Origin: Bacillota bacterium | GTDB taxonomy: Bacteria > Bacillota > Bacilli > Bacillales > Bacillaceae_B | Length of the DNA: 64,000 nt | Assembly: GCA_051750065.1 (NCBI GenBank) | Contig: JBNJJI010000006.1 | Coordinates: 137,146-201,145 of the forward strand | Direction of reading: 5' to 3' | Part shown: piece after piece, positions 1 through 64,000 of the stretch | Numbering within the stretch: the first letter of the stretch is position 1 | Layout of the letters: every line of letters begins with the position of its first letter | Position numbers and translations under genes: made by a program | The notes under the pieces: generated by a model | The model's input: the letters and a program-made list of their open reading frames with translations, nothing else | Told to the model about the DNA's origin: nothing | Databases searched by the model: none

Positions 1-2
1 CA

Positions 3-317
3 TCATCAGGTAAAATCTTTTCAGCGGTACATATAGAAGCTAATGTCGGAAGAATAACTGTCTGCGGAGAAGCAATGGCGATTGGAAAGTCGATTTCTGA
101 AGGTGACCATGAATTTGAGACTATCGTGGCAGTGGCTCATCCACATCCTCATGAAAAAATCGATAAATGCTGGGTGGTTGCCCCTTGCGGTATGTGCCGG
201 GAGTTAATTAGTGACTATGGTGAAAGAACAGATGTGATTCTTTCCTATAATGATAAATTAGTAAAGTGCAATATAATGGAGTTACTTCCCGAAAAGTATA
301 CTAGCAGTACTAAGTAA
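3..317 (+). CDS. Cytidine/deoxycytidylate-type (blasticidin-S-like) zinc deaminase, N-terminus cut by window edge
   Basis: Frame is open from nt 3 (ORF track starts at internal Met 75). Zinc-ligand motifs C-G-E-A and P-C-G-M-C-R-E of the CDA fold. Confidence 0.75.
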   Translation, partial: SSGKIFSAVHIEANVGRITVCGEAMAIGKSISEGDHEFETIVAVAHPHPHEKIDKCWVVAPCGMCRELISDYGERTDVILSYNDKLVKCNIMELLPEKYTSSTK

Positions 318-357
318 AAGCGTGTTTCGGCAAAGGTTATTACCAAAATATCATAAA

Positions 358-391
358 CAAAGGACGAAATCATACCTGATTTCGTCCTTTG
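358..391. terminator. Bidirectional intrinsic terminator hairpin (GGACGAAATC family, copy 1)
   Basis: 15-bp stem caaaggacgaaatca/tgatttcgtcctttg with a 4-nt loop, between convergent genes. Confidence 0.7.
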
Positions 392-410
392 CAACTCAAT
401 TTACTTCAGT

Positions 411-863
411 TTATCTAACCTTTTGGATCTCTTCAGTCGCGAACACCTTCTCATTATTCAACACATCGATTTCCAATGCTGTGTCATCATTATCTTCGAT
501 GATTTCCTTTAGCTTTTCTTCTGAGAGTTCCTGGGTTAACGGCAATGTTTCCGTGATTTCTATCACTTTAGATTCTTCGCCCTCTTTATGACTGATGTAT
601 TCTTCATCAAAGACGAAAAGGTCTTTTCCAAGAGCTCTTACCAACTCGCCATTACTCGCATAAATTCGTACCTGAAAAGGCGTTTCAGGATCCATATTCA
701 CATCATCCAGAATAATTGTAAAAATCATTTGTTCTTCATCCTCTGATATCGATACGCTGGCATCCTCTACCATCTCGATTTTATTTCCACAACCTGCCAA
801 GAGGATCAGCAAAACCAGCATAGCTGCAGCTGCATAATATTTATTCAACCGTAAGCCCCCCAC
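411..863 (-). CDS. Small secreted lipoprotein, unknown function
   Basis: 150-aa ORF. Signal peptide ends in lipobox L-L-A-G-C. Alternative TTG start at 848. Confidence 0.7.
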   Translation of the reverse strand: MGGLRLNKYYAAAAMLVLLILLAGCGNKIEMVEDASVSISEDEEQMIFTIILDDVNMDPETPFQVRIYASNGELVRALGKDLFVFDEEYISHKEGEESKVIEITETLPLTQELSEEKLKEIIEDNDDTALEIDVLNNEKVFATEEIQKVR

Positions 864-1091
864 ATTCTACTTCTTTATACTTTTTTTATCATACTATAAG
901 GAACGCTTACTGGGAAATTGAATTTATATTATCTTTTGGAAGAATTCCCTTGTAAAACATAGTTAATCAGGATTGATAGTGAAATGTGAACATCCTTTAT
1001 ATTTCTTTACGTTACGGTCGTTAAATTATTATAAACTCCTTTTCAAGAATTATGGTAAACTGAACAAGTCTTATATTTATTTCTTGAGGAC

Positions 1092-1286
1092 GTGATGATT
1101 TTGAAAAAAAGACTAGCTGTTGCACTTCCTGTTTCTATACTGGTCTTTAGTTTGGCACTTTGGTTTTTATCCAATAATTATAGCGAAATCGACCAGCTGA
1201 CAAGGATGCTGATTGCTCTTGGAGGTACAGTCCTTTCGGGCATTATTACTTATTTTCTATTTCCCGAGAATGAAAGAAAAATATAA
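1092..1286 (+). CDS. Small membrane protein, unknown function
   Basis: 64-aa ORF with two hydrophobic segments and a GAGGA just upstream. No family recognised. Confidence 0.45.
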   Translation: MMILKKRLAVALPVSILVFSLALWFLSNNYSEIDQLTRMLIALGGTVLSGIITYFLFPENERKI

Positions 1287-1401
1287 TTATCTTCTTGAGT
1301 TTGCTTTTCATTTGAGGAGGATAGATAAGGCTGAGAGGATAAAAGTAATCAATTTACACTCCTTTAAAAACTAAACCGCAATTTTCAGCAAAGAGTTTAA
1401 A

Positions 1402-1436
1402 GAAAAACCACCTGTCATAGCTGACAGGTGGTTTCT
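1402..1436. terminator. Intrinsic terminator hairpin
   Basis: 13-bp stem aaaccacctgtca/tgacaggtggttt flanked by A- and T-runs, directly after the dioxygenase stop. Confidence 0.7.
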
Positions 1437-2375
1437 TCAATCCAATTTGCGAACATCAATGGGTTGTAAGACTTGCTTGATTTGTTCTCTGTGGTGTTCG
1501 TATTGACCAGGCAGCATTAAATTAGTACCTAATTCTTCAGGTGCCTCATCTACTGCAAATCCAGGAGGGTCTGTGGCAATTTCAAAAAGGATATCCCCAT
1601 GTTCCCTGAAATAGATGGCATTGAAATAATTTCTATCCTGGACAGGAGTGACCGGATAGCTGTTATTTTCCAGATGCTCTTTCCATTGTAGTTGATCGAG
1701 GTCATCTTCAGCTCGCCAGGCAATATGATGCACGGTGCCAACTCCCATCCTTCCTCGGGGGATTGGCTCTTTCTTTAAATCCACTATATTTCCTATATCA
1801 GCAGTAGACTGAAAACGCATAACTCCGTCTTCCTCTCCTACTTTTACAAGACCCATCACTTCCATTAACAATTGGGAGGTCATTTCTGGATTTGCTGATA
1901 ACAAGCTGGCTCCGGCAAAACCCTTAATTGCTGTATCTGAAGTGACTTCTCCATAGCTCCACTGATTAGCTTTACCACTTTCACGTTCCACAAGTTCCAA
2001 TTGAAGGCCATGAGGATCCTGAAATACCAAATTGGTTTCTCCAAATCGTACACTTTTACTAAAAGAAACGTCGAAATTTTTCAATCGGCTTTCCCAGAAT
2101 GACAGAGACCCTTTCGGTACTGCATATGATGTAGTTCCCACTTGGCCGCCGCCAATTCTTCCCTTGTGCGCGCCATCCCAAGGGAAGAATGTAATAATTG
2201 TGCCAGGGCTTCCCTGTTCATCACCGAAATATAAATGATATGTTCCCGGGTCATCAAAATTAACTGTTTTCTTGACCATCCTCATTCCCAATACCCCTGC
2301 ATAAAAGTCAACGTTTTCCTGAGGATTCGCCACGATAGCTGTTACGTGATGAATCCCCTTTATTTTCTTGGCCAT
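1437..2375 (-). CDS. Ring-cleaving (hydroquinone/catechol) dioxygenase, VOC/glyoxalase superfamily, MhqA/MhqO/CatE-like
   Basis: Two-module VOC fold starting GIHHVTAIV. Size and DoxX neighbour match the B. subtilis Mhq/Cat dioxygenases. Start moved to ATG 2375 behind AAGGAG. Confidence 0.88.
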   Translation of the reverse strand: MAKKIKGIHHVTAIVANPQENVDFYAGVLGMRMVKKTVNFDDPGTYHLYFGDEQGSPGTIITFFPWDGAHKGRIGGGQVGTTSYAVPKGSLSFWESRLKNFDVSFSKSVRFGETNLVFQDPHGLQLELVERESGKANQWSYGEVTSDTAIKGFAGASLLSANPEMTSQLLMEVMGLVKVGEEDGVMRFQSTADIGNIVDLKKEPIPRGRMGVGTVHHIAWRAEDDLDQLQWKEHLENNSYPVTPVQDRNYFNAIYFREHGDILFEIATDPPGFAVDEAPEELGTNLMLPGQYEHHREQIKQVLQPIDVRKLD

Positions 2376-2477
2376 GAGTATCACTCCTTTGTTATCAAGA
2401 ATAATTGCTTGCTGCCCTGAGATAAGAACATTATTGATTATCAGAAGTCAGCCCATAAAATCAGCACAACTCCTATT

Positions 2478-2876
2478 TTAGAATAATATGGCATCCAAAG
2501 CATACTTTCCAGGACCTGTAAGCGCAAGCCCTACTGCTGCTGCCAGCAAAGCAAGGTTGTATTCATAGCCATTGTTTGTTGACAAATAACCGTTTGCATA
2601 ATGGACTTTCACTATAGCTACGACCATGGTGATAGCTATCAAAATTCCAGCAAGTGGAGTAAGCAGTCCGAGCACAAAGAAAAGGCCGCCGGCAAATTCA
2701 GCAATGCCCGCAAAAAAAGCCATTGCCTTTCCTGGTTTCATTCCGAGAGACTCCATCCATCCTCCTGTTCCCTCCAAACCATATCCGCCAAACCAACCAA
2801 ACAACTTCTGAGAACCATGGACAATGAACGAAAGACCAATTACCAATCTGATTATTAATAAACCTGTATCCAACAT
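2478..2876 (-). CDS. DoxX-family membrane oxidoreductase (MhqP/CatD-like)
   Basis: 132 aa with four TM segments and a DoxX-like sequence, immediately upstream of the dioxygenase. AGGAGG RBS. Confidence 0.85.
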   Translation of the reverse strand: MLDTGLLIIRLVIGLSFIVHGSQKLFGWFGGYGLEGTGGWMESLGMKPGKAMAFFAGIAEFAGGLFFVLGLLTPLAGILIAITMVVAIVKVHYANGYLSTNNGYEYNLALLAAAVGLALTGPGKYALDAILF

Positions 2877-2896
2877 ACCTATTCCTCCTGCTAATT

Positions 2897-2914
2897 TATT
2901 TCGAATTCGAGATA
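2897..2914 (-). promoter_or_regulatory. MhqR-type operator (18-bp near-palindrome) in the 5' UTR
   Basis: TATTTCGAATTCGAGATA has one mismatch from a perfect 9+9 inverted repeat. It lies about 8 nt upstream of the RBS of the DoxX gene. Confidence 0.6.
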
Positions 2915-2977
2915 TATTTTCAAAATTTTTTCAAGAACTCTTTTCTAAAAAGTACATTTCCTTCTTAGTTAACAAAT

Positions 2978-2995
2978 TATCTTGAATTCGAGATA
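2978..2995 (-). promoter_or_regulatory. MhqR-type operator abutting the -10 box
   Basis: TATCTTGAATTCGAGATA is the second copy of the same 18-bp palindrome, directly downstream of the predicted -10. Confidence 0.6.
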
Positions 2996-3024
2996 ATTTT
3001 ATAAGAACATCTCTCTTCTGTCAA
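2996..3024 (-). promoter_or_regulatory. SigA-type promoter of the DoxX-dioxygenase operon
   Basis: On the minus strand: TTGACA (3019-3024), 17-nt spacer, TAAAAT (2996-3001). Confidence 0.6.
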
Positions 3025-3214
3025 CTGCTTAATTTATTGTTATGCAGAAAAAAGACAGTTTGCTCCAAAAAAAGGCTTGGTTAACTGATTATTCATACCT
3101 TTATTTCGTTTTCCACATCTGCAGATCAACATTATTCACTTAATCGTACCTTAAGTCTGTGCCCTCTCTGTGTCATTGATTAACTTCTCCTCCCACCTCA
3201 AAAAAATAATAAAC

Positions 3215-3230
3215 ATCAACTTTTTTTGAT
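3215..3230. promoter_or_regulatory. ATCAA-N6-TTGAT operator, copy 1 (upstream of -35)
   Basis: atcaactttttttgat; inverted pentamers separated by 6 nt. Confidence 0.5.
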
Positions 3231-3238
3231 TTTTTAAA

Positions 3239-3267
3239 TTGACAAAAGAAAATAATGGAAGTAAAAT
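3239..3267 (+). promoter_or_regulatory. SigA-type promoter of the arsR-like gene
   Basis: TTGACA (3239-3244), 17-nt spacer, TAAAAT (3262-3267). Confidence 0.65.
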
Positions 3268-3273
3268 TAATAC

Positions 3274-3289
3274 ATCAAGATATTTTGAT
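3274..3289. promoter_or_regulatory. ATCAA-N6-TTGAT operator, copy 2 (just downstream of -10)
   Basis: atcaagatattttgat, positioned over the expected transcription start. Confidence 0.55.
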
Positions 3290-3308
3290 TAAATAAAGAG
3301 GTGAGAAT

Positions 3309-3635
3309 ATGACTATTGATTCTGGAATAACCGATACCCCCAAAGATAAAATTTTTGAAAAGTATGAGGCTAAATTCAAAGCTATCGGAGATAAAAAAAG
3401 GCTTCACATAATGAATATCCTTACCCAAAAAGGTGAAATGTGTGTTTGCGACCTGGCACCACTGATGGAAATGACTCAATCCAAACTGTCTTATCATTTA
3501 AAGATCCTTCTTGATGCTAAGGTAATTACCAAAGAAACAAGAGGAACATGGAGTTATTACAGATTAAATTCTGAAGAACTTAACCATTTGTTGTCTGAAG
3601 AACTTTGCTGTCTTTTTCGAAAAAAAAGCTGTTAA
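3309..3635 (+). CDS. ArsR/SmtB-family metalloregulator
   Basis: 108-aa winged HTH with the C-V-C-D metal/metalloid sensing motif (EMCVCDLAPLM). GAGGTGA RBS. Confidence 0.9.
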   Translation: MTIDSGITDTPKDKIFEKYEAKFKAIGDKKRLHIMNILTQKGEMCVCDLAPLMEMTQSKLSYHLKILLDAKVITKETRGTWSYYRLNSEELNHLLSEELCCLFRKKSC

Positions 3636-3668
3636 TTCTATATTAGCAGCTCTCTTTCACTACATTAA

Positions 3669-3706
3669 ATCAAATTTTTTTGATTTATAAATCAAGATAT
3701 ATTGAT
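3669..3706. promoter_or_regulatory. Two tandem ATCAA-N6-TTGAT operators (copies 3 and 4) upstream of the permease gene
   Basis: atcaaatttttttgat (3669-3684) and atcaagatatattgat (3691-3706), centres 22 bp apart. Confidence 0.55.
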
Positions 3707-3728
3707 ATATCATCAGGAGGTATTTACT

Positions 3729-4595
3729 ATGTTTACGGAAACATTGAAAAGTTTTTTATACATTGCATTAGAATTAACGCTGCTTTTTATTTTTATTTCG
3801 TTCTTCATCAGTTTGTTTCAAGGGGTGATTCCTTATGAAAAAATCGAAAAACACTTTTCAGGAAAAAACAAAGTTATTGCTGCCCTGGCTGCTGTTCTTT
3901 TCGCATTCATTACCCCGTTTTGTTCATGTTCAACGATACCCCTTGTCGTAAATATGCTGAAGAAAAAAATGCCGTTTGGGATCGTTATGATCTTTCTATT
4001 CTCTTCACCTGTCTTAGATCCAACCATTTTAACCATCATGGCCGTCCTTTTGGGGTGGAAAGTAACCATCCTCTATATCCTCATAACTTCTCTGCTTTCA
4101 ATTATCATTGGATTACTGCTTGAAAAATTGGGATTTGAAAAGTCAGTTAAAAACGTTGTCATGACAGGTTATACTTCAGCACAAAAAAAGTTCAATGTCA
4201 GACTGGCGATTGCTGAAACATGGAGTTTAATGAGAAGTGTTCTTCCCTACTTGATTGTCGGAGCTGCTATTGGTGCCGTCATACATGGCTTGGTTCCTAC
4301 GGAATTGATTTCTAATTTGTTTGGCAGCGAGAAATGGTGGTTGATTCCACTAGCTGCTATTGTAGGAATTCCTTTGTACATCCGCTTATCGAGTATGATT
4401 CCTATATCACAGATACTCATTATGAAAGGAATGGCACTTGGTCCAGTGATGGCAATGATGATCAGTTCTGCTGGTGCAAGCTTGCCGGAAATCATTCTGC
4501 TCAGATCTATTTTCAAGAAAGAATTAGTAATAACATTTGTGCTGTCCGTTGTTGCCATGTCGACTATTTCAGGCTTCATCTTCTACTTGGTGTAG
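3729..4595 (+). CDS. UPF0718/YraQ-type permease with T-P-F-C-S-C motif (ArsP-like organoarsenical/metalloid efflux permease)
   Basis: Polytopic membrane ORF with conserved cysteine pair ITPFCSCSTIP. Start moved to ATG 3729 behind AGGAGG. Follows the arsR-like gene. Confidence 0.82.
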   Translation: MFTETLKSFLYIALELTLLFIFISFFISLFQGVIPYEKIEKHFSGKNKVIAALAAVLFAFITPFCSCSTIPLVVNMLKKKMPFGIVMIFLFSSPVLDPTILTIMAVLLGWKVTILYILITSLLSIIIGLLLEKLGFEKSVKNVVMTGYTSAQKKFNVRLAIAETWSLMRSVLPYLIVGAAIGAVIHGLVPTELISNLFGSEKWWLIPLAAIVGIPLYIRLSSMIPISQILIMKGMALGPVMAMMISSAGASLPEIILLRSIFKKELVITFVLSVVAMSTISGFIFYLV

Positions 4596-4634
4596 TGAAC
4601 AGCAGCAAAAATTTAGAGAGAAGAGGAAAAAAAC

Positions 4635-4835
4635 ATGACAGTCAATCACGGAGGAACTCTTGGCAAAGAATATTTTATCTCCTACCTTTCGTTAGTGATG
4701 AATTCCAGAGGATGTTCACCACAGCAAGCGAAAGAAATTACGCTCAGCCAATTTTTTAAAGGCAGCCCAGAAATATATGGACATGACACTTACAATGCTT
4801 TTATAGAGGCATATTCCTTGTTGATTATGAAGTGA
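4635..4835 (+). CDS. Hypothetical 66-aa protein, third gene of the arsR-permease unit
   Basis: ORF with a purine-rich RBS (agaggaaaaaaac ATG), ending just before a strong terminator. No family recognised. Confidence 0.45.
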   Translation: MTVNHGGTLGKEYFISYLSLVMNSRGCSPQQAKEITLSQFFKGSPEIYGHDTYNAFIEAYSLLIMK

Positions 4836-4852
4836 AAAACTAGAAAAAATTT

Positions 4853-4882
4853 AAGGACGAAATCACAAATGATTTCGTCCTT
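4853..4882. terminator. Bidirectional terminator hairpin (GGACGAAATC family, copy 2)
   Basis: 13-bp stem aaggacgaaatca/tgatttcgtcctt between convergent genes. Confidence 0.7.
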
Positions 4883-4896
4883 TATTACTTCGCCTA

Positions 4897-5586
4897 TTAA
4901 TCTCTTCTGCTTTTGCCTCTAACAAATCGATAGGATAAATAAGCAATGTATAGCGGTACTGCCACATAAATCAAATAAGGAAATTGTTCATAAGTACCTC
5001 TGTATATGACAAATAAGAGACCAGCTATAAATATCGTGATAATTGTGCCGTATTTAGGAAGCGGAATATCTTTCAGGCTTGGAATCCGGACTCTGCTGAC
5101 CATAAGAAAACACAGGGCGGTAAACACAACTGTGGTTACTATATTAGGAATAGAATCGCCAAAAAGAGTCAGTAAAGCAAGAATTCCACCTGCTGCTGTA
5201 ATGGGAACTCCGATGAAATAACTCAACCCTGTTTTATCAGAACCGACATTGAATCTTGCAAGCCTGAACGCCCCGAATAATGGAAACAATCCTGCCACAG
5301 CAAATCCAACCACTCCGAATTGAAAAAAATATGTATAGTAAACTAAAAAAGATGGTGCTACCCCGAAGGTAACAATATCCGCCAGTGAATCAAGTTCTTT
5401 CCCTAATACCGAATCAGCTTTGAGCATTCTTGCCAGACGGCCATCCATGCTATCAAGCATCATGCCGATCAAGATCAAGATTGCGGCATTTTTAAACTGC
5501 CCGCTAGCAGCAAAACCGATAGATAAAAACCCGCAATATAAATTACCTAAAGTAAACATGTTGGGAATGCTTTTCTTAAATCGCAT
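4897..5586 (-). CDS. pssA: CDP-diacylglycerol--serine O-phosphatidyltransferase
   Basis: CDP-alcohol phosphatidyltransferase motif DGRLARMLKADSVLGKELDSLAD. Multi-TM. Confidence 0.85.
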   Translation of the reverse strand: MRFKKSIPNMFTLGNLYCGFLSIGFAASGQFKNAAILILIGMMLDSMDGRLARMLKADSVLGKELDSLADIVTFGVAPSFLVYYTYFFQFGVVGFAVAGLFPLFGAFRLARFNVGSDKTGLSYFIGVPITAAGGILALLTLFGDSIPNIVTTVVFTALCFLMVSRVRIPSLKDIPLPKYGTIITIFIAGLLFVIYRGTYEQFPYLIYVAVPLYIAYLSYRFVRGKSRRD

Positions 5587-5745
5587 TTTATATTCTTCAC
5601 TCTCCGTAAATTTCTTTGTGATTTCTACTATTATAACATTAAATATAGCAGACTGACCTCTTTCTTTAGATTTGTCTTTTACAAACTGGGTAATTTATTA
5701 TTGTAGTAAGGATTGTCAATTGTTTTTACCGAAAGGAGACGCAGG

Positions 5746-6555
5746 ATGGAAACGAAACAAGAATTACTTTCAGCTCTTGAAGAAACAAATCATTGGATTG
5801 AAGATCAAAAAAAAGCCTGGTTTTGGGAAAAGTGGACAAGACTCCCTTTTAAGGTACTGGATAAGATCACACCAGAATTCATTCATAAAAAAATCGGGAC
5901 TTTATTGGATGAAATGGGAAGCTATATACAAAATGGAGGAAAATATTTAACTTCAGAAAAATCGATGTTTAAATATATTGAAAAAAATACAGCAAGAAAC
6001 ATTACAAGCTTGGAAGAAATAGCCGCGCTCGAGCTTAAGGAAATGGACAGACTCAGCAGGAACCTTGCCGGATCAAGAAGAAAGGCAGCTGCCGTACAAG
6101 GAGCAACTACAGGAATTGGAGGGCTTTTCACTCTTTCCATAGATATACCTGCCTTACTTGGCATATCACTGAAAACGCTTCAAGAGATTGCCATAATTCA
6201 TGGATATGATCCTAATGATGAAAAAGAGAGAATCTTCATCATTAAATGCCTTCAGTTCGCTTCTGCTGATGTCGTTGGAAAAAAAGCGATTCTCGATAAT
6301 CTGGCTGCCTATTATGACGGAGAAGTGTCAACCAATGAAGTCATGGCTCAAATTCAAGGCTGGCGTGAAGTGGTTTATACTTACCGAGATCAATTTGGCT
6401 GGAAAAAACTTTTTCAAATGGTGCCTGTAGCCGGTATGATTTTTGGTGCATTTACGAACAGAGCGATGATAAGTGATATAGCAGAGGCAGGTTCAGTCCT
6501 TTATCGTAAAAGAAGGATTAAAGACAGGCTTTACTCATTAGAAGAGACAGTATAA
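5746..6555 (+). CDS. EcsC-family protein
   Basis: Sequence pattern recalled for the EcsC family (GGLFTLSIDIPALLGISLKTLQEIAIIHGYDP). Start at ATG 5746 behind GAAAGGAG. Confidence 0.7.
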   Translation: METKQELLSALEETNHWIEDQKKAWFWEKWTRLPFKVLDKITPEFIHKKIGTLLDEMGSYIQNGGKYLTSEKSMFKYIEKNTARNITSLEEIAALELKEMDRLSRNLAGSRRKAAAVQGATTGIGGLFTLSIDIPALLGISLKTLQEIAIIHGYDPNDEKERIFIIKCLQFASADVVGKKAILDNLAAYYDGEVSTNEVMAQIQGWREVVYTYRDQFGWKKLFQMVPVAGMIFGAFTNRAMISDIAEAGSVLYRKRRIKDRLYSLEETV

Positions 6556-6559
6556 AAAC

Positions 6560-6592
6560 AATTCCCACCCCTGCTCGGCAAGGGTGGGAATT
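6560..6592. terminator. Bidirectional terminator hairpin
   Basis: 11-bp stem aattcccaccc/gggtgggaatt between convergent genes. Confidence 0.7.
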
Positions 6593-6604
6593 AGCAGATT
6601 TAAC

Positions 6605-7531
6605 TCATTCATGCCCAATCACATGTGTCAGTCCCGAACGTTCAATCTGGATTGTCGTATGAGTGATATGAAACTTTTCTTCTATTAAATTGATTGCATT
6701 TTGTAAAATCTCCTGATCGTCTTCCTCTTCTTCAATTAGAATATGACAGCTCAATGAATTCATTCCTGAAGTTATTGTCCATATATGCAAATCATGGATG
6801 CTCCGGACACCCGAAATGCTGCCCAAGACCCCTCTAACCTTCTCTGCCTCAAGGCCTGCAGGAACCCCTTCCATCAAGATATGGATTGTCTGAACGATGA
6901 TACCCCAGGCACTTTTCAAGATTAACAGAGCAACGAGCACACTAATTAGAGGATCAGCCCAATACCAGTCAAACCAGAGCATGATCGCTCCTGCAATAAT
7001 TGCGCCTACTGAACCTAAAGCGTCCCCTAGCACATGAAGATACGCGCTGCGAAGATTCACATTATCTTTGACATCCCCTTTTCGTATCAGCACCCATGCA
7101 CTCATCATGTTGGCAAGCAAACCAATCAAAGCGATCAGCATCATGGTCCTGCTGGCTACTGCTTGTGGATCAAGCAGACGTTCATACGCTTCCCAAACTA
7201 TAAAACCGGCTATTACAAATAAGGTAACTCCATTTAACAAAGCAGCCAGAATCTCGAAACGATGATAACCAAACGTTTTATTGGATGTGGCAGCTCTTCC
7301 AGCTATCCACATGGCTGCAAGGCTTAATGCTAATGAACTGGCATCGCTCAGCATATGACCAGAATCCGACAGCAAAGCAAGGCTATTTGTGATCAATCCG
7401 CCAAAGAACTCAAGAACCATAATGCACGTTGTAATAATTAACGCAATAAATAGACCTTTTTTATTTCCTTCTCTCGTATGATCTTGTCCGTGATGGTGAC
7501 CGTGATGTTGCCCATGTCCATGATGATGCAT
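6605..7531 (-). CDS. czcD: Cation diffusion facilitator Zn/Co/Cd efflux transporter
   Basis: His-rich N-terminus, six TMs, HxxxD pairs (HMLSD, HVLGD) and a C-terminal cytoplasmic domain. Confidence 0.92.
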   Translation of the reverse strand: MHHHGHGQHHGHHHGQDHTREGNKKGLFIALIITTCIMVLEFFGGLITNSLALLSDSGHMLSDASSLALSLAAMWIAGRAATSNKTFGYHRFEILAALLNGVTLFVIAGFIVWEAYERLLDPQAVASRTMMLIALIGLLANMMSAWVLIRKGDVKDNVNLRSAYLHVLGDALGSVGAIIAGAIMLWFDWYWADPLISVLVALLILKSAWGIIVQTIHILMEGVPAGLEAEKVRGVLGSISGVRSIHDLHIWTITSGMNSLSCHILIEEEEDDQEILQNAINLIEEKFHITHTTIQIERSGLTHVIGHE

Positions 7532-7543
7532 GAAAATTCCCTC

Positions 7544-7852
7544 CTAGTCATGAAGTGAATGATTAATTACCTGTTTTAGTATTTCAATCACATGATCATC
7601 GTCATAACTGTAATAAAACGATTGACCTTCCCTTCTCGCTTTAACAAGCCGTTGGTGTTTCAAAAAAGACAACTGATGAGAAACCGCTGACTGCGACAAT
7701 CCAAGAACCTCAGCTATGTGTCCGACCGAACATTCTTCTTGTGTCAGAAGATATAAAATCCGCACTCTCGTTGGGTCAGACAGCGCTTTAAAAGTTGTGG
7801 AAACTTTGTCTACCGTTTCCTTTTGTAAAAATTTATGCTTTCCCTTCTCCAT
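7544..7852 (-). CDS. czrA: ArsR/SmtB-family metal-sensing repressor (CzrA-like)
   Basis: wHTH plus C-terminal alpha5-type D/H site ([15 protein letters not shown]). Upstream of, and co-oriented with, czcD. Start at ATG 7852. Confidence 0.85.
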
Positions 7853-7890
7853 AGAAATCAATACCTCTTTTCTTAATATATTTTATTGTA

Positions 7891-7912
7891 TGAACACATG
7901 CTCATATGTTGA
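7891..7912. promoter_or_regulatory. Candidate CzrA operator (imperfect 12-2-12-like palindrome)
   Basis: tgaacacatgctcatatgttga has TGAACA...TGTTGA arms, about 40 nt upstream of the czrA start. Confidence 0.45.
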
Positions 7913-8116
7913 TGCGTTAATTGTATCATTTTTCTGGTGAATGTATTGAATAACAAGTTTGATTTTTTGATGATTTTATTATGTATCGTTTGGAAGTCTG
8001 CCTAGCTGAAAACATCGTTTCATTAAAATTTTTACCCCATTTGGTCTGGGTACTAATATGAAAGCATCAAATTTTTTATAAAAACTTTTAAATTAAAATT
8101 AGCTCTCTTAAAAAAA

Positions 8117-8300
8117 CGCTCTTTTCGTAAACTTTATTGTTATTTCGATAGAACTTTTAAAAAGGCTGTTTTCGCAAAGATTGGGGCTGTTGAATAGTAG
8201 GATTTCCGCTCCAGGCGCACGACTCCGCTCCAATCCCCCCTACGTAAGAGGGAAGAAGGGAAAATAGCATTTAAAAGCAACAATCTTTTAGAAAACAGCC
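8117..8300. mobile_element. MITE (GCTSTTTTCG-TIR family), composite copy with an extra internal TIR and a collapsed GC core
   Basis: Ends are cgctcttttcgtaaac... and ...cttttagaaaacagcc, with an internal ggctgttttcgcaaagattg at 8164. Flanked by TAAAAAAA at 8109-8116 and 8301-8308. Confidence 0.7.
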
Positions 8301-8316
8301 TAAAAAAAAGACAGAA

Positions 8317-8346
8317 AAAGGCGCCTGTTCGAAAACAGGCGCCTTT
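8317..8346 (-). terminator. Intrinsic terminator downstream of the histidine kinase gene
   Basis: 13-bp stem aaaggcgcctgtt/aacaggcgccttt with a T-run on the minus strand. Confidence 0.7.
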
Positions 8347-8493
8347 GATGCGTATTGAGGCGAAAGACCGTGCGCCACATCGCACGTTGCTTATAAAGCT
8401 TGTCTGTCGGCTTACACAATTAGCTCATCGCTCAATAAATATAGCACGCTCAACAAAATTTTACAAGCTTTCTTTATATGGAAAATAGTTACT

Positions 8494-9717
8494 TTAACTT
8501 AAAACAGGAAGGCTGATCGTGAAGGTAGTTCCACTTCCATCACTGGATACAGCCATTTCTCCGCCATGATTCTCAATGATTTTTTTACTCACCGAAAGTC
8601 CCAGCCCTGTTCCATCATCTTTTGTTGTAAAAAAGGGATCGAAAACATGAGAAATCATGGAAGGCTTAATACCTGTACCGTTATCACTGAAATGTATTTC
8701 AAGATTGGACTCTTTTTTTATCACTGCTATATCAATTTTCAGAGGACCAGCACTTGCCTGAAATGAATTACTGAACAAATTGATGAAAACTTGGAGAAAT
8801 TCTTCTTTATTTCCATTTATGAAACAGCCTTTAGCTTCGTCTGAAATCATACATACGAAGGAGATATTATATAATAATGCCTCGCTGTTGAGGAATTTGC
8901 AGATGTATTCCACCATGAATTCCTCAATCTCCATTTTTTCTGAAGAAGTCTCCAAGGGTTTGGCAATTCGCAGAAAATCAGTAATGATTTTGTTTGCTCT
9001 GTCTATTTCGGGTATGAGCAGTCCTTTGATTAAAGAACTCGTATCCTCATCTGACTGGTTTTGCATTAGCTGCAAATAGCCCCTGACTGTTGTTAATGGA
9101 TTACGGATTTCGTGAGCGATTCCAGCAGCAATCCGACCTGCAAGACCTCTCTTTTCCGCTTCTTTCACTCCATTTAGGAATTGAAAGGTCCCTACTACCC
9201 TCAGCACTTCACCCTCCGGATCTCTAATGATTTGCGTGTTATTGATTCCATAATTTTTATCTAATATTTCTCTGTTAACAATGGGTTTTTCCGTACGAAG
9301 GGTTTCTAAAAGAGCTATCTTAGAATCAGGAAGGCCTAAAAGGTCCCTGATATGCTTCCCTACAACTTCATCTCTCTCAAATCCCAGATCGACAGCCGTC
9401 TGCATATTACAAAGGGTAACCTTTCCTTCTGTGTCAATGAAAACAATATGATGGTGCACTAAGTCTAATATTGGTGTTAGAAACCGTTCCATTTGATGGA
9501 AAGGAATATCAAGACTAGAAGTAATATATGGTCCTTGCGCTTCACCATAACTCTCTAACAAAGAGAAAGAGTCCTGACCCGTAATGCTTTCTTTACCCGA
9601 AGCAGGGTCATTGTATGTAAAGGAGAAGGGAAGTTTCTTTATCAACTCCCGATAAAGTTCAACTTCTCTTTCCAGTTTATCTGCCTTTTCCTTCAGTTTT
9701 CCCAAATTATAATTCAT
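8494..9717 (-). CDS. Soluble PAS-containing sensor histidine kinase (sporulation-kinase-like)
   Basis: H-box HEIRNPLTTVRGYLQL, N and G boxes (DNGTGI, GTGLGLS), PAS-like N-terminal half, no TM segments. Confidence 0.88.
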   Translation of the reverse strand: MNYNLGKLKEKADKLEREVELYRELIKKLPFSFTYNDPASGKESITGQDSFSLLESYGEAQGPYITSSLDIPFHQMERFLTPILDLVHHHIVFIDTEGKVTLCNMQTAVDLGFERDEVVGKHIRDLLGLPDSKIALLETLRTEKPIVNREILDKNYGINNTQIIRDPEGEVLRVVGTFQFLNGVKEAEKRGLAGRIAAGIAHEIRNPLTTVRGYLQLMQNQSDEDTSSLIKGLLIPEIDRANKIITDFLRIAKPLETSSEKMEIEEFMVEYICKFLNSEALLYNISFVCMISDEAKGCFINGNKEEFLQVFINLFSNSFQASAGPLKIDIAVIKKESNLEIHFSDNGTGIKPSMISHVFDPFFTTKDDGTGLGLSVSKKIIENHGGEMAVSSDGSGTTFTISLPVLS

Positions 9718-9857
9718 AACATCGCCCTTTTATAGCATTCTGTGCCAAATAATTACATAATACCATTATAGCTTTCTCTTAATATGTAAACAATAGACTA
9801 AATGCCAATCCATGGCTTAAAAATGCTTTAGAACCCCACCCACAGGGCGAGGTTCTT

Positions 9858-10460
9858 TCAGGCACTATCCTTTTGTTTCGTTTTCGCAAATAGAGCTTTT
9901 CGTCTAAGAAGTTTGAACAGGATATAACTTATGATTGTAGTAAGAAGGATTCCGTTGATCACCCATTGAACGTTTTGGAAGCTTTCCTTCAGGACGTTCA
10001 GGTTACCTATGCTTCCAAGATAAAACATGGCGATTGAGACCGGTAAAACACCCAGGAAAGTTAACAACCCATATCTGACAGGCTTGATGCTGCAAAAGCC
10101 TCCAAGGTATGCAATGTAACCCATTCCGAGCATTCTTCCAAGGGTAATGGTCCAATCACCGTACTTCTCTGTCCAGCGGTCAAACTTCTCCTGCTTCCTT
10201 TTCGATAACTTCCGCCGGATAGCAGCTTCATATTTAATACTAAGCCAATAAGGTATATAGCTGATCAGAACATAAAACAAACTTACTGCAAAACTGTATA
10301 AAATGATTTCCATGGGACTCGGCTGCAGTATATAACCATATACCAGGATGAATAATGCAGCAGGAAAAGGTAAAGAAACAGCTTCTATTAATACTCCAAG
10401 CAACAGGCCCCATACTCCAAGGCCGACCAGGAAATTCAGTATCTGTTCTATTTTTCTCAC
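9858..10460 (-). CDS. DedA/VTT-like membrane protein
   Basis: 200 aa, polytopic, N-terminal EAVSLPFPAALF segment resembling DedA proteins. Confidence 0.6.
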   Translation of the reverse strand: MRKIEQILNFLVGLGVWGLLLGVLIEAVSLPFPAALFILVYGYILQPSPMEIILYSFAVSLFYVLISYIPYWLSIKYEAAIRRKLSKRKQEKFDRWTEKYGDWTITLGRMLGMGYIAYLGGFCSIKPVRYGLLTFLGVLPVSIAMFYLGSIGNLNVLKESFQNVQWVINGILLTTIISYILFKLLRRKALFAKTKQKDSA

Positions 10461-10606
10461 ATCCCCTATCAGTCAGATCTTTCTAAATAAATTATACCCT
10501 TCACCTTCTCAATAGAAACTATTTTAGGGGCAGATCCATAACTTTCTTACGTTGACGAAACTGGTGCTGTTCACTATACTGAATAAAGCAAATCTACAAG
10601 AACAGG

Positions 10607-11683
10607 ATGAAAACAATGGACTTTGAAATTAAATACCTGTCCTTTTACGTTGTAGAAGTAGAAGGAAAAGGAGAAAGTGCCGATAAAAGATTCAAGCATT
10701 TTCAAACTCTTGATGAACAAGGTTATGAAAATAACCCTCTTAAAGAATTCTTAGATGGGGAATTGACTAAAATCGCAAAGCGAAAAGTGGACCGGCACAG
10801 TAAATCTGAAGGAGCACCGACTAAAATCGGTCGATTCATTGTGGAGCCCGGACATGAATTGGATTCTAATCCGAACTATAATTTGTTTGACCGTGCCAGA
10901 AATCCTGAATCGATTGACGCTTTTAAAGAAGCTTCCCTGCAGTTCGTCAATGCCTATGTAGATGCAAGTGCAGTCAGAGGCGGTGTTTTCATTGTAGCGC
11001 TGGCAAAGTTGAGGAAGTACTTCGATGATCCTTTTCTCTTTCTTATGAAATGTGACTTTGAACCAAAAGTCGCAAGAATCACTGATGAATCTACCTTGAT
11101 TCATAATGTTGAAATGGCGATTACTACTAAAAATATGAAATCCATTCAATATCCTTTCATGCCTGAAGAAGGAATGATGGACGAAGCAGAACTGAAAATC
11201 CACCAAGCTTCCCACGCCAGGTACTTTGAGGATTTTCTTAAATTCGTCGAATATGAGAAATCGATGCCGGAAATCGTTAGGACGCAGGTAATGGGAATGG
11301 TTCAGGAATACATCGAAGAATCATATGAGCCTGAAAGTGAAGAAAGAGTGGAATTTGAATCGGCTGTGGAGGCCTGGTCAGTCAGCCCAAAACGCGATCT
11401 GCAAGAGAGATTCACTACTGAACAAGTTGTAGAAGCCACTTCACAGATCATTGAGCAGTCACCAGAAGTTGAATTAAAGATGAAACTGGATCATATCGAT
11501 GTGAAAGCCATGCTCTCTGATTTCGGTGATACAATTCATATGGCTAAAGTCAATGGCAGATACATGCTGTTAATAGAAGGAGATTCCGTTCAATTTGAAA
11601 AAGGAACATCTCCAATAGAATTCTTAAAGCCTGATGATCTGCAAGATGTGATTGAACGAATACAAAAAAGAGGGCAGCAATGA
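10607..11683 (+). CDS. Acidic 358-aa protein of unknown function (possibly nucleoid-associated-protein/NdpA-like N-terminal fold)
   Basis: Long clean ORF with strong coding character. The RGGVFIVALAK...FLFLMKCDF segment recalls NA37/YejK-type proteins. Start may be ATG 10616. Confidence 0.7.
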   Translation: MKTMDFEIKYLSFYVVEVEGKGESADKRFKHFQTLDEQGYENNPLKEFLDGELTKIAKRKVDRHSKSEGAPTKIGRFIVEPGHELDSNPNYNLFDRARNPESIDAFKEASLQFVNAYVDASAVRGGVFIVALAKLRKYFDDPFLFLMKCDFEPKVARITDESTLIHNVEMAITTKNMKSIQYPFMPEEGMMDEAELKIHQASHARYFEDFLKFVEYEKSMPEIVRTQVMGMVQEYIEESYEPESEERVEFESAVEAWSVSPKRDLQERFTTEQVVEATSQIIEQSPEVELKMKLDHIDVKAMLSDFGDTIHMAKVNGRYMLLIEGDSVQFEKGTSPIEFLKPDDLQDVIERIQKRGQQ

Positions 11684-11696
11684 AATAACTCTTTTA

Positions 11697-11734
11697 AAGG
11701 TCAGCCGAGAGTAAACGGCTGACCTTCTTTCATT
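11697..11734 (+). terminator. Intrinsic terminator
   Basis: 11-bp stem aaggtcagccg/cggctgacctt followed by a T-rich tract. Confidence 0.7.
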
Positions 11735-11887
11735 TTGTAACACCTATTGTAAACATCGAGGCTCAATAAATGGTCAGCATCAAACCTATTTAAAATAACT
11801 CATAATAATTTCTTCTTAAATTCTGTTATTCATTTTAATAAAGCATATAATGAAACTTAGAATCTAAGTAATTTTGGGGTGTATTTT

Positions 11888-12715
11888 ATGTTAACAAATA
11901 CTCAGCTTTTCGAAATAGAAGAATTGCAATTGTTATGCGAAAAACAAGATGATTTTAAATTAAAACTGAATGGTGACATGCTCCGCTCACGTAGCAGCGG
12001 CCAGGATGACTATTTTCATTATGAAGATGGAAAATTAACAGGATTTCTAGGTCTTTATGGTTTTGGAACAAGCTATGAACTTTGCGGCATGGTCCACCCG
12101 AATTATCGCAGAAGAGGTATTTTTCAAAGTCTCTTCCAACAGGCAATCACTTCCCTGAAGGAACGTGGAATCAGTAAACTTCTTTTGAATGCCCCAGGCT
12201 CATCTCAATCAGGAAAGTTATTTATAGCTGACCTTCTCGCACATTATTCTTTTTCAGAGTATCAGATGAAATGGAAGCAGAAGGAAATCAAAGATGACAA
12301 TTCAAGCATTGAACTGGTTCCTGTTACCGATGATGACCTTGTCCAGATTGTAGACCTCGATTATTTATGCTTTAGTGTAGAACGAGAGGATTCATTGGAA
12401 TTTATGAAAATGGTAGACAAGGACGATAGCAACTTCAGTTTCATGATTCAATGTAAAGGTGATAAAGTGGGGAAGATCCATATCAAGCGTGAGAATGACC
12501 GAAGCTATATATTTGGGTTTGCTGTCCACCCCTCTCATCAAGGAAAAGGCATCGGAAGGTCTGTTCTTGAAAAAACAGTGAAAATAGAATGTGAGAATGA
12601 AAAAAGCATTTTCTTAGAGGTCTCTGCGAAAAATGCAAACGCATTAAGATTATATGAAGAAACAGGTTTTGTCTCTTATCAGGTTCAGGACTACTACAAA
12701 TTTGAAGGCTTTTGA
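11888..12715 (+). CDS. Two-domain GNAT N-acetyltransferase
   Basis: C-terminal acetyl-CoA motif HQGKGIGRSVL and an N-terminal degenerate GNAT half. Start at ATG 11888. Confidence 0.8.
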   Translation: MLTNTQLFEIEELQLLCEKQDDFKLKLNGDMLRSRSSGQDDYFHYEDGKLTGFLGLYGFGTSYELCGMVHPNYRRRGIFQSLFQQAITSLKERGISKLLLNAPGSSQSGKLFIADLLAHYSFSEYQMKWKQKEIKDDNSSIELVPVTDDDLVQIVDLDYLCFSVEREDSLEFMKMVDKDDSNFSFMIQCKGDKVGKIHIKRENDRSYIFGFAVHPSHQGKGIGRSVLEKTVKIECENEKSIFLEVSAKNANALRLYEETGFVSYQVQDYYKFEGF

Positions 12716-12750
12716 TTCAGAAAAAAATCGCTGGTAGAGTAAAGTGAAAT

Positions 12751-12782
12751 AGAGGATGAAATAAGTATGGTTCTCATCCTCT
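12751..12782. terminator. Terminator hairpin between convergent genes
   Basis: 9-bp stem agaggatga/tcatcctct. Confidence 0.55.
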
Positions 12783-12801
12783 TCATTTGTTCTTCATTTT
12801 A

Positions 12802-13296
12802 TTATTTCTTTTCTTTATAAAATACATGATACGATTTGATCTCATCTTCTATTTCCAATACACCGAATGAATAGTATGGCTGTTTTCGCTTATCAGTCGC
12901 AGAGCCGGGGTTAAACAAGAGTGTGCCTTGGGTAAATCTCAGATAAGGGATATGAGAGTGTCCGAATATAATAATATCCGGTTTTTCCTCAAATTCATCC
13001 AGTGCTCTCTTCTCGGTTGTCTTGCCTTTACCATCACCGTGCACGACTCCAACCGTAAATGCGCCCGCTTTCAGAATCTGTTTCCGAGGAAATCGGCTTT
13101 TGATGTCTTGATGATCTGTATTGCCAAACACCCCTTCAACCCTTCCATACTCTTTCAGTTTCTCATACACATCGAGACTATTCCAATCTCCACCATGGAT
13201 GATCAGGTCTGCTTGTTTCAATTCATTAATGAGAGGAAGAGGAAGATCCTCCCCCTTCTTCGGCATATGCGTGTCACTGACGACGACTATTTTCAA
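12802..13296 (-). CDS. YfcE/MJ0936-family metallophosphoesterase
   Basis: Motifs VVSDTH, HGGD, GNTD and GHSH in canonical order. 164 aa. Confidence 0.88.
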   Translation of the reverse strand: MKIVVVSDTHMPKKGEDLPLPLINELKQADLIIHGGDWNSLDVYEKLKEYGRVEGVFGNTDHQDIKSRFPRKQILKAGAFTVGVVHGDGKGKTTEKRALDEFEEKPDIIIFGHSHIPYLRFTQGTLLFNPGSATDKRKQPYYSFGVLEIEDEIKSYHVFYKEKK

Positions 13297-13325
13297 GATC
13301 TATCATCCCCTTAGAAATTCAATCG

Positions 13326-14951
13326 CTACTTATCCAATTTAGCCCGCTCTATCTCAATTCTCTCTTGAGGTAAGTGTGTAAAAAGAGGTTTCTGCCCTGA
13401 AAGTTTGATATTGACTGGAAGACAAAAAGGTTTCCATACCCGATTTTCCTTCAGACCGAATTCATTGTAAATCTTTTCTGCCGTAAACGGTATGAATGGG
13501 GAGAGCAGCACTGATAGGTTTGCACCGATATACAGGCAGTTTTCCAAAACCAGCTTTGCTTGCTGCCGATCTTCTTTTATCACTCTCCAAGGCTGCTGTT
13601 CATCAAAGTACTTATTGCTCCAACGAATAATTTCAAAAGCCCTTCTTGCTGCTTTTCGGCATTCTCCTTTTTCAATCCATTCACCAGTTTCCTTGAAAAC
13701 GGCATCCAATTGGGCGGTTACTATGGAGTCAACTGTACCCAAGGCCGCGTGCTCACCAAACTCGTTTCTATAAAATTTAACCGTTCTTTGAATGAAGTTT
13801 CCAAGACCACCCAATAATTCACTGTTATGTTTAAAAATGAATTCTCTCCAGGAAAAATCGGCATCCCTTTTATCAGGATAATTGACACTGAAATAGTAAC
13901 GCAAAGAATCGGGGTTGTAATCCTTCAAAACATTCGGAAGCCAAACCGCCCAGTTCTTGCTCGTTGATATTTTCCTTTTTTCCAGTGTCACATACTCACT
14001 CGAAACAATCCATTCTGGGAGGCTATCATTTTTAATACCCTTTAGAACAGCCGGCCAAATGATGGTATGAAATGGAATATTATCTTTTCCATGAACATAA
14101 TAAGAGGTGGTATTCTCTTTCCAAAAATCTCTCCAGTCCCTGCCTGTCTTGTCAGCCCATTCAATGCTCGCAGTCAAATAGCCGCTCACCGCTTCAATCC
14201 AGACATATATCTTCTTATTACCATACCCTTCAACAGGCACTGAGACACCGTTGCTCATATCACGGGTTACCGCTCTATCCTGAAGTCCTTCTTCCAAATA
14301 ACGCTGAGTTAAATGGATGGCGTTTTCTCTCCATGTTTCTTTGCGTTTACCTGCATAATTCTTTAACTCATCTCCAAGTGCTGATAAAGCAAGGTAGAAA
14401 TGAGTTGTTTCTTTTAAGATGGGTTGTTGGTGACAAAGTTTGCAGACCTTGTCCTGCAATTGGACGGGATCCAAAATCTGGCCGCATCCGTCACACTGAT
14501 CTCCCCTTGCTTTTTCTCCGCAATTTGGACAGTTTCCTTCCACAAATCGATCAGGTAAAAAGCGGTCACATTCCAAACAGAAAGTTTCTTCGGTTGTTTT
14601 TTCATATAGAAATCCATTCTCTATAAGTTTTAGAAAAATATTTTGAACTTCCCGGTGGTGATGATCACAATCCGTTCTGCTGTAGTAATCATAACTGAAG
14701 CCGAATTCCTGAAAACACCTGCTAAACTCCTGGTGATATCTGTCCGCAATATCACTTACCTGCAGTCCCTCTTGATTTGCTCTTATTTCTATGGGGGTGC
14801 CATTACAATCACTTCCCGAAACATATAGCACTCTTTCACCCTTCAGCCTGTAATACCGAGCTAGTATGTCGCCCGGCAGTAATGCCGCCAAGTGTCCAAT
14901 ATGCAGGGATCCATTCGCATAGGGCCAAGCTCCTCCAATAAAAACAGTCAT
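13326..14951 (-). CDS. metG: Methionine--tRNA ligase, short zinc-knuckle form (MetRS2-like, no C-terminal tRNA-binding domain)
   Basis: HIGH (LHIGH) and KMSKS-like (KISTS) signatures, four CxxC motifs (CLEC, CPNC, CDGC, CKLC). 541 aa. Confidence 0.95.
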   Translation of the reverse strand: MTVFIGGAWPYANGSLHIGHLAALLPGDILARYYRLKGERVLYVSGSDCNGTPIEIRANQEGLQVSDIADRYHQEFSRCFQEFGFSYDYYSRTDCDHHHREVQNIFLKLIENGFLYEKTTEETFCLECDRFLPDRFVEGNCPNCGEKARGDQCDGCGQILDPVQLQDKVCKLCHQQPILKETTHFYLALSALGDELKNYAGKRKETWRENAIHLTQRYLEEGLQDRAVTRDMSNGVSVPVEGYGNKKIYVWIEAVSGYLTASIEWADKTGRDWRDFWKENTTSYYVHGKDNIPFHTIIWPAVLKGIKNDSLPEWIVSSEYVTLEKRKISTSKNWAVWLPNVLKDYNPDSLRYYFSVNYPDKRDADFSWREFIFKHNSELLGGLGNFIQRTVKFYRNEFGEHAALGTVDSIVTAQLDAVFKETGEWIEKGECRKAARRAFEIIRWSNKYFDEQQPWRVIKEDRQQAKLVLENCLYIGANLSVLLSPFIPFTAEKIYNEFGLKENRVWKPFCLPVNIKLSGQKPLFTHLPQERIEIERAKLDK

Positions 14952-14976
14952 ATCGATTTCCTCCTAAGATGGTATT

Positions 14977-15288
14977 AAAAAACAAAAACCCCCTCGTCCA
15001 TAGATGTAAAGACATCTAAGGACGAGGGGGATAGCTCGCGGTACCACCTTAGTTCACTGAGGGCTCGCGCCATCAGCCTCATGAAGTACGGAATGCAGAA
15101 GAAACACATTCTTATACTGTGGCAATGATAACGGCTGCCAACTCCCGTTCCACCCTACACCTCATGGTTCGAATGAAAAGCTCAGAGATCATCTTCAATC
15201 AACTTTCCCCTTGCTTCTTTTCAGCTTCCGAAGCTCTCTGTAAAGGATAATCCTTGATTTACTCTTCTCTTCAACGCAAATAAGTATT
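14977..15288 (-). promoter_or_regulatory. T-box riboswitch leader, Met (AUG) specifier
   Basis: Minus strand carries Stem I gcgttgaagagaagagta and cagagagcttcggaagctgaaaag. Specifier is gaagAUGa (15190-15192). T-box aactaaggtggtaccgcg is at 15037-15054. Terminator is ccccctcgtcc/ggacgaggggg plus a U-run. Confidence 0.9.
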
Positions 15289-15295
15289 GTTTATT

Positions 15296-15324
15296 ATATT
15301 ATGAAACTTGAAATGAATTTGCAA
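15296..15324 (-). promoter_or_regulatory. SigA-type promoter of the metG T-box leader
   Basis: Minus strand: TTGCAA (15319-15324), 17-nt spacer, TAATAT (15296-15301). Confidence 0.6.
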
Positions 15325-15512
15325 GTGTTTTCTTCGTGTTTTCCTTTTTGTTAGTACCTCGGAACTTAAAGAGCTGAAGGAACAGGGATATACGTTAGCC
15401 GCAAGTCTGCTGGAGCTAAGACTCGGTCTTCCTTCAGAAATTTCTTTCGTATCTGTCAATAGAAAAGCTACCAACTCTAAAAGTGGCCACTGAAAAAGTC
15501 CAACAAAAATCT

Positions 15513-15554
15513 AAAAGGCAGAATCGGTCAATTCAGAGAGCGGTTCTGCCTTTT
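15513..15554. terminator. Orphan terminator-like hairpin
   Basis: Stem ggcagaatcg/cggttctgcc flanked by A- and T-runs. No obvious gene is served on either strand. Confidence 0.45.
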
Positions 15555-15580
15555 GTAGTTCAAGTTTTAAGTAAAAGTGT

Positions 15581-15699
15581 TAATTTCCGTTCCAGGTGCA
15601 CGACTCCGCGGGGCGGGCGCCCGGCCTCCTCAGCTTCGCCTGCCGGGTCTCACCTGTCCCGCTAGTCCCGCAGGAGATCGTGCACCTTCCACTCCAATC
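15581..15699. repeat. GC-rich hairpin core module of the MITE family (full-length copy, no clear TIRs)
   Basis: taatttccgttccaggtgcacgactccgcgggg...cccgcaggagatcgtgcaccttccactccaatc. The long arms GGTGCACGACTCCGCGGG and CCCGCAGGAGATCGTGCACC are inverted. Confidence 0.75.
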
Positions 15700-15781
15700 A
15701 AAACGTTGAGAAAAAAGAACACTATCCGCTAATAAAACCTTTCATGATAATAAAACTATCAATAAAAGTGGGTGGTTTCAA

Positions 15782-15895
15782 ATGATACAAAAACAACTAG
15801 CAATAATGTTCTCGAGTCTAATTGGCATTGAATTACAAGGTACCATGGCAATATTAGTTGTGAATATTAAGAGGTTTCTAAGGTTACTGGGGTAA
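15782..15895 (+). CDS. Candidate 37-aa hydrophobic peptide with basic C-terminus
   Basis: MIQKQLAIMFSSLIGIELQGTMAILVVNIKRFLRLLG. Weak GGTGG RBS, followed by a strong bidirectional terminator. Below the ORF-track cutoff. Confidence 0.3.
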   Translation: MIQKQLAIMFSSLIGIELQGTMAILVVNIKRFLRLLG

Positions 15896-15924
15896 AAAGA
15901 GAGTTATATACGATTATTTCCAAG

Positions 15925-15975
15925 AAAAAAGCCGGCACTTCTTCCTTTTATAGAAAGAAGTGCCGGCTTTTTCTT
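15925..15975. terminator. Strong bidirectional terminator
   Basis: About 17-bp stem aaaagccggcacttctt/aagaagtgccggctttt between convergent small ORFs. Confidence 0.75.
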
Positions 15976-16049
15976 TTTAACCTTATTGATGTTCTAAAAC
16001 GCGAGATTTTCAGTTGCATCCTCTAAAGCTGTCAGCCTCATAGAAAAAT

Positions 16050-16187
16050 TTATTCAGCGTTTTCCTCTGTATTTTCAGCGTTCTCTTCTGTGTTATTGCC
16101 CATATTGTCTTCCTCTGTGTTGCTGCAACCTGATGCAAAGCCTACTACTGTTAATGCTGTTAATAACATAAGTAACATTTTTTTCAT
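16050..16187 (-). CDS. 45-aa acidic mini-lipoprotein
   Basis: MKKMLLMLLTALTVVGFASGCSN... has a lipobox F-A-S-G-C. AGGAGG RBS sits 8 nt upstream. Below the ORF-track cutoff. Confidence 0.5.
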   Translation of the reverse strand: MKKMLLMLLTALTVVGFASGCSNTEEDNMGNNTEENAENTEENAE

Positions 16188-16234
16188 TATAATAGCCTCC
16201 TTTGAAATGTTGCATTGCTAACTACAAGTTTATC

Positions 16235-16462
16235 TTACATGAATTTTGTACAAGAAGAAGGGTTTTTACCTTTTTTTAACAATCTATTATAATGCCATTT
16301 ACAGTCCTTAAACTCATTTACATTCGGGCACCAGCATTTTTTGGCTTTGGGGTTACTTTTTCTCAAGGCCAAATCTTTTATTAATTCTTTAAGCTTTGCC
16401 TCAAGAACTGTGAGAACAAAAGCACAAACGCCCTGACCACCCCAGACAAGCATATGTTCCAT
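16235..16462 (-). CDS. Hypothetical 75-aa Cys/Lys-rich protein
   Basis: ORF only. No convincing RBS and no family recognised. Confidence 0.25.
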   Translation of the reverse strand: MEHMLVWGGQGVCAFVLTVLEAKLKELIKDLALRKSNPKAKKCWCPNVNEFKDCKWHYNRLLKKGKNPSSCTKFM

Positions 16463-16506
16463 AGAGAAAAAAGGCGGTCTTTCTTTTTATTCTACATTTG
16501 TATTCG

Positions 16507-16558
16507 AGGTGTTAAGTTCGTTCCGGTGGGTACGAACCCTTGTGCGCAGAAGCGGGAC
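16507..16558. repeat. Second interspersed repeat family (GTTCGTTCCGGTGGGTACGAAC hairpin), copy 1
   Basis: The core at 16516-16537 is identical to 57980-58001, and the flanks are also similar. Confidence 0.7.
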
Positions 16559-16641
16559 AAGAATAATTTAATATAATTTTGTAAATTCCTTATAGATCAA
16601 AAAACAGCCCCATCCACTATTTCGGAAGGCGCTGTTCACTA

Positions 16642-17481
16642 TTAAAGGTTGATCATCTTCGAATCACACACTGGCTCGTATCCAATTTCCATGTAAATTT
16701 TATTGGAAGTCGGATTATCCAAATCTGTGTAAAGTGTGCAGAATCGGTTCGTCTCAAGGAGCTTTTCACTCAGCTTCGCAACAACAGACCTTGCATATCC
16801 CTTTCGCCTGCAGTCTCTTGGAGTATAAACAAAGTTCACAGTGACACCATGATCTGTTTTTCGAGCGCTCCTTGCCATAGAAACCGGAACACCATTTAGT
16901 ACCCAAAGAAATACAGATTCTTCTTCTATCATTTCCTTGGCACGTTTTCTCGCATCTTCTTTTGGAATCGGGTTTTCAGGAGTATCATCAATGAACCCTA
17001 AAATCCATTCTGCCACAAGCTCAATATGTTCTTTACCAGCAAGTTCCATTTTACCTTGACTGATCTCTATGTCATTGATCTTTTGAAGTTTGTATATTCT
17101 CTGTCTCATATTCACTTCGTAAGGTTTGCCGATTCTTTCACTCCACATCTTTGAAATAGACTCCACTGCCTCACTTCTACCTATAAAACCTGGAAATTTA
17201 ATACCTTGGTTCTCAGCGTACTGCCACAGTGATTTTTTTATCGCTTCCATTTTGTTTTTATCTAATACTGTGACAATTAAATAGTGGGGAGGAGTTCTTA
17301 TTAAGATCGCAAAAATGTCCTCATTTTCTTTATAGACAGCCAAGAAGGGATCTTCGTACCGCCCTGCCATAATCTGGTCAAGCAACCCTAATGGCAGATT
17401 GTTTTCTGCTTCTTCTTTTAACAGCAGGGGACGTACTATTTCATTGAATTGGTCCGCATTCGTATATTCAACTATATTCAT
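16642..17481 (-). CDS. GNAT-family N-acetyltransferase with N-terminal extension
   Basis: C-terminal RRKGYARSVVAKL acetyl-CoA motif. Start moved to ATG 17481 behind GAGGTG. Confidence 0.82.
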   Translation of the reverse strand: MNIVEYTNADQFNEIVRPLLLKEEAENNLPLGLLDQIMAGRYEDPFLAVYKENEDIFAILIRTPPHYLIVTVLDKNKMEAIKKSLWQYAENQGIKFPGFIGRSEAVESISKMWSERIGKPYEVNMRQRIYKLQKINDIEISQGKMELAGKEHIELVAEWILGFIDDTPENPIPKEDARKRAKEMIEEESVFLWVLNGVPVSMARSARKTDHGVTVNFVYTPRDCRRKGYARSVVAKLSEKLLETNRFCTLYTDLDNPTSNKIYMEIGYEPVCDSKMINL

Positions 17482-17642
17482 TTCATTCACCTCAGAGAAT
17501 ACATTCGACAATCTCTGCTTCTTCCCCTGCTGTACTTTGACAAAAGTCAGGTAATAGCTTTCTTAAAGTGTCACTTTGGTAGGGATTGAATGATCCTGCT
17601 GGCCAATACTTATGAACACGTGATGAAATACAAGAAGCCAAA

Positions 17643-17774
17643 TTAAGTATTGGGTTTTGTCTTCTCTGCTTTCTGGTTCTTGCTTACTGATGTTAACTCT
17701 TTTGAAAATTCTTGGGATGTCAGTGATTTAGCAGACTGAAGTCCTGATTTTGTTTTTCTATTTCTTTTTGTCAT
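17643..17774 (-). CDS. Candidate 43-aa basic hydrophilic protein (spore-protein-like composition)
   Basis: MTKRNRKTKSGLQSAKSLTSQEFSKELTSVSKNQKAEKTKPNT with a GGAGGGTG RBS 5 nt upstream. Below the ORF-track cutoff. Confidence 0.4.
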   Translation of the reverse strand: MTKRNRKTKSGLQSAKSLTSQEFSKELTSVSKNQKAEKTKPNT

Positions 17775-17917
17775 ATTCACCCTCCTTTCGTTTATGTTAG
17801 TTTTTACAGCAATACAAGCTTTATTCGATTGGACGAAGAAAGATATTTTGGAAATTTAGCTTAGCAGTTATGAGTACTTTGCGTTATAATACTAAACACA
17901 ATTTGGAGGTGTATTAG

Positions 17918-18421
17918 ATGATTATTCGTGAATTAACTGCTGAAGACGCAAGAGACTACTGGAGTCTTCGGCTGGAGGCATTACAAAAAAATGGAGAAGC
18001 TTTTGCCACTACATATCAAGAAGCCATCGCTCGCTCGAACCCGATTGAACAGGTTAAAACTAACTTATCTTCAAATGGAAGTGTAACTTTTGGTGCTTAT
18101 ATTGACGAAAAACTTGCAGGAAATGTAACGATACTGTTCAGTACTATTGAAAAGATGAAACATAAGGCTGCCATCGCTGCCATGTATGTAGATCCTTATT
18201 TTAGACAGAAGGGTCTTGGTAAAGCTTTGCTTGCCGAAGCTGAAAAATATGCAAGAAAATCACATATTGAGTTATTACAATTGACGGTTGTAACCAGTAA
18301 CCCTTCTGCTATCAAACTTTATGAAAAAGCAGGATTTACATCCTTTGGAGTTGAAAAACGTGCCATGAAACTTAATGGGAACTATTTCGATGAAATGTGG
18401 ATGAGCAAGGAACTTCAATAA
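17918..18421 (+). CDS. GNAT-family N-acetyltransferase
   Basis: 167 aa, motif A RQKGLGKALL, GGAGGTG RBS. Confidence 0.9.
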   Translation: MIIRELTAEDARDYWSLRLEALQKNGEAFATTYQEAIARSNPIEQVKTNLSSNGSVTFGAYIDEKLAGNVTILFSTIEKMKHKAAIAAMYVDPYFRQKGLGKALLAEAEKYARKSHIELLQLTVVTSNPSAIKLYEKAGFTSFGVEKRAMKLNGNYFDEMWMSKELQ

Positions 18422-18473
18422 ATTTGAACTAACCACTAAAGCTCTTGAATTCTATAATTTCCTTAATAAACAC

Positions 18474-18506
18474 AAAAAAGAAGTGAGTGGATCTCACTTC
18501 TTTTTC
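18474..18506 (+). terminator. Intrinsic terminator
   Basis: Stem aagaagtgag/ctcacttctt followed by a T-run. Confidence 0.75.
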
Positions 18507-18625
18507 GAGTTGCACACTACATTCTCTTAAGAGGGGGTCTCTCGTCACTACATTGAGAATGATTTTCAATATCATTTTATTCTATATTTATTTTTCTGTC
18601 AACTAGTTAAAATAACTTATCCGGC

Positions 18626-19378
18626 TTATTTTATTGTCTGTTTCAACGATCTATTACCGATGCTAAAAGGAACTGCTCTCTTATAGAAAAGGTAGCTGAT
18701 GAAGAAGATTGCTAAAGCTGCAATTTCTAAGTTAATATAATAAGGCTCTTTTCGTAAACTTTGTTGCTATTTGATACTTATTCCGAAAAAAACTACCATA
18801 ATTCACCGGAATAACCTGGTAATCATGAAAAGAAAAGAGCTACTTTCCCCGATTAGAGAGAAATTCCCTAGTATCCGGGGAAAAATCCGGCTTTTGGGAT
18901 TTTTCCGAAAGCAACAATATATGCGAAAACAGCTTATAATAATGAATTCCACTGCCAAACAGCGATAGAGCAGTATTTCCTTCTGGTGGTCCAATGAGGA
19001 GAAAATAATTGCTTCCGAGGATTTTGTTGAGCAAATAAATTGAAGTATCTTGATGCACAGCATAATCATTCCCCGCCAAATAGAGTGAAATGGTAAAGTA
19101 TACTCTTTTGTTTTGAGAAGATAGACAGCCATTAATGGAATAGACATATGGTGCAGAAAGAATGTTAAAGATCGATAATGAGGAAAATCGTATAGTAAAT
19201 CCGGGGTAACCATAACTAAAATTGGTGGAATAACTCGTATATAGTAATAGAATGCAGTCTCATTTCGCTTCCAATAGAAAAATATGCAATAAAAAGTACT
19301 GAATGAGCACAGTTGCAGAGGAAGAAAGAATCGAGCATCCCAAACACCATAAAAAACGACCGCCCAAACTTGGTGCTA
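18626..19378 (-). pseudogene. YwaF/TIGR02206-type integral membrane protein gene, inactivated
   Basis: Minus-strand pieces: ...VWDARFFLPLQLCSFSTFY...VTPDLLYDFPHYR..., then NKILGSNYFLLIGPPEG...GSGIHYY in another frame, then INLEIAALAIFFISYLFYK...*. Lesions are an in-frame TAG at 19376-19378, a frameshift near 19050-19090 and a MITE at 18744-18934. Confidence 0.8.
18744..18934. mobile_element. 191-bp MITE (long type) inserted in the YwaF-like gene
   Basis: Ends are ggctcttttcgtaaac... and ...gcgaaaacagct. Perfect 8-bp target duplication TATAATAA at 18736-18743 and 18935-18942. Confidence 0.9.
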
Positions 19379-19767
19379 AATCTCGGAACTAATCAAAATG
19401 ATAAGAAGCAAAGTCCCTATTGCTTTAGAGATCTTTGCTTTTTTTTTTAAGTGTTATGATAAGCAAGAGTATAAAAAACACAAAGAGAACCAACAAGTGT
19501 GTGAAAGAAAACATTTCGAAATCAGTCATTTCACCTGGTGCAAACAAAATTTCTCCACCCTTTCTTTCTTTATGTATATTCTACCTTTGTTACAAACAAT
19601 CGCACTTATTATTCTTCTATCTTAATAAATAATTTATAGGCACTTAACAATTTACCATAAATTCAGAAAACATAAATTATTCAATTTGAATGGATAAACA
19701 TTTTCCAATTACCTAAATTGTGGTAAAATTCTAAATTAGAGAAAGAGAAAAAAACTTGGGGGTAAAT

Positions 19768-21312
19768 ATGAAAGAAAAATTAAAAGCATTTGGAGTGCCG
19801 GTAGCGGCAATATTAATCTTGGTAGGAATTCTATTTTTTCAACAGCTACTAACGTTGACTGAATTGCCAAATGAAAACTGGAGCCGTTCCATGCCTTTTG
19901 ATATGGAAATGGAAGAAAAACCTCTTGTCTTTCAAAACGGAAATGAAGTCTTCTTTACTGAGGGCGACAAAGTTCATCATGTCACTGTAGAAGAAGGACT
20001 GAATGTAAAAAATGAAGGTCATATATCTTTCACGGTACCAAGGGGATATTCCTATTGGACAGACGGTGAAGAGTTTGTGACTTTCAGCCAAGGTACCTTG
20101 AAATTGGATGGAGAAAATGAACAGATTCTAGCCCAAGATGTGACAGGCGTTGCAACTCAGGAAGATATGATTGTTTTCTGGCAAGATGGAGATGTATTCG
20201 AATTGAACCCTGAAACATGGGAACCAAAAAGCCTCCACAGCTTTTCAAATGAAGTAGAGAATGTTTTCTTTGGCACCGATGGCAGTTATGTGATTGCTCA
20301 GCAGACAGATGATGTTAATGCAGATCTTTTCTACATATCTGCTGAAGGCATAGTCACTGAAAATCCTTTCATGAAGGTTGCCAACAACAAGAATGACAAA
20401 CTCGGTAATTTAGCTTATACAGTCCAAAACGGTGATATTACTCTTCTCTACAATACTCAAATGCGCTCGCAAGGGGTACTTTCCTACAATATGTTTACCA
20501 TTAATACTTCAGTAAACGATTTAGGAAGCACTTTACTAAAGCCTGAAAAAGTAACTATCATAAATGAAGAGAACGGAGCGAAACTTGAAACTCCGCGATA
20601 TGTTCAGTTCATGAAATCAGAGGAAACTCCAACACTGCTTTTCACTGCAGAAGCTCAAGGAGTAGGTGCAGGGAATACTGTTTCTCTGTATACTGGCAAC
20701 TATGATGATTCAGCTGCCATTTATGCTTCATCTTTCACGACAACAGATGGGATTTCTAACTTTCCAGTAGTGATTGATGAATCCATTGTTTGGCTTGATT
20801 ATAAAGGAGGAGATTATAGTCTTCACGGAGCTTCACAGTCTCCTGAGGTAATAGCGGCTAGTACAGAGCTATCTTCCCGCTCCTGGAAGGAAGCAGGCAT
20901 CAATACAGTTCTGATGCTGGCAAGCAGCATGGTGACTTTCCTCGTTTCTTTCTATTGGGTATTGCCTTCACTGCTTCTCTTGATTGTTATGTACATGGCT
21001 AAGCCTAATATTTTTGAAAAAGAAGAAATTAACTGGGTAGAATATGTTTCGATTGCTATATTCTCGGTGATGCCTTTCACATTCATAGATAAAGCAATGA
21101 ATGGTTACTTCTATGAAATAGCTCCTTCGTATTTAACATTTACAGGCAGCGGCTGGATCCTGCTGCTTATAATTACGGCATTGTCGGCAGTTGTTTGGAA
21201 GTTAGGCCGCGATCCCGAGTGGGGAACATTTGGAGGAGCCTTCTACTTCTTCGGAATTTATATTATGCTTTATGTAACAAGTATCGGAACGTATGTGTTT
21301 AACTTATTTTAA
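19768..21312 (+). CDS. Membrane protein: N-terminal anchor, about 350-aa extracytoplasmic domain, C-terminal multi-TM domain; unknown function
   Basis: Long clean ORF. Start at ATG 19768 behind GGGGGT. Hydrophobic segments at the N-terminus and over the last about 150 aa. Confidence 0.8.
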   Translation: MKEKLKAFGVPVAAILILVGILFFQQLLTLTELPNENWSRSMPFDMEMEEKPLVFQNGNEVFFTEGDKVHHVTVEEGLNVKNEGHISFTVPRGYSYWTDGEEFVTFSQGTLKLDGENEQILAQDVTGVATQEDMIVFWQDGDVFELNPETWEPKSLHSFSNEVENVFFGTDGSYVIAQQTDDVNADLFYISAEGIVTENPFMKVANNKNDKLGNLAYTVQNGDITLLYNTQMRSQGVLSYNMFTINTSVNDLGSTLLKPEKVTIINEENGAKLETPRYVQFMKSEETPTLLFTAEAQGVGAGNTVSLYTGNYDDSAAIYASSFTTTDGISNFPVVIDESIVWLDYKGGDYSLHGASQSPEVIAASTELSSRSWKEAGINTVLMLASSMVTFLVSFYWVLPSLLLLIVMYMAKPNIFEKEEINWVEYVSIAIFSVMPFTFIDKAMNGYFYEIAPSYLTFTGSGWILLLIITALSAVVWKLGRDPEWGTFGGAFYFFGIYIMLYVTSIGTYVFNLF

Positions 21313-21321
21313 GAACTTTTA

Positions 21322-21360
21322 AAAAGCAGCCTCAGACTCTGTTCGAGGCTGCCTTTTATT
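21322..21360 (+). terminator. Intrinsic terminator
   Basis: Stem gcagcctc/gaggctgc followed by ttttatttt. Confidence 0.7.
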
Positions 21361-21441
21361 TTACTTTATTTATAATCTGCTGATTTTCCTCTAAGGTCAT
21401 CCACCCTTAATGAAGGTGTATACTAGTATAGAGAACAAGAA

Positions 21442-21923
21442 TCATACTCCTTCTGCTGAAAATCCTCCCAGAATGTCAGTTGGATAATGAACACCTAAAT
21501 ATACCCTGCTCAACCCAATTAAGAATACTAAAAACATCAGTACTGCAGCTGCAAGAACCTTCGACCATGACTGATCATACAGCCGAAACATTGCAAAAGC
21601 CTGTGCTCTGTAAAAAAAGAAGGAGCCCATGGAATGTCCGCTTGGAAAACTGCAGCCTCCTTGTTTAACTACTGTCTCAATATCAGATCTTTGTCTTTTG
21701 CTTTATTCTTTAAGGAGCCAGTTGAAGCCTCCTCCTATAGATCATGAACCCGCTCACCTCTTTATAAACAGCTGAATAAGAATTCTTCATTATTCTGCTC
21801 CTGCCACTCTTCGACGATTGAGATGAACCCTGAAGTTAACACAATGTTTAGACCAAGGCCTATGGCAAAATATAACGTCTGCTTCCATTCGATTTGTTTC
21901 TTTTCTAATCGCTCTCCTTTCAC
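21442..21923 (-). pseudogene. PAP2-family (BcrC-like) lipid phosphatase gene, disrupted
   Basis: C-terminal piece carries PSGHS and SRVYLGVHYPTDILGG. The motif-1 region is broken by a TAA/frameshift near 21700. A separate N-terminal TM fragment starts at GTG 21923. Confidence 0.65.
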
Positions 21924-21936
21924 TTTATAAAGCAAG

Positions 21937-22797
21937 TTATTGAGCTTTTACTTTCTTTACCTCTCTTTTCTTCTTCGGAATCTTTGCTGCCGGTGCCTTT
22001 GCGGCTGGTTTCTTTTCTGTTTTCGGCTTCGTATTGTCAATAGAGGCCTGTAAGGCAGACATCAAGTCTGTTACATTAGCAGCAGGCGCTTTCTCTTTAG
22101 GCGTGACAAACTTTTCCCCAGTCTGTTTGGATTGAATCAATTCCATTAACTTCTTGCGGTAATCATCTTCATATTTTTCCGGCTGAAACTCAGTAGACAA
22201 CTGGTCGATCAGCATAATCGCTGTATCCAATTCTCTTTGACCGACTTCATCCTCTGCCGGAACATTCGGTACATCACCCGTTAGCCGGACTTCATCGGGA
22301 AAATGGATGGTTTCCATAACCATTGTGTTCTGATACACCCGTACCACAGCCAGTTGCTCCTTTGACCGCATCACAATTTTTGCTATGCCGACTTTGTGTG
22401 ATTCTACTAATGCTTTTCTTAATAAACTGTAAGCTTTCTTTCCTCCCTCATTGGGTGAAATAAAGTAGCTTCGGTTAAAATAAATCGGATCAATCTCATC
22501 AATTTTTATAAAATCAACAATTTCTACCGCTTTTTCCTCATCGTCATCTCTTAACTCCTTAATTTCCTCATCTTCTATCATAACGAACTTCCCTTTTGCA
22601 ATTTCATATCCTTTGACAATTTCTTCATGCTCCAAATTCTTTTCACATACAGGGCAAATTTTTTCATATTTAATCGGGGTATGACACTCACGATGGAGCG
22701 ACCTCATTTTAATATCTTTATCTTCAGTAGCAGCATGAAGCTTGATCGGAATGCTGACAAGACCGAAGCTGATGCTTCCTTTCCATATAGTGTGCAT
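21937..22797 (-). CDS. ku: Ku protein (NHEJ DNA-end binding)
   Basis: MHTIWKGSISFGLVSIPIKL Ku core with a Lys/Ala-rich C-terminal tail. Start at the third codon (ATG 22797), 6 nt after GGAGG. Confidence 0.95.
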   Translation of the reverse strand: MHTIWKGSISFGLVSIPIKLHAATEDKDIKMRSLHRECHTPIKYEKICPVCEKNLEHEEIVKGYEIAKGKFVMIEDEEIKELRDDDEEKAVEIVDFIKIDEIDPIYFNRSYFISPNEGGKKAYSLLRKALVESHKVGIAKIVMRSKEQLAVVRVYQNTMVMETIHFPDEVRLTGDVPNVPAEDEVGQRELDTAIMLIDQLSTEFQPEKYEDDYRKKLMELIQSKQTGEKFVTPKEKAPAANVTDLMSALQASIDNTKPKTEKKPAAKAPAAKIPKKKREVKKVKAQ

Positions 22798-22920
22798 GAG
22801 CATCCTCCAATTTAATTTGTCTTACTTTAATTTGGGGTATTATGCCGCCAGGCTATCCTATAAAAGTTCTGGAAATAGTTCTTCAGGGTCTGGGAATGCT
22901 AAGGAGAATCTTCTTACTTA

Positions 22921-24771
22921 GTGGTGATAACGTTGAAACCTATGCTTCCTACATTAGTTGAAGAAACACCGGTAAAAGGAAAGTGGTATTACGAAGTTAA
23001 ATACGATGGATTTAGAGGGATCTTAACCATCCTTTCTGAGAAAGAAATAAATTTGATCAGCAGAAATGGAAAAGAACTTCTTATTCAATTTCCTGAAATA
23101 AAGGATTATTTGGTGATGATGCTCTCAAAATATGAGTGGCCGCTTCCCATTGTACTCGACGGTGAAATTGTCTTATTAGAAAATGATATCAAGAGCAATT
23201 TCAGCGGTGTACAGACCAGGGGTAGGATGAAGACCCGAAAGAGCATACAAGAAGCAGCCGATCAAAACCCATGTACCCTTCTGGCATTTGACCTGCTTCA
23301 GCTAGCTGGAAATAGTTTGGCAAGCAACTCTTATATTGAAAGAAAAAAGGCATTGACTCAGTTGTTTCGTGAGAGAGAGATACCCTTGAAACCTGCTTAT
23401 GGATCATCTGCCCGACTGCAGATGATCCCTTTCTACGAAGAAAGCAGTGAAGTCAGGAAGTATGTCAGGGATTTTGATGGAGAAGGTTTGATTGCCAAAG
23501 AGGAGAACAGCCGGTGGGAAGAAGGCAGGCGAACATCCTCGTGGCGTAAATTGAAGAACTGGCGAAAAGCCTCTTGTATCGTTCTTTCTCATGACAGTCA
23601 TAATGGCTATTACAATGTCGGTGTATTCTATAAGGAAGAAATCATTTCAATCGGTGCCTTTTATTTTGGAATAAGTCCTGAAGAAAAAAATGCGTTGAAT
23701 TCAATCATTAAAGAAAATGCTTTTAAAATCGAAAAAGGCATATACCATATGCATCCGAGTCTTTGCGTAGAACTCAAATACCTTGAATGGTATGAGAAAC
23801 AGATGAGAGAACCTCATTTTCATCAATTTTTATTTGGTTCTAAGCCGGAAGAATGTACTTGGGAAAGATTGATGCAGGATGAAGCCTCACTTCCGGAATC
23901 TGTCGAGTTCACCCACCCGGATAAACCGCTTTGGAAATCGCCTTCCATCGACAAACTGCAGTTTCTCCGGTACCTGAGAAAAGCCTCCTCCCGGCTGTTA
24001 TTCTTTCTTAGGCAGCGGCCATTGACGGTCATTAGGCTTCCACACGGGATATTCGGAGATTCTTTTTACCAAAAGAACTCTCCTGACTATGCTCCTTCTT
24101 TTGTTCAGACCGTAAAAATCGAAAGCATCAATTACATTCTATGTGATGATTTGGAAACTTTGATGTGGCTTGGCAACCAACTTGCTGTTGAATTTCATAT
24201 CCCCTTCCAAAAAAACGGTTCAGAATATGTGAATGAAATAGTTTTTGATCTTGATCCGCCTTCAAGAGACTACTTTCATCTGGCAGTCAAAGCCGCACTG
24301 GAGATGAAAAAGCTTTTTGATCAAATGAAATTAATAAGCTTTATTAAAACTTCTGGAAACAAAGGATTGCAAGTTTATATTCCTATACAGGATGGCTACT
24401 CATGGAGCGACACTCATCTGTTTACTGAGTTCATAGCGAATTATTTAACCATCCAGTATCCTGAAGAGTTCACAACGGAAAGACTAAAGAAGAACAGACA
24501 TAACAGGTTGTATGTTGATTACATTCAGCATGCAGAAGGCAAAACCATCATCTGCCCTTATTCCCTCAGAGCGAATGAAGATGCACTTGTATCTGCACCA
24601 CTCTTTTGGGATGAAGTAAACGAAGAATTAAGACCAGAATTTTTCACAATGGAGACCGTTTTGGAGAGGCTGCAGAAGAAGGGCTGTCCTTTTGCAGGAT
24701 ACGAAGAAGCTAAAGAAAAGCAGAATATAGAAGAAATACTGATTTTTCTTAAAAGTAATAAAAATTTGTGA
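22921..24771 (+). CDS. ligD: ATP-dependent DNA ligase LigD (ligase plus primase-polymerase domains)
   Basis: Ligase motif I EVKYDGFR followed by a C-terminal LigD polymerase domain. Same architecture as B. subtilis YkoU. The exact start (GTG 22921, TTG 22933 or ATG 22942) is uncertain. Confidence 0.92.
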   Translation: MVITLKPMLPTLVEETPVKGKWYYEVKYDGFRGILTILSEKEINLISRNGKELLIQFPEIKDYLVMMLSKYEWPLPIVLDGEIVLLENDIKSNFSGVQTRGRMKTRKSIQEAADQNPCTLLAFDLLQLAGNSLASNSYIERKKALTQLFREREIPLKPAYGSSARLQMIPFYEESSEVRKYVRDFDGEGLIAKEENSRWEEGRRTSSWRKLKNWRKASCIVLSHDSHNGYYNVGVFYKEEIISIGAFYFGISPEEKNALNSIIKENAFKIEKGIYHMHPSLCVELKYLEWYEKQMREPHFHQFLFGSKPEECTWERLMQDEASLPESVEFTHPDKPLWKSPSIDKLQFLRYLRKASSRLLFFLRQRPLTVIRLPHGIFGDSFYQKNSPDYAPSFVQTVKIESINYILCDDLETLMWLGNQLAVEFHIPFQKNGSEYVNEIVFDLDPPSRDYFHLAVKAALEMKKLFDQMKLISFIKTSGNKGLQVYIPIQDGYSWSDTHLFTEFIANYLTIQYPEEFTTERLKKNRHNRLYVDYIQHAEGKTIICPYSLRANEDALVSAPLFWDEVNEELRPEFFTMETVLERLQKKGCPFAGYEEAKEKQNIEEILIFLKSNKNL

Positions 24772-24870
24772 CTTAATGGAAGATGAAGCTAACTGGTTCA
24801 GTTAACGAAATTCATTGAAAAGACTAAACAATTTTCTTTCTAAAGCTTATTTCCTAATAGGTTTCACATG

Positions 24871-24954
24871 GATTGCTGCTGTTGTAAAATGGTTGTCGGC
24901 TCCAGCTCCTCTACCAGAGAGAGGGAAAATAACATACAAAAGCAACGTCTAAAA
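24871..24954. repeat. Degenerate MITE-family remnant
   Basis: gattgctgctgttgtaaaatggttgtcggctccag...gagggaaaataacatacaaaagcaacgtctaaaa aligns with the 8164-8299 copy. Confidence 0.4.
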
Positions 24955-24972
24955 TTTTTTTTATTAATCAAA

Positions 24973-25006
24973 AAGAGGAAGAAATCGGTTAAGATTTCTT
25001 CCTCTT
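24973..25006. terminator. Bidirectional terminator hairpin (GGACGAAATC family, copy 3, variant GGAAGAAATC)
   Basis: 14-bp stem aagaggaagaaatc/gatttcttcctctt between convergent ligD and dapF. Confidence 0.7.
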
Positions 25007-25024
25007 CCTTTTTACCCTTAGCAT

Positions 25025-26017
25025 CTAAGATTTCAGAAACACACTTCTTTCCACAATTTCTTTCGCATGATCCTGAAGCTCTGAATAGCCTGCCTCTTCA
25101 TCGAACGTGAACTCGTTTAAAGTGGTATACCTTTCAGGCTCTTTCGCATCCACTTCTATGACGAATCGATTTACATAGGTTGCATTTCCTACCAAATCCA
25201 TAGAGAAAAGTTCTTCATTCTTGTGAACGATTACTCGTACCTTCCCGCCGTTATTATAGACATCAACTTCTCTTTCATACTCATTTATTCCTGTCAAACA
25301 TGTCACTAAGGTTGAGGCTGACATTGCCGTACCACACGCATTCGTGAAGCCGACTCCCCTTTCAAACGTTCTAACATAGATGCCCTCTTTGCCGAGATTT
25401 TGTACAAAGCTAACATTCACTCCATCCGGAAACAAGTTGTTGGCTCCGTTGACCGTTTCAGAAATGCACTTTTGTTCATTTGAAAGAATATGTTCATTTT
25501 CTACAATACTGATCAAATGAGGATTAGGTACAGCGACTGCTGTAAAGCTTAAGGTCTGTGAAATTTCTGGAATTTCTTCTGATATTAAAGTTTGCTTGTC
25601 GGTATTCATAGGCAAGTGCTTCAAGTCAAAAAGAACTGGTGAAATCTCAACTTTAAAAGTTGGAATATCAGCAAAAATCGATGGCTCTTTTGAGACTTTT
25701 AAATCAGCTTTCATTGTTTCAATCGTTATCTCATCTTTGTTCTTGAGTTCTGTCACATAACGACCGACACATCTCAAGCCATTTCCACACATAGAAGCTT
25801 CTGATCCATCAGAATTGAAGACTCTCATTTTTCCATCGCATCTATCGCTTTCTAAAACAAAAAGAATTCCATCTGCGCCTATTCCGTTTTTTCGGTCACA
25901 AAGCGCAATTGCCAAGTTCTGGCGATCCTTTTCAGAGAATGTATACTTTTCAGTCATTTCATCGATCAAAAGAAAATCATTTCCTGATCCATGACATTTT
26001 AATAAATTCATTTCCAT
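25025..26017 (-). CDS. dapF: Diaminopimelate epimerase-family protein with about 45-aa C-terminal extension
   Basis: Both catalytic Cys contexts are present (NSDGSEASMCGNG and FTNACGTAMSAS). Start at ATG 26017 behind GGAGGG. Confidence 0.85.
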   Translation of the reverse strand: MEMNLLKCHGSGNDFLLIDEMTEKYTFSEKDRQNLAIALCDRKNGIGADGILFVLESDRCDGKMRVFNSDGSEASMCGNGLRCVGRYVTELKNKDEITIETMKADLKVSKEPSIFADIPTFKVEISPVLFDLKHLPMNTDKQTLISEEIPEISQTLSFTAVAVPNPHLISIVENEHILSNEQKCISETVNGANNLFPDGVNVSFVQNLGKEGIYVRTFERGVGFTNACGTAMSASTLVTCLTGINEYEREVDVYNNGGKVRVIVHKNEELFSMDLVGNATYVNRFVIEVDAKEPERYTTLNEFTFDEEAGYSELQDHAKEIVERSVFLKS

Positions 26018-26245
26018 AAAAAACCCTCCAAGGAGTATCTTGTTGAAGTGGAAAAACATATAATTCCCAAGCTTCTTCAAACTATTTTAGTTACTTGTTT
26101 AGCTTGCCATATCACAGCCTGATTCGCAATAGAAAGCAAGCTTTATGTTATCAATGATGACTGTGAGTTCAATCAGTTCAATTAATGCACAAAAAAAGGT
26201 ATCCTTAATCTGAAACCACCAAAGTCTATAAGAAGGAGCTAAAAA

Positions 26246-26533
26246 ATGACTGAAGATTTCAAGTTTCATTTCACTGTAAAAAAAGTAGTTGTAATAGAAG
26301 ATGCCTCTTATACAAGAGAAGTGCTGGTCCATACCAAAATAAAAAAAGGCAGAAGTAATATCTGCCTAGAGAATGTATTTCCTGTCCGAATTACTGATAT
26401 CGGAATCTTTCCAGTACCTAAAGCAATTGCCGAAAACGTTGAAGATCCTATGCTGCGACGTATACTTCCTTTTGAGCTAAAAAGATATATCAAACCCCAG
26501 AAGCGTTTTCTTGAACCTGGTGATTACTGTTAA
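26246..26533 (+). CDS. Hypothetical 95-aa protein
   Basis: AAGGAG RBS 7 nt upstream and protein-like composition. The 3' end overlaps the convergent EAL gene by 44 nt. Confidence 0.45.
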   Translation: MTEDFKFHFTVKKVVVIEDASYTREVLVHTKIKKGRSNICLENVFPVRITDIGIFPVPKAIAENVEDPMLRRILPFELKRYIKPQKRFLEPGDYC

Positions 26534-27794
26534 CTACTTTCTGGACGTTTTCCGCCTTCAGATATTCTGCCTTTAGGAGTGATTCAGCCCATTGACATGA
26601 TTGAACATAAAAATGGTTGTACTCACTTTGAGTTAATCTGATATTCATTCCAACGTTATCCGCCTTCTCCCAGTCTGCTGTTTCAATAGCCGTTACAAGC
26701 TCCAGGACCTTTTTCAAATTGTTTTTCTTCCCTTTTAAAGCATCGCATATATCATCTTGCAAAGGCATGTCTTTTAGCACTTTTTCTATTGGCTGTCCAA
26801 TGATGTCTTCCATTAATGAAAACATCCCTGTAAGAAAATAACTGGATGGAACAGGATCATCTAATACTTTAGTTGAAATCAGCTCGCACATTTTAGCACG
26901 TGTAAGGCAGAGCTTAATAACCTCCTCAGAAATCTGTCCTGTTGAACCAGTCATATCCCTGATAGCCAGCACGTAAATCCAACGCTGTATTTCAATCAAG
27001 CCCAGCAAAATGATTGCCTGCCTTATTGAACTGATCTTATGCTTGGGTCTGTATGCAGGTGAGTTGATAAGTTTCAACAGTTTGTAAGATAAAGAAATAT
27101 CCTGCTCAATGAGCTCTGCAATCCTGTCCATGCTCGGTTCGCTTAGTTCCAGACTTTGTATAATCTCATAGTACGAGTGAAAATAGACTGGTACGTCGTA
27201 GGTACTTAAAACAACAGGCTTACTGAAGAAAAAACCTTGAAAAAGAGCATAGCCGCGTTTTTTTGCTTCTTCAAAATCTTTTCTGGTTTCCACTTTCTCT
27301 GCCAATAGCTTTACATCTAAAAGCCTTGCGATCAATTCAATTTCTTCCCTGGTTTCCTCTGATGTTGACAACATGTCCACTTTTATATAATCAGCCAGCT
27401 TCATAAGTTCTTTACAGTATGGGTTGCTTTTATTGAACACAAAATCATCTAATGCTATCTTATAGCCAAGCTGCCTGAGTTCACGGCATATCTTAAGAAT
27501 TTCCGGTGAAGGCTGAACCGTTTCAAGTATTTCTACTACAATTTCCCGCGGCCTGAAGTAAGTCGGCACTTTCAGTTTCAACAGAGTTTCTGTAAAGTTA
27601 ATAAAACAAGGCTTGCCTCCGGAAAGCTGATCAATTCCAATATTCAAGAAGCTATTGATAATGACATCAGCTGTTGCCCGGTCACCGTTTATGTTAGGAA
27701 AGAAATTCTCCTGATTATTTCTATATAATAACTCATAGGCAATTGCTTCTTCATTGACATTGAAGATTGGCTGCCTTGCCACAAAAACTTCCAT
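26490..27794 (-). CDS. EAL-domain c-di-GMP phosphodiesterase fused to HDOD domain
   Basis: EAL motifs (YELLYR, ALDDFV, FQGFFFSKP) followed by an HDOD-like C-terminal half. Confidence 0.88.
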   Translation of the reverse strand: MEVFVARQPIFNVNEEAIAYELLYRNNQENFFPNINGDRATADVIINSFLNIGIDQLSGGKPCFINFTETLLKLKVPTYFRPREIVVEILETVQPSPEILKICRELRQLGYKIALDDFVFNKSNPYCKELMKLADYIKVDMLSTSEETREEIELIARLLDVKLLAEKVETRKDFEEAKKRGYALFQGFFFSKPVVLSTYDVPVYFHSYYEIIQSLELSEPSMDRIAELIEQDISLSYKLLKLINSPAYRPKHKISSIRQAIILLGLIEIQRWIYVLAIRDMTGSTGQISEEVIKLCLTRAKMCELISTKVLDDPVPSSYFLTGMFSLMEDIIGQPIEKVLKDMPLQDDICDALKGKKNNLKKVLELVTAIETADWEKADNVGMNIRLTQSEYNHFYVQSCQWAESLLKAEYLKAENVQKVVNSNHQVQENASGV

Positions 27795-27961
27795 TGCTGT
27801 TCACTCCTACATGCAGATACAAAAATTGATAATTCAATAATAACAACTCTTAATTTTAGAAGATTCACTCTACTAGAATACCAATAAAACACTATCTCGT
27901 CCATCTAATTCAAGAATCTTACATTATCGTTTGATCTTTCTAGCCGAAGGTTTCTTGACAA

Positions 27962-28003
27962 GAAAAAAAACAGCACCAAGAGCGTAAAGCCTTGGTGCTG
28001 TTT
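27962..28003 (-). terminator. Intrinsic terminator of the permease gene
   Basis: 11-bp stem acagcaccaag/cttggtgctgt with a T-run on the minus strand. Confidence 0.75.
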
Positions 28004-28007
28004 CATA

Positions 28008-29297
28008 CTAATGGATTGAATGGAAAAGAAAATTGACCAAAAACAATCCAGCTATTATATATAAAGGAAGCGAAACATCTCTTGCCTTTCCATTAGCAAT
28101 CTTCAAAATTGGATATAAAATAAATCCAATTGCAATTCCATCAGCTATGCTATAGGTAAATGGAATCATCGCAATAATAAAGATGGCTGGAAAAGCTTCA
28201 GTTAAGTCACTTAAATCCATGTGTCGGATATTCTGAATCATCAATCCGCCTATAATCATCAATATCGGAGCAATCGCATGGTCAGGAATCCATTTTAAGT
28301 ATGGAATAAACAGTACTGACGCGAGGAATAACACACCTGTTGTCAAGGATGTCAGTCCCGTCCTGCCGCCTGCCGCTATAGCTGCAGCACTCTCTACCGT
28401 GGAAACTGTCGGACTCGTTCCAAACACACCACAGGTCGCTGCCGAGAAGGCATTGGACTGAAAAGCTTTAGGATACTTTTCAGGGTTTCCTGCCATATCG
28501 GTATGACCATGTACCAAACCGATATTTTCAAAAACGAGTACCAAGGTGATAGAAAAAGCAGCAATCCAAAATGGAATCTCCAGGATTTTGACGAAAGACA
28601 TCTGGCCGAATACAGAACCATACTCTGATAAGCCCAGCCCCGATTGACCTCCTTGGGGTTCTATCCCGAATAGAAAGCCCAGTATGGTCCCAAAGGCAAT
28701 GCTCCAGAGAAAACCGCCTTTGACATTTTTGATGAAAAGAAATATTGCCACAAGGAATGTTAAGATGGCTGCAATCACTTTAATGTCACTAATATCTCCC
28801 AAACTGATCAAGGCACTGGAACCACGCTCCACTATACCGCCTTTTTCAAGTCCAATCAGGAGCAGGAACATTCCGAGCCCCACTGTAATTGCTTCTTTCA
28901 GCGACTTTGGAATCGCTTTTGATAAAATACTTGATAACTTCGTAAAGGCCACCAGCATGAATAACAGTCCTGAAACAAAGACAGCCGCCAAGGCTTCCTG
29001 CCACGTGAGCCCCATCGATCCCACCATTGTATAAGTGAACATCGCATTGATTCCCATTCCAGGAACCAGCAGAATCGGTGCGTTCGCCCAAAACGCCATT
29101 ACCAGGCATCCAAAGAAAGATGCCAATATCGTGGCCATAACCGCTCCTTCAAACGGCATCCCCGCCTCTGAAAGAATCATAGCGTTCACAGCAATAATAT
29201 AAACAATCGTAAAATAACCGATTGCTCCCGCCGTCACCTCTTTTTTAACTGTTGTTCCGTGCTCTTCTAAACGAAAAATTCCTCCTGTTGTTTTCAT
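28008..29297 (-). CDS. NCS2/AzgA-family purine (guanine/hypoxanthine/adenine) permease
   Basis: Polytopic PbuG/PbuO-like sequence. Start set at ATG 29297 (MKTTGG) behind GAGGA. The upstream 33 codons of the track ORF look non-coding. Confidence 0.9.
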   Translation of the reverse strand: MKTTGGIFRLEEHGTTVKKEVTAGAIGYFTIVYIIAVNAMILSEAGMPFEGAVMATILASFFGCLVMAFWANAPILLVPGMGINAMFTYTMVGSMGLTWQEALAAVFVSGLLFMLVAFTKLSSILSKAIPKSLKEAITVGLGMFLLLIGLEKGGIVERGSSALISLGDISDIKVIAAILTFLVAIFLFIKNVKGGFLWSIAFGTILGFLFGIEPQGGQSGLGLSEYGSVFGQMSFVKILEIPFWIAAFSITLVLVFENIGLVHGHTDMAGNPEKYPKAFQSNAFSAATCGVFGTSPTVSTVESAAAIAAGGRTGLTSLTTGVLFLASVLFIPYLKWIPDHAIAPILMIIGGLMIQNIRHMDLSDLTEAFPAIFIIAMIPFTYSIADGIAIGFILYPILKIANGKARDVSLPLYIIAGLFLVNFLFHSIH

Positions 29298-29417
29298 AAA
29301 TATCATGTCCTCACGACATAGCCCTCTCCCTACCCGCTTACCCCATAAAGGGAAGCCACAAGGAATAATTCTAGCAGATGTACGTACCTTTGCCAATATG
29401 TATTTTGTTTTTTAACA

Positions 29418-29560
29418 GGCTGTTTCTATATAAATTGCTGCTTTCGGCAAAATCCCAGTACGGTTTTTCTCCTAAATGAAATAGAAAATGGATTAGAGGG
29501 ATTGAAGTAATTATTACCACGCTGATAAAACTTTTCCACTAAAAAGGAGAAAAGCAGGTC
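29418..29560. mobile_element. MITE-family copy (long type, diverged right half)
   Basis: ggctgtttctatataaattgctgctttcggcaaaatccc... aligns with the left halves of the 18744-18934 (reverse complement) and 36936-37104 copies. Confidence 0.5.
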
Positions 29561-29681
29561 TTAAGTTGTATTAAGGGATAATTCATTCAAGACAAGAGAG
29601 CTTACAGACTTGGTTGTTTGCTTGATCATTTTACTGATCCATACAACTGGAACTGAGCCTGGCAGATTACATTTTTAGATC

Positions 29682-29712
29682 AAAAAACGAGCGGGTGAAT
29701 ATCCCGCTCGCT
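29682..29712 (-). terminator. Terminator of the rib operon
   Basis: Stem gagcggg/cccgctc with a T-run on the minus strand just after ribH. Confidence 0.7.
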
Positions 29713-29723
29713 TCAACTATCAT

Positions 29724-30194
29724 TTATTTATTTATTTGACGAATTAGGTTAGCCATTTCTATCGCACTTACAGCAGCTTCCCAGCCTTTGTTTCCAGCTT
29801 TGGTGCCGGCACGTTCGATTGCCTGCTCGATTGTGTCCGTAGTCAGGACACCGAAGATAACAGGAACCTCTTCTTGAAGTCCTACATTGGCAACACCTTT
29901 GGCGACTTCTCCGCTCACGTATTCAAAGTGAGCTGTTGCTCCTCTGATTACAGTGCCTAAAGTGATGACAGCATCATATTTTTTAGAAGCAGCCAATTTT
30001 TTAGCGATAACCGGAATTTCAAATGCACCCGGTACCCATGTTACTGTAATGTCAGCTTCGTCGATGCCGTGTCTCTTTAATGCATCTTCTGCTCCGCCCA
30101 GCAGCTTGCTTGTGATAAATTCATTAAAACGAGCCACTACGATTGCAACCTTTAATCCTGATGCTACTAAATTACCTTCATAAATTGTTTTCAT
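29724..30194 (-). CDS. ribH: 6,7-dimethyl-8-ribityllumazine synthase
   Basis: 156 aa, a clear RibH sequence ([12 protein letters not shown]...VPGAFEIP). Confidence 0.95.
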
Positions 30195-30206
30195 TTTATA
30201 TTCCTC

Positions 30207-31400
30207 CTAGAATTGAAGTAAGTGTCCTAACTTACCTTGTTTAGTTTTTAAGTACTTCTCATTTTCTGATTTAGTCGGCATCTGGATGGCAACTCTTTCT
30301 TCTACTTCAAGGCCGTATCCTTTGATTCCTGTGATTTTCCGTGGATTATTTGTTAGCAGCTTCATCTTGGAAACTCCGAGATCTTTTAAAATTTGAGCTC
30401 CAATTCCATAGTCGCGTAAGTCAGCGGCAAATCCCAGTTTATGATTGGCTTCGACAGTGTCGAGGCCTTCTTCCTGAAGTTTGTAAGCTTTCATTTTATT
30501 AACCAGGCCGATTCCTCGCCCTTCCTGCCGCATATACAGCAATATTCCCCGGCCTGCTTTTTCAATTTGTGAAAGTGCTGCATGAAGCTGCGGACCGCAG
30601 TCACAGCGATTAGATCCGAATACATCACCAGTCAGGCACTCCGAGTGAACTCTTATTAGAACAGGTTCATCTGGAATTATTTCACCCTTTACAAGCGCTA
30701 TATGTTCCTGCCCTGTCAATTTTTCGGTATACGCTATAGCTTTGAAATTGCCAAATTCAGTGGGCAGTTCTATTTCTACTTCCTTTTCTACCAACTTCTC
30801 TTCTTTTCTTCTGTAAGCAATCAGATCTTGAATCGTGATCATTTTTAAGTTGAATTTTTCAGCAATTTTCTTTAACTCCGGAACTCTTGCCATTGTGCCA
30901 TCAGAATTCATGATTTCACAGATGACACCTGCTGGGGTTGAACCACTTAATGCAGCCAAATCTACAGCTGCTTCTGTATGGCCAGCCCTCTTCAGCACTC
31001 CGCCCGTTTTTGCTATCAAAGGAAATACATGCCCCGGCCGTTTTAAATCACTTGGCTTTGCTTCATCTTTAATCATTTCCAGAATGGTTGTGGATCGTTC
31101 AAAAGCACTGATACCCGTTGTCGTATTGATATGGTCGACACTGATTGTGAAGGCAGTGCCATACGGATCGGTATTTTGATCTGTCATCGGGTTCAATTGC
31201 AGCTGCGCAGCTTTTTCGGGGGTGATGGGGGTACAAATCAAGCCCCTTCCCTCTGCTGCCATGAAATTGATTACTTCAGGTGTCGCCTTCTCTGCAAGAG
31301 AAACAAAGTCACCTTCATTTTCCCGATCCTCATCATCTATTACAATTATCACTTTTCCAGCTTTTAAATCTTCCAAAGCTTCTTGAATTGTATTGAACAT
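30207..31400 (-). CDS. ribBA: Bifunctional 3,4-dihydroxy-2-butanone-4-phosphate synthase / GTP cyclohydrolase II
   Basis: DHBP synthase N-half ([10 protein letters not shown]) and GCH-II C-half (CxxGxxxxSxRCDC). Start at ATG 31400, 8 nt after GGAGG. Confidence 0.95.
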
Positions 31401-31427
31401 TCTCACTACCTCCTTCTGAATGGTTTA

Positions 31428-32084
31428 TTATCCCATGAATCCATGTTGTGTGAGGAAATCTGTTCCTATATCCTTTTTCCCCGGATGTTCGCTTCTGCCG
31501 CCACTCAAAAATTTATAAATATATTTTGCCATCATATCGCATTCCAGATTCACAATATCACCAGCCCTTTTACTGCCGAGTATTGTATCATGCCTTGTTT
31601 GCGGAATCAGCGAAACTGTAATTGTGTTGTTTCCCAGTTCAAACACAGTAAGAGACGTACCATCCAGGCAGACCGATCCTCTGTCAATGAAATAACGTGT
31701 TAATTCTTCCGGGATTTCTATTGTGATGTAGAGTGCATTTTCAATAAACTGAGTGGACACAATGGTACCGATTCCATCTACATGTCCTGTCACAAAATGC
31801 CCGCCAAAACGCCCGTTTGATGCCATGGCTCTTTCCAGATTCACATGGGCACCTGCGTTCAGAAGCTTCAATGAAGTATTGTCAAATGTCTCCGGCATCA
31901 CATCCACAGTGAATGAGCGGCCGCTGAAAGAAGTCACCGTCAAACATGTACCATTGACAGAAATGCTGTCACCAAGCTTCACATCTTCCAGCACTTTTTT
32001 GGCTGAAATTGAAAGCACCATGGAAGCAGATGATTTGCTTATTTTTTCTATCATACCAATCTCTTCAATTATTCCGGTAAACAT
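31428..32084 (-). CDS. ribE: Riboflavin synthase alpha chain
   Basis: MFTGIIEEIG start and duplicated lumazine-binding repeats. Confidence 0.95.
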   Translation of the reverse strand: MFTGIIEEIGMIEKISKSSASMVLSISAKKVLEDVKLGDSISVNGTCLTVTSFSGRSFTVDVMPETFDNTSLKLLNAGAHVNLERAMASNGRFGGHFVTGHVDGIGTIVSTQFIENALYITIEIPEELTRYFIDRGSVCLDGTSLTVFELGNNTITVSLIPQTRHDTILGSKRAGDIVNLECDMMAKYIYKFLSGGRSEHPGKKDIGTDFLTQHGFMG

Positions 32085-32089
32085 TCAGC

Positions 32090-33181
32090 TCAATCCTTCC
32101 TCAATGGCTTTGCGATAATCTTAAGGTCTACTCCGATACTTTCTACTGAGGAAAATTCTAATTGTTCCCCATCAGAAATGAGCGCAAAGCCATCTCCGCC
32201 AAAGCTGGAAAAGGCTTTGGAACCTCCAACCAGTTTGGGCGCAATATAAATAACCACTTCTTGGAAAGCCCTCTCTTTTAAAAATGAAAAGTGGACTGAA
32301 GAGCCTCCCTCAACAAATAGTGAGGTAATATTCAGTTCACCCAGCCTTTTTAAAACTTGGCTAATGGCCATGTCGGGAGAATTCAATTGCTCAAGAAGTA
32401 CTCCCTTTTCCTTAAGGATTCTTTTCTTTTCAGCGGAGGCCTTACTTCCACAGAAAATAACCGTTTTCGCTTCTTTAACTTCCAATATTTTACTTTCTAT
32501 AGGAATTCTTAAATTCGTATCCAATACTACTCGAATGGGATTTTTTCCACCGCGGGGCAATCGTGTGGTGAGAAAGGGGTTGTCTTTAATGACAGTGTTT
32601 ACTCCAACTAAAATGGCATCATGGGTATGCCGGTATTTATGTACATCCAGCCTGGATTCTTCAGATGTAATCCATTTGCTGTCTCCTGTAAAAGAGGCTG
32701 TTTTCCCGTCAAGTGTCACGGCTGATTTCAGCGTAACATATGGGGTTTTGGTCTGGATATAATGAAAGAAATGTTCATTCATCTTCAGTGCCTCTGTTTC
32801 ACAAACACCTGTAGTTACTTCTATTCCGGCATTTTCAAGGATTGAAATTCCTTTACCAGCGACTAATGGATTGGGGTCCACGCTTGCTATAAAAACTCTT
32901 CTTAATTTATTTTCAACTATAAGATTCGCACAGGGAGGCGTTTTCCCTGTATGCGCACAAGGTTCTAATGTTACGTAAATGTCAGCTCCCTCTGCCTTTG
33001 GGCCCGCCTGACGAATGGCATGAACCTCTGCGTGGGGTTCTCCGGCTTTCAAATGAGCGCCCATCCCGAGGATTTCACCATCTTTTACTACTACTGCACC
33101 GACTGCCGGGTTAGGAGAAGTCTGCCCCTTACCTGCTTTAGCCAGCGACAATGCTAATTCCATATATTCTCTTTCTTGCAA
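32090..33181 (-). CDS. ribD: Bifunctional riboflavin biosynthesis deaminase/reductase
   Basis: Deaminase motifs HAEVHA and PCAHTGKTPPC plus a C-terminal reductase domain. TTG start 9 nt after GGAGG. Confidence 0.95.
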   Translation of the reverse strand: MQEREYMELALSLAKAGKGQTSPNPAVGAVVVKDGEILGMGAHLKAGEPHAEVHAIRQAGPKAEGADIYVTLEPCAHTGKTPPCANLIVENKLRRVFIASVDPNPLVAGKGISILENAGIEVTTGVCETEALKMNEHFFHYIQTKTPYVTLKSAVTLDGKTASFTGDSKWITSEESRLDVHKYRHTHDAILVGVNTVIKDNPFLTTRLPRGGKNPIRVVLDTNLRIPIESKILEVKEAKTVIFCGSKASAEKKRILKEKGVLLEQLNSPDMAISQVLKRLGELNITSLFVEGGSSVHFSFLKERAFQEVVIYIAPKLVGGSKAFSSFGGDGFALISDGEQLEFSSVESIGVDLKIIAKPLRKD

Positions 33182-33233
33182 GGACTGGTTCCTCCTTCAT
33201 GATGCAATAAATATCCCCAAATATATTGCAGAG

Positions 33234-33466
33234 AAATAAAAAACCCTGAGTGGTTGGAGCACTCAGGGAGATAGTCATTACTAAATAAGCGTATAAAAAT
33301 TTCTTTTTTTACGCGCTTTTTCCTTCTCCCATCCAGACTTTAACTGTCGGCCTTGGAGTTTCACCAAATCCACCGCCATTTGTTAAAATGACGGGTCACG
33401 GACTAAGAACAATTCATGTTCATCACCGCCGGTAGGGAATTTCACCCTGCCCCGAAGGAAATACTA
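33234..33466 (-). promoter_or_regulatory. FMN riboswitch (RFN element) with terminator
   Basis: Minus strand reads ttcggggcagggtgaaattccctaccggcggt...ccgacagttaaagtctggatgggagaagga. The terminator ccctgagtg/cactcaggg plus U-run lies at 33234-33268. Confidence 0.92.
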
Positions 33467-33625
33467 TTCGATTGAGTTTACTATACCATAATAATATAGA
33501 AGTTGCATTAAAGAATGCTTGAATGTTCTCACAATGAGTATCATTAGTAACCCTCTCCATACGTTTGTCCGCCTTCATCGCAGAGAGAGTTTTCAGTTCT
33601 GTGATGTTTCGTATTATAAATAGGG

Positions 33626-34288
33626 CTAAATCAAGTAATATTCCTCCAAGAACATCATTACAAATAAGATGCCCAATATTCTATGGACATCATCCACTTT
33701 TTCAAAACAAAGAATAACGCTTGAGGGATCAAATAATTGCTGTATCTGAGCCGGCATCACACCGTGTATTATCGAGCATACCTTCTTTTCATTAACGGCC
33801 AGGTCCCAGCCTTCTCCTCTTTTAATGAAGGAGACATTATTTCCATCAATATCCTTCCATCTTCCACCAGTTTTTATGAACTGCCTATTATCGCCTTGGC
33901 AACTGAATTCCATCTTCCCGCCGCTTTTTTTAAGGAGGGCCATTGTATCACCCATCTCCAGCATCCACCTGCCATTTTGGAATGAACTACTGGCTTTCAT
34001 AACTCCATCAAAGCCAAAGAAACCAAAAGACCTGTTCTTTCTAGTAACAACCAGGAAGCCGTTTCTGTCATAGAGAGGAGCCCGCAATGCGGTCCTCGAT
34101 CGCCTAACTTCCCCGTCGTATATGAAATACATAAAAACGCAGGAGATCCCGAGCAAAATCAAGATTAGATAGAAGACAATGTGGAAACCTCGTAAGGAAA
34201 CACTGAGCAGCACAGCAAGAAGCAGCATTGCTATTGCTCTATTAAAATAATGATGGCTTATCTTTTTATAGAAAAGGGTTATATTCAT
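33626..34288 (-). CDS. Membrane-anchored protein, unknown function
   Basis: 220 aa with two N-terminal TM helices and a soluble C-terminal domain. No family recognised. Confidence 0.65.
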   Translation of the reverse strand: MNITLFYKKISHHYFNRAIAMLLLAVLLSVSLRGFHIVFYLILILLGISCVFMYFIYDGEVRRSRTALRAPLYDRNGFLVVTRKNRSFGFFGFDGVMKASSSFQNGRWMLEMGDTMALLKKSGGKMEFSCQGDNRQFIKTGGRWKDIDGNNVSFIKRGEGWDLAVNEKKVCSIIHGVMPAQIQQLFDPSSVILCFEKVDDVHRILGILFVMMFLEEYYLI

Positions 34289-34520
34289 TCAGAAGTCACT
34301 CCTTAAGAGAGTTCTTTTCATAGTATGAAATAGCTAGAGAAAAAAGAACTCCTGAAAAAGGATGCTTCTTAAATAGAAGGATGTGGTAAAATATTCTAAA
34401 AACAGGTTGATTTATAGGAACACGCCTCGATGACAGGTGGCAGTCGATGAAAGATTAGAGAACCGTGAGATATTGCTATCTGGGAACATAACAGCCTTGC
34501 AATCTATGAGAATATCCAAA

Positions 34521-34723
34521 GGTTGTTTTCGCCAAGATTGTGGCTATTTAAAAGAAATGGATCTCCGCTCCAGGCGCGCGACTCCGCGGGGCGGGCGTTG
34601 AGCCTCCTCGGCACGCCTGCGGGGTCTCACCTGTCCCGCTACTCCCGCAGGAGGTCGCACGCCTTCCGCTCCATTCCGTTTATGTAAAAGGGAGAGAAGG
34701 ATAAAATAGCATTAAAAAACGGG
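34521..34723. mobile_element. MITE (short type) carrying the full GC-rich hairpin core
   Basis: Left TIR ggttgttttcgccaagattg, full core at 34559-34676, and a shortened right end (...aaaatagcattaaaaaacggg). Confidence 0.7.
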
Positions 34724-34910
34724 TGATCACTTGAAAAGTTACGATCCAAGGTCTTGGCATAATAAGTAAGTTCAGTATCTACGAAAGAGAAATAGAGCCT
34801 CCCCAAGGAAGCTCTATTTTCTGCTCATGAATTATATAAAAATCAAAAAAGTCTTTCTGCAGACTGTCTAATTTTAATGACCCTCTACTAGGCTGAAAAA
34901 ATTAATCAAT

Positions 34911-35792
34911 CTAGCTCGTTGTCACCAGTTGGGACTGTACTGCCTTCCACGCCATCAGCTCTTCATACCTTTGCTCGGCATCTCTATATCCTTGGTTGTA
35001 TAATTCCTCAAGTTTAATTGGATTACGTTCGATTCTCCCGACTTTCAGCGGCAATTCAGGACGGATAATAAACACTCTGCCCCTCTCTTCCTCCTTTTCC
35101 AGGTATTCAACGGTATCATTATATACTTTATACCGGTTCATCATTGCTTCTCTTAGTCCTGGATATTGAGGGTATTTTCGTTTAATCAGGTAATTAAACT
35201 TGGATGGGTTTTTAAAATACCCTTTGTTCCTTGTCAGAATGACGACATTCTTTTTATAACCGTCTGCTTCTGCTTTTCGAACAGGTATCGGGTCGCTGAT
35301 CCCTCCATCAAGCAAGTGGCGTGATTGAAACTCAACTACCGGGGCAACAAATGGCAGCGAGCTCGATGCACGTATTGGAGTCAATACATCTTCACCATAA
35401 TCCTTTCTATAATGGTAGACTGATTCACCCGTATGGCAGTCGGTTGTTCCGATTACAAATTGGGATTGACTGTTTTGAAAAGCTTCATAGTCATACGGGA
35501 CTATTTTATTGGGAATTTCATTAAAAACGAAATCCATTCCAAACAGTTCCCTTTTTTTAAAATAGTTTCTCCAGGACAGATAATTGGGATCTCCTGCAAA
35601 CCCGATGTTCACTTTTTTGTTTCTTCCTTTTTGTTTTGACAGGTAGGAGGCTGCAATACAAGCTCCAGCTGAAACCCCTATAACATAAGGAAATTCGACT
35701 TCATTTTCCAAGAGGTATTCCAGAACACCTGCAGTATACACTCCTCTCATCCCCCCGCCTTCTAAAACTAGTCCGGTCTGATTGAAAAGCAT
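34911..35792 (-). CDS. Patatin-like phospholipase
   Basis: GGGMRG oxyanion motif, GVSAG nucleophile elbow, DGG catalytic Asp. Confidence 0.9.
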   Translation of the reverse strand: MLFNQTGLVLEGGGMRGVYTAGVLEYLLENEVEFPYVIGVSAGACIAASYLSKQKGRNKKVNIGFAGDPNYLSWRNYFKKRELFGMDFVFNEIPNKIVPYDYEAFQNSQSQFVIGTTDCHTGESVYHYRKDYGEDVLTPIRASSSLPFVAPVVEFQSRHLLDGGISDPIPVRKAEADGYKKNVVILTRNKGYFKNPSKFNYLIKRKYPQYPGLREAMMNRYKVYNDTVEYLEKEEERGRVFIIRPELPLKVGRIERNPIKLEELYNQGYRDAEQRYEELMAWKAVQSQLVTTS

Positions 35793-35896
35793 TAAACTGT
35801 CACCTCGATTTTTTACAAATTATGTAATAAACATTTCGCTTTATCTCTTATTAATTGTCTCATAATAATATTAGGAAGTGTATTAATCGGCTTATT

Positions 35897-36739
35897 CTAA
35901 AATTGGTCGAAAGGGATAAGGGTTGCCCTGCATTCCTTCTCATAATATTCAATAGGTCCAGCTTCTCCTAAAACGATATAGGCATAGCCCTTTTCCTTCA
36001 TATCTTGCAGTGCTTCATGTAAGAGCTGGCTGCCCACTTTGTTGTTTCTTTCTGTTTTTAATACTCCCATTGGTCCATAGATTCCTTTCTGGCCGCGAAA
36101 CACATCATATGAAGAAAATCCAATGAGCTTTGTATCTTCCCATGCCAGAAATATAGGAATCTCTTTTTGCAGAAACCCATTGTGAACCGTCTCTGTCCAC
36201 GACCCTCCAAAGTTCTCTTCTACAAACCTCAAGACAGTTGCTTCATGCTCCTTGTTTGCTCTTTCAATCAATGCTTGCTGACATGCCGATTCTTTTTTGG
36301 AATAGGTGTTCATGGAAACGAGAAGGTCGCGGGCTGTGGTTACTGCCGCTTTTATTTTTTCATGTGGAAGGTTTTTCAGGAATTGCCGCTCCTCCTCGGA
36401 CCAGGATTGATAGAATGCTTTAATGATATGTCCCTCGTTCAAATAAAGTTGATTGTAATTCTGCATGATATCAAGGGCTCTGTTCCATATCTGCTCAGTT
36501 CTTCTGGAAACACTTTTGGAAAAGTCTTTGTGAGAAACACTCACCTCTTCTTTTGCCCTTTTTAAAACAAGAAGGTCATGGATTTCCTCTTCCATCAGCA
36601 GGTACATTTCCAGCAGTGTACCCGTTTTCACAAGAGCAGCTCCAAGAAACAGGTCCATTGGTTCTATCGGTCCCTCGCTGATTTCTTCAGCATTGCTTAT
36701 TAACCTTTTCACCTTATTTGTAAGAAAATACGTTTCCAT
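35897..36739 (-). CDS. GNAT-family acetyltransferase with N-terminal Clp-N-like helical domain
   Basis: 280 aa with a C-terminal GNAT core and an N-terminal repeat resembling Clp R domains. Confidence 0.75.
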   Translation of the reverse strand: METYFLTNKVKRLISNAEEISEGPIEPMDLFLGAALVKTGTLLEMYLLMEEEIHDLLVLKRAKEEVSVSHKDFSKSVSRRTEQIWNRALDIMQNYNQLYLNEGHIIKAFYQSWSEEERQFLKNLPHEKIKAAVTTARDLLVSMNTYSKKESACQQALIERANKEHEATVLRFVEENFGGSWTETVHNGFLQKEIPIFLAWEDTKLIGFSSYDVFRGQKGIYGPMGVLKTERNNKVGSQLLHEALQDMKEKGYAYIVLGEAGPIEYYEKECRATLIPFDQF

Positions 36740-36854
36740 TTCCTTCTCCCCCTATAAACAAAAGACCGATTCTCTAACAGAACCGGCCTTGGTTTCTTTA
36801 CTATATTCTACATAAGTTTAATTTTTCCTAGGAGAATTCTCTTTTTTTGAAAAG

Positions 36855-36927
36855 TTGTTTTCGCATAGGTTGTTTCGATCAAAAAATGGAGTGCCGCTCC
36901 AGCCCTGCAACTCCTTAGGGGCTGTGT
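36855..36927. mobile_element. Truncated short-type MITE
   Basis: agttgttttcgcataggttg...ggagtgccgctccagccctgcaactcc. Its right part is interrupted at 36928 by the insertion site of the next element. Confidence 0.55.
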
Positions 36928-36935
36928 TTAACTAA

Positions 36936-37104
36936 TGCTGTTTTCGCATATATTGTTGCTTCCGGATATCCCCGGATACTAAGGGTTATCTCTCAAATCT
37001 GGGAGAGCCTCTCTTTTCTTTTCATGTTTACCAGGTTATTCCCGAAATTTTGTTTGTTCTTTCTGGAATTGGCGTCAAATAGCAGCATTGTTTACGAAAA
37101 GTGC
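36936..37104. mobile_element. 169-bp MITE (long type)
   Basis: Ends are tgctgttttcgcatat... and ...gtttacgaaaagtgc. Perfect 8-bp duplication TTAACTAA at 36928-36935 and 37105-37112. Confidence 0.88.
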
Positions 37105-37161
37105 TTAACTAAAAAGAGAAGCGCCTTATCACATACTTAATAGAGTATCTAGCTGCAAAAA

Positions 37162-37500
37162 AATAAGGGGAGATTTTCCCGTTAATTGCAAATTCAAGCT
37201 CATTTCGGGAATGAATAGCGGGAGTTTTTACCCTTATATAAAGAAAAGGTATCTATTATATAGTGTTTTGAGTCAAATAAGGGGAATTTCTCCCTCTATT
37301 CAAGTCTGTTTCAGTGCTATTTAGTAAATAAGGGGATTTTTTCCCTCTATTTAATTGCGAAAGTAATGAACCTGCTGATAAATGTCACCGCTCACTGTTC
37401 AAGGCACTTGATTCAGATCTTTGAATTGTTTAGTTGAGAAAATACCTTAGCAAATCCCACATGCAAGAATTCTCAAAAAAAAGGGGGATTTCCTTTGATT
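37162..37500. repeat. Array of five AATAAGGGGA-N4-6-(T)CCC direct repeats
   Basis: Copies start at 37162, 37214 (degenerate), 37276, 37327 and about 37478. The first four are 51-62 bp apart. Confidence 0.65.
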
Positions 37501-37557
37501 CTCTTGAGAAATTTTGATGACTGGCGAGACCATGGTTACGTACCAACTGGAACTTAA

Positions 37558-37667
37558 CCCCGCAGGCACAGCCAAGGAGGCCAATCCAGCTCCAGCATCC
37601 CGTGGAGTCGTGCGCCTGAAGTGGAAATCCTTTTCTTTTCAACAGCCACAACCTTACGAAAAGACCC
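37558..37667. mobile_element. Truncated short-type MITE (reverse orientation) overlapping the 3' end of the ABC permease gene
   Basis: Reverse complement reads gggtcttttcgtaaggttgtggctgttgaaaagaaaaggatttccacttcaggcgcacgactcc...ctgcgggg. The TIR covers the last codons and stop of the 37654-38427 CDS. Confidence 0.65.
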
Positions 37668-38427
37668 TTTTGAAAAACAGGGGTGCCGACGCCATCAGAA
37701 TGAACATGATGCTGGCAGAAATGATTAACGTTATAGTTAAATCAAAGGACCAATTTTCTTTTACAAGGATCTCTGTTACGTAGAATGTTATCTGAGAAGG
37801 CATCCATTTTAATTGATTTGCAAGCATGCTTGAGAGAAATGTCATAAAAAGTGTTGTACTTAATGTCAAGAAGGCTGCCATACCCGGGGATGATGTCAGG
37901 CTGCTGAAGAAAATTGTCAACGTTACAATAAATGACAGCCAAAATCCGTACGCCAACATTGATTGAAAGAAATCGGCTGCTGTAATGCCATCAAATAATA
38001 AATTGATATAATACCAGCCTGAAGCCATTCCTATAAGATAGGAAACCGAGACAATGATCATTGCTGCAAACCATTTTGACAGAATGTAACCGGTATAGGA
38101 AACGGGTTTCACCAGCACAAGAGTGGCGCTTCCATTCTTTCTTTCTCCCGCCACAGTCCCCATAAAGCCCAGAACTATGACCAGAGCTCCCAGTGTGCTG
38201 TATTGGCCGATTACAGACAGAAGTATCTCTTGTGATGAAGGGGGCGGTATTTCAATGACTGCTCCTTCCGGAAGGTTTCCAACCGCATCCAAAATATCAG
38301 GCATATAATAAGCTGTCAGAGGCTCGGTTATCCCTAATAAAATGAAGACAAGCGGCATCCATATCCATTTGAAGTTCCTCTTAGATTCAAGCAATTCTTT
38401 CCTGAGTAGTACGGAAAATTGTTTCAT
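37654..38427 (-). CDS. ABC-2-type transporter permease
   Basis: 257 aa with six TMs, translationally coupled to the upstream ATPase. Confidence 0.85.
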   Translation of the reverse strand: MKQFSVLLRKELLESKRNFKWIWMPLVFILLGITEPLTAYYMPDILDAVGNLPEGAVIEIPPPSSQEILLSVIGQYSTLGALVIVLGFMGTVAGERKNGSATLVLVKPVSYTGYILSKWFAAMIIVSVSYLIGMASGWYYINLLFDGITAADFFQSMLAYGFWLSFIVTLTIFFSSLTSSPGMAAFLTLSTTLFMTFLSSMLANQLKWMPSQITFYVTEILVKENWSFDLTITLIISASIMFILMASAPLFFKRVFS

Positions 38428-39332
38428 TATTTCACAACCTTCATAAATATATCTTCAAGGCTGCTCTCGCTGGATTCCATTTTCGTGAGGGGCATTGTCT
38501 GATGTACGGCAGCTTTAAGCACTTCATTTCTTGCTTTAGTCATATTTGAGACTTGAAGCCTGACAGTATTGCCATTGATTGAGTGATCCAGGATAAATTG
38601 GCTTCCAATAAAATGCTTGATAAATTGATCAGCTGTGCTATCGAATTGCAACGTCAACACTGCCTCTTTATATTTATCTTTAATTTCCTTTAAAGTTCCG
38701 CTCTCTACTAATTCTCCATGATGCAGAAACAGGACGTTATCACAGATTTGTTCAGCATCATTTAAGATATGAGTTGAAAAAAGAATGGTCGTTTCCTTTT
38801 TCAATGCCTCCATCAACTCCAGGACTTCCCTTCTGCCAAAAGGGTCGAGTGCAGATACTGGTTCATCAAGCATGAGTAATTTTGGTTTATGGACTAAAGC
38901 CTGCGCTATGCCCAGCCTTTGCTTCATGCCTCCAGAAAATTCACCAATTTTCCGCCCCTTTGCTTCTGTGAGGCCGACAAGGTCAAGAAGGTCCCCGGTG
39001 CGTTCACGGGCTTCCTTCTTGTTGATACCGGCAATTTCACCAGAAAATATCATATACTCCTCCCCGGACATCCACTCAAAGAAGGTTGGATACTGCGGCA
39101 GATAGCCGATTAATGGCCGTAAATCCCTGGTGTTGGGCAGAATGTCTGAGTGCACACTCCCCGAACTGGGAGTTATGAGGCCGGCAAGCATTTGAATGGT
39201 TGTCGTTTTTCCTGCTCCATTCGGTCCAAGGAGGGCTGTGCACTTTCCTTTTTCCAATTGAAAGGTCACCCTATTGACTGCCAGCTTCTCCTTATATTCT
39301 TTTTTCAATTCTTTAACGGAGAGCACATTCAT
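38427..39332 (-). CDS. ABC transporter ATP-binding protein
   Basis: Walker A GPNGAGKT, signature SGGMKQR, Walker B LLMLDEP. Start at ATG 39332 forms an ATGA overlap with the upstream gene. Confidence 0.92.
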   Translation of the reverse strand: MNVLSVKELKKEYKEKLAVNRVTFQLEKGKCTALLGPNGAGKTTTIQMLAGLITPSSGSVHSDILPNTRDLRPLIGYLPQYPTFFEWMSGEEYMIFSGEIAGINKKEARERTGDLLDLVGLTEAKGRKIGEFSGGMKQRLGIAQALVHKPKLLMLDEPVSALDPFGRREVLELMEALKKETTILFSTHILNDAEQICDNVLFLHHGELVESGTLKEIKDKYKEAVLTLQFDSTADQFIKHFIGSQFILDHSINGNTVRLQVSNMTKARNEVLKAAVHQTMPLTKMESSESSLEDIFMKVVK

Positions 39333-39544
39333 CCATTTTGTCTCCTTCCAACGACAAAGTAGAGAATAGGTCCGATTATGTTGATGAATAGAATGATCAA
39401 TACCCAGAGCCACTTTGGGCCGTTTGTCTCCTTGGTCTTTATTAGGTCAGCCAGGGCCGTTACCATTAAAATGAGCTGGATAATCAGTAAAGGAGCTATC
39501 AGCCCCCAGTTGATTGATTCTATAACCTGTTGTAGTTCTGTCAT
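39329..39544 (-). CDS. PLD-nuclease-N-terminal-domain (PLDc_N) small membrane protein
   Basis: 71 aa with two TMs and the C-terminal ILYFVVGRR motif. This is the usual first gene of such ABC-2 operons. Confidence 0.8.
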   Translation of the reverse strand: MTELQQVIESINWGLIAPLLIIQLILMVTALADLIKTKETNGPKWLWVLIILFINIIGPILYFVVGRRQNG

Positions 39545-39666
39545 CAGAACTCCTCCTTCTTATTGGTTTCTCGATGATAATACGAAGAAGAAGGAAAATC
39601 GTTCAAAAAATATAAGATAATTAGTTATTTTTTTATGGTGAGTTGAGTTAGTTTCGTCTTATAGAA

Positions 39667-39842
39667 AGCTATTCTCGTATAGAATGTAGCTTTCGGAAAA
39701 ATCCCAAGAGCCAGTTGTCTCCAGTATACTTAGGCTTTTCTCTATAAAGGGGATTACAGCTCTTTTTTCCTGATAGACACCACTTTAAATGGAGTATTTT
39801 GAAAGCCCGCTTTGAATAACATCAAAGTTTACGAAAAAAGCC
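39667..39842. mobile_element. 176-bp MITE (long type, diverged)
   Basis: Ends are agctattctcgtatag... and ...gtttacgaaaaaagcc. Flanked by TTATAGAA (39659-39666) and TAATAGAA (39843-39850), a 7/8 match. Confidence 0.75.
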
Positions 39843-39848
39843 TAATAG

Positions 39849-39883
39849 AAAAGCCGTCTGCACATTTGAGCAGACGGCTTTTC
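39849..39883 (-). terminator. Intrinsic terminator of the DUF4870-like gene
   Basis: Stem aagccgtctgc/gcagacggctt with a T-run on the minus strand. Confidence 0.7.
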
Positions 39884-39939
39884 TTCCTTGCGTTAAAGCG
39901 CTAAGAGGAATTGCCCCTTTCACACTTAAAGGTAAAAAG
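39884..39939. repeat. Diverged copy of the 59-nt palindromic element
   Basis: cttccttgcgttaaagcgctaagaggaattgcccctttcacacttaaaggtaaaaag aligns along its length with 40372-40430. Confidence 0.55.
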
Positions 39940-39956
39940 CTGGTAAATCATTTTCC

Positions 39957-40280
39957 TTATAATATCCGGAAAATGGCTGGAATGCGGTAGTACTCTCCTT
40001 CGTATGCCTTGATGGCTCCAAGGATTGTAAAGATGAAGGCAAGCAGCCCGACAATCGGTGCCAGAACAAACCCGATCAGAACAAACATCAATAAAGAACT
40101 GATAAGTCCATAGATGAAATAGGAAATAAGAAAATTCATATATTCTCTTCCATGATAGTCAATATACTTTGATTCATCTTTTTTGATGAGCCAGATTACC
40201 AGCGGTCCGATAAAAGCTGTAAAGAAGCTGATAATGTAGATAAATGCGGCTAATAATCTTTCTTCTTTTGTTGATTCCAA
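39957..40280 (-). CDS. DUF4870-like small membrane protein
   Basis: 107 aa with three TMs and the YIDYHGREYMNFLIS motif typical of the family. Confidence 0.78.
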   Translation of the reverse strand: MESTKEERLLAAFIYIISFFTAFIGPLVIWLIKKDESKYIDYHGREYMNFLISYFIYGLISSLLMFVLIGFVLAPIVGLLAFIFTILGAIKAYEGEYYRIPAIFRIL

Positions 40281-40371
40281 CAGTATCCCTCCTATAAAAG
40301 CATTATCCTCTATTTAACTATACGCTGCAAAAATTGAAAAGTTTCAATTAATTTATGGAATGAGATATTTT

Positions 40372-40430
40372 CTTTACCGGTTTAAAGCGCGAAGAGGGAC
40401 TTTCCCTCTTCGCGCTTTAAACCGGTAAAG
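40372..40430. repeat. Perfect 28-bp-stem palindrome (59 nt)
   Basis: ctttaccggtttaaagcgcgaagaggga-ctt-tccctcttcgcgctttaaaccggtaaag, located in a divergent promoter region. Confidence 0.9.
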
Positions 40431-40497
40431 TTTAGGTCTTCTTCGGACTTTTGTGAATATATGTTAATAGAAACCTTGTCCAGGAAGGAGTATCATT

Positions 40498-41280
40498 ATG
40501 ATGTCAAAATTTGAAGCCTTGATATTGGGGATGATTCAAGGGCTTACTGAGTTTTTGCCCATCTCCAGTACAGGCCATCTTTATTTAGGGCGCAAAGTTT
40601 TCGGTCTTGAAGAAGCGGGTCTTTTTCTTGATACAATGCTTCATCTCGGTACTCTCCTCGCAGTACTTGTTGTCTACCAGAAGGAACTGCTTCATATGAT
40701 CCGCCACCCTTTCAGCAAGCTGAGCTTCATTCTAGTCATCGGAACGATACCTGCTGTTATCATTGGATTTTCATTTGAAGATTATTTCGACAGAATCTCG
40801 ACAACAGGAAGTACAATTGGGTGGGAATTTCTTATCACCGGGCTAATCATGTATATTGCAGATGGAGTCAAAGATGGTTACAAAAAGCTTGAGGATCTTA
40901 CTTATACGGATGCTTTTGTCATTGGCAGTTTCCAAGCTGCCGCCATTTTTCCAGCTCTTTCAAGATCAGGCTTGACGATAGCAGCTGGGTTATTCCGCAA
41001 ACTTGACCGCCAGACTGCTGCCTACTTTTCCTTCCTCCTTTCTACCCCTGCGATTTTAGGCGGATTGGTGATCAAAGGAAAAGATCTTTTCTCAGGTCAT
41101 GTAGAAGCTGTATCTCTCCCCGCTTTGATGGTTGGAACAGCTGCTTCCGCTGTTTTCGGCTATATTGCGATAGTAGCTATGATTAACTTTTTGAAAAACC
41201 GTTCACTGAAAATTTTCTCCTATTATGTATGGGGGCTCGGACTACTTATTTTAGTCCTCCAATGGGCAAAGGTTTTTTAA
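40498..41280 (+). CDS. uppP: Undecaprenyl-diphosphate phosphatase
   Basis: BacA/UppP signature GLTEFLPISSTGH. 260 aa, polytopic. Confidence 0.93.
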   Translation: MMSKFEALILGMIQGLTEFLPISSTGHLYLGRKVFGLEEAGLFLDTMLHLGTLLAVLVVYQKELLHMIRHPFSKLSFILVIGTIPAVIIGFSFEDYFDRISTTGSTIGWEFLITGLIMYIADGVKDGYKKLEDLTYTDAFVIGSFQAAAIFPALSRSGLTIAAGLFRKLDRQTAAYFSFLLSTPAILGGLVIKGKDLFSGHVEAVSLPALMVGTAASAVFGYIAIVAMINFLKNRSLKIFSYYVWGLGLLILVLQWAKVF

Positions 41281-41293
41281 AGGAGGTGGCTGT

Positions 41294-41896
41294 GTGGGTA
41301 AAGAATTCATACTGCAATTGCTTCAAACTCTTTCTGAATGGGGATATCTTGGGATTGCTCTCGGCCTAATGATTGAAGTTATTCCAAGTGAACTTGTATT
41401 AAGTTATGGAGGGTTCCTCGTTTCTGAAAACAAACTTCATTTCTTCGGTGCCCTTCTTGCAGGTGTCATAGGCGGTACACTGGCTCAACTATTTTTATAT
41501 TGGCTTGGACTTTATGGAGGAAGGCCCTTCTTTGAAAAATGGGGAAAATATCTCCTCATTAGCGACAAACATTTGCAGGCTTCAGAGGATTGGTTCAGCA
41601 GGTATGGAACCTTTGTAGTTTTTTCAGCGCGCTTTATCCCGGTAGTCCGCCATGCGATTTCCATTCCAGCTGGTATAGGCAAAATGAAGTTTTCATTGTT
41701 TTTAGTCTATACATTTGCGGCTATGATTCCATGGACGGTTCTATTTCTTCTAATAGGAATGGAATTAGGAGCGCACTGGGAACAAATTGAAACCATCGGA
41801 ATCCAATATATCAAGCCTATTGCCCTTATAGCCGGATCCGGGATAGCTCTGTATTTCGCAGCACAAAGTTGGAAACGCAGCAAAAAGAAAGATTAA
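41294..41896 (+). CDS. DedA-family membrane protein
   Basis: Classic DedA sequence (EVIPSELVLSYGGFL...RFIPVVRHAISIPAG). GTG start behind AGGAGGTGG. Confidence 0.88.
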   Translation: MGKEFILQLLQTLSEWGYLGIALGLMIEVIPSELVLSYGGFLVSENKLHFFGALLAGVIGGTLAQLFLYWLGLYGGRPFFEKWGKYLLISDKHLQASEDWFSRYGTFVVFSARFIPVVRHAISIPAGIGKMKFSLFLVYTFAAMIPWTVLFLLIGMELGAHWEQIETIGIQYIKPIALIAGSGIALYFAAQSWKRSKKKD

Positions 41897-41976
41897 GCTC
41901 CATTATTAATTAACTTTAGTATATTTATCTCTTTTTTTTAATATGGCTCTGTTAGTTAATGGTGTTGAACTTTAAA

Positions 41977-42068
41977 AGCTGTAGCCGCAAAGAGTTTGGC
42001 TGTTGAAAGGTAATGGATTCACGCTCAGACGCCCGGCCTTCTCGGCTTCATAAAAAGCGGAAACGGCC
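41977..42068. mobile_element. Degenerate short-type MITE
   Basis: agctgtagccgcaaagagtttggctgttgaaaggtaatggattcacgctcagacgcc...gcggaaacggcc. Confidence 0.4.
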
Positions 42069-42116
42069 TTTCAGCATAATTTTCGGGATACCAAATAAGT
42101 TAAAGGAAATGAAGCC

Positions 42117-43259
42117 ATGCAAAAACTCATCTTAAAAAATGCCAAATTATTCACCATCACTTCTGGTGTCATTTCTAAAGGACATGTCTGGATAGAGAAT
42201 GGAAAAATCACAAAGATTTCTACTCATTTGAACGAGGCGGTTTCAGGCGTGAAAACCATCGACTGCAAAGGAAAACCCCTTCTCCCTGGATTTATCGATG
42301 TCCATACCCACCTCGGCCTCTACGACGAAGGTACAGGCTGGGCAGGAAATGATGCCAATGAAACCATCGAGCCTATGACTCCACATATCCGCGCGTTCGA
42401 TGGTGTATATCCATTTGATCCAGGTTTTCAGGATGCGCTTAAATACGGTGTTACGACCGTCAATGTTATGCCAGGAAGCGCCAATGTCATCGGTGGGACT
42501 ACTGCGGTCATCAAGACATACGGCAAAAATATCGCATCTATGCTGGTACGCGAAACTTCCGGATTGAAACTTGCTCTCGGCGAGAATCCTAAGAGGATAC
42601 ACAGTAACGGAAACAAGGATTCTATTACCAGGATGGGAATTATGGGCATGCTGAGGGAAGCATTTTTTCATGCAAAATATTGCGACCAGCCAGAAGAGCT
42701 GAGGGTTGCTCCTCTTGTTAAAGCATTAAAAAAAGAGATACCAGTACGGATACACGCTCATCGGGCTGATGATATCCTTTCGGCTGTTCGCTTTGCCAGT
42801 GAATTTGACTTGGACTTAAGGATTGAACATTGCACAGAAGGACATCTTATCGCGAAAGAGCTTCGGGATTTATCATTAAAAGTCTGTGTCGGCCCCACTT
42901 TTACCCGGCGCTCAAAAGTTGAACTGAAGAACAAGAGCTGGCTCGCTTATCAGGAGCTGTCGAATAATGGTGTGGAGGTGTCCATCACAACAGACCATCC
43001 ATATACCCCTGTTAAATATTTGAACATGTGCGCAGCAATCGCGGTTAGAGAGGGATGGAACCCTGAAAAAGCACTCGAAGGAATCACCATTAACCCCGCA
43101 AAAAACCTTGGAATAGACCACAGGCTCGGGAGTATAGAAATAGGAAAAGATGCTGACCTCGTGCTATGGAGCGAGCATCCTTTTCAATTTATGGCCAAGC
43201 CTTTGATGACCTTAGTTAACGGAGAAATCGCTTTCAATAACTTTGTAGAAAATTGGTGA
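42117..43259 (+). CDS. Metal-dependent amidohydrolase (imidazolonepropionase-like superfamily)
   Basis: N-terminal DVHTHLG metal motif and C-terminal GSIEIGKDADLV motif. 380 aa. Confidence 0.88.
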   Translation: MQKLILKNAKLFTITSGVISKGHVWIENGKITKISTHLNEAVSGVKTIDCKGKPLLPGFIDVHTHLGLYDEGTGWAGNDANETIEPMTPHIRAFDGVYPFDPGFQDALKYGVTTVNVMPGSANVIGGTTAVIKTYGKNIASMLVRETSGLKLALGENPKRIHSNGNKDSITRMGIMGMLREAFFHAKYCDQPEELRVAPLVKALKKEIPVRIHAHRADDILSAVRFASEFDLDLRIEHCTEGHLIAKELRDLSLKVCVGPTFTRRSKVELKNKSWLAYQELSNNGVEVSITTDHPYTPVKYLNMCAAIAVREGWNPEKALEGITINPAKNLGIDHRLGSIEIGKDADLVLWSEHPFQFMAKPLMTLVNGEIAFNNFVENW

Positions 43260-43410
43260 ATTTTTTCATAAAAAATTAACGAAATACCTATTTCTTTTTT
43301 AGATTTTTTTTAGTATGATACGAAAAGATGATATATTCCATTATATTGTTCACTAGCCGGGCAATTGGATATATGGCTTATGGTAATGGAGGGAAGGCAA
43401 ATGGTGCGCC

Positions 43411-43530
43411 ACCAGTTTCTTAACTGGTCTTAGTGGGTTCGATTCCCACCCCGAAATTTTTTATGCGGTTCATGAAAAATTTCGAGGGTGGAGTCTTTCT
43501 TTACACTTAAAGACTGCCCTCACGGAGGGA
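43411..43530 (+). promoter_or_regulatory. Candidate structured leader with a tRNA T-arm-like hairpin and mutually exclusive helices ending at the RBS
   Basis: Helices: accagt/actggt (43411-43428), GTGGG-TTCGATT-CCCAC (43433-43449), 16-bp ccaccccgaaattttt/aaaaatttcgagggtgg (43446-43491), agtcttt/aaagact (43492-43515). ccctcac lies next to the RBS GGAGGG (43524-43529). Confidence 0.35.
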
Positions 43531-43535
43531 TATAA

Positions 43536-44087
43536 ATGATTAAGAAACGCGAACTGCAGGACTGTCACGTTCTGTTCGATTTGATGGTGCACCCGGAGGT
43601 CTTCCCTTTTGTGCGACAAAAAGCAAACTCCTATGAAGAGTTTCTCTTTTTGTCTAAAAGCACGATAGAAGCCGAAGAGCGCGGAGAATTAATATCACGC
43701 ACAATTGTTGATGAATGGGGAAGCCCAATTGGTACAATCAACCTGTTTGACATTGAAAACGGAGCCGGCTTCCTTGGCACCTGGATCGGCAAGCCGTTTC
43801 ACGGTAAAGGGTATAACAAGCCGGCGAAGGATGCTTTCTTCCAAGAACTCTTCTATGAGCTTGGAATGGAAACAGTATTCATGAGAATCCGAAAAGTGAA
43901 TATTCGATCTCAAAAAGCAGCAGAAAAACTACCTTATGTGATCAAGTCAAATGAATTGAGGCCTTCCATCTATCAGCAGCTGAATGCAGATGGAGATATT
44001 TATGATCTTTATGAAATTCCTAAAGACCTATATACAATGCACCTCTACAGCACTCCTCAAGAAGAAGAGCAGGCATTGGAAGCGTAA
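43536..44087 (+). CDS. GNAT-family (RimJ/RimL-like) N-acetyltransferase
   Basis: 183 aa with motif A region HGKGYNKPA. Confidence 0.82.
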   Translation: MIKKRELQDCHVLFDLMVHPEVFPFVRQKANSYEEFLFLSKSTIEAEERGELISRTIVDEWGSPIGTINLFDIENGAGFLGTWIGKPFHGKGYNKPAKDAFFQELFYELGMETVFMRIRKVNIRSQKAAEKLPYVIKSNELRPSIYQQLNADGDIYDLYEIPKDLYTMHLYSTPQEEEQALEA

Positions 44088-44365
44088 GATAGCTCTGGTA
44101 CCCTTTAATTGGGAACAGAGCTTTTTTAAATTGGCAGTTCGATAAAAGATAAGTAATGAGTCCTCTATTTCTGAAAGTTCACGCCTAAAGAAATGCACTC
44201 TGACTTTTCCGATTCCCAAAATCCGGTATTTCTTACTATCAAATACACCCCTTGACTACACCGTTTCCTGAAAACATACACTCCTCGATTCACGAACAAA
44301 CTAAAAAAGCCTTCTCTTAAAAAGAAGAGGCTGATACAAATAGTACCAGCCTCTCTCTTATAAAA

Positions 44366-45436
44366 TTATTTTGATAGACGTGATAGCTCATTGAACATAT
44401 CTTCAATCGTAAAGGAAGATTTGTTTTTTTCCATTGCGGTGATCATTTCATCACTGCTTTGTACCAGTTCATCAAGCTTTTGCTTAAAGGATTGAGGGTT
44501 CAGTTCCTCCTCTTCCAGCTTTAAGGCGATTCCCTGTTTCACAAATGAATCTGCATTGATAATTTGATCTCCTCTGCTCGCTTCTCTTGAAAGTGGAATC
44601 AGCAGCATCGGAATTTTAAGGGCAAGAAATTCAAAGATAGAATTAGATCCGGCTCGTGAAATTACATAGTCCGTCATATCAAGGAAATGCGGCAGCTCTG
44701 AGGAAACATATTCATACTGCTTGTAGCCTTTTTGTTCTAGAGAAGAATCAAGGTTGCCTTTTCCACAAAGATGAACAATCTGATAATGCTTCAGCAGCTC
44801 ATCAAGGTTTTGGCGGACTGCTTCGTTTAACTTGCGGGCACCGAGGCTGCCACCCATGATCATAAGAACAGGTTTGTCATCATAAAACCCAGTCAGCCTC
44901 TTCCCTTCCGCTTTGTCACCTGAAAATAATTCTTCCCTGATAATTGCTCCGGCACATAGAGATTTGTCTGACGGTAAACTGTTCAGCGTCTCCGGGAAAG
45001 TCGTGAAGATTTTCGTCGCAAATGGGACAGCCAGTTTATTTGCCAGACCAGGAGTGAAGTCCGACTCATGGATAGCCGTAGGTATTCCAGAAATCTTCGC
45101 CGCCATGACGACCGGGACAGAAACAAAGCCTCCTTTAGAAAAAATTACATCTGGCTTGGTTTTCTTTATGACTGCCTTCGCTTCCATAAGACCTTTCATC
45201 ACTCTGAAAGGATCAGAGAAATTCTTCCAGGAAAAATACCTGCGTAATTTCCCGCTGGAAATACCATGATACGGAATTTCAGGAAACTGTTCTGATATGA
45301 TTTCATTTTCGATTCCATCCCTTGAACCTATGTAGGAAACCTTCCATCCCTGTTTTATGAAAAAAGGGATAAGGGCCGCGTTGACTGTTACATGGCCGGC
45401 AGATCCGCCGCCGGTAAAAAGTATATGTTTGCTCAT
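44366..45436 (-). CDS. murG: MurG-type GT28 glycosyltransferase (lipid II synthase paralog)
   Basis: N-terminal FTGGGSAGHV G-loop with a GT28 N- plus C-domain layout. Start at ATG 45436 behind AGGAG. Not in a dcw cluster, so probably a paralog. Confidence 0.8.
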   Translation of the reverse strand: MSKHILFTGGGSAGHVTVNAALIPFFIKQGWKVSYIGSRDGIENEIISEQFPEIPYHGISSGKLRRYFSWKNFSDPFRVMKGLMEAKAVIKKTKPDVIFSKGGFVSVPVVMAAKISGIPTAIHESDFTPGLANKLAVPFATKIFTTFPETLNSLPSDKSLCAGAIIREELFSGDKAEGKRLTGFYDDKPVLMIMGGSLGARKLNEAVRQNLDELLKHYQIVHLCGKGNLDSSLEQKGYKQYEYVSSELPHFLDMTDYVISRAGSNSIFEFLALKIPMLLIPLSREASRGDQIINADSFVKQGIALKLEEEELNPQSFKQKLDELVQSSDEMITAMEKNKSSFTIEDMFNELSRLSK

Positions 45437-45807
45437 AATCAAGCTCCTATTCTCAAAGTATCTTTAACAATTATATACGGTAATTTCCTAAACATTATCA
45501 AGAATTAATATTAACACGGAACACAGCTGCTTTACAGTGGGAAATCACCTTTACAATCTTCCTTACCCTTGCAAGCATACAGTTATGATATAATTCACTA
45601 GTTCATTTGTTTTTTAGATGATTTTCAAAAAGTTCGGTGAAAATGACACTTCGAATTTCTTCGTTGGCTTGCTTTTTTAGTTCCCCACGTATTATTAGCA
45701 TACGGTCCGGTACTCATAGCTGCGCCGCCTGGAACTTCTTGGTCCTTTTTATCCTCCTTTTTGAACACGCACTTTAAGTAAATTTAAATTTTGAAAGGCT
45801 GTATAAG

Positions 45808-47169
45808 ATGAGACAAACTACAACCATAAAAGATAAATTCAACCAGTTTCTCATTGTTCTGGTTCCAATTCTTGTGACCCAGCTAGGCATGTTCAGCATT
45901 AGTTTCTTTGATACGATGATGTCTGGTAAATATTCGTCAGCGGATTTAGCAGGAGTAGCCATAGGTTCTTCTCTCTGGGTACCTGTTTTCACTGGTTTAA
46001 GCGGCATATTGCTTGCCATCACCCCTATTGTCGCCCAATTAGTCGGCGGCGGCAAACAGAAGGAGATAGCCTTTTCTGTCATACAAGGTATCTATGCAGC
46101 AGTTGTTCTTGCCCTCATAGTGATTCTTACCGGGTTTATCCTGCTTGATCCCATTTTGAATAATATGAACCTTGAGGAAGACGTCCGGGGCGTAGCCAGA
46201 CAATATCTGGTTGCCTTAGCATTTGGTGTTGTTCCAGTGTTTATTTATAATGTTCTGCGGTCATTTATTGATGCTTTGGGCATGACAAGGGTAACGATGT
46301 ATGTGACTCTTACTTCATTACCGATTAATATCTTCTTTAATTATGTTTTGATTTTTGGTAAATGGGGCTTTCCCGAACTGGGTGGTGTAGGAGCAGGTGT
46401 TGCTTCTTCCATAACTTACTGGCTGATTACCTTTTTTGCCTGGGCGGTCATTGCACGATATTATCCTCTGAGAAGGTTTAACATTTTTGGAAAGTGGTTT
46501 GCCGTGTCATTGTTTAAATGGAAGGAAATTCTTGTTATCGGTGTTCCAATCGGCCTTTCAATCTTCTTTGAAGTTAGTATTTTTTCAGCTGTCACATTGT
46601 TTATGAGTGAATACAGTACAAATGTCATAGCAGCGCATACAGCTGCAATCAATTTTGCGTCCTTTCTTTATATGATTCCCTTGAGCATTTCGATGGCCTT
46701 GACGATTGTAGTAGGATTTGAAGTAGGTGCAAAGAGGCTGCAGGATGCCAAGACCTACAGCTTGATGGGGATCTCCACTGCAATTATTCTGGCGGTTTTT
46801 TACGGAATCATATTGCTGTTATTCAGAGAGCCCGTATCCATCCTCTATACAGACAATCCAGAAGTCAGCGCGCTTATTGTTAACTTCCTGTTGTATGCTG
46901 TGCTCTTTCAGCTTTCCGATGCGATTCAGGCCCCTGTCCAAGGAGCTCTTCGCGGGTATAAAGATGTCAATATCACCTTTATCATGGCCTTGATTTCCTA
47001 TTGGGTCATCGGTCTGCCCCTTGGTTACATCTTGGCAAAATTCACTGACTTCGGGCCTTATGGATTCTGGATAGGCTTAATTTTCGGTTTAACTGCTGGC
47101 GCTATCACACTCTCCTGGCGATTGGTGGTTGTTCAGAAGAAAACGAGAATGAAGATAAAAGCCAGTTAA
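45808..47169 (+). CDS. MATE-family multidrug efflux transporter
   Basis: 453 aa with 12 TMs and a NorM-like sequence. Confidence 0.92.
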   Translation: MRQTTTIKDKFNQFLIVLVPILVTQLGMFSISFFDTMMSGKYSSADLAGVAIGSSLWVPVFTGLSGILLAITPIVAQLVGGGKQKEIAFSVIQGIYAAVVLALIVILTGFILLDPILNNMNLEEDVRGVARQYLVALAFGVVPVFIYNVLRSFIDALGMTRVTMYVTLTSLPINIFFNYVLIFGKWGFPELGGVGAGVASSITYWLITFFAWAVIARYYPLRRFNIFGKWFAVSLFKWKEILVIGVPIGLSIFFEVSIFSAVTLFMSEYSTNVIAAHTAAINFASFLYMIPLSISMALTIVVGFEVGAKRLQDAKTYSLMGISTAIILAVFYGIILLLFREPVSILYTDNPEVSALIVNFLLYAVLFQLSDAIQAPVQGALRGYKDVNITFIMALISYWVIGLPLGYILAKFTDFGPYGFWIGLIFGLTAGAITLSWRLVVVQKKTRMKIKAS

Positions 47170-47228
47170 TAACAATGACAAATAGAGTAGTAACTACTAC
47201 GTAAATTTAACGTTACGAAATAATAAAG

Positions 47229-47266
47229 AACAGAGGGCGAAATCACTTAAGATTTCGCCCTCTGTT
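47229..47266. terminator. Bidirectional terminator hairpin (GGACGAAATC family, copy 4, variant GGGCGAAATC)
   Basis: 16-bp stem aacagagggcgaaatc/gatttcgccctctgtt between convergent genes. Confidence 0.75.
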
Positions 47267-47377
47267 TTTCATACTATGTCACATTCTTATTACGTAAATC
47301 TGCTCTTTTATGAACGGCCGAATGAGATTTATTGAAGTAACCTTCTAGTAAACTCAGCTCTTTCCGAATCTTCTCTG

Positions 47378-47893
47378 TTACTCCTCGTTCAGTATTTTAT
47401 CAAACGTATAGAAAGGATTATCCTTTCCCATGAATTGGATTTCTCCAGTCTGCTTATATCCATGTTTCTTGAACAAAGATTGTGCTTTTTCATTTAAAGA
47501 ATAGGTATCAGTCCGTATGTAATTAATCTGGTTTGATTTTGCCACCTTTTCTACATGCTTCAGCAAGAGAGAGGCAATTCCTTTACCTCTTACATCAGGA
47601 TCAACTACGAGACGATGAAATAAACAGGCAGGAACTTCTCTTCGCCAATCTGAAGTGCTGTACTCTTCTGGCTCCATTCGATCAATTGTAATGCTTCCGG
47701 ATACCCTATTTTCTCCGTCAACTGCAACATATAAGGACTCATTTTCAGCATCCTTCGTGAAATCCCCTTCTAAAGGATACTCATCAGTCCACTGATCAAT
47801 ATCCTCACTCTTCATGATATCAACAGTTTTCTTTACCATTTTCATTATATCTTTAACATCTTCCCTGTTTCCTTTTCGAATTGAATAAGCCAA
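47378..47893 (-). CDS. GNAT-family N-acetyltransferase
   Basis: 171 aa, motif A RGKGIASLLL. Confidence 0.88.
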   Translation of the reverse strand: MAYSIRKGNREDVKDIMKMVKKTVDIMKSEDIDQWTDEYPLEGDFTKDAENESLYVAVDGENRVSGSITIDRMEPEEYSTSDWRREVPACLFHRLVVDPDVRGKGIASLLLKHVEKVAKSNQINYIRTDTYSLNEKAQSLFKKHGYKQTGEIQFMGKDNPFYTFDKILNEE

Positions 47894-48390
47894 TGATGAA
47901 TCTCTCCTTCTTTACCGACTTTGCAAAAAACTTTAACAAAGCCGCTGTCTGTTTTTTGAAGTTACCATTAAAAATCATAAATTTCAACTTGGCTGTTTTT
48001 TGTGAACAGGGCTATTATATTTTTGTAAAAATGATGGTTTTACTTTTTAAAAATATGTTTTCCCGCTCTTATCAACCTTCTTATGAATACTATTACCTTC
48101 CAGGTAGTCTTCCCTTTTAATGTCTAAGTATTATATGAAATAAGTGAGTCCAGAGCTAAAGCTGGTTGCCGATAGCTCCTCCCCCATCATATAAGTTCGG
48201 TAGAGGAAGCTCTCAATCCTATTGGCCGGAAAATGATCTACGTACTACTGTTAATTCTTCTCCTGAAACTTTTGTGATTTCAACTCAAGGTGGTACTCAC
48301 CCGTGCTTAATATCAAGATACCAAGTCGAAATATTATTTGAACATTTTTAGCATTGGTATTTTTCAATTCTACTCTATAGCAAACTCACT

Positions 48391-48419
48391 AAAAAAAGAA
48401 AGCCCTATTACAGGCTTTC
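48391..48419 (-). terminator. Intrinsic terminator of the CAP-domain gene
   Basis: Stem gaaagcc/ggctttc with a T-run on the minus strand. Confidence 0.6.
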
Positions 48420-48434
48420 CTCCACATATCCCTA

Positions 48435-49187
48435 TTATTTTCCGATAAACATCTGCGTCCAGTAGTTGCCGTTTGCATCATGACCAACACCAATGTGGGT
48501 GAAGTTGCTGCTGAGGATATTCTTGCGATGTCCGTCACTGTTCATCCAAGCTTTCACTACCTCTTCAGCTGTTCCTTGTCCCATTGCAATATTTTCTCCA
48601 GCTGCACGATAATCAATGTCAAAGCTATTCATCATGTCAAATGGAGAACCGTATGTTGGGCTTGTATGAGAAAAATAATTCTTCGTCTGCATGTCGTTCG
48701 ATTTTTCTCGTGCTACATTGCTTAACTCGGAATCAATGTACAAAGCAGGAAGTCCTGCTTTAGCTCTTTCGTTGTTTGTCAATTCCACTACCTGTTTCTC
48801 AAACTGGCTGAGTGTTTCATTCTCAGCTTCCGTCGTTTGCTTAGGTTGTTCTGTTTGCTGCTGTGGTGCAGCAGGAACAGTGCTTTCCGGTGCTGCTTCT
48901 TTAGCGACTGGTGTCTCAACAGGTTCTGATTTCTTTTCTTTAGCTGGCTGTTCATTAACGGGTTTGTTTAGTTGTTGATGATTACTCCATTGCACATTAT
49001 ATTTTGTCATAATTTCCTGAATCCACTTATTAAGCTCATCACGGTTTCCAGAGTATTGATAGTTGTACACCTTTTCTTGAGTTTGAATGTGATTTCCGCC
49101 CGCTGCCTCCGCGTTATTTAAGAACGGCGAGGTCATTAGTGTAAAAGCGGTTGCTGTTGAGACAATCATATTCTTCTTCATATTCAT
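48435..49187 (-). CDS. Secreted CAP/SCP-domain protein (YkwD-like)
   Basis: Signal peptide, Pro/Glu/Gln-rich linker and a C-terminal CAP domain (GENIAMG...SDGHRKNIL). Start at ATG 49187 behind GGAGG. Confidence 0.88.
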   Translation of the reverse strand: MNMKKNMIVSTATAFTLMTSPFLNNAEAAGGNHIQTQEKVYNYQYSGNRDELNKWIQEIMTKYNVQWSNHQQLNKPVNEQPAKEKKSEPVETPVAKEAAPESTVPAAPQQQTEQPKQTTEAENETLSQFEKQVVELTNNERAKAGLPALYIDSELSNVAREKSNDMQTKNYFSHTSPTYGSPFDMMNSFDIDYRAAGENIAMGQGTAEEVVKAWMNSDGHRKNILSSNFTHIGVGHDANGNYWTQMFIGK

Positions 49188-49474
49188 GATGTTCCTCCTC
49201 TGAGATGTAGTAGCTGTGCTGCACAACCATCATATCACCGGGGTTTTTGTCATAATTTTGGTTATTACTGTAAACCAGACTTCAAATTCCATTAATTCTC
49301 AGCTAGCATGGATGAAACTCTTTCTGTTATTGAACTTTTATGTATACCCTTAATGTTACTTGTAAGTGAAATAAAGGTGAAATTGCAGATATATACCAAG
49401 TATAAGGTGTTGACAGACTTTTGAAACTATATGGTTTATATCAAATGTATCAGTAGGTTTTTATTCGTTAAGTT

Positions 49475-49753
49475 TTAGAGATTTGATCGCATTACACCCA
49501 GCTCAGAAGTGTAATAATCAATTAACTTATACTTTTCGGCAACATTCAGTTCTGACTCTGTTATTCTTTTTATCGCAAAGTAAAACTTTGTTTCTTTATT
49601 CTTCCGGACTCTTGGATGACTGGTTTCATCCTTCAATTCCCTGGCTACTGCTTCTTTTAGGATAACAGCCGAAACCTTTTCTTCTGATTTAAGATCTCGG
49701 CTGTTCCATATTCTTTTGTACAAGCTCAGCAGTTCTTCATAATTGGGTTCCAT
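49475..49753 (-). CDS. Hypothetical 92-aa protein
   Basis: Start at ATG 49753 behind AAGGGGAG. No family recognised. Confidence 0.65.
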   Translation of the reverse strand: MEPNYEELLSLYKRIWNSRDLKSEEKVSAVILKEAVARELKDETSHPRVRKNKETKFYFAIKRITESELNVAEKYKLIDYYTSELGVMRSNL

Positions 49754-49839
49754 CTTTTTCTCCCCTTCTATATTGTATACATATTTTTCGTTACTTCTTC
49801 TCATACTACTATTAATCAAGAAAGGATGGTGGCATTTCG

Positions 49840-50079
49840 ATGAATACTCCATACCGTTGTCCGAATTGCAAGACCAACCGGTCACGTTTCAATATTATAC
49901 AACAGGTACCGCAGAGTGTGAAACTAGATCCTGCATCTGGAGAAGTGGTTCAGCAGTACGATAATAGTACCCTCGACCCATTTCATATACCATATAAAGG
50001 ACCGGAATATAAAGTACAATGCGGAGCTTGCGGCCTTGTTGAAGACGAAAGAACATTCAAGAAATTTGGTGAAAGCTAA
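49840..50079 (+). CDS. Zinc-ribbon protein, 79 aa
   Basis: CPNC...CGAC cysteine pairs. Divergent from the previous gene. Confidence 0.7.
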
Positions 50080-50100
50080 TTCATTTAGCTTTCTTTTTTT

Positions 50101-50306
50101 TGGGGCGCTTGAACTAGAGGGCCCGCTATTTCTGCAGGAAGCCGTGCACCTGCAGCGAATATACCCTACGTAAAAAGAGAGTTCTCTCTAGGCAGGCTAT
50201 TAAGAAAACCTATTTCATTTGGTTTATCCTCAGGGTTGATTGGAGTTGCACAACTCGAAAGGAAGTCAACAGAATCAATAAAAAAACAACATTTTTTAAC
50301 AGAGCC
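50101..50306. mobile_element. Diverged MITE-family copy
   Basis: GC-rich left part; the segment ccctacgtaaaaagagagttctctctaggcaggctattaagaaa aligns with 62480-62520. Right TIR is caacattttttaacagagcc. Confidence 0.5.
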
Positions 50307-50512
50307 TTTTATTTAACACCTCGTGGGCAGCAGCACTTTTTCAAATAATCCACTATACAATTCTTCTGCCTTCCTAAAGTGGAGCAGCTTTTAACCACAA
50401 CGTTACCTCATCACTTTTTAAAAAGGGCTGTTGTTCATGGGCACACACAGTGTCTTTACCGGGTGAAATGCATATGTTAATAGCATGAAATCCAAAAAAG
50501 GAGGACCTTATT

Positions 50513-50728
50513 ATGAGTGATGGTTCTAAAAAACAGCCGAAAGCAATCCCCTCAACTGTTGTTGACTTACTGGTTAGTGATATTTTCAGAAAGAATGGTG
50601 TAAAAGAAGATGAAGTGAAAGGAAAGCTATCTGACGAACAAAAAAAGTGGATCAAAGAGATGGTTCAAGATCTAAGCGGGCAAGTCGATTCTTTTGTTAA
50701 TTCTAATGAAAAAGACAAGAAAGAATAA
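50513..50728 (+). CDS. Small hydrophilic protein, possibly spore-coat associated (CotW-like by recollection)
   Basis: 71 aa with an AGGAGG RBS, located immediately upstream of the CotV/X-like genes. Confidence 0.6.
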   Translation: MSDGSKKQPKAIPSTVVDLLVSDIFRKNGVKEDEVKGKLSDEQKKWIKEMVQDLSGQVDSFVNSNEKDKKE

Positions 50729-50898
50729 TAGTTCAATAGTGCAAGTTCGCCTTTATAGCGGGCGACTTTTTATTTTGTGGAGAACAAACCAACAAAGTCA
50801 AGCCAGAAAATAGGTACTTCATATAGGGAATTAGCACACTCACGCAGGACAAGAGAATAATAGTATATACCATACCAATAAAAAGGAGTGTTAATTTG

Positions 50899-51381
50899 AT
50901 GAACAAAAATTACAGCTATAATAACAGCTATTGCCATGGAGATCATGAATATGAAAGCCATGGAGACAGTTATGGTTATCAGGATAAATGTCAAGGTAAA
51001 GATGATGATTATGTCGTCCTACAAGACGGTACTCAAGTTTCATTGAATGACCAGGAATCAGATGAATTGATATGGATTAGAAACTCTTGCAATGTATCAG
51101 TTCAGACCACAGATACTCAAGCAGCTGTTTCTCTTCAAGTCGGCCTGCAGCTGGCTATTGCTCTGGTTGTGAGCATTACAGTCGGCGATTCTGATAAAGG
51201 GAAAGCAGTTGCTCAAGAAATCTTCCAAAAATTCGATGCTGAGCAAACAAACTATCAAAAAATCTATATCGATAACTCTAAAGATGTCAATGTAACAACA
51301 ACTGACACTGACTTGGCTGTTAATATCCAAGCATTGCTTCAAGTTCTGGTTGCATTGGTAGTAAAACTGGATATTCTATAA
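50899..51381 (+). CDS. Spore coat protein, CotV/CotX (Coat_X domain) family
   Basis: Duplicated Coat_X repeats: VSVQTTDTQAAVSLQVGLQLAIAL and VNVTTTDTDLAVNIQALLQVLVAL. Confidence 0.85.
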   Translation: MNKNYSYNNSYCHGDHEYESHGDSYGYQDKCQGKDDDYVVLQDGTQVSLNDQESDELIWIRNSCNVSVQTTDTQAAVSLQVGLQLAIALVVSITVGDSDKGKAVAQEIFQKFDAEQTNYQKIYIDNSKDVNVTTTDTDLAVNIQALLQVLVALVVKLDIL

Positions 51382-51404
51382 AAAATTTAAAGAGGTGAAT
51401 GAAA

Positions 51405-51833
51405 ATGGAAGAAAAAAAATGGAGAGCTTTAGATCATCATTGTGATGATAAAGGCAGCGGAGCAGATGCACAACAGGAAGCGGACCAATACGTTAAGAGT
51501 GAACAAAAATCATACGAGTGGATCATCATTAAAGACTCAGAAGGTGTAGATGTTCAGACTACAGACACCCAGGCTGCTGTTTCTCTTCAATTGGGAATTC
51601 AAGCTGCGATTGCTGCAGTAATCAGCATCACAATTGGTGACTCTGATCAAGGGAAAGCTGTAGCCCAGGATATTAAACAATTTATCAAAACCAGACAGAG
51701 CAATAAGCAAAAGACCATCATCGAAAATTCTAAGAAGGTAACTGTAGTGACAACTGACACTGATTTAGCTGTAAACATTCAAGCTCTGCTTCAAATCCTT
51801 GTAGCTATCGTCGTAAAACTGGACGTACTTTAA
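51405..51833 (+). CDS. Spore coat protein, CotV/CotX (Coat_X domain) family, paralog
   Basis: Same two Coat_X repeats. Start at ATG 51405, 8 nt after AAGAGGTG. Confidence 0.85.
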   Translation: MEEKKWRALDHHCDDKGSGADAQQEADQYVKSEQKSYEWIIIKDSEGVDVQTTDTQAAVSLQLGIQAAIAAVISITIGDSDQGKAVAQDIKQFIKTRQSNKQKTIIENSKKVTVVTTDTDLAVNIQALLQILVAIVVKLDVL

Positions 51834-51855
51834 TCGAAAAGGAGGAGCAATCTTC

Positions 51856-52071
51856 ATGGCTAACGATAACAATGAGCTTGTCAAACAGCTGCAGGAAATG
51901 AATAAGGGACTATTGAACAATCTCATGTCACAGCAGCAAAGAAAGAAGAGCCAGCGAAAACTGCAGGAAGATTTCAAAAATAATCAGGCCTCAGTAAACG
52001 AATCCTTGAAAAGCCAATTCAACCTCTCGGATACACCTGATTTAAACAGCTTGCTCGATAAATTAAAGTAA
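51856..52071 (+). CDS. Small helical Gln/Lys-rich protein, probable coat-cluster member
   Basis: 71 aa with a GGAGGAG RBS, tightly following the Coat_X genes. Confidence 0.6.
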   Translation: MANDNNELVKQLQEMNKGLLNNLMSQQQRKKSQRKLQEDFKNNQASVNESLKSQFNLSDTPDLNSLLDKLK

Positions 52072-52203
52072 AAAAATGAGCCTTGCTTTTCAGCCTAATT
52101 GCGAGCTTCCTAGCTGGCGTTCTATATTCTAGAGAATTCACACTAGCTGCCCCACCTAAAAACAGTACTCTCTTGCAATCTAGAAGAAAAGCAAAAGGAG
52201 CAC

Positions 52204-52241
52204 AAAGAGAGGACGAAATCGCATAGGATTTCGTCCTCTTT
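52204..52241. terminator. Bidirectional terminator hairpin (GGACGAAATC family, copy 5)
   Basis: Stem aaagagaggacgaaatc/gatttcgtcctcttt between convergent genes. Confidence 0.75.
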
Positions 52242-52288
52242 TGTTGTCTGATTTAGTTAGATGTTGAGGTGCACCTGATTTTATAAAA

Positions 52289-52366
52289 GGGCTGTTTTCG
52301 CAAATGATTTTGTTATTTAAAAAGCAGGTGATTTCCGCTACAATCAACCCATCTTTAGAAAAGAAC
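52289..52366. mobile_element. 78-bp mini-MITE (two TIRs plus a short core remnant)
   Basis: gggctgttttcgcaaatgatt...gatttccgctacaatc...atctttagaaaagaac. Flanked by TTATAAAA and TTATAATT (6/8). Confidence 0.6.
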
Positions 52367-52523
52367 TTATAATTACATAAGATATTATGTTATTAATTAT
52401 TTTACGTTTATTACCACAGTCAGCGCTTTATAATTCTTCATTCTCTTCAAATTATCTCGTCTTTACCGCTTTGCATGTGACTGTTAATTATCATCCCATT
52501 AAAACCCAACGATCTTTACGTTT

Positions 52524-54152
52524 CTATGTTCTCACTGATTGAGATTTTTGCTTTGTCCTTTCCTTGTTCACCGGCTCTTCTTTGTTGGTCATCCGTAAAG
52601 GAATTTCCTTCAAGAAAAAAGTAAGCAGAAATCCGGCAAAGAGGACAAAAGCTCCGATCAAGAAAACATTCGTTAGAGAATGACTTAAGGACTCTCTGAC
52701 AATATCCATCATTTCAGTAAAAACTGACTTTGTTTCATTTGGCAAGGAGGCTTCTATTTCCTGCAGCTTCTCCCCGTCCATCAAACTTTGAGGATTCTGC
52801 AATGATTGCATTTTTGCCAAAGCTTCCGGCGGCAGTGCTTCCAAGTTGGAATTTTCCTGCAAATTAGAAAGCTCTTGATTCATCTTCGAGGACATCGAAT
52901 TATTCATTACAGTTCCCATAACGGCTACGCCAACTGTTCCACCTATCTGCCTGAACAACTGTGTTGCTGCTGTGGCAACTCCCAAGTATTGGTGCTGTAC
53001 AGCATTTTGGACGGTTAAGGTGAAAACAGGAAAGCTGAGGCCCAGGCCTAATCCCACTATAATCATATTAATTACAGCTGTTGTATTTGTTGTTTCTGTA
53101 CCCATCATCGAAAGTGAAGCAAGACCGCTTCCCATTACAAAAAGACCAAGCAGTGCAATTAGTTTGTATTTTCCCGTTTTGGTTATGAGCTGCCCTCCAA
53201 TTGCAGAAGCAAATACCATACTCAGTGTCATGGGCATCATGACGAATCCTGACTTTGTTGCCGAAGTTTCCATAACTCCCTGGATAAAGAAAGGCATATA
53301 CATAATCGCACCGAACATTCCCGCACCGAGAATGAATCCAACTGCATTCGAAAGGGTGAAAATACTGTTCTTGAACAAATGAAGAGGAAGCACAGGATTT
53401 GCAGCACGCTTTTCTGTCACAATAAAAAAGATCAGCGCGATAACCGTTACAGCAAACAAGCCAATAATCTGAAAGGATGCCCAGTCAAATTCATTCCCTC
53501 CCCAGGTGAAAGCCAATAATAACGGAATAATCGTAAGAGACAATAAAATGGATCCAAGATAATCCACTTTCCTTCTTTCCTTAATCGGTTGTGAAGGAAA
53601 CAAACGCCAGATCATCAAAAAGGCGACCAATCCAAAAGGAAGAAACACCCAAAAGACCCAGTGCCATTCTGCATTATCCACTATCCATCCGCCAAGGGTC
53701 GGACCAAACACACTAGCCAGGCCAAAAGTTCCCGTCATCAGTCCCTGCCATCTTCCCCTCTCCCTCGGTGCAAATAAATCACCCACAGCCGTAAAAGAAG
53801 TCGAAATGATCATACCAGCACCAAATCCCTGGATTCCCCGGAATGCGATTAATTCTATTATGGATGATGACATTCCATTTAAAAACGACCCTGCAGTAAA
53901 AATCCCGATACCAATCAAGATGAATGGCTTTCGCCCATACATATCAGACAGTTTTCCAACAAGTATCGCAGTAACAGAGGAGGTCAGCATGAAAATAGTA
54001 AAGACCCAGCTGTAATATTCAATTCCGCCTAAGTCGGAAATAATCGTGGGAAGAGCAGTCCCCACAATTGTTTGATTTAAAGCCGCAAACAGCATTGCAG
54101 ACATGATGGCCAACATGATCAATACTTTCTTCTTCGGATCTAAATGTTCCAT
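52524..54152 (-). CDS. MFS drug:H+ antiporter, DHA2 (14-TMS, EmrB/QacA-like)
   Basis: 542 aa with 14 predicted TMs and motif GKLSDMYGRKP. Confidence 0.92.
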   Translation of the reverse strand: MEHLDPKKKVLIMLAIMSAMLFAALNQTIVGTALPTIISDLGGIEYYSWVFTIFMLTSSVTAILVGKLSDMYGRKPFILIGIGIFTAGSFLNGMSSSIIELIAFRGIQGFGAGMIISTSFTAVGDLFAPRERGRWQGLMTGTFGLASVFGPTLGGWIVDNAEWHWVFWVFLPFGLVAFLMIWRLFPSQPIKERRKVDYLGSILLSLTIIPLLLAFTWGGNEFDWASFQIIGLFAVTVIALIFFIVTEKRAANPVLPLHLFKNSIFTLSNAVGFILGAGMFGAIMYMPFFIQGVMETSATKSGFVMMPMTLSMVFASAIGGQLITKTGKYKLIALLGLFVMGSGLASLSMMGTETTNTTAVINMIIVGLGLGLSFPVFTLTVQNAVQHQYLGVATAATQLFRQIGGTVGVAVMGTVMNNSMSSKMNQELSNLQENSNLEALPPEALAKMQSLQNPQSLMDGEKLQEIEASLPNETKSVFTEMMDIVRESLSHSLTNVFLIGAFVLFAGFLLTFFLKEIPLRMTNKEEPVNKERTKQKSQSVRT

Positions 54153-54263
54153 ATTGTGCCCCCCATATATTATTTGTCATATAAATATTTAACTTCATGA
54201 ACCTTTTTCATAAGGAAAAGGGTAACTTTCCAAAAGAGAAAGTTAGCCCTCATCATCCTGTTA

Positions 54264-54680
54264 TTATTTTGTTTTATATAATTTATTAAATAAGTATAGC
54301 AGCTGTTGAATTTCTTCCTGAGAAAAAGTATTGAACTTTTCTTGAAAGTACTCCACTTTGATTTGCAGGCACTTCTTCAAAATTGCCCTGCCATTGTCTG
54401 TTAGGACGAGTTCTACAACACGCCGGTCAGTCGTTGATCTTTGCCGGGTTATATACCCCTTCTCAGAGAGGTTATCTGTTACGCTCGTTATGTGGCTTGC
54501 GGAAACATCCATCTTTTTAGACAAATCAGATGCTTTCATTTCACCATGTTCCGAAAGGTATTTCAAAACGAGAAGCTCTCCACTTGATAAGTACTGGCCA
54601 TACAATCTTGTGATATCCTGCTTCATCATCCGAAAGACGTTACGGAATAATTCTTCTAGTTGAAACATTTCACTATTCAA
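54264..54680 (-). CDS. MarR-family transcriptional regulator
   Basis: 138-aa wHTH. Upstream of, and co-oriented with, the MFS gene. TTG start. Confidence 0.88.
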   Translation of the reverse strand: MNSEMFQLEELFRNVFRMMKQDITRLYGQYLSSGELLVLKYLSEHGEMKASDLSKKMDVSASHITSVTDNLSEKGYITRQRSTTDRRVVELVLTDNGRAILKKCLQIKVEYFQEKFNTFSQEEIQQLLYLFNKLYKTK

Positions 54681-54754
54681 TAATATCTTACACCTTTCAG
54701 GAAGAAAAGTAGTTCAGTTAGTTAACTAAATTCTAAGTTAAATTATTCTTCCGG

Positions 54755-55684
54755 TCAACTATTATGTGTTTTCTCCATATCTTTTAATTCATCTCTTATC
54801 TTTGCTTCATCCAGACTTTCTCCAATAATGACAAGTGTTTTTGGGAGATTCATGTTTTCAGGCAGCAGGACGGGCATTCCATAAGAGTATTGAAACATAA
54901 AGGGATAACTTCTTCCGGTAAACGGAATATAACCTTTCATTCTATAAATGGAATCAGGGAGTTTTCGAAGCCAATTCTCAAAATCTGTTTGTGAGACGGA
55001 ACCCGTAAATTTATGTACATAAGCACGTAAGTTCAACTGGTGACCGATGGCACTCTTTTCCCTTTCTCCTGCCGAATATTGACCTTCAAGTTGAAGCAAG
55101 TTGGAGGAAGATACCTTGCTATAATTCGTCATAATTAATTTGGCGTGGGGATTTAACTGTTGAATTTCAAACAAAGCTGTTCCTTTTTCCATTTCAGATA
55201 GCAAATCTTCTTTATTGAATATCAGTAGGTGTGCATGTCTTATTTGCTCCCTCATCAACTGGAGAACTTGAGGGCTGTATGCCCCCCTTGATACCCACTG
55301 TTTTCCGTCCACCACAGTGATAATGCCTTTAAAATGGAATGAATCAGCAAACAATGGCGACATGACGGCATCCACTACTTCAACAGGATGAGCTGCACCT
55401 GTCGTTTCTATGACCAGCACATCGAACTCATTCTGAAATAGCAATTCCTGCAGCTGTGATTCCAATTTATCTTGGATAGAACAGCAGATGCATCCATCAA
55501 GTAACTCTTTAAGAGGAGTATCTTCTTCAACTTCCTGTGAATCTATTGAAACACTACCCAGCTCATTCATTAATACAGCAGGTTTTAAATTATTTTCTTT
55601 TAATGAAGAGATCAAGTTCTTCAGCAAAGTCGTTTTTCCGCTTCCTAAAAATCCGGAAAGCAGATAGACATCTTTTTTCATCAT
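54755..55684 (-). CDS. COG0523/CobW-family metallochaperone GTPase
   Basis: P-loop GFLGSGKTT and metal motif CICCS. Confidence 0.9.
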   Translation of the reverse strand: MMKKDVYLLSGFLGSGKTTLLKNLISSLKENNLKPAVLMNELGSVSIDSQEVEEDTPLKELLDGCICCSIQDKLESQLQELLFQNEFDVLVIETTGAAHPVEVVDAVMSPLFADSFHFKGIITVVDGKQWVSRGAYSPQVLQLMREQIRHAHLLIFNKEDLLSEMEKGTALFEIQQLNPHAKLIMTNYSKVSSSNLLQLEGQYSAGEREKSAIGHQLNLRAYVHKFTGSVSQTDFENWLRKLPDSIYRMKGYIPFTGRSYPFMFQYSYGMPVLLPENMNLPKTLVIIGESLDEAKIRDELKDMEKTHNS

Positions 55685-55792
55685 AATCTTCCTTTCAACA
55701 TTCGTCTTAGCTCATTTTAGTCGAATAAGACTGGTATTACAATCCACATATCCTATTTGGTATAATGAACACAGCTAAGGAGGTCGTTAGAA

Positions 55793-56404
55793 ATGCTGAA
55801 TTTCACAGGAGAGAGAGTCATTCCCGAGAAAATGGACCCACTGAACGGTATGCTTCTCGAGCACTTGGCAAGGTATTACTTTGCTATCGAAAGTGTAAAA
55901 GGAAGAGTTCTGGATATTGCTTGCGGTTCAGGATATGGATCAAAGGTCATTGCAAAAGCAAATAAGGCATTTCTTGATGAGATCGTGGCTGTAGATCACG
56001 ATGAAGAAACCTTGAAATATGCTAAATCGAAACATTACCACCCCTTGATTCAATATATCAAGATGGACGCAGAAGATCCCCGCCTGCCAGAAAAGTTAGG
56101 TTTGTTCGACTCAATCATCAGCTTTGAAACTCTGGAACATCTGGCTCAAGAAGAAATGTTTATGAAGAATCTATATAACTTGCTAAAGCCCGGAGGCACA
56201 CTTATTATCTCCACCCCGTTTGGCGCAGGACGAGGACAGCCTACTAATGAACAATTTCATGTTCACCAATTGACTGAGAAGGAATTTTTAGAACTTTTTG
56301 ATGATTACAGAGAAAAAGAATTTTATTACCAGAGAAGCGTATTAGTGGAACCTAAAAGAGAGGGAAAGCATTATCCTTTTGGGATAGCAGTCTGTACAAA
56401 ATAG
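55793..56404 (+). CDS. Class I SAM-dependent methyltransferase
   Basis: Motif I LDIACGSGYGS. 203 aa. Confidence 0.88.
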   Translation: MLNFTGERVIPEKMDPLNGMLLEHLARYYFAIESVKGRVLDIACGSGYGSKVIAKANKAFLDEIVAVDHDEETLKYAKSKHYHPLIQYIKMDAEDPRLPEKLGLFDSIISFETLEHLAQEEMFMKNLYNLLKPGGTLIISTPFGAGRGQPTNEQFHVHQLTEKEFLELFDDYREKEFYYQRSVLVEPKREGKHYPFGIAVCTK

Positions 56405-56707
56405 AGTGCTTTTTCCGAAAATTTTCGGCTGCTATATAGGTTATTGACATCCCCTTCAAGCTGCTCAAAGGTTCATAGGTTTGAATTCCTTATAGAAAAC
56501 AAAACCGCCAAGTAGAAAGATAACAGCTACTATCACTCTTCTGACCATTTAGAAGGGCTGCCAATAAACTATAAACTAAGAAAAAGGCACTGAACCTTAA
56601 GCGCCTTTTTCTTATGGATGAACTTCTTTATACTTTCATATACTTACCTGGAAGGGCGTTTTTAGAACGAAACTTTTGGCAGGCCAAATTAATTTGCAGA
56701 CTTTCCT

Positions 56708-57673
56708 TTAATTCTCCACTTCAAGAAACTTCATTACTGCTTCTGCATTCGCCTCCGCATCCAGCTTCAATACCAGTCCATCATCATTGGTCATAACATT
56801 CTGGTATGAATTCTCCACAGGAATTCTCAAAGACTCAAAAGATTCAACTGGTTTCATCTTTGAATTCATTCCTATTTTAAGTAAATCAGCCAGCTCTATA
56901 TCTGTTTCTACAGCTTTTTTTCCTTCTCTTATAAGTGAAGAAACTGTCTTAATTCCCTCCCCATTTGACAGTTTTTCCATAATGGCCTGCTGAATGACGG
57001 CGACTACTTCCTGCTGTCTGTTTACCCTGCCAAAATCACTTTCGCTATCTTTCCGAAATCTCACATAGTTCAAGAGCTGCTGACCATTCAATACCTGATT
57101 GCCAGGCTTCATATCCCATCCCCAAAAATTGATCATCTCTGCCGGAACCTCTACTTCAACACCTTCCGGAAGTACTTTGTCTATAAAAGATACGAACCCG
57201 TGAAAATCAATATTAATTACTCTGTCGGTCTTTACATTAAAATTTTCTTCAATCGTTTCTTTTAAAAGCTGTTCTCCGCCCCAAGAATAAGCATGATTGA
57301 TCTTACTTTTACCAAACCCTGGTATAAACACGTATGAGTCTCTCATAATCGACATCACCTTGGCCGTTTTAAGTTGGGGGTGATATTGAGCAATCATAAT
57401 TGCATCTGCTCGTGAAACTTCGCTGTCTCTCTGATCGGACCCGATAATCAATACGTTTAACGGTTTTTCTTTTTCAGCAAATAAACTGGTGCCTTCTTTA
57501 CGGTTATCTGTTTTTTCTATAATAGTCTCTTCGTTGGATTCGAATGGATTTATCTCTGTTGTTAATTCCTGTCCTTCTTCTGCTGTTTCTTCTATTCCTG
57601 CCCAATCATTCGAACAACTGTGAATGATCAAAAAGCAAACTGCCACTTGAAGAATTCTTCGGATCGACTTCAA
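56708..57673 (-). CDS. LytR-CpsA-Psr (LCP) family cell-wall polymer transferase
   Basis: N-terminal anchor followed by an LCP core (NVLIIGSDQRD...RADAIMI...HAYSWGG). Confidence 0.88.
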   Translation of the reverse strand: MKSIRRILQVAVCFLIIHSCSNDWAGIEETAEEGQELTTEINPFESNEETIIEKTDNRKEGTSLFAEKEKPLNVLIIGSDQRDSEVSRADAIMIAQYHPQLKTAKVMSIMRDSYVFIPGFGKSKINHAYSWGGEQLLKETIEENFNVKTDRVINIDFHGFVSFIDKVLPEGVEVEVPAEMINFWGWDMKPGNQVLNGQQLLNYVRFRKDSESDFGRVNRQQEVVAVIQQAIMEKLSNGEGIKTVSSLIREGKKAVETDIELADLLKIGMNSKMKPVESFESLRIPVENSYQNVMTNDDGLVLKLDAEANAEAVMKFLEVEN

Positions 57674-57970
57674 ACTTCACACCTCTTTTTTATCACTAAA
57701 ACATGCTGGATTTTCGAGAAATTTTTCCTAATTATTAAAGCAGTTAGAAAGAATGATAGCTGGTAATTGCTGTTATCATTCTTGGCCAATTTGAAGCAGC
57801 CTATTCAAAAAACTTCTAAATTGAAGTTTTGATACTTTCCTTAGACAGCCAGTTTAAAAATTCCGCTTCAATGAATGAGCAGAAGTCTAAAATTCATGAT
57901 TTTATTTGTGTTAGTGAAACATTACCACTAATAAAATCGCAAGCGCCCTGAGCAGACCAGACAGGCAAAT

Positions 57971-58021
57971 GTCCCGAGGGTTCGTTCCGGTGGGTACGAA
58001 CCTCAGGCACTGAAGCTGGAC
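57971..58021. repeat. Second interspersed repeat family (GTTCGTTCCGGTGGGTACGAAC hairpin), copy 2
   Basis: The core at 57980-58001 is identical to 16516-16537. Confidence 0.7.
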
Positions 58022-58077
58022 GTGTTTAACTTAGTTAAAGTTTTACACAGAGATGGATTTTATAAATTTCTTAACAC

Positions 58078-58120
58078 TAAAAAAGCCGGTTTACAGTCTA
58101 TTACCTGTAAACCGGCTTTA
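58078..58120 (-). terminator. Intrinsic terminator of the S41 protease gene
   Basis: 15-bp stem aaagccggtttacag/ctgtaaaccggcttt. Confidence 0.75.
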
Positions 58121-58129
58121 TTCGAGCAA

Positions 58130-59605
58130 TTAGTTCATTTTTTCAGAAAGAACTTCTACTGCCTTCTTCACTTGTGTATCGTTTTCTTGTATGAGGTTTC
58201 TCATGTTCTCCATCAGTTTAAGAATACTCTCACTGTTTAATGTTCCAGTGACTTCCAACTCTTCTGCCTCCTGGAACTCTTTTACAGCTTCAGTCGTCTG
58301 TTCGTCGTAGAAACCGTCTGCTTTGCCGGTCTCATAGCCGGCTGCTTTCAGCATTTCTTCTGCAGCCTTCACCTGGTCAGACAAGTCAGACTCTTTAAGT
58401 TCTTGATCAGGATTAATGTAAGGAAGCTCTGCATAAGCAGGAAGAGATACTTCATAATCAGGTTTAATCCCTTTCTCATTAATCCAAGTGCCATCTGGAG
58501 TCAGCCATTTGGCGGTAGTAAACTTCATGTTTGATCCATCTGTAAAGGATTCGGCCGTCTGAACAGTTCCTTTACCGAATGAGTGGATACCAACCAGAGG
58601 GATATCCGATGATTCACTGACTGCAGCCGCCAGGATTTCAGAAGCGCTGGCGCTTCCTTTATCAATCAGAACTGTAACGGGTATGTCTATCTTTTGACCG
58701 CCTTCTGCTACAATACTTTCTTTGTTTCCTGTATTATCTTCAACTTGGAGAAGCACCTCCCCTTCCGGCACAAATAGGGACGAAATTCTGATTGCCTGGT
58801 CTAGAAGGCCGCCTGGATTCTGACGAACATCAATGATAAGGCCCTTCATTCCTTGCTGCTCCATTTCTTCGAGGCCGTTAATCAACTCTGTATAAGAATC
58901 ATCTGAAAAACTCGTGATTTGAACTTTTGCTATGTCATTTTCCAACATTTCAGTATAAACCGTTTCAAGTGGAATCTCATCACGGGTAATAATCACTTCT
59001 GTTGTTTCTTCTGCACCTGGACGCTGAATCGTTAAAGTAACTTTAGTCCCTTTTTCTCCTCTGATCTGAAGAACCGCATCCGTTACACCAACACCTTGTA
59101 TGCTTTCTCCGTCAACTTCAAGAATTTTATCATTGGGACGCAGCCCTGCTTTCTCTGCAGGTGATCCTTTAATGGGAGAGACAATCGTAATATGGCCGTC
59201 CTTCTCCTGTATTTCCGCACCTATTCCTTCAAAAGAAGAAGTGATGCTTTCTTCAAACCTTTTTGCCTCTTCTTCATTCATATAATCAGAATAAGGATCT
59301 TCAAGGGAATCAAGCATCCCATTAATAGCACCGTTCACGAGATCGTCCTGATTTAAGTCCCTGAAGTACTCATTGTTGAGAGCATCATAAGCTTCATAAA
59401 GCTTCTGAAATTCATTTCTTTCCTGAACGCCTACATTCACTGCTTTTTCATCACCAAACGCTAAGGCAAAAGTCGTAATGCCTGCCGTTGCAAAGACCAA
59501 AAAGAAAATTAACATAACAAATTGAAATTTACGGATTTTTAAGTATCCGGAAGAGTTTTGTTCTTTTGAATTGTTGTCACCTTGCTGCTGATCCTTGTCC
59601 ATCAA
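58130..59605 (-). CDS. S41 carboxy-terminal processing protease (CtpA/CtpB-like) with PDZ and C-terminal peptidoglycan-binding domain
   Basis: N-terminal TM, PDZ domain, catalytic GSASASE region, C-terminal PG-binding repeat. Confidence 0.92.
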   Translation of the reverse strand: MMDKDQQQGDNNSKEQNSSGYLKIRKFQFVMLIFFLVFATAGITTFALAFGDEKAVNVGVQERNEFQKLYEAYDALNNEYFRDLNQDDLVNGAINGMLDSLEDPYSDYMNEEEAKRFEESITSSFEGIGAEIQEKDGHITIVSPIKGSPAEKAGLRPNDKILEVDGESIQGVGVTDAVLQIRGEKGTKVTLTIQRPGAEETTEVIITRDEIPLETVYTEMLENDIAKVQITSFSDDSYTELINGLEEMEQQGMKGLIIDVRQNPGGLLDQAIRISSLFVPEGEVLLQVEDNTGNKESIVAEGGQKIDIPVTVLIDKGSASASEILAAAVSESSDIPLVGIHSFGKGTVQTAESFTDGSNMKFTTAKWLTPDGTWINEKGIKPDYEVSLPAYAELPYINPDQELKESDLSDQVKAAEEMLKAAGYETGKADGFYDEQTTEAVKEFQEAEELEVTGTLNSESILKLMENMRNLIQENDTQVKKAVEVLSEKMN

Positions 59606-59716
59606 TCTTCACCACTTTCATCGCCTATCTTGCTAGCATATTTTCCTTAGAATAGCATGTTTCTTGAGAATTTAACACTATTTTTACATCCTGTTCATTT
59701 TATCAGCTTATCATCT

Positions 59717-60310
59717 TTATCGAAAGGAAAACCCCTTTCGCTTATTATTATGAGTTAAAAGTGCGGTAAAAAACCCAACAGTACTGACAGCCAGCAGTGA
59801 ATGGAAAAAAGAATATGCGCCAATCAGACTGAAGCCTCCCAGCAATACCAATGTATCAATAAAGAAAATAATGATTCCTACATTCCACCCTGTACTTTTA
59901 CCAATAATTTGAGCAAGCAGATCGGTTCCTCCTGTCGCCGCTTCAGCCAGCAGCATGAGACCGATACCAATACCAACAAACACGCCCCCTGTTAAAGCTG
60001 CCAAGATGGGAATCATGTAGATTTTTTCAGATATAGGCTGCAGTACGTCAATCATGAGGGAGGAAAGCCAAAGACCATGTATGCTTTTGAAAAATAAACT
60101 TCGATCAAGAAAGAAAGCCAGGATATACAGGGGTATACTCAGAACAACTATCGTCAATCCAGGTTTAAGATCCAGCCAATAGTGGCTGATTAAACCAATG
60201 CCTATCATTCCTCCATCCAGGAAATGCATCGGAACAAAAAAGGCATTGATCCCAATTGCCACTAACAAACTTCCAAGGCCAATTTGAAGGTAAACTTTGA
60301 ACAAATTCAT
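59717..60310 (-). CDS. YitT/YczE-like membrane protein
   Basis: 197 aa with five to six TMs and a GINAFFVPMHFLDGG N-terminal motif. Confidence 0.75.
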   Translation of the reverse strand: MNLFKVYLQIGLGSLLVAIGINAFFVPMHFLDGGMIGIGLISHYWLDLKPGLTIVVLSIPLYILAFFLDRSLFFKSIHGLWLSSLMIDVLQPISEKIYMIPILAALTGGVFVGIGIGLMLLAEAATGGTDLLAQIIGKSTGWNVGIIIFFIDTLVLLGGFSLIGAYSFFHSLLAVSTVGFFTALLTHNNKRKGFSFR

Positions 60311-60483
60311 CCCCCCATATAAACATCAGGCATGCCGAGCTCATTACAAGCTTGGACATCTTAGTTACATATATGTGATGATGTCTTGCTTTATTTATCC
60401 TATCTTAAAAATTCCAGTATAGTGCACGACCTGCTCTTGAAACGCTCCACCCGTAATAAATACTAAAACAGATTTTTCAAACA

Positions 60484-60516
60484 AAAATAAAGCCTGGAAG
60501 AATTCCACTTCCAGGC
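60484..60516 (-). terminator. Intrinsic terminator of the carboxypeptidase gene
   Basis: Stem cctggaag/cttccagg with a T-run on the minus strand. Confidence 0.65.
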
Positions 60517-60524
60517 CAGGCGTA

Positions 60525-61424
60525 TTAAATCTCTTTCACATTGTTGAAATATTCTTCAAGCGTCCATTCATTTTCATAGATGACCTGCGCAGGTTCTTTG
60601 CCAACGAATCTATAGTGCCACGGTTCATACTGATATCCTGTAATTTCCTCTTTGCCTCTTGGATATCTTAGAATGAATCCAAATTTGTGTGCATTTTCTT
60701 TCATCCACTTTCCTTCAGCAGTATTTTCCAGCTCTGTGCTAACTTGAAAGTTATTGCTTTTGCTGGATATATCCATTGCAAGACCAGATTGATGCTCACT
60801 ATTACCAGGAGGAGCGACAGCTTTTACAGCTTTTTCTTCACCAAACTGTCTGATTTCCCTCTCCAGGAGCGCTTGCTGATATTCATAGGAACGATATCCT
60901 GAAATGGCGGTCAAGTATTGTCCGTCTTCTTCGGCAGCCGCAAACATCTCCTCCAAAGCTTTTGCTGCTTCCTCACGTATATATGCTTTTTCAATATCCT
61001 GGTTACCGAAAACAAATGGGATATCCGGCCTTACCAGGTCCTCAGGTTTATAATCTCCAGTCAACCCGAATTCTTTGTTAACCAAAGCCAAGGTATTTTC
61101 GGGATTTGTAATGACCTTTTTACCATCCACCGTTTCAACATTATTGAAAAATTGGGATTCAAGCTGCAAGGAAGGCGGCACCTCTTCTTCATTTTCTGAA
61201 GGAGATTCTTCACTTGGCGTTTCTGTACTTTCGTTGTTTTCTCTCTCTGAACCAGCCTCTTCTTCCCGACTTTCCTCTTCGTTGACTGGTTCATTCTCCG
61301 GCTCGCTATTATCTTCATCCTGCGCTTGTTCATTGGAGCTCAGTAAATCTTTTGTCCAGTCTTCTGCCTGCTGACATCCTGTAAGCAGCAGCACAGCTAA
61401 CGGCACCAAGACTAACTTCTTCAT
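60525..61424 (-). CDS. M15B (VanY-type) D-alanyl-D-alanine carboxypeptidase lipoprotein
   Basis: Lipobox LLTGC, acidic linker, and motifs SEHQSGLAMD and EPWHYRF. Confidence 0.88.
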   Translation of the reverse strand: MKKLVLVPLAVLLLTGCQQAEDWTKDLLSSNEQAQDEDNSEPENEPVNEEESREEEAGSERENNESTETPSEESPSENEEEVPPSLQLESQFFNNVETVDGKKVITNPENTLALVNKEFGLTGDYKPEDLVRPDIPFVFGNQDIEKAYIREEAAKALEEMFAAAEEDGQYLTAISGYRSYEYQQALLEREIRQFGEEKAVKAVAPPGNSEHQSGLAMDISSKSNNFQVSTELENTAEGKWMKENAHKFGFILRYPRGKEEITGYQYEPWHYRFVGKEPAQVIYENEWTLEEYFNNVKEI

Positions 61425-61737
61425 TTATTTCACCTTCTCTATCATTGTCTAAACCATCATACCATTTCTATTAAAATCTGTAATCCGTAGAAATTTTCTA
61501 AAAATGCTGCTCTTTCTATATGCGTTGCTCAAACGCCTTTAAGAATTGCTCTGTTAGTCATTAATGTTGTTATTAACAGCTTTCCACAAAGAGTTAAACG
61601 GTCTTGTCCAGCCTTTAATACTTTTACACCTTCTGTTAAACCGTCGAGTCGTTCTTCGATTAATACATAACATAGCGCTGATCCATCTTCTCAAAGCGTT
61701 CATCTATTTTTTAAAAACGCTCGTCTACTTGGTAGAT

Positions 61738-62357
61738 GTAGTATAAAAGGGGGTTAAACAGCATTAAGTGTAGGGATTGGTGGGTTTGATGCAGTATAAA
61801 AGCTCTTTAAACAGCATCAACCATAAGGATGTGTGGATTTGATGCAGTATAAAAGCTCTTTAAACAGCATCAACCATAAGGATGTGTGGTTTTGATGCAG
61901 TATAAAAGCTCTTTAAACAGCACCAACTCTAGGGATTGGTTGATTTGGTGCAGTATAAAAGGGGTTTAAACAGCATTAAGTGTAGGGATTGATGGGTTTG
62001 ATGCAGTATAAAAGCTCTTTAAACAGCATCAACCATAAGGATGTGTGGTTTTGATGCAGTATAAGAGGGTTTTAAACAGCACCAACTCTAGGGATTGGTT
62101 GATTTGGTGCTGTTTAAAAGGGGTTTAAACAGCATTAAGTGTAGGGATTGGTGGGTTTGATGCAGTATAAGCAACATCGCTCAACACAAGCAGATATCCA
62201 AGAGTTAACCCGACAATAAAGATAATTTGCAGTATAAAAGGAGTTTAAACAGCATCACGTATAGGGATGTGAGGGCTTGATGCAGTATCAAAGCTCTTTA
62301 AACAGCACCAACTCTAGGGATTGGTTGATCTGATGCAGTATAAAAGCTCTTTAAACA
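61738..62357. repeat. 53-bp-periodic tandem hairpin array, 12 units
   Basis: Unit starts: 61738, 61791, 61844, 61897, 61950, 62003, 62056, 62109, 62162, 62229, 62282, 62335. Each unit has a 26-nt conserved part GCAGTATAAAAGnnnnTTAAACAGCA and a 27-nt part drawn from 3-4 classes. Confidence 0.95.
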
Positions 62358-62430
62358 TATGGATAATAACAAGGCCGCAAAGTTAACTGCTGGTGAGTTA
62401 GCATATTGTTGGGAACAGTTTATGAATAAT

Positions 62431-62583
62431 AGTATGTTTTTAGTTGTTGAACAGTAATGGATTTCCGCTCCAATCCCCTTACGTAAAAGGGGCAGTTCTC
62501 TAAACGCAGGCTATTAAGAAACACTAATTTATATGGTTTCAATAGGGTTCTTGGGCTTATCCGTGGAGTACTTTAACGGAGCC
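62431..62583. mobile_element. Diverged MITE-family copy
   Basis: agtatgtttttagttgttgaacagtaatggatttccgctccaatcccc...ctttaacggagcc. Confidence 0.55.
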
Positions 62584-62721
62584 TTAAGAGTAAAGTCCCT
62601 CCTATTTTTTGAAAAATGTGCTTTCTTAAAGTACTTTCAATGAAAAAAACACCCCCTATTGATCTTTAGAAATGGTCTTTTGCACCCAAAAGCCACAACA
62701 CCTCTCCCTTTGATTCAACAT

Positions 62722-62753
62722 AAAAAAGCCTTGCCGGTATCTCCCGGCAAGGC
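62722..62753 (-). terminator. Intrinsic terminator of deoD
   Basis: 10-bp stem gccttgccgg/ccggcaaggc with a T-run on the minus strand. Confidence 0.8.
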
Positions 62754-62763
62754 ATCTGAGTAT

Positions 62764-63465
62764 TTATTTGATCGCTGCTTCAAGTGCTACTTCAATCATC
62801 TCATTGAATGTTGTTTGTCTTTCTTCCGATGTTGTTTCTTCACCTGTAAGGATATGATCTGAAACTGTAAGAACAGACAATGCTTTTCGTCCGTATTTCG
62901 CAGCTAATGTATATAACGCAGACGTTTCCATTTCTAGAGCAAGCATGCCGTATTGAGCCCATTTTTCATGTTCAGCATTATCATTATAGAACATATCTGC
63001 TGTGAATACATTTCCTACTTTCAGATTAAGGCCTTTTTCCTCTCCCGCATCATATGCTCTTTTCAAAAGAGAGAAGTCAGCGGTTGGAGCATAATCAATT
63101 CCGTTGAATGTCAGTCGGTTCATTTGAGAATCAGTAGAAGCACTCATCGCCAGGATGACGTCTCTGACTTTTACATCCTTTTGGATGGCTCCACATGTTC
63201 CAACACGGATTAAGTTCTGTACGTTATAGCTTTGCATAAGTTCATTGATATAAATGGAGATGGAAGGCACTCCCATACCAGTTCCCTGAACAGAAATACG
63301 TTTGCCTTTGTATGTACCTGTGTATCCGAACATGTTTCTTACCTCATTATAACACACAGGGTCTTCCAAAAATGTTTCAGCGATATATTTCGCACGTAAA
63401 GGGTCTCCTGGAAGCAGGACCGTTTCTGCTATTTCATTTTCTTTAGCGCCAATATGTATACTCAT
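62764..63465 (-). CDS. deoD: Purine nucleoside phosphorylase DeoD-type
   Basis: 233 aa, a clear DeoD sequence ([11 protein letters not shown]...EMETSALY). Confidence 0.95.
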
Positions 63466-63645
63466 ATAAATTCCTCCTATTTTGGGTTTTTATCATTCAA
63501 TAAGTTCCTCACACACCTTAGCTTTCTTCCTTTTGCCAGAGCTATGCATGAACATTGTAAGCTTTTTTGCCAATTCATGCAACGAAGTTACATTGCGGAT
63601 AACACAGAACGAAGTGGCTAAACTAAACTCAAGGAGGGATTCTCT

Positions 63646-63774
63646 ATGGCTAAAGAAAAAATGAGTAAAAAACTTCGTCAGGCTGTTGATTATGCCAACA
63701 GCACCCATCCATCTTCACGTTCAAGAAACCAGCCAAACTCTTCTAAAACAGAAAGATTCAACAGCGGGAGGTAA
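63646..63774 (+). CDS. Candidate 42-aa basic hydrophilic protein (small spore-protein-like)
   Basis: MAKEKMSKKLRQAVDYANSTHPSSRSRNQPNSSKTERFNSGR with an AAGGAGGG RBS 7 nt upstream. Below the ORF-track cutoff. Confidence 0.45.
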   Translation: MAKEKMSKKLRQAVDYANSTHPSSRSRNQPNSSKTERFNSGR

Positions 63775-63779
63775 CTGCT

Positions 63780-63923
63780 TTGGGAAAAAAACACCGTTCA
63801 CGCATTAACCAGCCAAAAAAAAATAACCATGTACCGCCAGAGGAAATAATTGCTGAACATGAGGCACATGATAAAGAACATTCTGGCCGAAAACGTAAAA
63901 ACGGGCCAGGACATAATATGTAA
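63780..63923 (+). CDS. Candidate 47-aa basic hydrophilic protein, second cistron
   Basis: TTG start 8 nt after GGGAGG. (M)GKKHRSRINQPKKNNHVPPEEIIAEHEAHDKEHSGRKRKNGPGHNM, followed by a hairpin. Confidence 0.4.
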   Translation: MGKKHRSRINQPKKNNHVPPEEIIAEHEAHDKEHSGRKRKNGPGHNM

Positions 63924-63928
63924 AACGC

Positions 63929-63956
63929 AGAAGCTGACCTTATATGGTCAGCTTCT
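63929..63956 (+). terminator. Terminator hairpin after the small-protein pair
   Basis: 11-bp stem agaagctgacc/ggtcagcttct. The T-run is weak. Confidence 0.55.
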
Positions 63957-64000
63957 ATTCCTGTCTGAGAGATAACTTTATCTAATAAGATCTTTGTAAA

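Follow-up and report, generated by a model that had tools for sequence, protein, structure and literature searches.

A 191-bp MITE of a dispersed Bacillaceae family interrupts a decaying TIGR02206/YwaF-type gene

Our analysis identifies a 191-bp MITE (copy A) that lies within a gene of the TIGR02206/YwaF type in the window, a 64,000-nucleotide stretch of DNA from a Rossellomorea-like Bacillus relative (Bacillota). The exact boundaries of the insertion, the duplication of its target, its membership of a repeat family and independent insertions of that family in a sister lineage are all directly observed. Copy A combines the hallmarks of a MITE: it is short (<~600 bp), has no transposase coding capacity, carries terminal inverted repeats (TIRs), is flanked by a target-site duplication (TSD) of fixed length and belongs to a family with dispersed copies and empty sites, all in agreement with the original prediction that a MITE had been caught inside this gene. 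Very likely, this non-autonomous element was inserted by a trans-acting, probably ISL3-type, DDE transposase into a gene that is dispensable. A bacterial MITE trapped in a gene in this way is nothing out of the ordinary and exemplifies a well-known process. The element and its flanks comprise the following features:

18744-18934, plus strand: MITE copy A, 191 bp, non-coding, with no open reading frame of ≥25 aa contained wholly within it
18736-18743: left copy of the TSD, TATAATAA, which fits the family target consensus TTWNNWAA (90% A+T)
18935-18942: right copy of the TSD, TATAATAA, a perfect 8/8 match to the left copy
18744-18771, plus strand: left TIR, GGCTCTTTTCGTAAACTTTGTTGCTATT, near-invariant in 22 aligned copies and 112 sampled ends
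18907-18934, minus strand: right TIR, reading inward as AGCTGTTTTCGCATATATTGTTGCTTTC
18832-18840, plus strand: central block GAAAAGAGC, the reverse complement of the left terminus, conserved in 22/22 aligned copies
18879-18906, plus strand: right-subterminal hairpin GGAAAAATCC-N8-GGATTTTTCC, conserved in sequence, with no compensatory changes

Copy A begins with GGCTCTTTTCGTAAAC and ends with GCGAAAACAGCT. Re-reading of the coordinates reproduced exactly the element ends and the 8-bp duplication length initially reported, including the perfect direct repeat of TATAATAA on either side of 18744-18934. The TIR of copy A itself is imperfect, spanning 24 nt with 79% complementarity, and the end conserved throughout the family is ~28 nt long (22 aligned copies).

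The most direct evidence for an insertion comes from a nucleotide-by-nucleotide alignment of the window with five orthologous syntenic loci from four related taxa. All of them (5/5) show a single clean gap of 199 bp, the combined length of the element and a single 8-mer, which is situated between FGSGIxYY and INLEIAAL in a near-invariant motif that is gapless in all homologues. Each orthologous locus contains one copy of the homologous 8-mer at the gap, the coding strand reading TTATTATA in the window, ATATTATA in the metagenome locus and TTATTACA in Bacillus sp. P14.5. In Rossellomorea aquimaris, moreover, the BLAST segments on the two flanks of the element share 6 bp, in keeping with duplication of the target. 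The orthologues thus lack the 191 bp and retain a single 8-mer site, the configuration anticipated in the original prediction for an uninterrupted locus.

The interrupted gene was recognized correctly as to type and locus, but it extends beyond position 19378, where it had been thought to end, to a TTG start codon at 19547-19545; its TAA stop codon lies at 18628-18626 (minus strand). After in-silico repair of all lesions, its translation scores 107.5 bits against the NCBIfam profile TIGR02206 ("TMEM164-related integral membrane acyltransferase"; cutoff 75), covering profile positions 2-220 of 222, and shows 64-67% identity to the intact proteins of R. aquimaris and relatives. Homologues carry PF14808, and the closest intact proteins are encoded in R. 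aquimaris, a JGI metagenome, Bacillus sp. P14.5 and Bacillus sp. Marseille-Q1617, at loci whose gene order (Ku, PAP2, a 515-aa protein, TMEM164, GNAT, an acetyltransferase and MetRS) is the same as in the window. The gene and its additional lesions are located as follows:

18626-19547, minus strand: TIGR02206 (YwaF / TMEM164-like integral membrane acyltransferase family) pseudogene, interrupted by copy A
19439-19448, minus strand: lesion 1, a +1 frameshift in an A10 run, with one extra base in the alignment; A9 restores ...KKKAKISKAIGTLLL...
19376-19378, minus strand: lesion 2, an in-frame TAG that replaces a Ser/Thr codon of the conserved stretch E-I-S-Y-Q-I-W
between 19043 and 19042, minus strand: lesion 3, a 1-bp deletion, GATACTT-CAATTT as opposed to GATTCTTCCGATAT in orthologues

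With the element in place, the minus-strand reading frame enters copy A and stops after 34 foreign residues, such that the last 37 residues of the host protein are exchanged for 34 element-encoded ones. In-silico deletion of 18744-18942 restores the frame as initially described, reading ...LFGSGIHYYINLEIAALAIFFISYLFYKRAVPFSIGNRSLKQTIK up to the stop codon on the minus strand, with the junction ...LFGSGIHYY-INLEIAALAIFFISYLFYKRAVPFSIGNRSLKQTIK and the stop. Together with the MITE, the two frameshifts and the TAG bring the number of inactivating lesions to four, so that the open reading frame is not intact, and the alignment with the orthologues reveals in-frame +3 and -6 indels in addition. The notion of a decaying gene is therefore borne out, with one lesion (the A10 run) more than had been noted; the TAG was found exactly where it had been reported, and the frameshift previously placed near 19050-19090 does exist, although its true position is between 19043 and 19042. 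The change in the A10 run could be due to slippage in vivo or to a homopolymer sequencing error, whereas the lesions outside this run cannot be explained by sequencing error. The orthologue of Bacillus sp. P14.5 (L117:2732-3465) has a 1-bp deletion of its own and is called as two overlapping open reading frames of 103 and 154 aa, indicating that the TIGR02206 gene is decaying independently in a second lineage. Given the three other inactivating lesions in the window and this independent frameshift in a relative, the gene appears to be dispensable in the clade, and we infer that its loss was neutral.

Copy A is one of several members of its family in the window. The 16-nt end occurs eight times at ≤3 mismatches, compared to an expectation of 0.6, and four copies (A, B, C and the composite D) are bounded, with solo ends in addition. 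Only copy A lies in a gene. The other bounded copies and the clearest solo end are:

36936-37104, minus strand: copy B, 169 bp, intergenic, with the perfect TSD TTAGTTAA at 36928-36935 and 37105-37112
39667-39842, minus strand: copy C, 176 bp, intergenic, with the TSD TTCTATTA / TTCTATAA (7/8)
8117-8300, plus strand: composite copy D, in which a left end of the family (8117-~8155) is joined to an element of a second family (8164-8300)
29419-29472, minus strand: solo right-end fragment of the family (nhmmer E = 6.5e-5)

The outer flanks of copy D read TAAAAAAA on one side and TAAAAAAA on the other. Further solo or fragmentary ends at 36853-36885, 41149-41167, 12879-12893 and 6450-6465 are weak matches that may have arisen by chance. 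Copy D terminates ~20 bp from the 3' end of the gene for the small RNA BsrF (Rfam RF01411, 8320-8431, minus strand, 98 bits), and its insertion may affect the BsrF terminator or its flanking context.

The second MITE-like family, which has related ends (GGCTGTTTTCGCAAAGATTGtGGCT...), is represented at 8164-8300, 34521-~34717, 37480-37667 (minus strand) and 52290-~52350, and its interior contains a G+C-rich palindromic module, GATTTCCGCTCCAGGCGCRCGACTCCGCGGGGCGGGCG...CCCGCAGGAG...CCTTCCGCTCCA. The module is also enclosed by GGCTCTTTTCGTAAAC ends in other genomes (L103, L059, L061 and L073), where the elements concerned measure 279-633 bp and have perfect 8-bp TSDs. The module also occurs alone, without MITE ends, at 15583-15699, just upstream of the MetRS T-box leader, where it aligns in two pieces, at 87-93% identity, with a copy at a different locus of R. 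aquimaris (L001:18560-18676); in this form, it may constitute an independent repeat class. The T-box leader upstream of MetRS (15015-15283, minus strand) and an FMN riboswitch upstream of a run of riboflavin-operon-like genes (33317-33463, minus strand) are ordinary housekeeping elements.

Beyond the window, a degenerate pattern of the left end retrieved at least 110 stretches from a collection of species-representative genomes. Among the matches listed, most are from Rossellomorea vietnamensis, B. salacetis, Bacillus sp. P14.5 and Nanhaiella, with further ones from Cytobacillus, Mesobacillus, Neobacillus and Alkalihalobacterium. A partner end together with flanking 8-mers matching at ≥6/8 positions was found for 71 of 112 sampled left ends, the duplications being perfect in 42 of these paired copies and matching at 7/8 positions in another 23. 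When control 8-mers displaced by 10 bp were compared for the same 71 copies, only 0-3 positions matched in 65 of them and ≥7 never did. The duplicated sites are 90% A+T, with the consensus TTWNNWAA. Family members range from 91 to 633 bp in size, with modes near 162 and 191 bp, and none of them is protein-coding. The idea that the long members (279-633 bp) are internally deleted insertion sequences was discarded, as they consist of G+C-rich non-coding modules without transposase remnants; neither ISL3 nor IS6 protein remnants were detected in family members of up to 633 bp.

Two syntenic intergenic sites provide insight into the timing of transposition, as they are empty in the window and occupied by copies with perfect TSDs (TTGTTGAA and TTTAGAAA) in R. 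aquimaris. The copy flanked by TTGTTGAA (L001, reverse complement ~12553-12708) corresponds to the empty site 21312-21370 of the window, and the copy flanked by TTTAGAAA (L001, reverse complement ~3475-3990), which is nested in the right terminal repeat of a second-family element, to the empty site 11670-11801. These R. aquimaris-specific insertions imply that insertions have built up independently since the two lineages split. The proposal that the family is, or recently was, mobile is thus upheld insofar as it has moved since the divergence from the R. aquimaris lineage; the data do not establish that this movement was recent, as identities among copies A, B and C of the window reach only 73-75%. 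Copy A shares 88-90% identity with copies at unrelated sites of R. vietnamensis. Its identity to the consensus of the ~190-bp subfamily is 85%, among the higher values observed (median 79%), compared with 69% for copy B and 62% for copy C. The perfect TSD of copy A is compatible with a fairly young insertion, although its 16 bases have little dating power.

Conservation within the element is concentrated in a few segments. Across 22 aligned copies, the ends, the central block and the subterminal hairpin are conserved, with the rest of the interior being variable; other subfamilies have GAAAAGATGCC at the position of the central block. The block GAAAAGAGC is probably an internal protein-binding site, and it may represent a third binding site for the transposase. 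We also considered that it could serve as an alternative end that gives rise to half-elements, and rejected this idea because members of 91-172 bp have both normal ends and differ in their interiors.

The identity of the transposase was approached by comparison with the ends of annotated elements. The first 8 nt of the MITE left end (GGCTCTTT) match the right ends of IS1251, ISEfa11 and an ISL3 element of E. lactis at 8/8 positions, and the MITE right end, (A/G)GCTGTTT, matches ISL3 ends at 6-7/8 positions. IS1251 (1499 bp) has the ends GGCTCTATAC... / GGCTCTTTGTC... and the TSD AAAATTAT, ISEfa11 (1514 bp) the ends GGCTCTATAA... / GGCTCTTTGTC... and the TSD TTTATTTT, and the E. lactis element the ends GGCTCTATAA... 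/ GGCTCTTTGTC.... A Parageobacillus ISL3 element has the ends GGTTCATCACC... / GGGTCTTCACC... and the TSD CAAAGAAA, and the only Bacillaceae ISL3 ends compared (from Parageobacillus and Geobacillus) start with GGTTCATCACC / GGGTCTTCACC, unlike those of the MITE. The TSDs of IS1251, ISEfa11 and the Parageobacillus element are 8 bp long, as in the MITE family, and A+T-rich. An inverted repeat starting with GGCTCTTCGCGG... and an 8-bp direct repeat have also been described for ISArsp7 (PMC6305408). The E. lactis element, which is located on a plasmid (L126, 478-1891), is flanked by AACAATTT and AATTGTTA, which are reverse complements except for one end base rather than a direct repeat and suggest a rearrangement between two copies instead of a simple insertion.

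Searches for the parent element itself returned no candidate. No autonomous element with MITE-type ends (GGCTCTTTTCGTAAA) was detected in the window, ~1 Mb around family copies, plasmids or viral contigs. Paired fuzzy ends located 0.9-3.5 kb apart around an open reading frame proved to be separate MITEs bracketing ordinary genes, and a generic scan for open reading frames flanked by inverted repeats yielded no parent insertion sequence. Five ISL3 transposases and one IS6 transposase had no tblastn match in the ~1 Mb of loci and the window, and Pfam analysis of ten long open reading frames of the window revealed no transposase. Plasmid searches with the element and the consensus end retrieved only more short copies, one of them beside an unrelated IS4 element, the scan of viral contigs gave only chance 16-mer matches, and no Bacillaceae element whose ends match emerged when ISL3 transposases of Parageobacillus and Planococcus served as tblastn queries. 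One ISL3 protein sequence served solely as a search probe and was verified through its own Pfam domains and the annotation of its matches.

Two other readings of copy A have little to commend them. It is conceivable that the 191 bp are ancestral gene sequence that was lost in the orthologues, or an assembly artefact, with the flanking 8-mers being coincidental in A+T-rich DNA; indeed, TATAATAA-type 8-mers occur seven times on the plus strand and three times on the minus strand of the window, which has a G+C content of 39.6%. This scenario would, however, require the same precise deletion in five loci from four taxa, of a segment that breaks a near-invariant motif, brings in a stop codon and bears terminal inverted repeats. 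Moreover, the segment is 88-90% identical to unrelated loci in other species, whereas its flanks are ~71-76% identical to the orthologues, and dozens of family members have 8-bp duplications of their own. The empty-site alignment, the copies at unrelated sites and the TSDs of the family effectively refute this possibility, to which we attach next to no weight. It is also very improbable, if slightly less so, that the element is more than a selfish MITE, having been selected as a small RNA, regulatory element, terminator or other functional module whose presence adaptively silences or rewires the gene. Copy A does fold better than shuffled sequences (z = -2.8 as DNA and -4.3 as RNA), its central block and subterminal hairpin are conserved, and the majority of family copies are intergenic. 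Against this, none of 29 predicted base pairs shows a compensatory change in the 22 copies, and there is no Rfam match for the element at gathering thresholds, leading us to reject a conserved RNA structure. Promoter-like sites are no commoner than in shuffles, and terminator-like sites are absent from the interior of the element. Lacking covariation, an Rfam match and promoter or terminator enrichment, the conserved segments are best read as sequences bound by proteins during transposition rather than as a selected RNA, and an adaptive explanation is unnecessary, since the host gene has three other independent lesions.

A more serious competitor, albeit still an unlikely one, accepts the MITE insertion and attributes it to an IS6/IS26-family transposase or another family with 8-bp duplications (for example, IS1595 or IS256). 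IS6 elements generate 8-bp duplications as well and have GG-initiated ends (GG(T/C)(T/A)CTGTTGCAAA), so that the duplication length of the MITE fits. Over 20 nt, ISL3 and IS6 ends both match the MITE end at 10-12/20 positions: the ISS1N ends (GGTTCTGTTGCRAAGTTT) reach 11-12/20, equal to any ISL3 end, and the best extended similarity to a specific ISL3 element is 11/20, no better than for IS6 ends. In addition, no ISL3 partner was found in the window or in ~1 Mb around family copies. The outermost 8 nt nevertheless favor ISL3, with 8/8 matches as opposed to 6/8 for the IS6-like ISS1N, and ISL3-derived MITEs with GGCTCTTCG ends and 8-nt repeats have been documented in Microcystis (PMC11448079). 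An IS6 transposase is likewise missing from the ~1 Mb around family copies. Furthermore, IS6 elements move via cointegrates and do not usually give rise to simple insertions of short non-autonomous derivatives, which counts against this family. Taken together, the 8-bp duplication, the A+T-rich targets, the terminal octamer GGCTCTTT and the precedent of ISL3-derived MITEs make ISL3 the best-supported parent, and these sequence features lead us to regard it as the probable, though by no means certain, transposase family.

Assuming that copy A was mobilized by such an enzyme, a DDE transposase acting in trans would recognize its ~28-nt terminal repeats and make cuts staggered by 8 bp in an A+T-rich sequence (coding strand: TTATTATA) within the part of the TIGR02206/YwaF-type membrane protein gene that encodes a conserved C-terminal motif, whereupon gap repair would yield the TATAATAA duplication. 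We infer that the underlying chemistry is of the cut-and-paste type.

It is tempting to speculate that GGCTCTTTTCGTAAAC ends define a large, apparently undescribed MITE superfamily of the Bacillaceae, in which one pair of ends encloses many unrelated interiors, including the G+C-rich palindromic module that is also found alone, and whose mover is not a conventional multicopy ISL3 element (none in the ~2 Mb sampled) but a single-copy, domesticated or distant enzyme. While we consider this extended scenario doubtful, the ends of such a superfamily would, if it exists, act as a general vehicle for the spread of structured DNA modules.

No description of the terminal sequence or of Rossellomorea MITEs was found in the searchable literature. 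The present case fixes the ends to the base pair, along with the 8-bp duplication and the TTWNNWAA preference, for an abundant MITE family of Rossellomorea and neighboring Bacillaceae genera. This knowledge makes it practical to mask and annotate the family in Bacillaceae genomes, where it can explain spurious "hypothetical protein" calls and split genes, and its insertion polymorphisms are usable as strain markers. As to the host gene, its independent decay in two lineages marks YwaF/TIGR02206 as dispensable in this clade.

Among known systems, the family resembles the ISL3-derived MITE of Microcystis aeruginosa (PMC11448079), which is likewise short and non-coding, has TIRs starting with GGCTCTT, generates an 8-bp duplication and is present in many dispersed copies that interrupt genes. 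The two differ in their hosts, Bacillota as opposed to Cyanobacteria, and their ends diverge past the first 7-8 nt; in addition, a full-length ISL3 partner with matching ends has been identified for the Microcystis element, whereas none was found for the Bacillaceae family in the sequence searched. Copy A also resembles IS1251, ISEfa11 and the E. lactis ISL3 element in its termini (GGCTCTTT.../GGCTCTAT...), which consist of a terminal heptamer followed by a conserved inner box, and it shares with IS1251 and ISEfa11 the A+T-rich duplications of 8 bp (AAAATTAT and TTTATTTT). However, these three elements are 1.4-1.5 kb long and encode a transposase with zinc-ribbon, HTH and DDE_Tnp_ISL3 domains, whereas copy A comprises 191 bp without an open reading frame, and its inner box, TTGTTGCT, is unrelated to that of the Firmicutes ISL3 elements. 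Finally, although they have no sequence similarity to copy A and differ from it in their ends and in the length of their duplications (TTTAT for bcr1, TA for Correia and 9 bp for MITEAba12), the bcr1 elements of the Bacillus cereus group, the Correia and RUP elements and MITEAba12 share its anatomy and consequences, combining terminal inverted repeats and target-site duplications with high copy numbers and the disruption of genes.

Follow-up and report, generated by a model that had tools for sequence, protein, structure and literature searches.

Several described systems approach the repeat array examined here, which occupies 620 bp (positions 61738-62357) of a 64-kb window, the whole stretch of DNA that was analysed. 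In the sopC centromere of plasmid F, a 43-bp unit is repeated 12 times in tandem, and SopB binds an inverted repeat within each copy. BOX elements of Streptococcus pneumoniae, organised as A-(B)n-C, contain a 45-bp boxB unit that is repeated up to ~8 times, and BIME-2 of E. coli holds up to ~12 REPs; both the REP/BIME and the BOX elements are probably selfish. The hallmark of ToxI, CptI and TenpI is a non-coding tandem repeat with units tens of nucleotides long, while serial hairpins with GGA loops typify the CsrB/RsmY/RsmZ sponges. The CsrA SELEX consensus is RUACARGGAUGU and FliW antagonises CsrA in Bacillaceae, in which we know of no CsrB/Rsm-type sponge RNA. CRISPR arrays, including the cas-less RliB-type of Listeria, and the intergenic minisatellites that appear as false positives of CRISPR finders complete the list.

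The window array resembles each of these in part. With sopC it shares a phased arrangement of twelve direct repeats, ~50 bp long and with an inverted repeat in each, but it is chromosomal, has no adjacent partition genes and no plasmid homologue, and its left palindrome arm is degenerate. As in REP/BIME and BOX elements, tandem imperfect palindromes lie between a terminator and the next promoter, the number of modules is variable, and the array is found among modules of another dispersed element; it differs from them in having no dispersed solitary copies in ~145 kb, in having units that are all direct rather than alternating, and in forming arrays without shared ends. Serial hairpins with GGA loops recall the CsrB/RsmY/RsmZ sponges when the array is read on the + strand, but GGA is missing from a homologous array in Bacillus sp. 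P14.5, and the window array has no Rfam match and, in consensus scans, no promoter-like site or terminator on the + strand. CRISPR arrays are similar in the sizes of repeat and interval, in the number of units and in having a partly palindromic repeat, and differ in that the window intervals share homology among themselves and with the intervals of the related array, with no protospacers and no cas genes. Intergenic minisatellites likewise alternate a short conserved repeat with a similar-sized segment over about a dozen units, with no cas, mutually similar 'spacers' and higher-order duplication. In contrast to these, variation in the window array is concentrated outside a 16-nt core that is kept at another locus in a second species, which is not predicted by a purely neutral array.

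Rather than a CRISPR, the array is a member of a small family of repeats in the Rossellomorea vietnamensis group, and this family occupies different loci in different species.

Anatomy of the array

In this Rossellomorea-like Bacillus genome the array is flanked by two housekeeping genes, deoD (62764-63465, - strand) and a gene for a VanY/M15 peptidase (60525-61424, - strand). We define its + strand as the strand on which the conserved 26-mer reads GCAGTATAAAAG....TTAAACAGCA. The features of the locus, in order of position, are the following:

61425-61493, - strand: conserved upstream region of the VanY/M15 gene; left edge of the insertion
61494-61737, no strand: left part of the insertion, without homology in relatives
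61733-62358, + strand: whole 53-bp tandem array, with 10 full units, one truncated unit with a unique insert and one terminal partial unit
61738-62161, + strand: eight contiguous full units of classes A B B C A B C A, in exact 53-bp register
61811-61826, + strand: one example of the 16-nt core CTTTAAACAGCATCAA
61844-62161, + strand: two 159-bp higher-order blocks (B-C-A), 61844-62002 and 62003-62161, 95.6% identical
62162-62228, + strand: truncated unit keeping GCAGTATAA, then ~58 nt of unique sequence, which gives the 67-bp step
62229-62334, + strand: two more full units, classes D and C, the class C unit (62282) breaking the stem
62335-62358, + strand: terminal partial unit GCAGTATAAAAGCTCTTTAAACA, ending right at the ATG of the DUF3231-like fragment
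62359-62436, + strand: 26-codon fragment MDNNKAAKLTAGELAYCWEQFMNNSM, resembling the N-terminus of DUF3231 (weak Pfam match, E=0.039, below the cut-off)
62437-62540, + strand: short copy of a dispersed intergenic element, with its core GGATTTCCGCTCCA at 62459
62728-62753, - strand: intrinsic terminator of deoD, kept in relatives; right edge of the insertion

A scan with the 26-mer GCAGTATAAAAGNNNNTTAAACAGCA (≤3 mismatches) returned 11 matches, all on the + strand, starting at 61738, 61791, 61844, 61897, 61950, 62003, 62056, 62109, 62229, 62282 and 62335, with none elsewhere in the 64-kb window and none in 100 shuffles. TRF described the array at a period of 53 (8.2 copies, 81% matches, no indels) and at a period of 159 (2.7 copies, 88%), and no other tandem repeat in the window reached a score of 60. 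Together with the truncated unit at 62162, these results confirm what an earlier note had read from the sequence, namely 12 unit starts spaced by 53 bp with a single 67-bp step carrying a 58-nt insert. The class order that it gave, A B B C A B C A (insert) D C, also holds, with the partial unit to be added at the end, and its 159-bp higher-order repeat is borne out by the period of 159 and by the identity of the two blocks, which indicates that the most recent amplification copied three units together. Its list of variants at the unit centre lacked GGTT, which is present at 62056. No second copy of the ~58-nt insert was detected in the window or in the related loci.

Two imperfect palindromes, overlapping and linked as a chain, make up each 53-bp unit, and the two alternative hairpins that these could form share the same 7-mers. 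The larger palindrome opposes TTGATGCAGTATAAA and TTTAAACAGCATCAA around a 5-nt centre, with 72% of its cells paired compared with 31-42% when the arms are slid. Two A·A mismatches interrupt it in most window units, nine of its 15 pairs depart from pairing only through non-standard cells, and in P14.5 it is more degenerate, with ~7 of 11 positions pairing. One unit (62104-62138) forms a perfect palindrome with 11-bp arms, TGCTGTTTAAA/TTTAAACAGCA. The second palindrome opposes GCATCAA and TTGATGC around a variable 19 nt; the 35-bp unit delimited by TTGATGC...GCATCAA reads TTGATGCAGTATAAAAGCTCTTTAAACAGCATCAA. An 11-nt part of the core, TTAAACAGCA(T/C), is invariant in all ten full units of the window. 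The 27-nt segments between the 26-mers (n=10) have a mean pairwise identity of 75% (range 59-100%), compared with the 29% expected for unrelated or random sequence, and seven of the ten are distinct.

A coding repeat, for which 159 = 3 x 53 might speak, was rejected, as stops occur in all frames and no ORF of at least 30 aa lies wholly within the array. Each class B unit contains a 17-codon mini-ORF with a UGAUG stop/start overlap, which we take as a by-product of the TTGATGC motif.

A related array at a different locus

The VanY peptidase encoded in the window is 100% identical to a protein from a "Bacillota bacterium" MAG, 82% identical to that of Bacillus sp. P14.5, 79% to that of Rossellomorea vietnamensis and 73-77% to those of further Rossellomorea-like genomes. 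The syntenic deoD-VanY-YitT-CtpB region was compared in five relatives, Bacillus sp. P14.5, R. vietnamensis, Bacillus sp. SCS-153A, a JGI contig and B. salacetis (loci L008, L009, L011, L089 and L090), and none of their deoD-VanY spacers (150-858 bp) contained the unit. In alignments, homology with the relatives stops at ~61493, upstream of the VanY promoter region, and resumes at the deoD terminator (~62713), which places the array within a ~1.2-kb insertion specific to the window. These coordinates agree with the position assigned earlier, between the deoD terminator and the VanY promoter region, where a promoter-like site (61484-61456, ATTACA-17-TATGAT with a preceding TG) is present.

Other repeats surround the array within this insertion. 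The stretch 61545-61595 resembles the 5' module of a dispersed-element copy at 41943-41996, further copies start near 8140, 34500 and 52260 or lie on the - strand at ~37540-37720, and a related piece is found at 50164-50225. The core of this element, GGATTTCCGCTCCA, has at least six matches in the window against 0.44 expected. Since the element was also found in the deoD-VanY spacer of SCS-153A and in the VanY-YitT spacer of P14.5, these two spacers evidently accumulate repeats. Derivation of the 53-bp unit from this element was considered and rejected, as similarity exists only at the scale of AAACAGC. The DUF3231-like fragment at 62359-62436 is probably a gene remnant, and a protein search with a padded short query found no source locus for it.

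A scan of the genome collection, which does not hold the window's own genome, with GTATAAAAGNNNNTTAAACAGCA gave one meaningful result, Bacillus sp. P14.5, all others being single chance matches. The P14.5 array comprises seven units with a period of 52-53 (L001 5745-6092) and is situated between the terminator of a gene for a 58-aa protein and the arsR-arsB-arsC-arsD-arsA operon. R. vietnamensis GCA_050379455.1 carries the same array in the same place (L088 7374-7721), on a 4.77-Mb contig and with zero differences from P14.5, the two genomes being 98% identical over 8 kb around it. As two isolate assemblies reproduce the related array, the repeat family is real. Fast evolution of the repeat, which the earlier note had offered as part of one option, finds no support in this base-for-base identity in two genomes of the R. 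vietnamensis group. Absence from all relatives, which the earlier note had linked to a neutral minisatellite, is half borne out, in that the orthologous locus is empty but members of the family are present elsewhere.

The consensus units of the window and of P14.5 share 35 of 53 positions and can be aligned over the whole period. Common to the window and P14.5/R. vietnamensis consensus units is the unbroken 16-mer CTTTAAACAGCATCAA, a run whose length was reached in 0.7% of match-pattern shuffles (P ~0.007). Columns with the same consensus in both arrays vary less within each array (summed entropy 0.68 vs 1.44 bits), and the two conservation profiles correlate weakly (Spearman 0.27, P=0.053). 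Outside the core, the two species have diverged both in the remainder of the unit and throughout their neutral spacer DNA. This uneven variation, together with the 16-nt core, suggests constraint on the core and possibly a host function. The 27-nt segments of the window align column by column with the corresponding part of the P14.5 units, and are thus part of the repeat. The degenerate units at the left end of the P14.5 array retain a variable segment similar to that of the window (GTATAGGAGGATTGAGGG versus GTATAGGGATGTGAGGG), as would be expected if units at the edges escape homogenisation.

The two arrays differ in the places within the unit at which they begin and stop, no similarity was seen between their flanks, and their neighbours are deoD, the M15 peptidase, YitT and CtpB in the window, and YdeJ, the 58-aa protein and the ars operon in P14.5/R. 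vietnamensis. With respect to the flanking genes, the array is co-directional in P14.5 and anti-directional in the window. The differing boundaries led us to reject a defined mobile element with target duplication. A unit HMM, applied to the 64-kb window and ~80 kb of the relatives' loci (L008-L011, L088-L091), detected no solitary or other copy of the unit outside the arrays, and the unit is absent from the YdeJ locus of R. aquimaris, which is not syntenic. The 76 loci that matched TTTAAACAGCA-N35-50-TTTAAACAGCA in metagenome and viral collections were all unrelated satellites or a phage gene, and a literature search for the repeat sequences found nothing relevant.

The minisatellite reading and its alternatives

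The reading that we favour, with about an even chance of being correct, is that of a lineage-restricted palindromic minisatellite that has expanded through slippage or unequal exchange, with concerted evolution of its units and without evident host function. Of the options in the earlier note, the minisatellite is the best supported, given the absence of the array from the spacers of the five relatives, its recent duplication, its degenerate edges and the repeat debris around it. The array would have grown in place through unequal exchange or replication slippage between units, the latest step being the three-unit block of 159 bp. Concerted evolution would then keep the interior units alike, with the edge units and the one broken unit decaying. 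The stretch that holds the array, insertion-prone DNA separating the deoD terminator from the VanY promoter, also collected the dispersed-element fragments and the probable gene remnant. The 16-nt core CTTTAAACAGCATCAA may be needed for the maintenance or recognition of the repeat itself, which would make the array a selfish repeat similar to REP/BIME or to a BOX module; we infer that conservation of the core need not reflect service to the host.

Certain observations run counter to parts of this reading. The core and the 52-53 bp period are kept across species at different loci, contrary to a neutral minisatellite, and one and the same array is present in both genomes of the pair with 98% identity at the locus, with no change in copy number and hence no sign of hypervariability. 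Against a REP-like element stands the lack of solitary copies in the ~145 kb searched (window and relatives), and against a mobile element the lack of common ends or of any defined terminus. Among window ORFs of at least 150 aa there is no RAYT or transposase gene, and conserved terminal modules of the BOX kind were not found, the two arrays differing in both ends and flanks.

Functional alternatives draw on the same conserved core. Taken jointly, a role of the array either in protein binding or as an RNA is possible, and we regard it as a minority view. The first of the two, in itself unlikely, holds that the units are phased DNA sites for a sequence-specific and probably dimeric protein, whether centromere-like, iteron-like or a nucleoid or regulatory landing pad, each unit offering TTGATGCAGTATAAA-N5-TTTAAACAGCATCAA on the same helix face every 53 bp. 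We retain it because the 16-nt core remains uninterrupted between species where the rest of the unit has diverged, and because the phasing of 52-53 bp, or ~5 helical turns, is kept. The perfect palindrome with 11-bp arms at 62104-62138 is in keeping with such a site, and independence of orientation suits a role at the DNA level. Set against this, no ParA/ParB, Rep or other candidate gene for a binding protein lies beside either array, the left arm of the palindrome is degenerate (72% paired; ~7/11 in P14.5), five relatives dispense with the array at this locus and no plasmid matches it. A resemblance to attC sites was rejected, since it is limited to GTTTAAC/GTTAAAC, with no integrase and no cassettes.

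Transcription of the array into a multi-hairpin non-coding sponge RNA is improbable. A + strand version would present GGA/SD-like motifs (UAGGGAU/UAAGGAUGU loops, AAAGGAG/AAAGGGG unit centres) to an RNA-binding protein such as CsrA, and a - strand version would present UCCC/CUCC motifs that pair with ribosome-binding sites. GGA does occur in the loop of the GCATCAA/TTGATGC hairpin in 10 of 10 full window units, and the loops of classes B and D (AUAAGGAUGU, AUAGGGAUGU) appear close to the CsrA SELEX consensus, as judged from sequence. In P14.5, however, the loops have CAGAUU in place of GGA. The hairpin around the variable segment is 83% paired, compared with 20-62% when slid, and the T-G pair that the earlier note had seen in class A is present, as a U·G pair tolerated on the + strand only.

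The same note had offered co-varying stems as evidence of structure. Its 7-mers are as described, with GCACCAA...TTGGTGC in two class C units out of three; in the remaining one (62282) the sequence is GCACCAA...CTGATGC and pairing is broken. As evidence of structure the covariation finds no support, for only a single pair shows a double change (U-A to C-G, two distinct rows), this was equalled in 60 of 500 shuffles and is hence not significant, and it represents one event because the class C units were copied within the 159-bp block. Folds of single-unit RNAs are no more stable than those of shuffles on either strand (z-scores -0.3 to -1.4), and neither array has an Rfam match at E≤1, the gathering-threshold matches in the window lying elsewhere.

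Signals of expression are equally sparse at the window array, where a consensus scan found no promoter-like site on the + strand and, on either strand, no terminator other than that of deoD. Three promoter-like sites on the - strand, each scoring 9/12 and located inside class B units, are not above shuffles. In P14.5 a sigma-A-like - strand site scoring 11/12 (6276-6249) points into the array, in favour of a sponge RNA, from within the AT-rich arsR control region; promoter-like matches as a whole fall within the range of shuffled sequence. The opposite orientation of the two arrays to their neighbours also speaks against a transcript. For the ncRNA option of the earlier note there is no positive evidence, with no signal in Rfam, promoters, terminators, folding or covariation and with an orientation to neighbours that differs between species.

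Two promoter arrangements were tried and rejected. Tandem sigma-B promoters were considered on account of class A GTTTAA-N15-GGGATT (the sigma-B consensus is GTTTAA-N12-15-GGGWAW), a motif that is absent from the P14.5 units. Tandem sigma-A promoters for VanY on the - strand (TTGATG-16-TATACT, 9/12) occur at shuffle-level frequency, and their -10 is lost in P14.5.

We consider it highly improbable that the array is a ToxI-like RNA antitoxin of type III, in which an endoribonuclease toxin encoded next to the tandem repeats processes them, or an artefact of MAG assembly. Its tandem non-coding repeats share the hallmark of ToxI, CptI and TenpI, but no ORF of more than 32 aa lies downstream in the window, where the 26-codon remnant is found, arsR is downstream in P14.5, and the units are far more variable than ToxI repeats. 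An artefact might be suspected because the window derives from a MAG for which there is one assembly; the related array is nevertheless the same base for base in two independent isolate assemblies, one of them on a 4.77-Mb contig.

A degenerate or orphan CRISPR, with cas genes elsewhere or lost, is already effectively refuted: the 26-bp repeat (within the range of ~23-55 bp), the 27-bp interval, the exact 53-bp spacing, the dozen units and the partly palindromic repeat are all of CRISPR size or kind, but the intervals are 59-100% identical to each other (mean 75% vs 29% random), only seven of ten are distinct, and their homology to segments of the P14.5 units makes them part of the repeat. Searching 50,697 phage and 72,556 plasmid records with the whole array (blastn, word 11) gave no match at E≤0.01, in accordance with the earlier expectation that no protospacers would be found. 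Pfam searches of all ORFs of at least 150 aa in the 64-kb window detected no cas, transposase, partition, recombinase or toxin families, in agreement with the absence of cas noted before, and recovered ordinary chromosomal genes (rib operon, metS, Ku/LigD, transporters, spore-coat and cell-wall genes); no Cas families were seen among the genes beyond deoD in the syntenic relatives. The original description of the array as CRISPR-sized but not CRISPR-like is consequently upheld, its segments being mutually homologous, with no phage or plasmid match and no cas in the window.

Significance of the repeat family

The boldest interpretation, which we consider doubtful, is that the Rossellomorea group has a new family of repeats, CRISPR-sized and cas-less, in which the 16-nt core CTTTAAACAGCATCAA, set in phased 53-bp hairpins, is the site of a dedicated protein. 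If true, a DNA-binding protein or recombinase would relocate and maintain the arrays, or a multi-hairpin transcript would titrate an RNA-binding protein; in the case of titration this would be the first CsrB-like sponge in Bacillaceae.

The practical value of the analysis is negative, in that an array which CRISPR finders could flag on size is not a CRISPR, and an apparent stem covariation is reduced to a single duplicated event. The array is otherwise a further example of an intergenic hairpin minisatellite and CRISPR look-alike, mildly intriguing for a core conserved at non-orthologous loci. Its residual interest lies in the recurrence of the family at a different locus of a sister species, with the 16-nt core conserved and the period unchanged, and this combination of recurrence, core and period suggests that something recognises the sequence specifically. 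Should a binding protein or a transcript come to light, cultured R. vietnamensis would offer a tractable model, which could show how hairpin arrays arise, move and persist in Firmicute chromosomes.

A dispersed intergenic element at the array margin

An intergenic, modular element, with a 5' module of about AAAAGGCTGTTTTCGCAAAGATTGTGGCTGTTGAAAAGTAATGGATTTCCGCTCCA and, in its long forms, a GC-rich hairpin (...GAGCCTCCTCGGC...CCCGCAGGAGGTCGCACGCCTTCCGCTCCA), is dispersed through the window and is also present in the syntenic deoD-VanY regions of two relatives, L008 and L011. No Rfam family matched it at the gathering threshold.

Copies in the window: about 8140-8300, 34500-34740, 36820-37000, 41943-42026, 50164-50225, 52260-52400 and 62437-62540
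Copy in the window: about 37540-37720, minus strand
Copies in relatives: L011 4500-4800; L008 6340-6860

Copies occupying the same spacers in different species are not alike, which means that the element is or was mobile. The 53-bp array ends exactly where a 26-codon open reading frame fragment begins (MDNNKAAKLTAGELAYCWEQFMNNSM; window 62359-62436, plus strand), which resembles the DUF3231 N-terminus (Pfam E=0.039) and is cut off by a copy of the element. A search with a padded query returned no homologue of this fragment.

RNA family matches and end-joining genes

8320-8431, minus strand: match to the BsrF sRNA at 98.4 bits, above its gathering score of 50, directly adjoining a copy of the dispersed element
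15015-15283, minus strand: T-box leader upstream of metS
33317-33463, minus strand: FMN riboswitch upstream of the ribD-ribE-ribBA-ribH operon
60484-60558, minus strand: Rfam match to SdsR/RyeB where the peptidase gene has its 3' end, below threshold at 29.4 bits (E=0.024; the gathering score is 38)
21937-24771: divergent Ku and LigD genes

The riboswitch and T-box leader are ordinary, and the SdsR/RyeB match is most likely due to chance. Ku and LigD make up the pair for non-homologous end joining that spore formers typically carry; the LigD encoded here combines ligase with primase-polymerase.

Reading frames and promoter-like sites of the arrays

Each class B unit (window 61786-62062, plus strand) contains a readable 17-codon mini-ORF, MQYKSSLNSINHKDVWF, whose UGA stop overlaps the following AUG (UGAUG). 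As these frames lack a convincing Shine-Dalgarno sequence, the TTGATGC motif probably gives rise to them incidentally. At the Bacillus sp. P14.5 locus (L001), where a homologous array lies upstream of an ars operon, the arsR control region (6225-6276) holds two sigma-A-like promoter matches oriented face-to-face:

Plus strand: TTGAAA-17-TATTAT, 10/12
Minus strand: TTGATA-16-TATAAT, 11/12

The minus-strand site would direct transcription into the P14.5 array.
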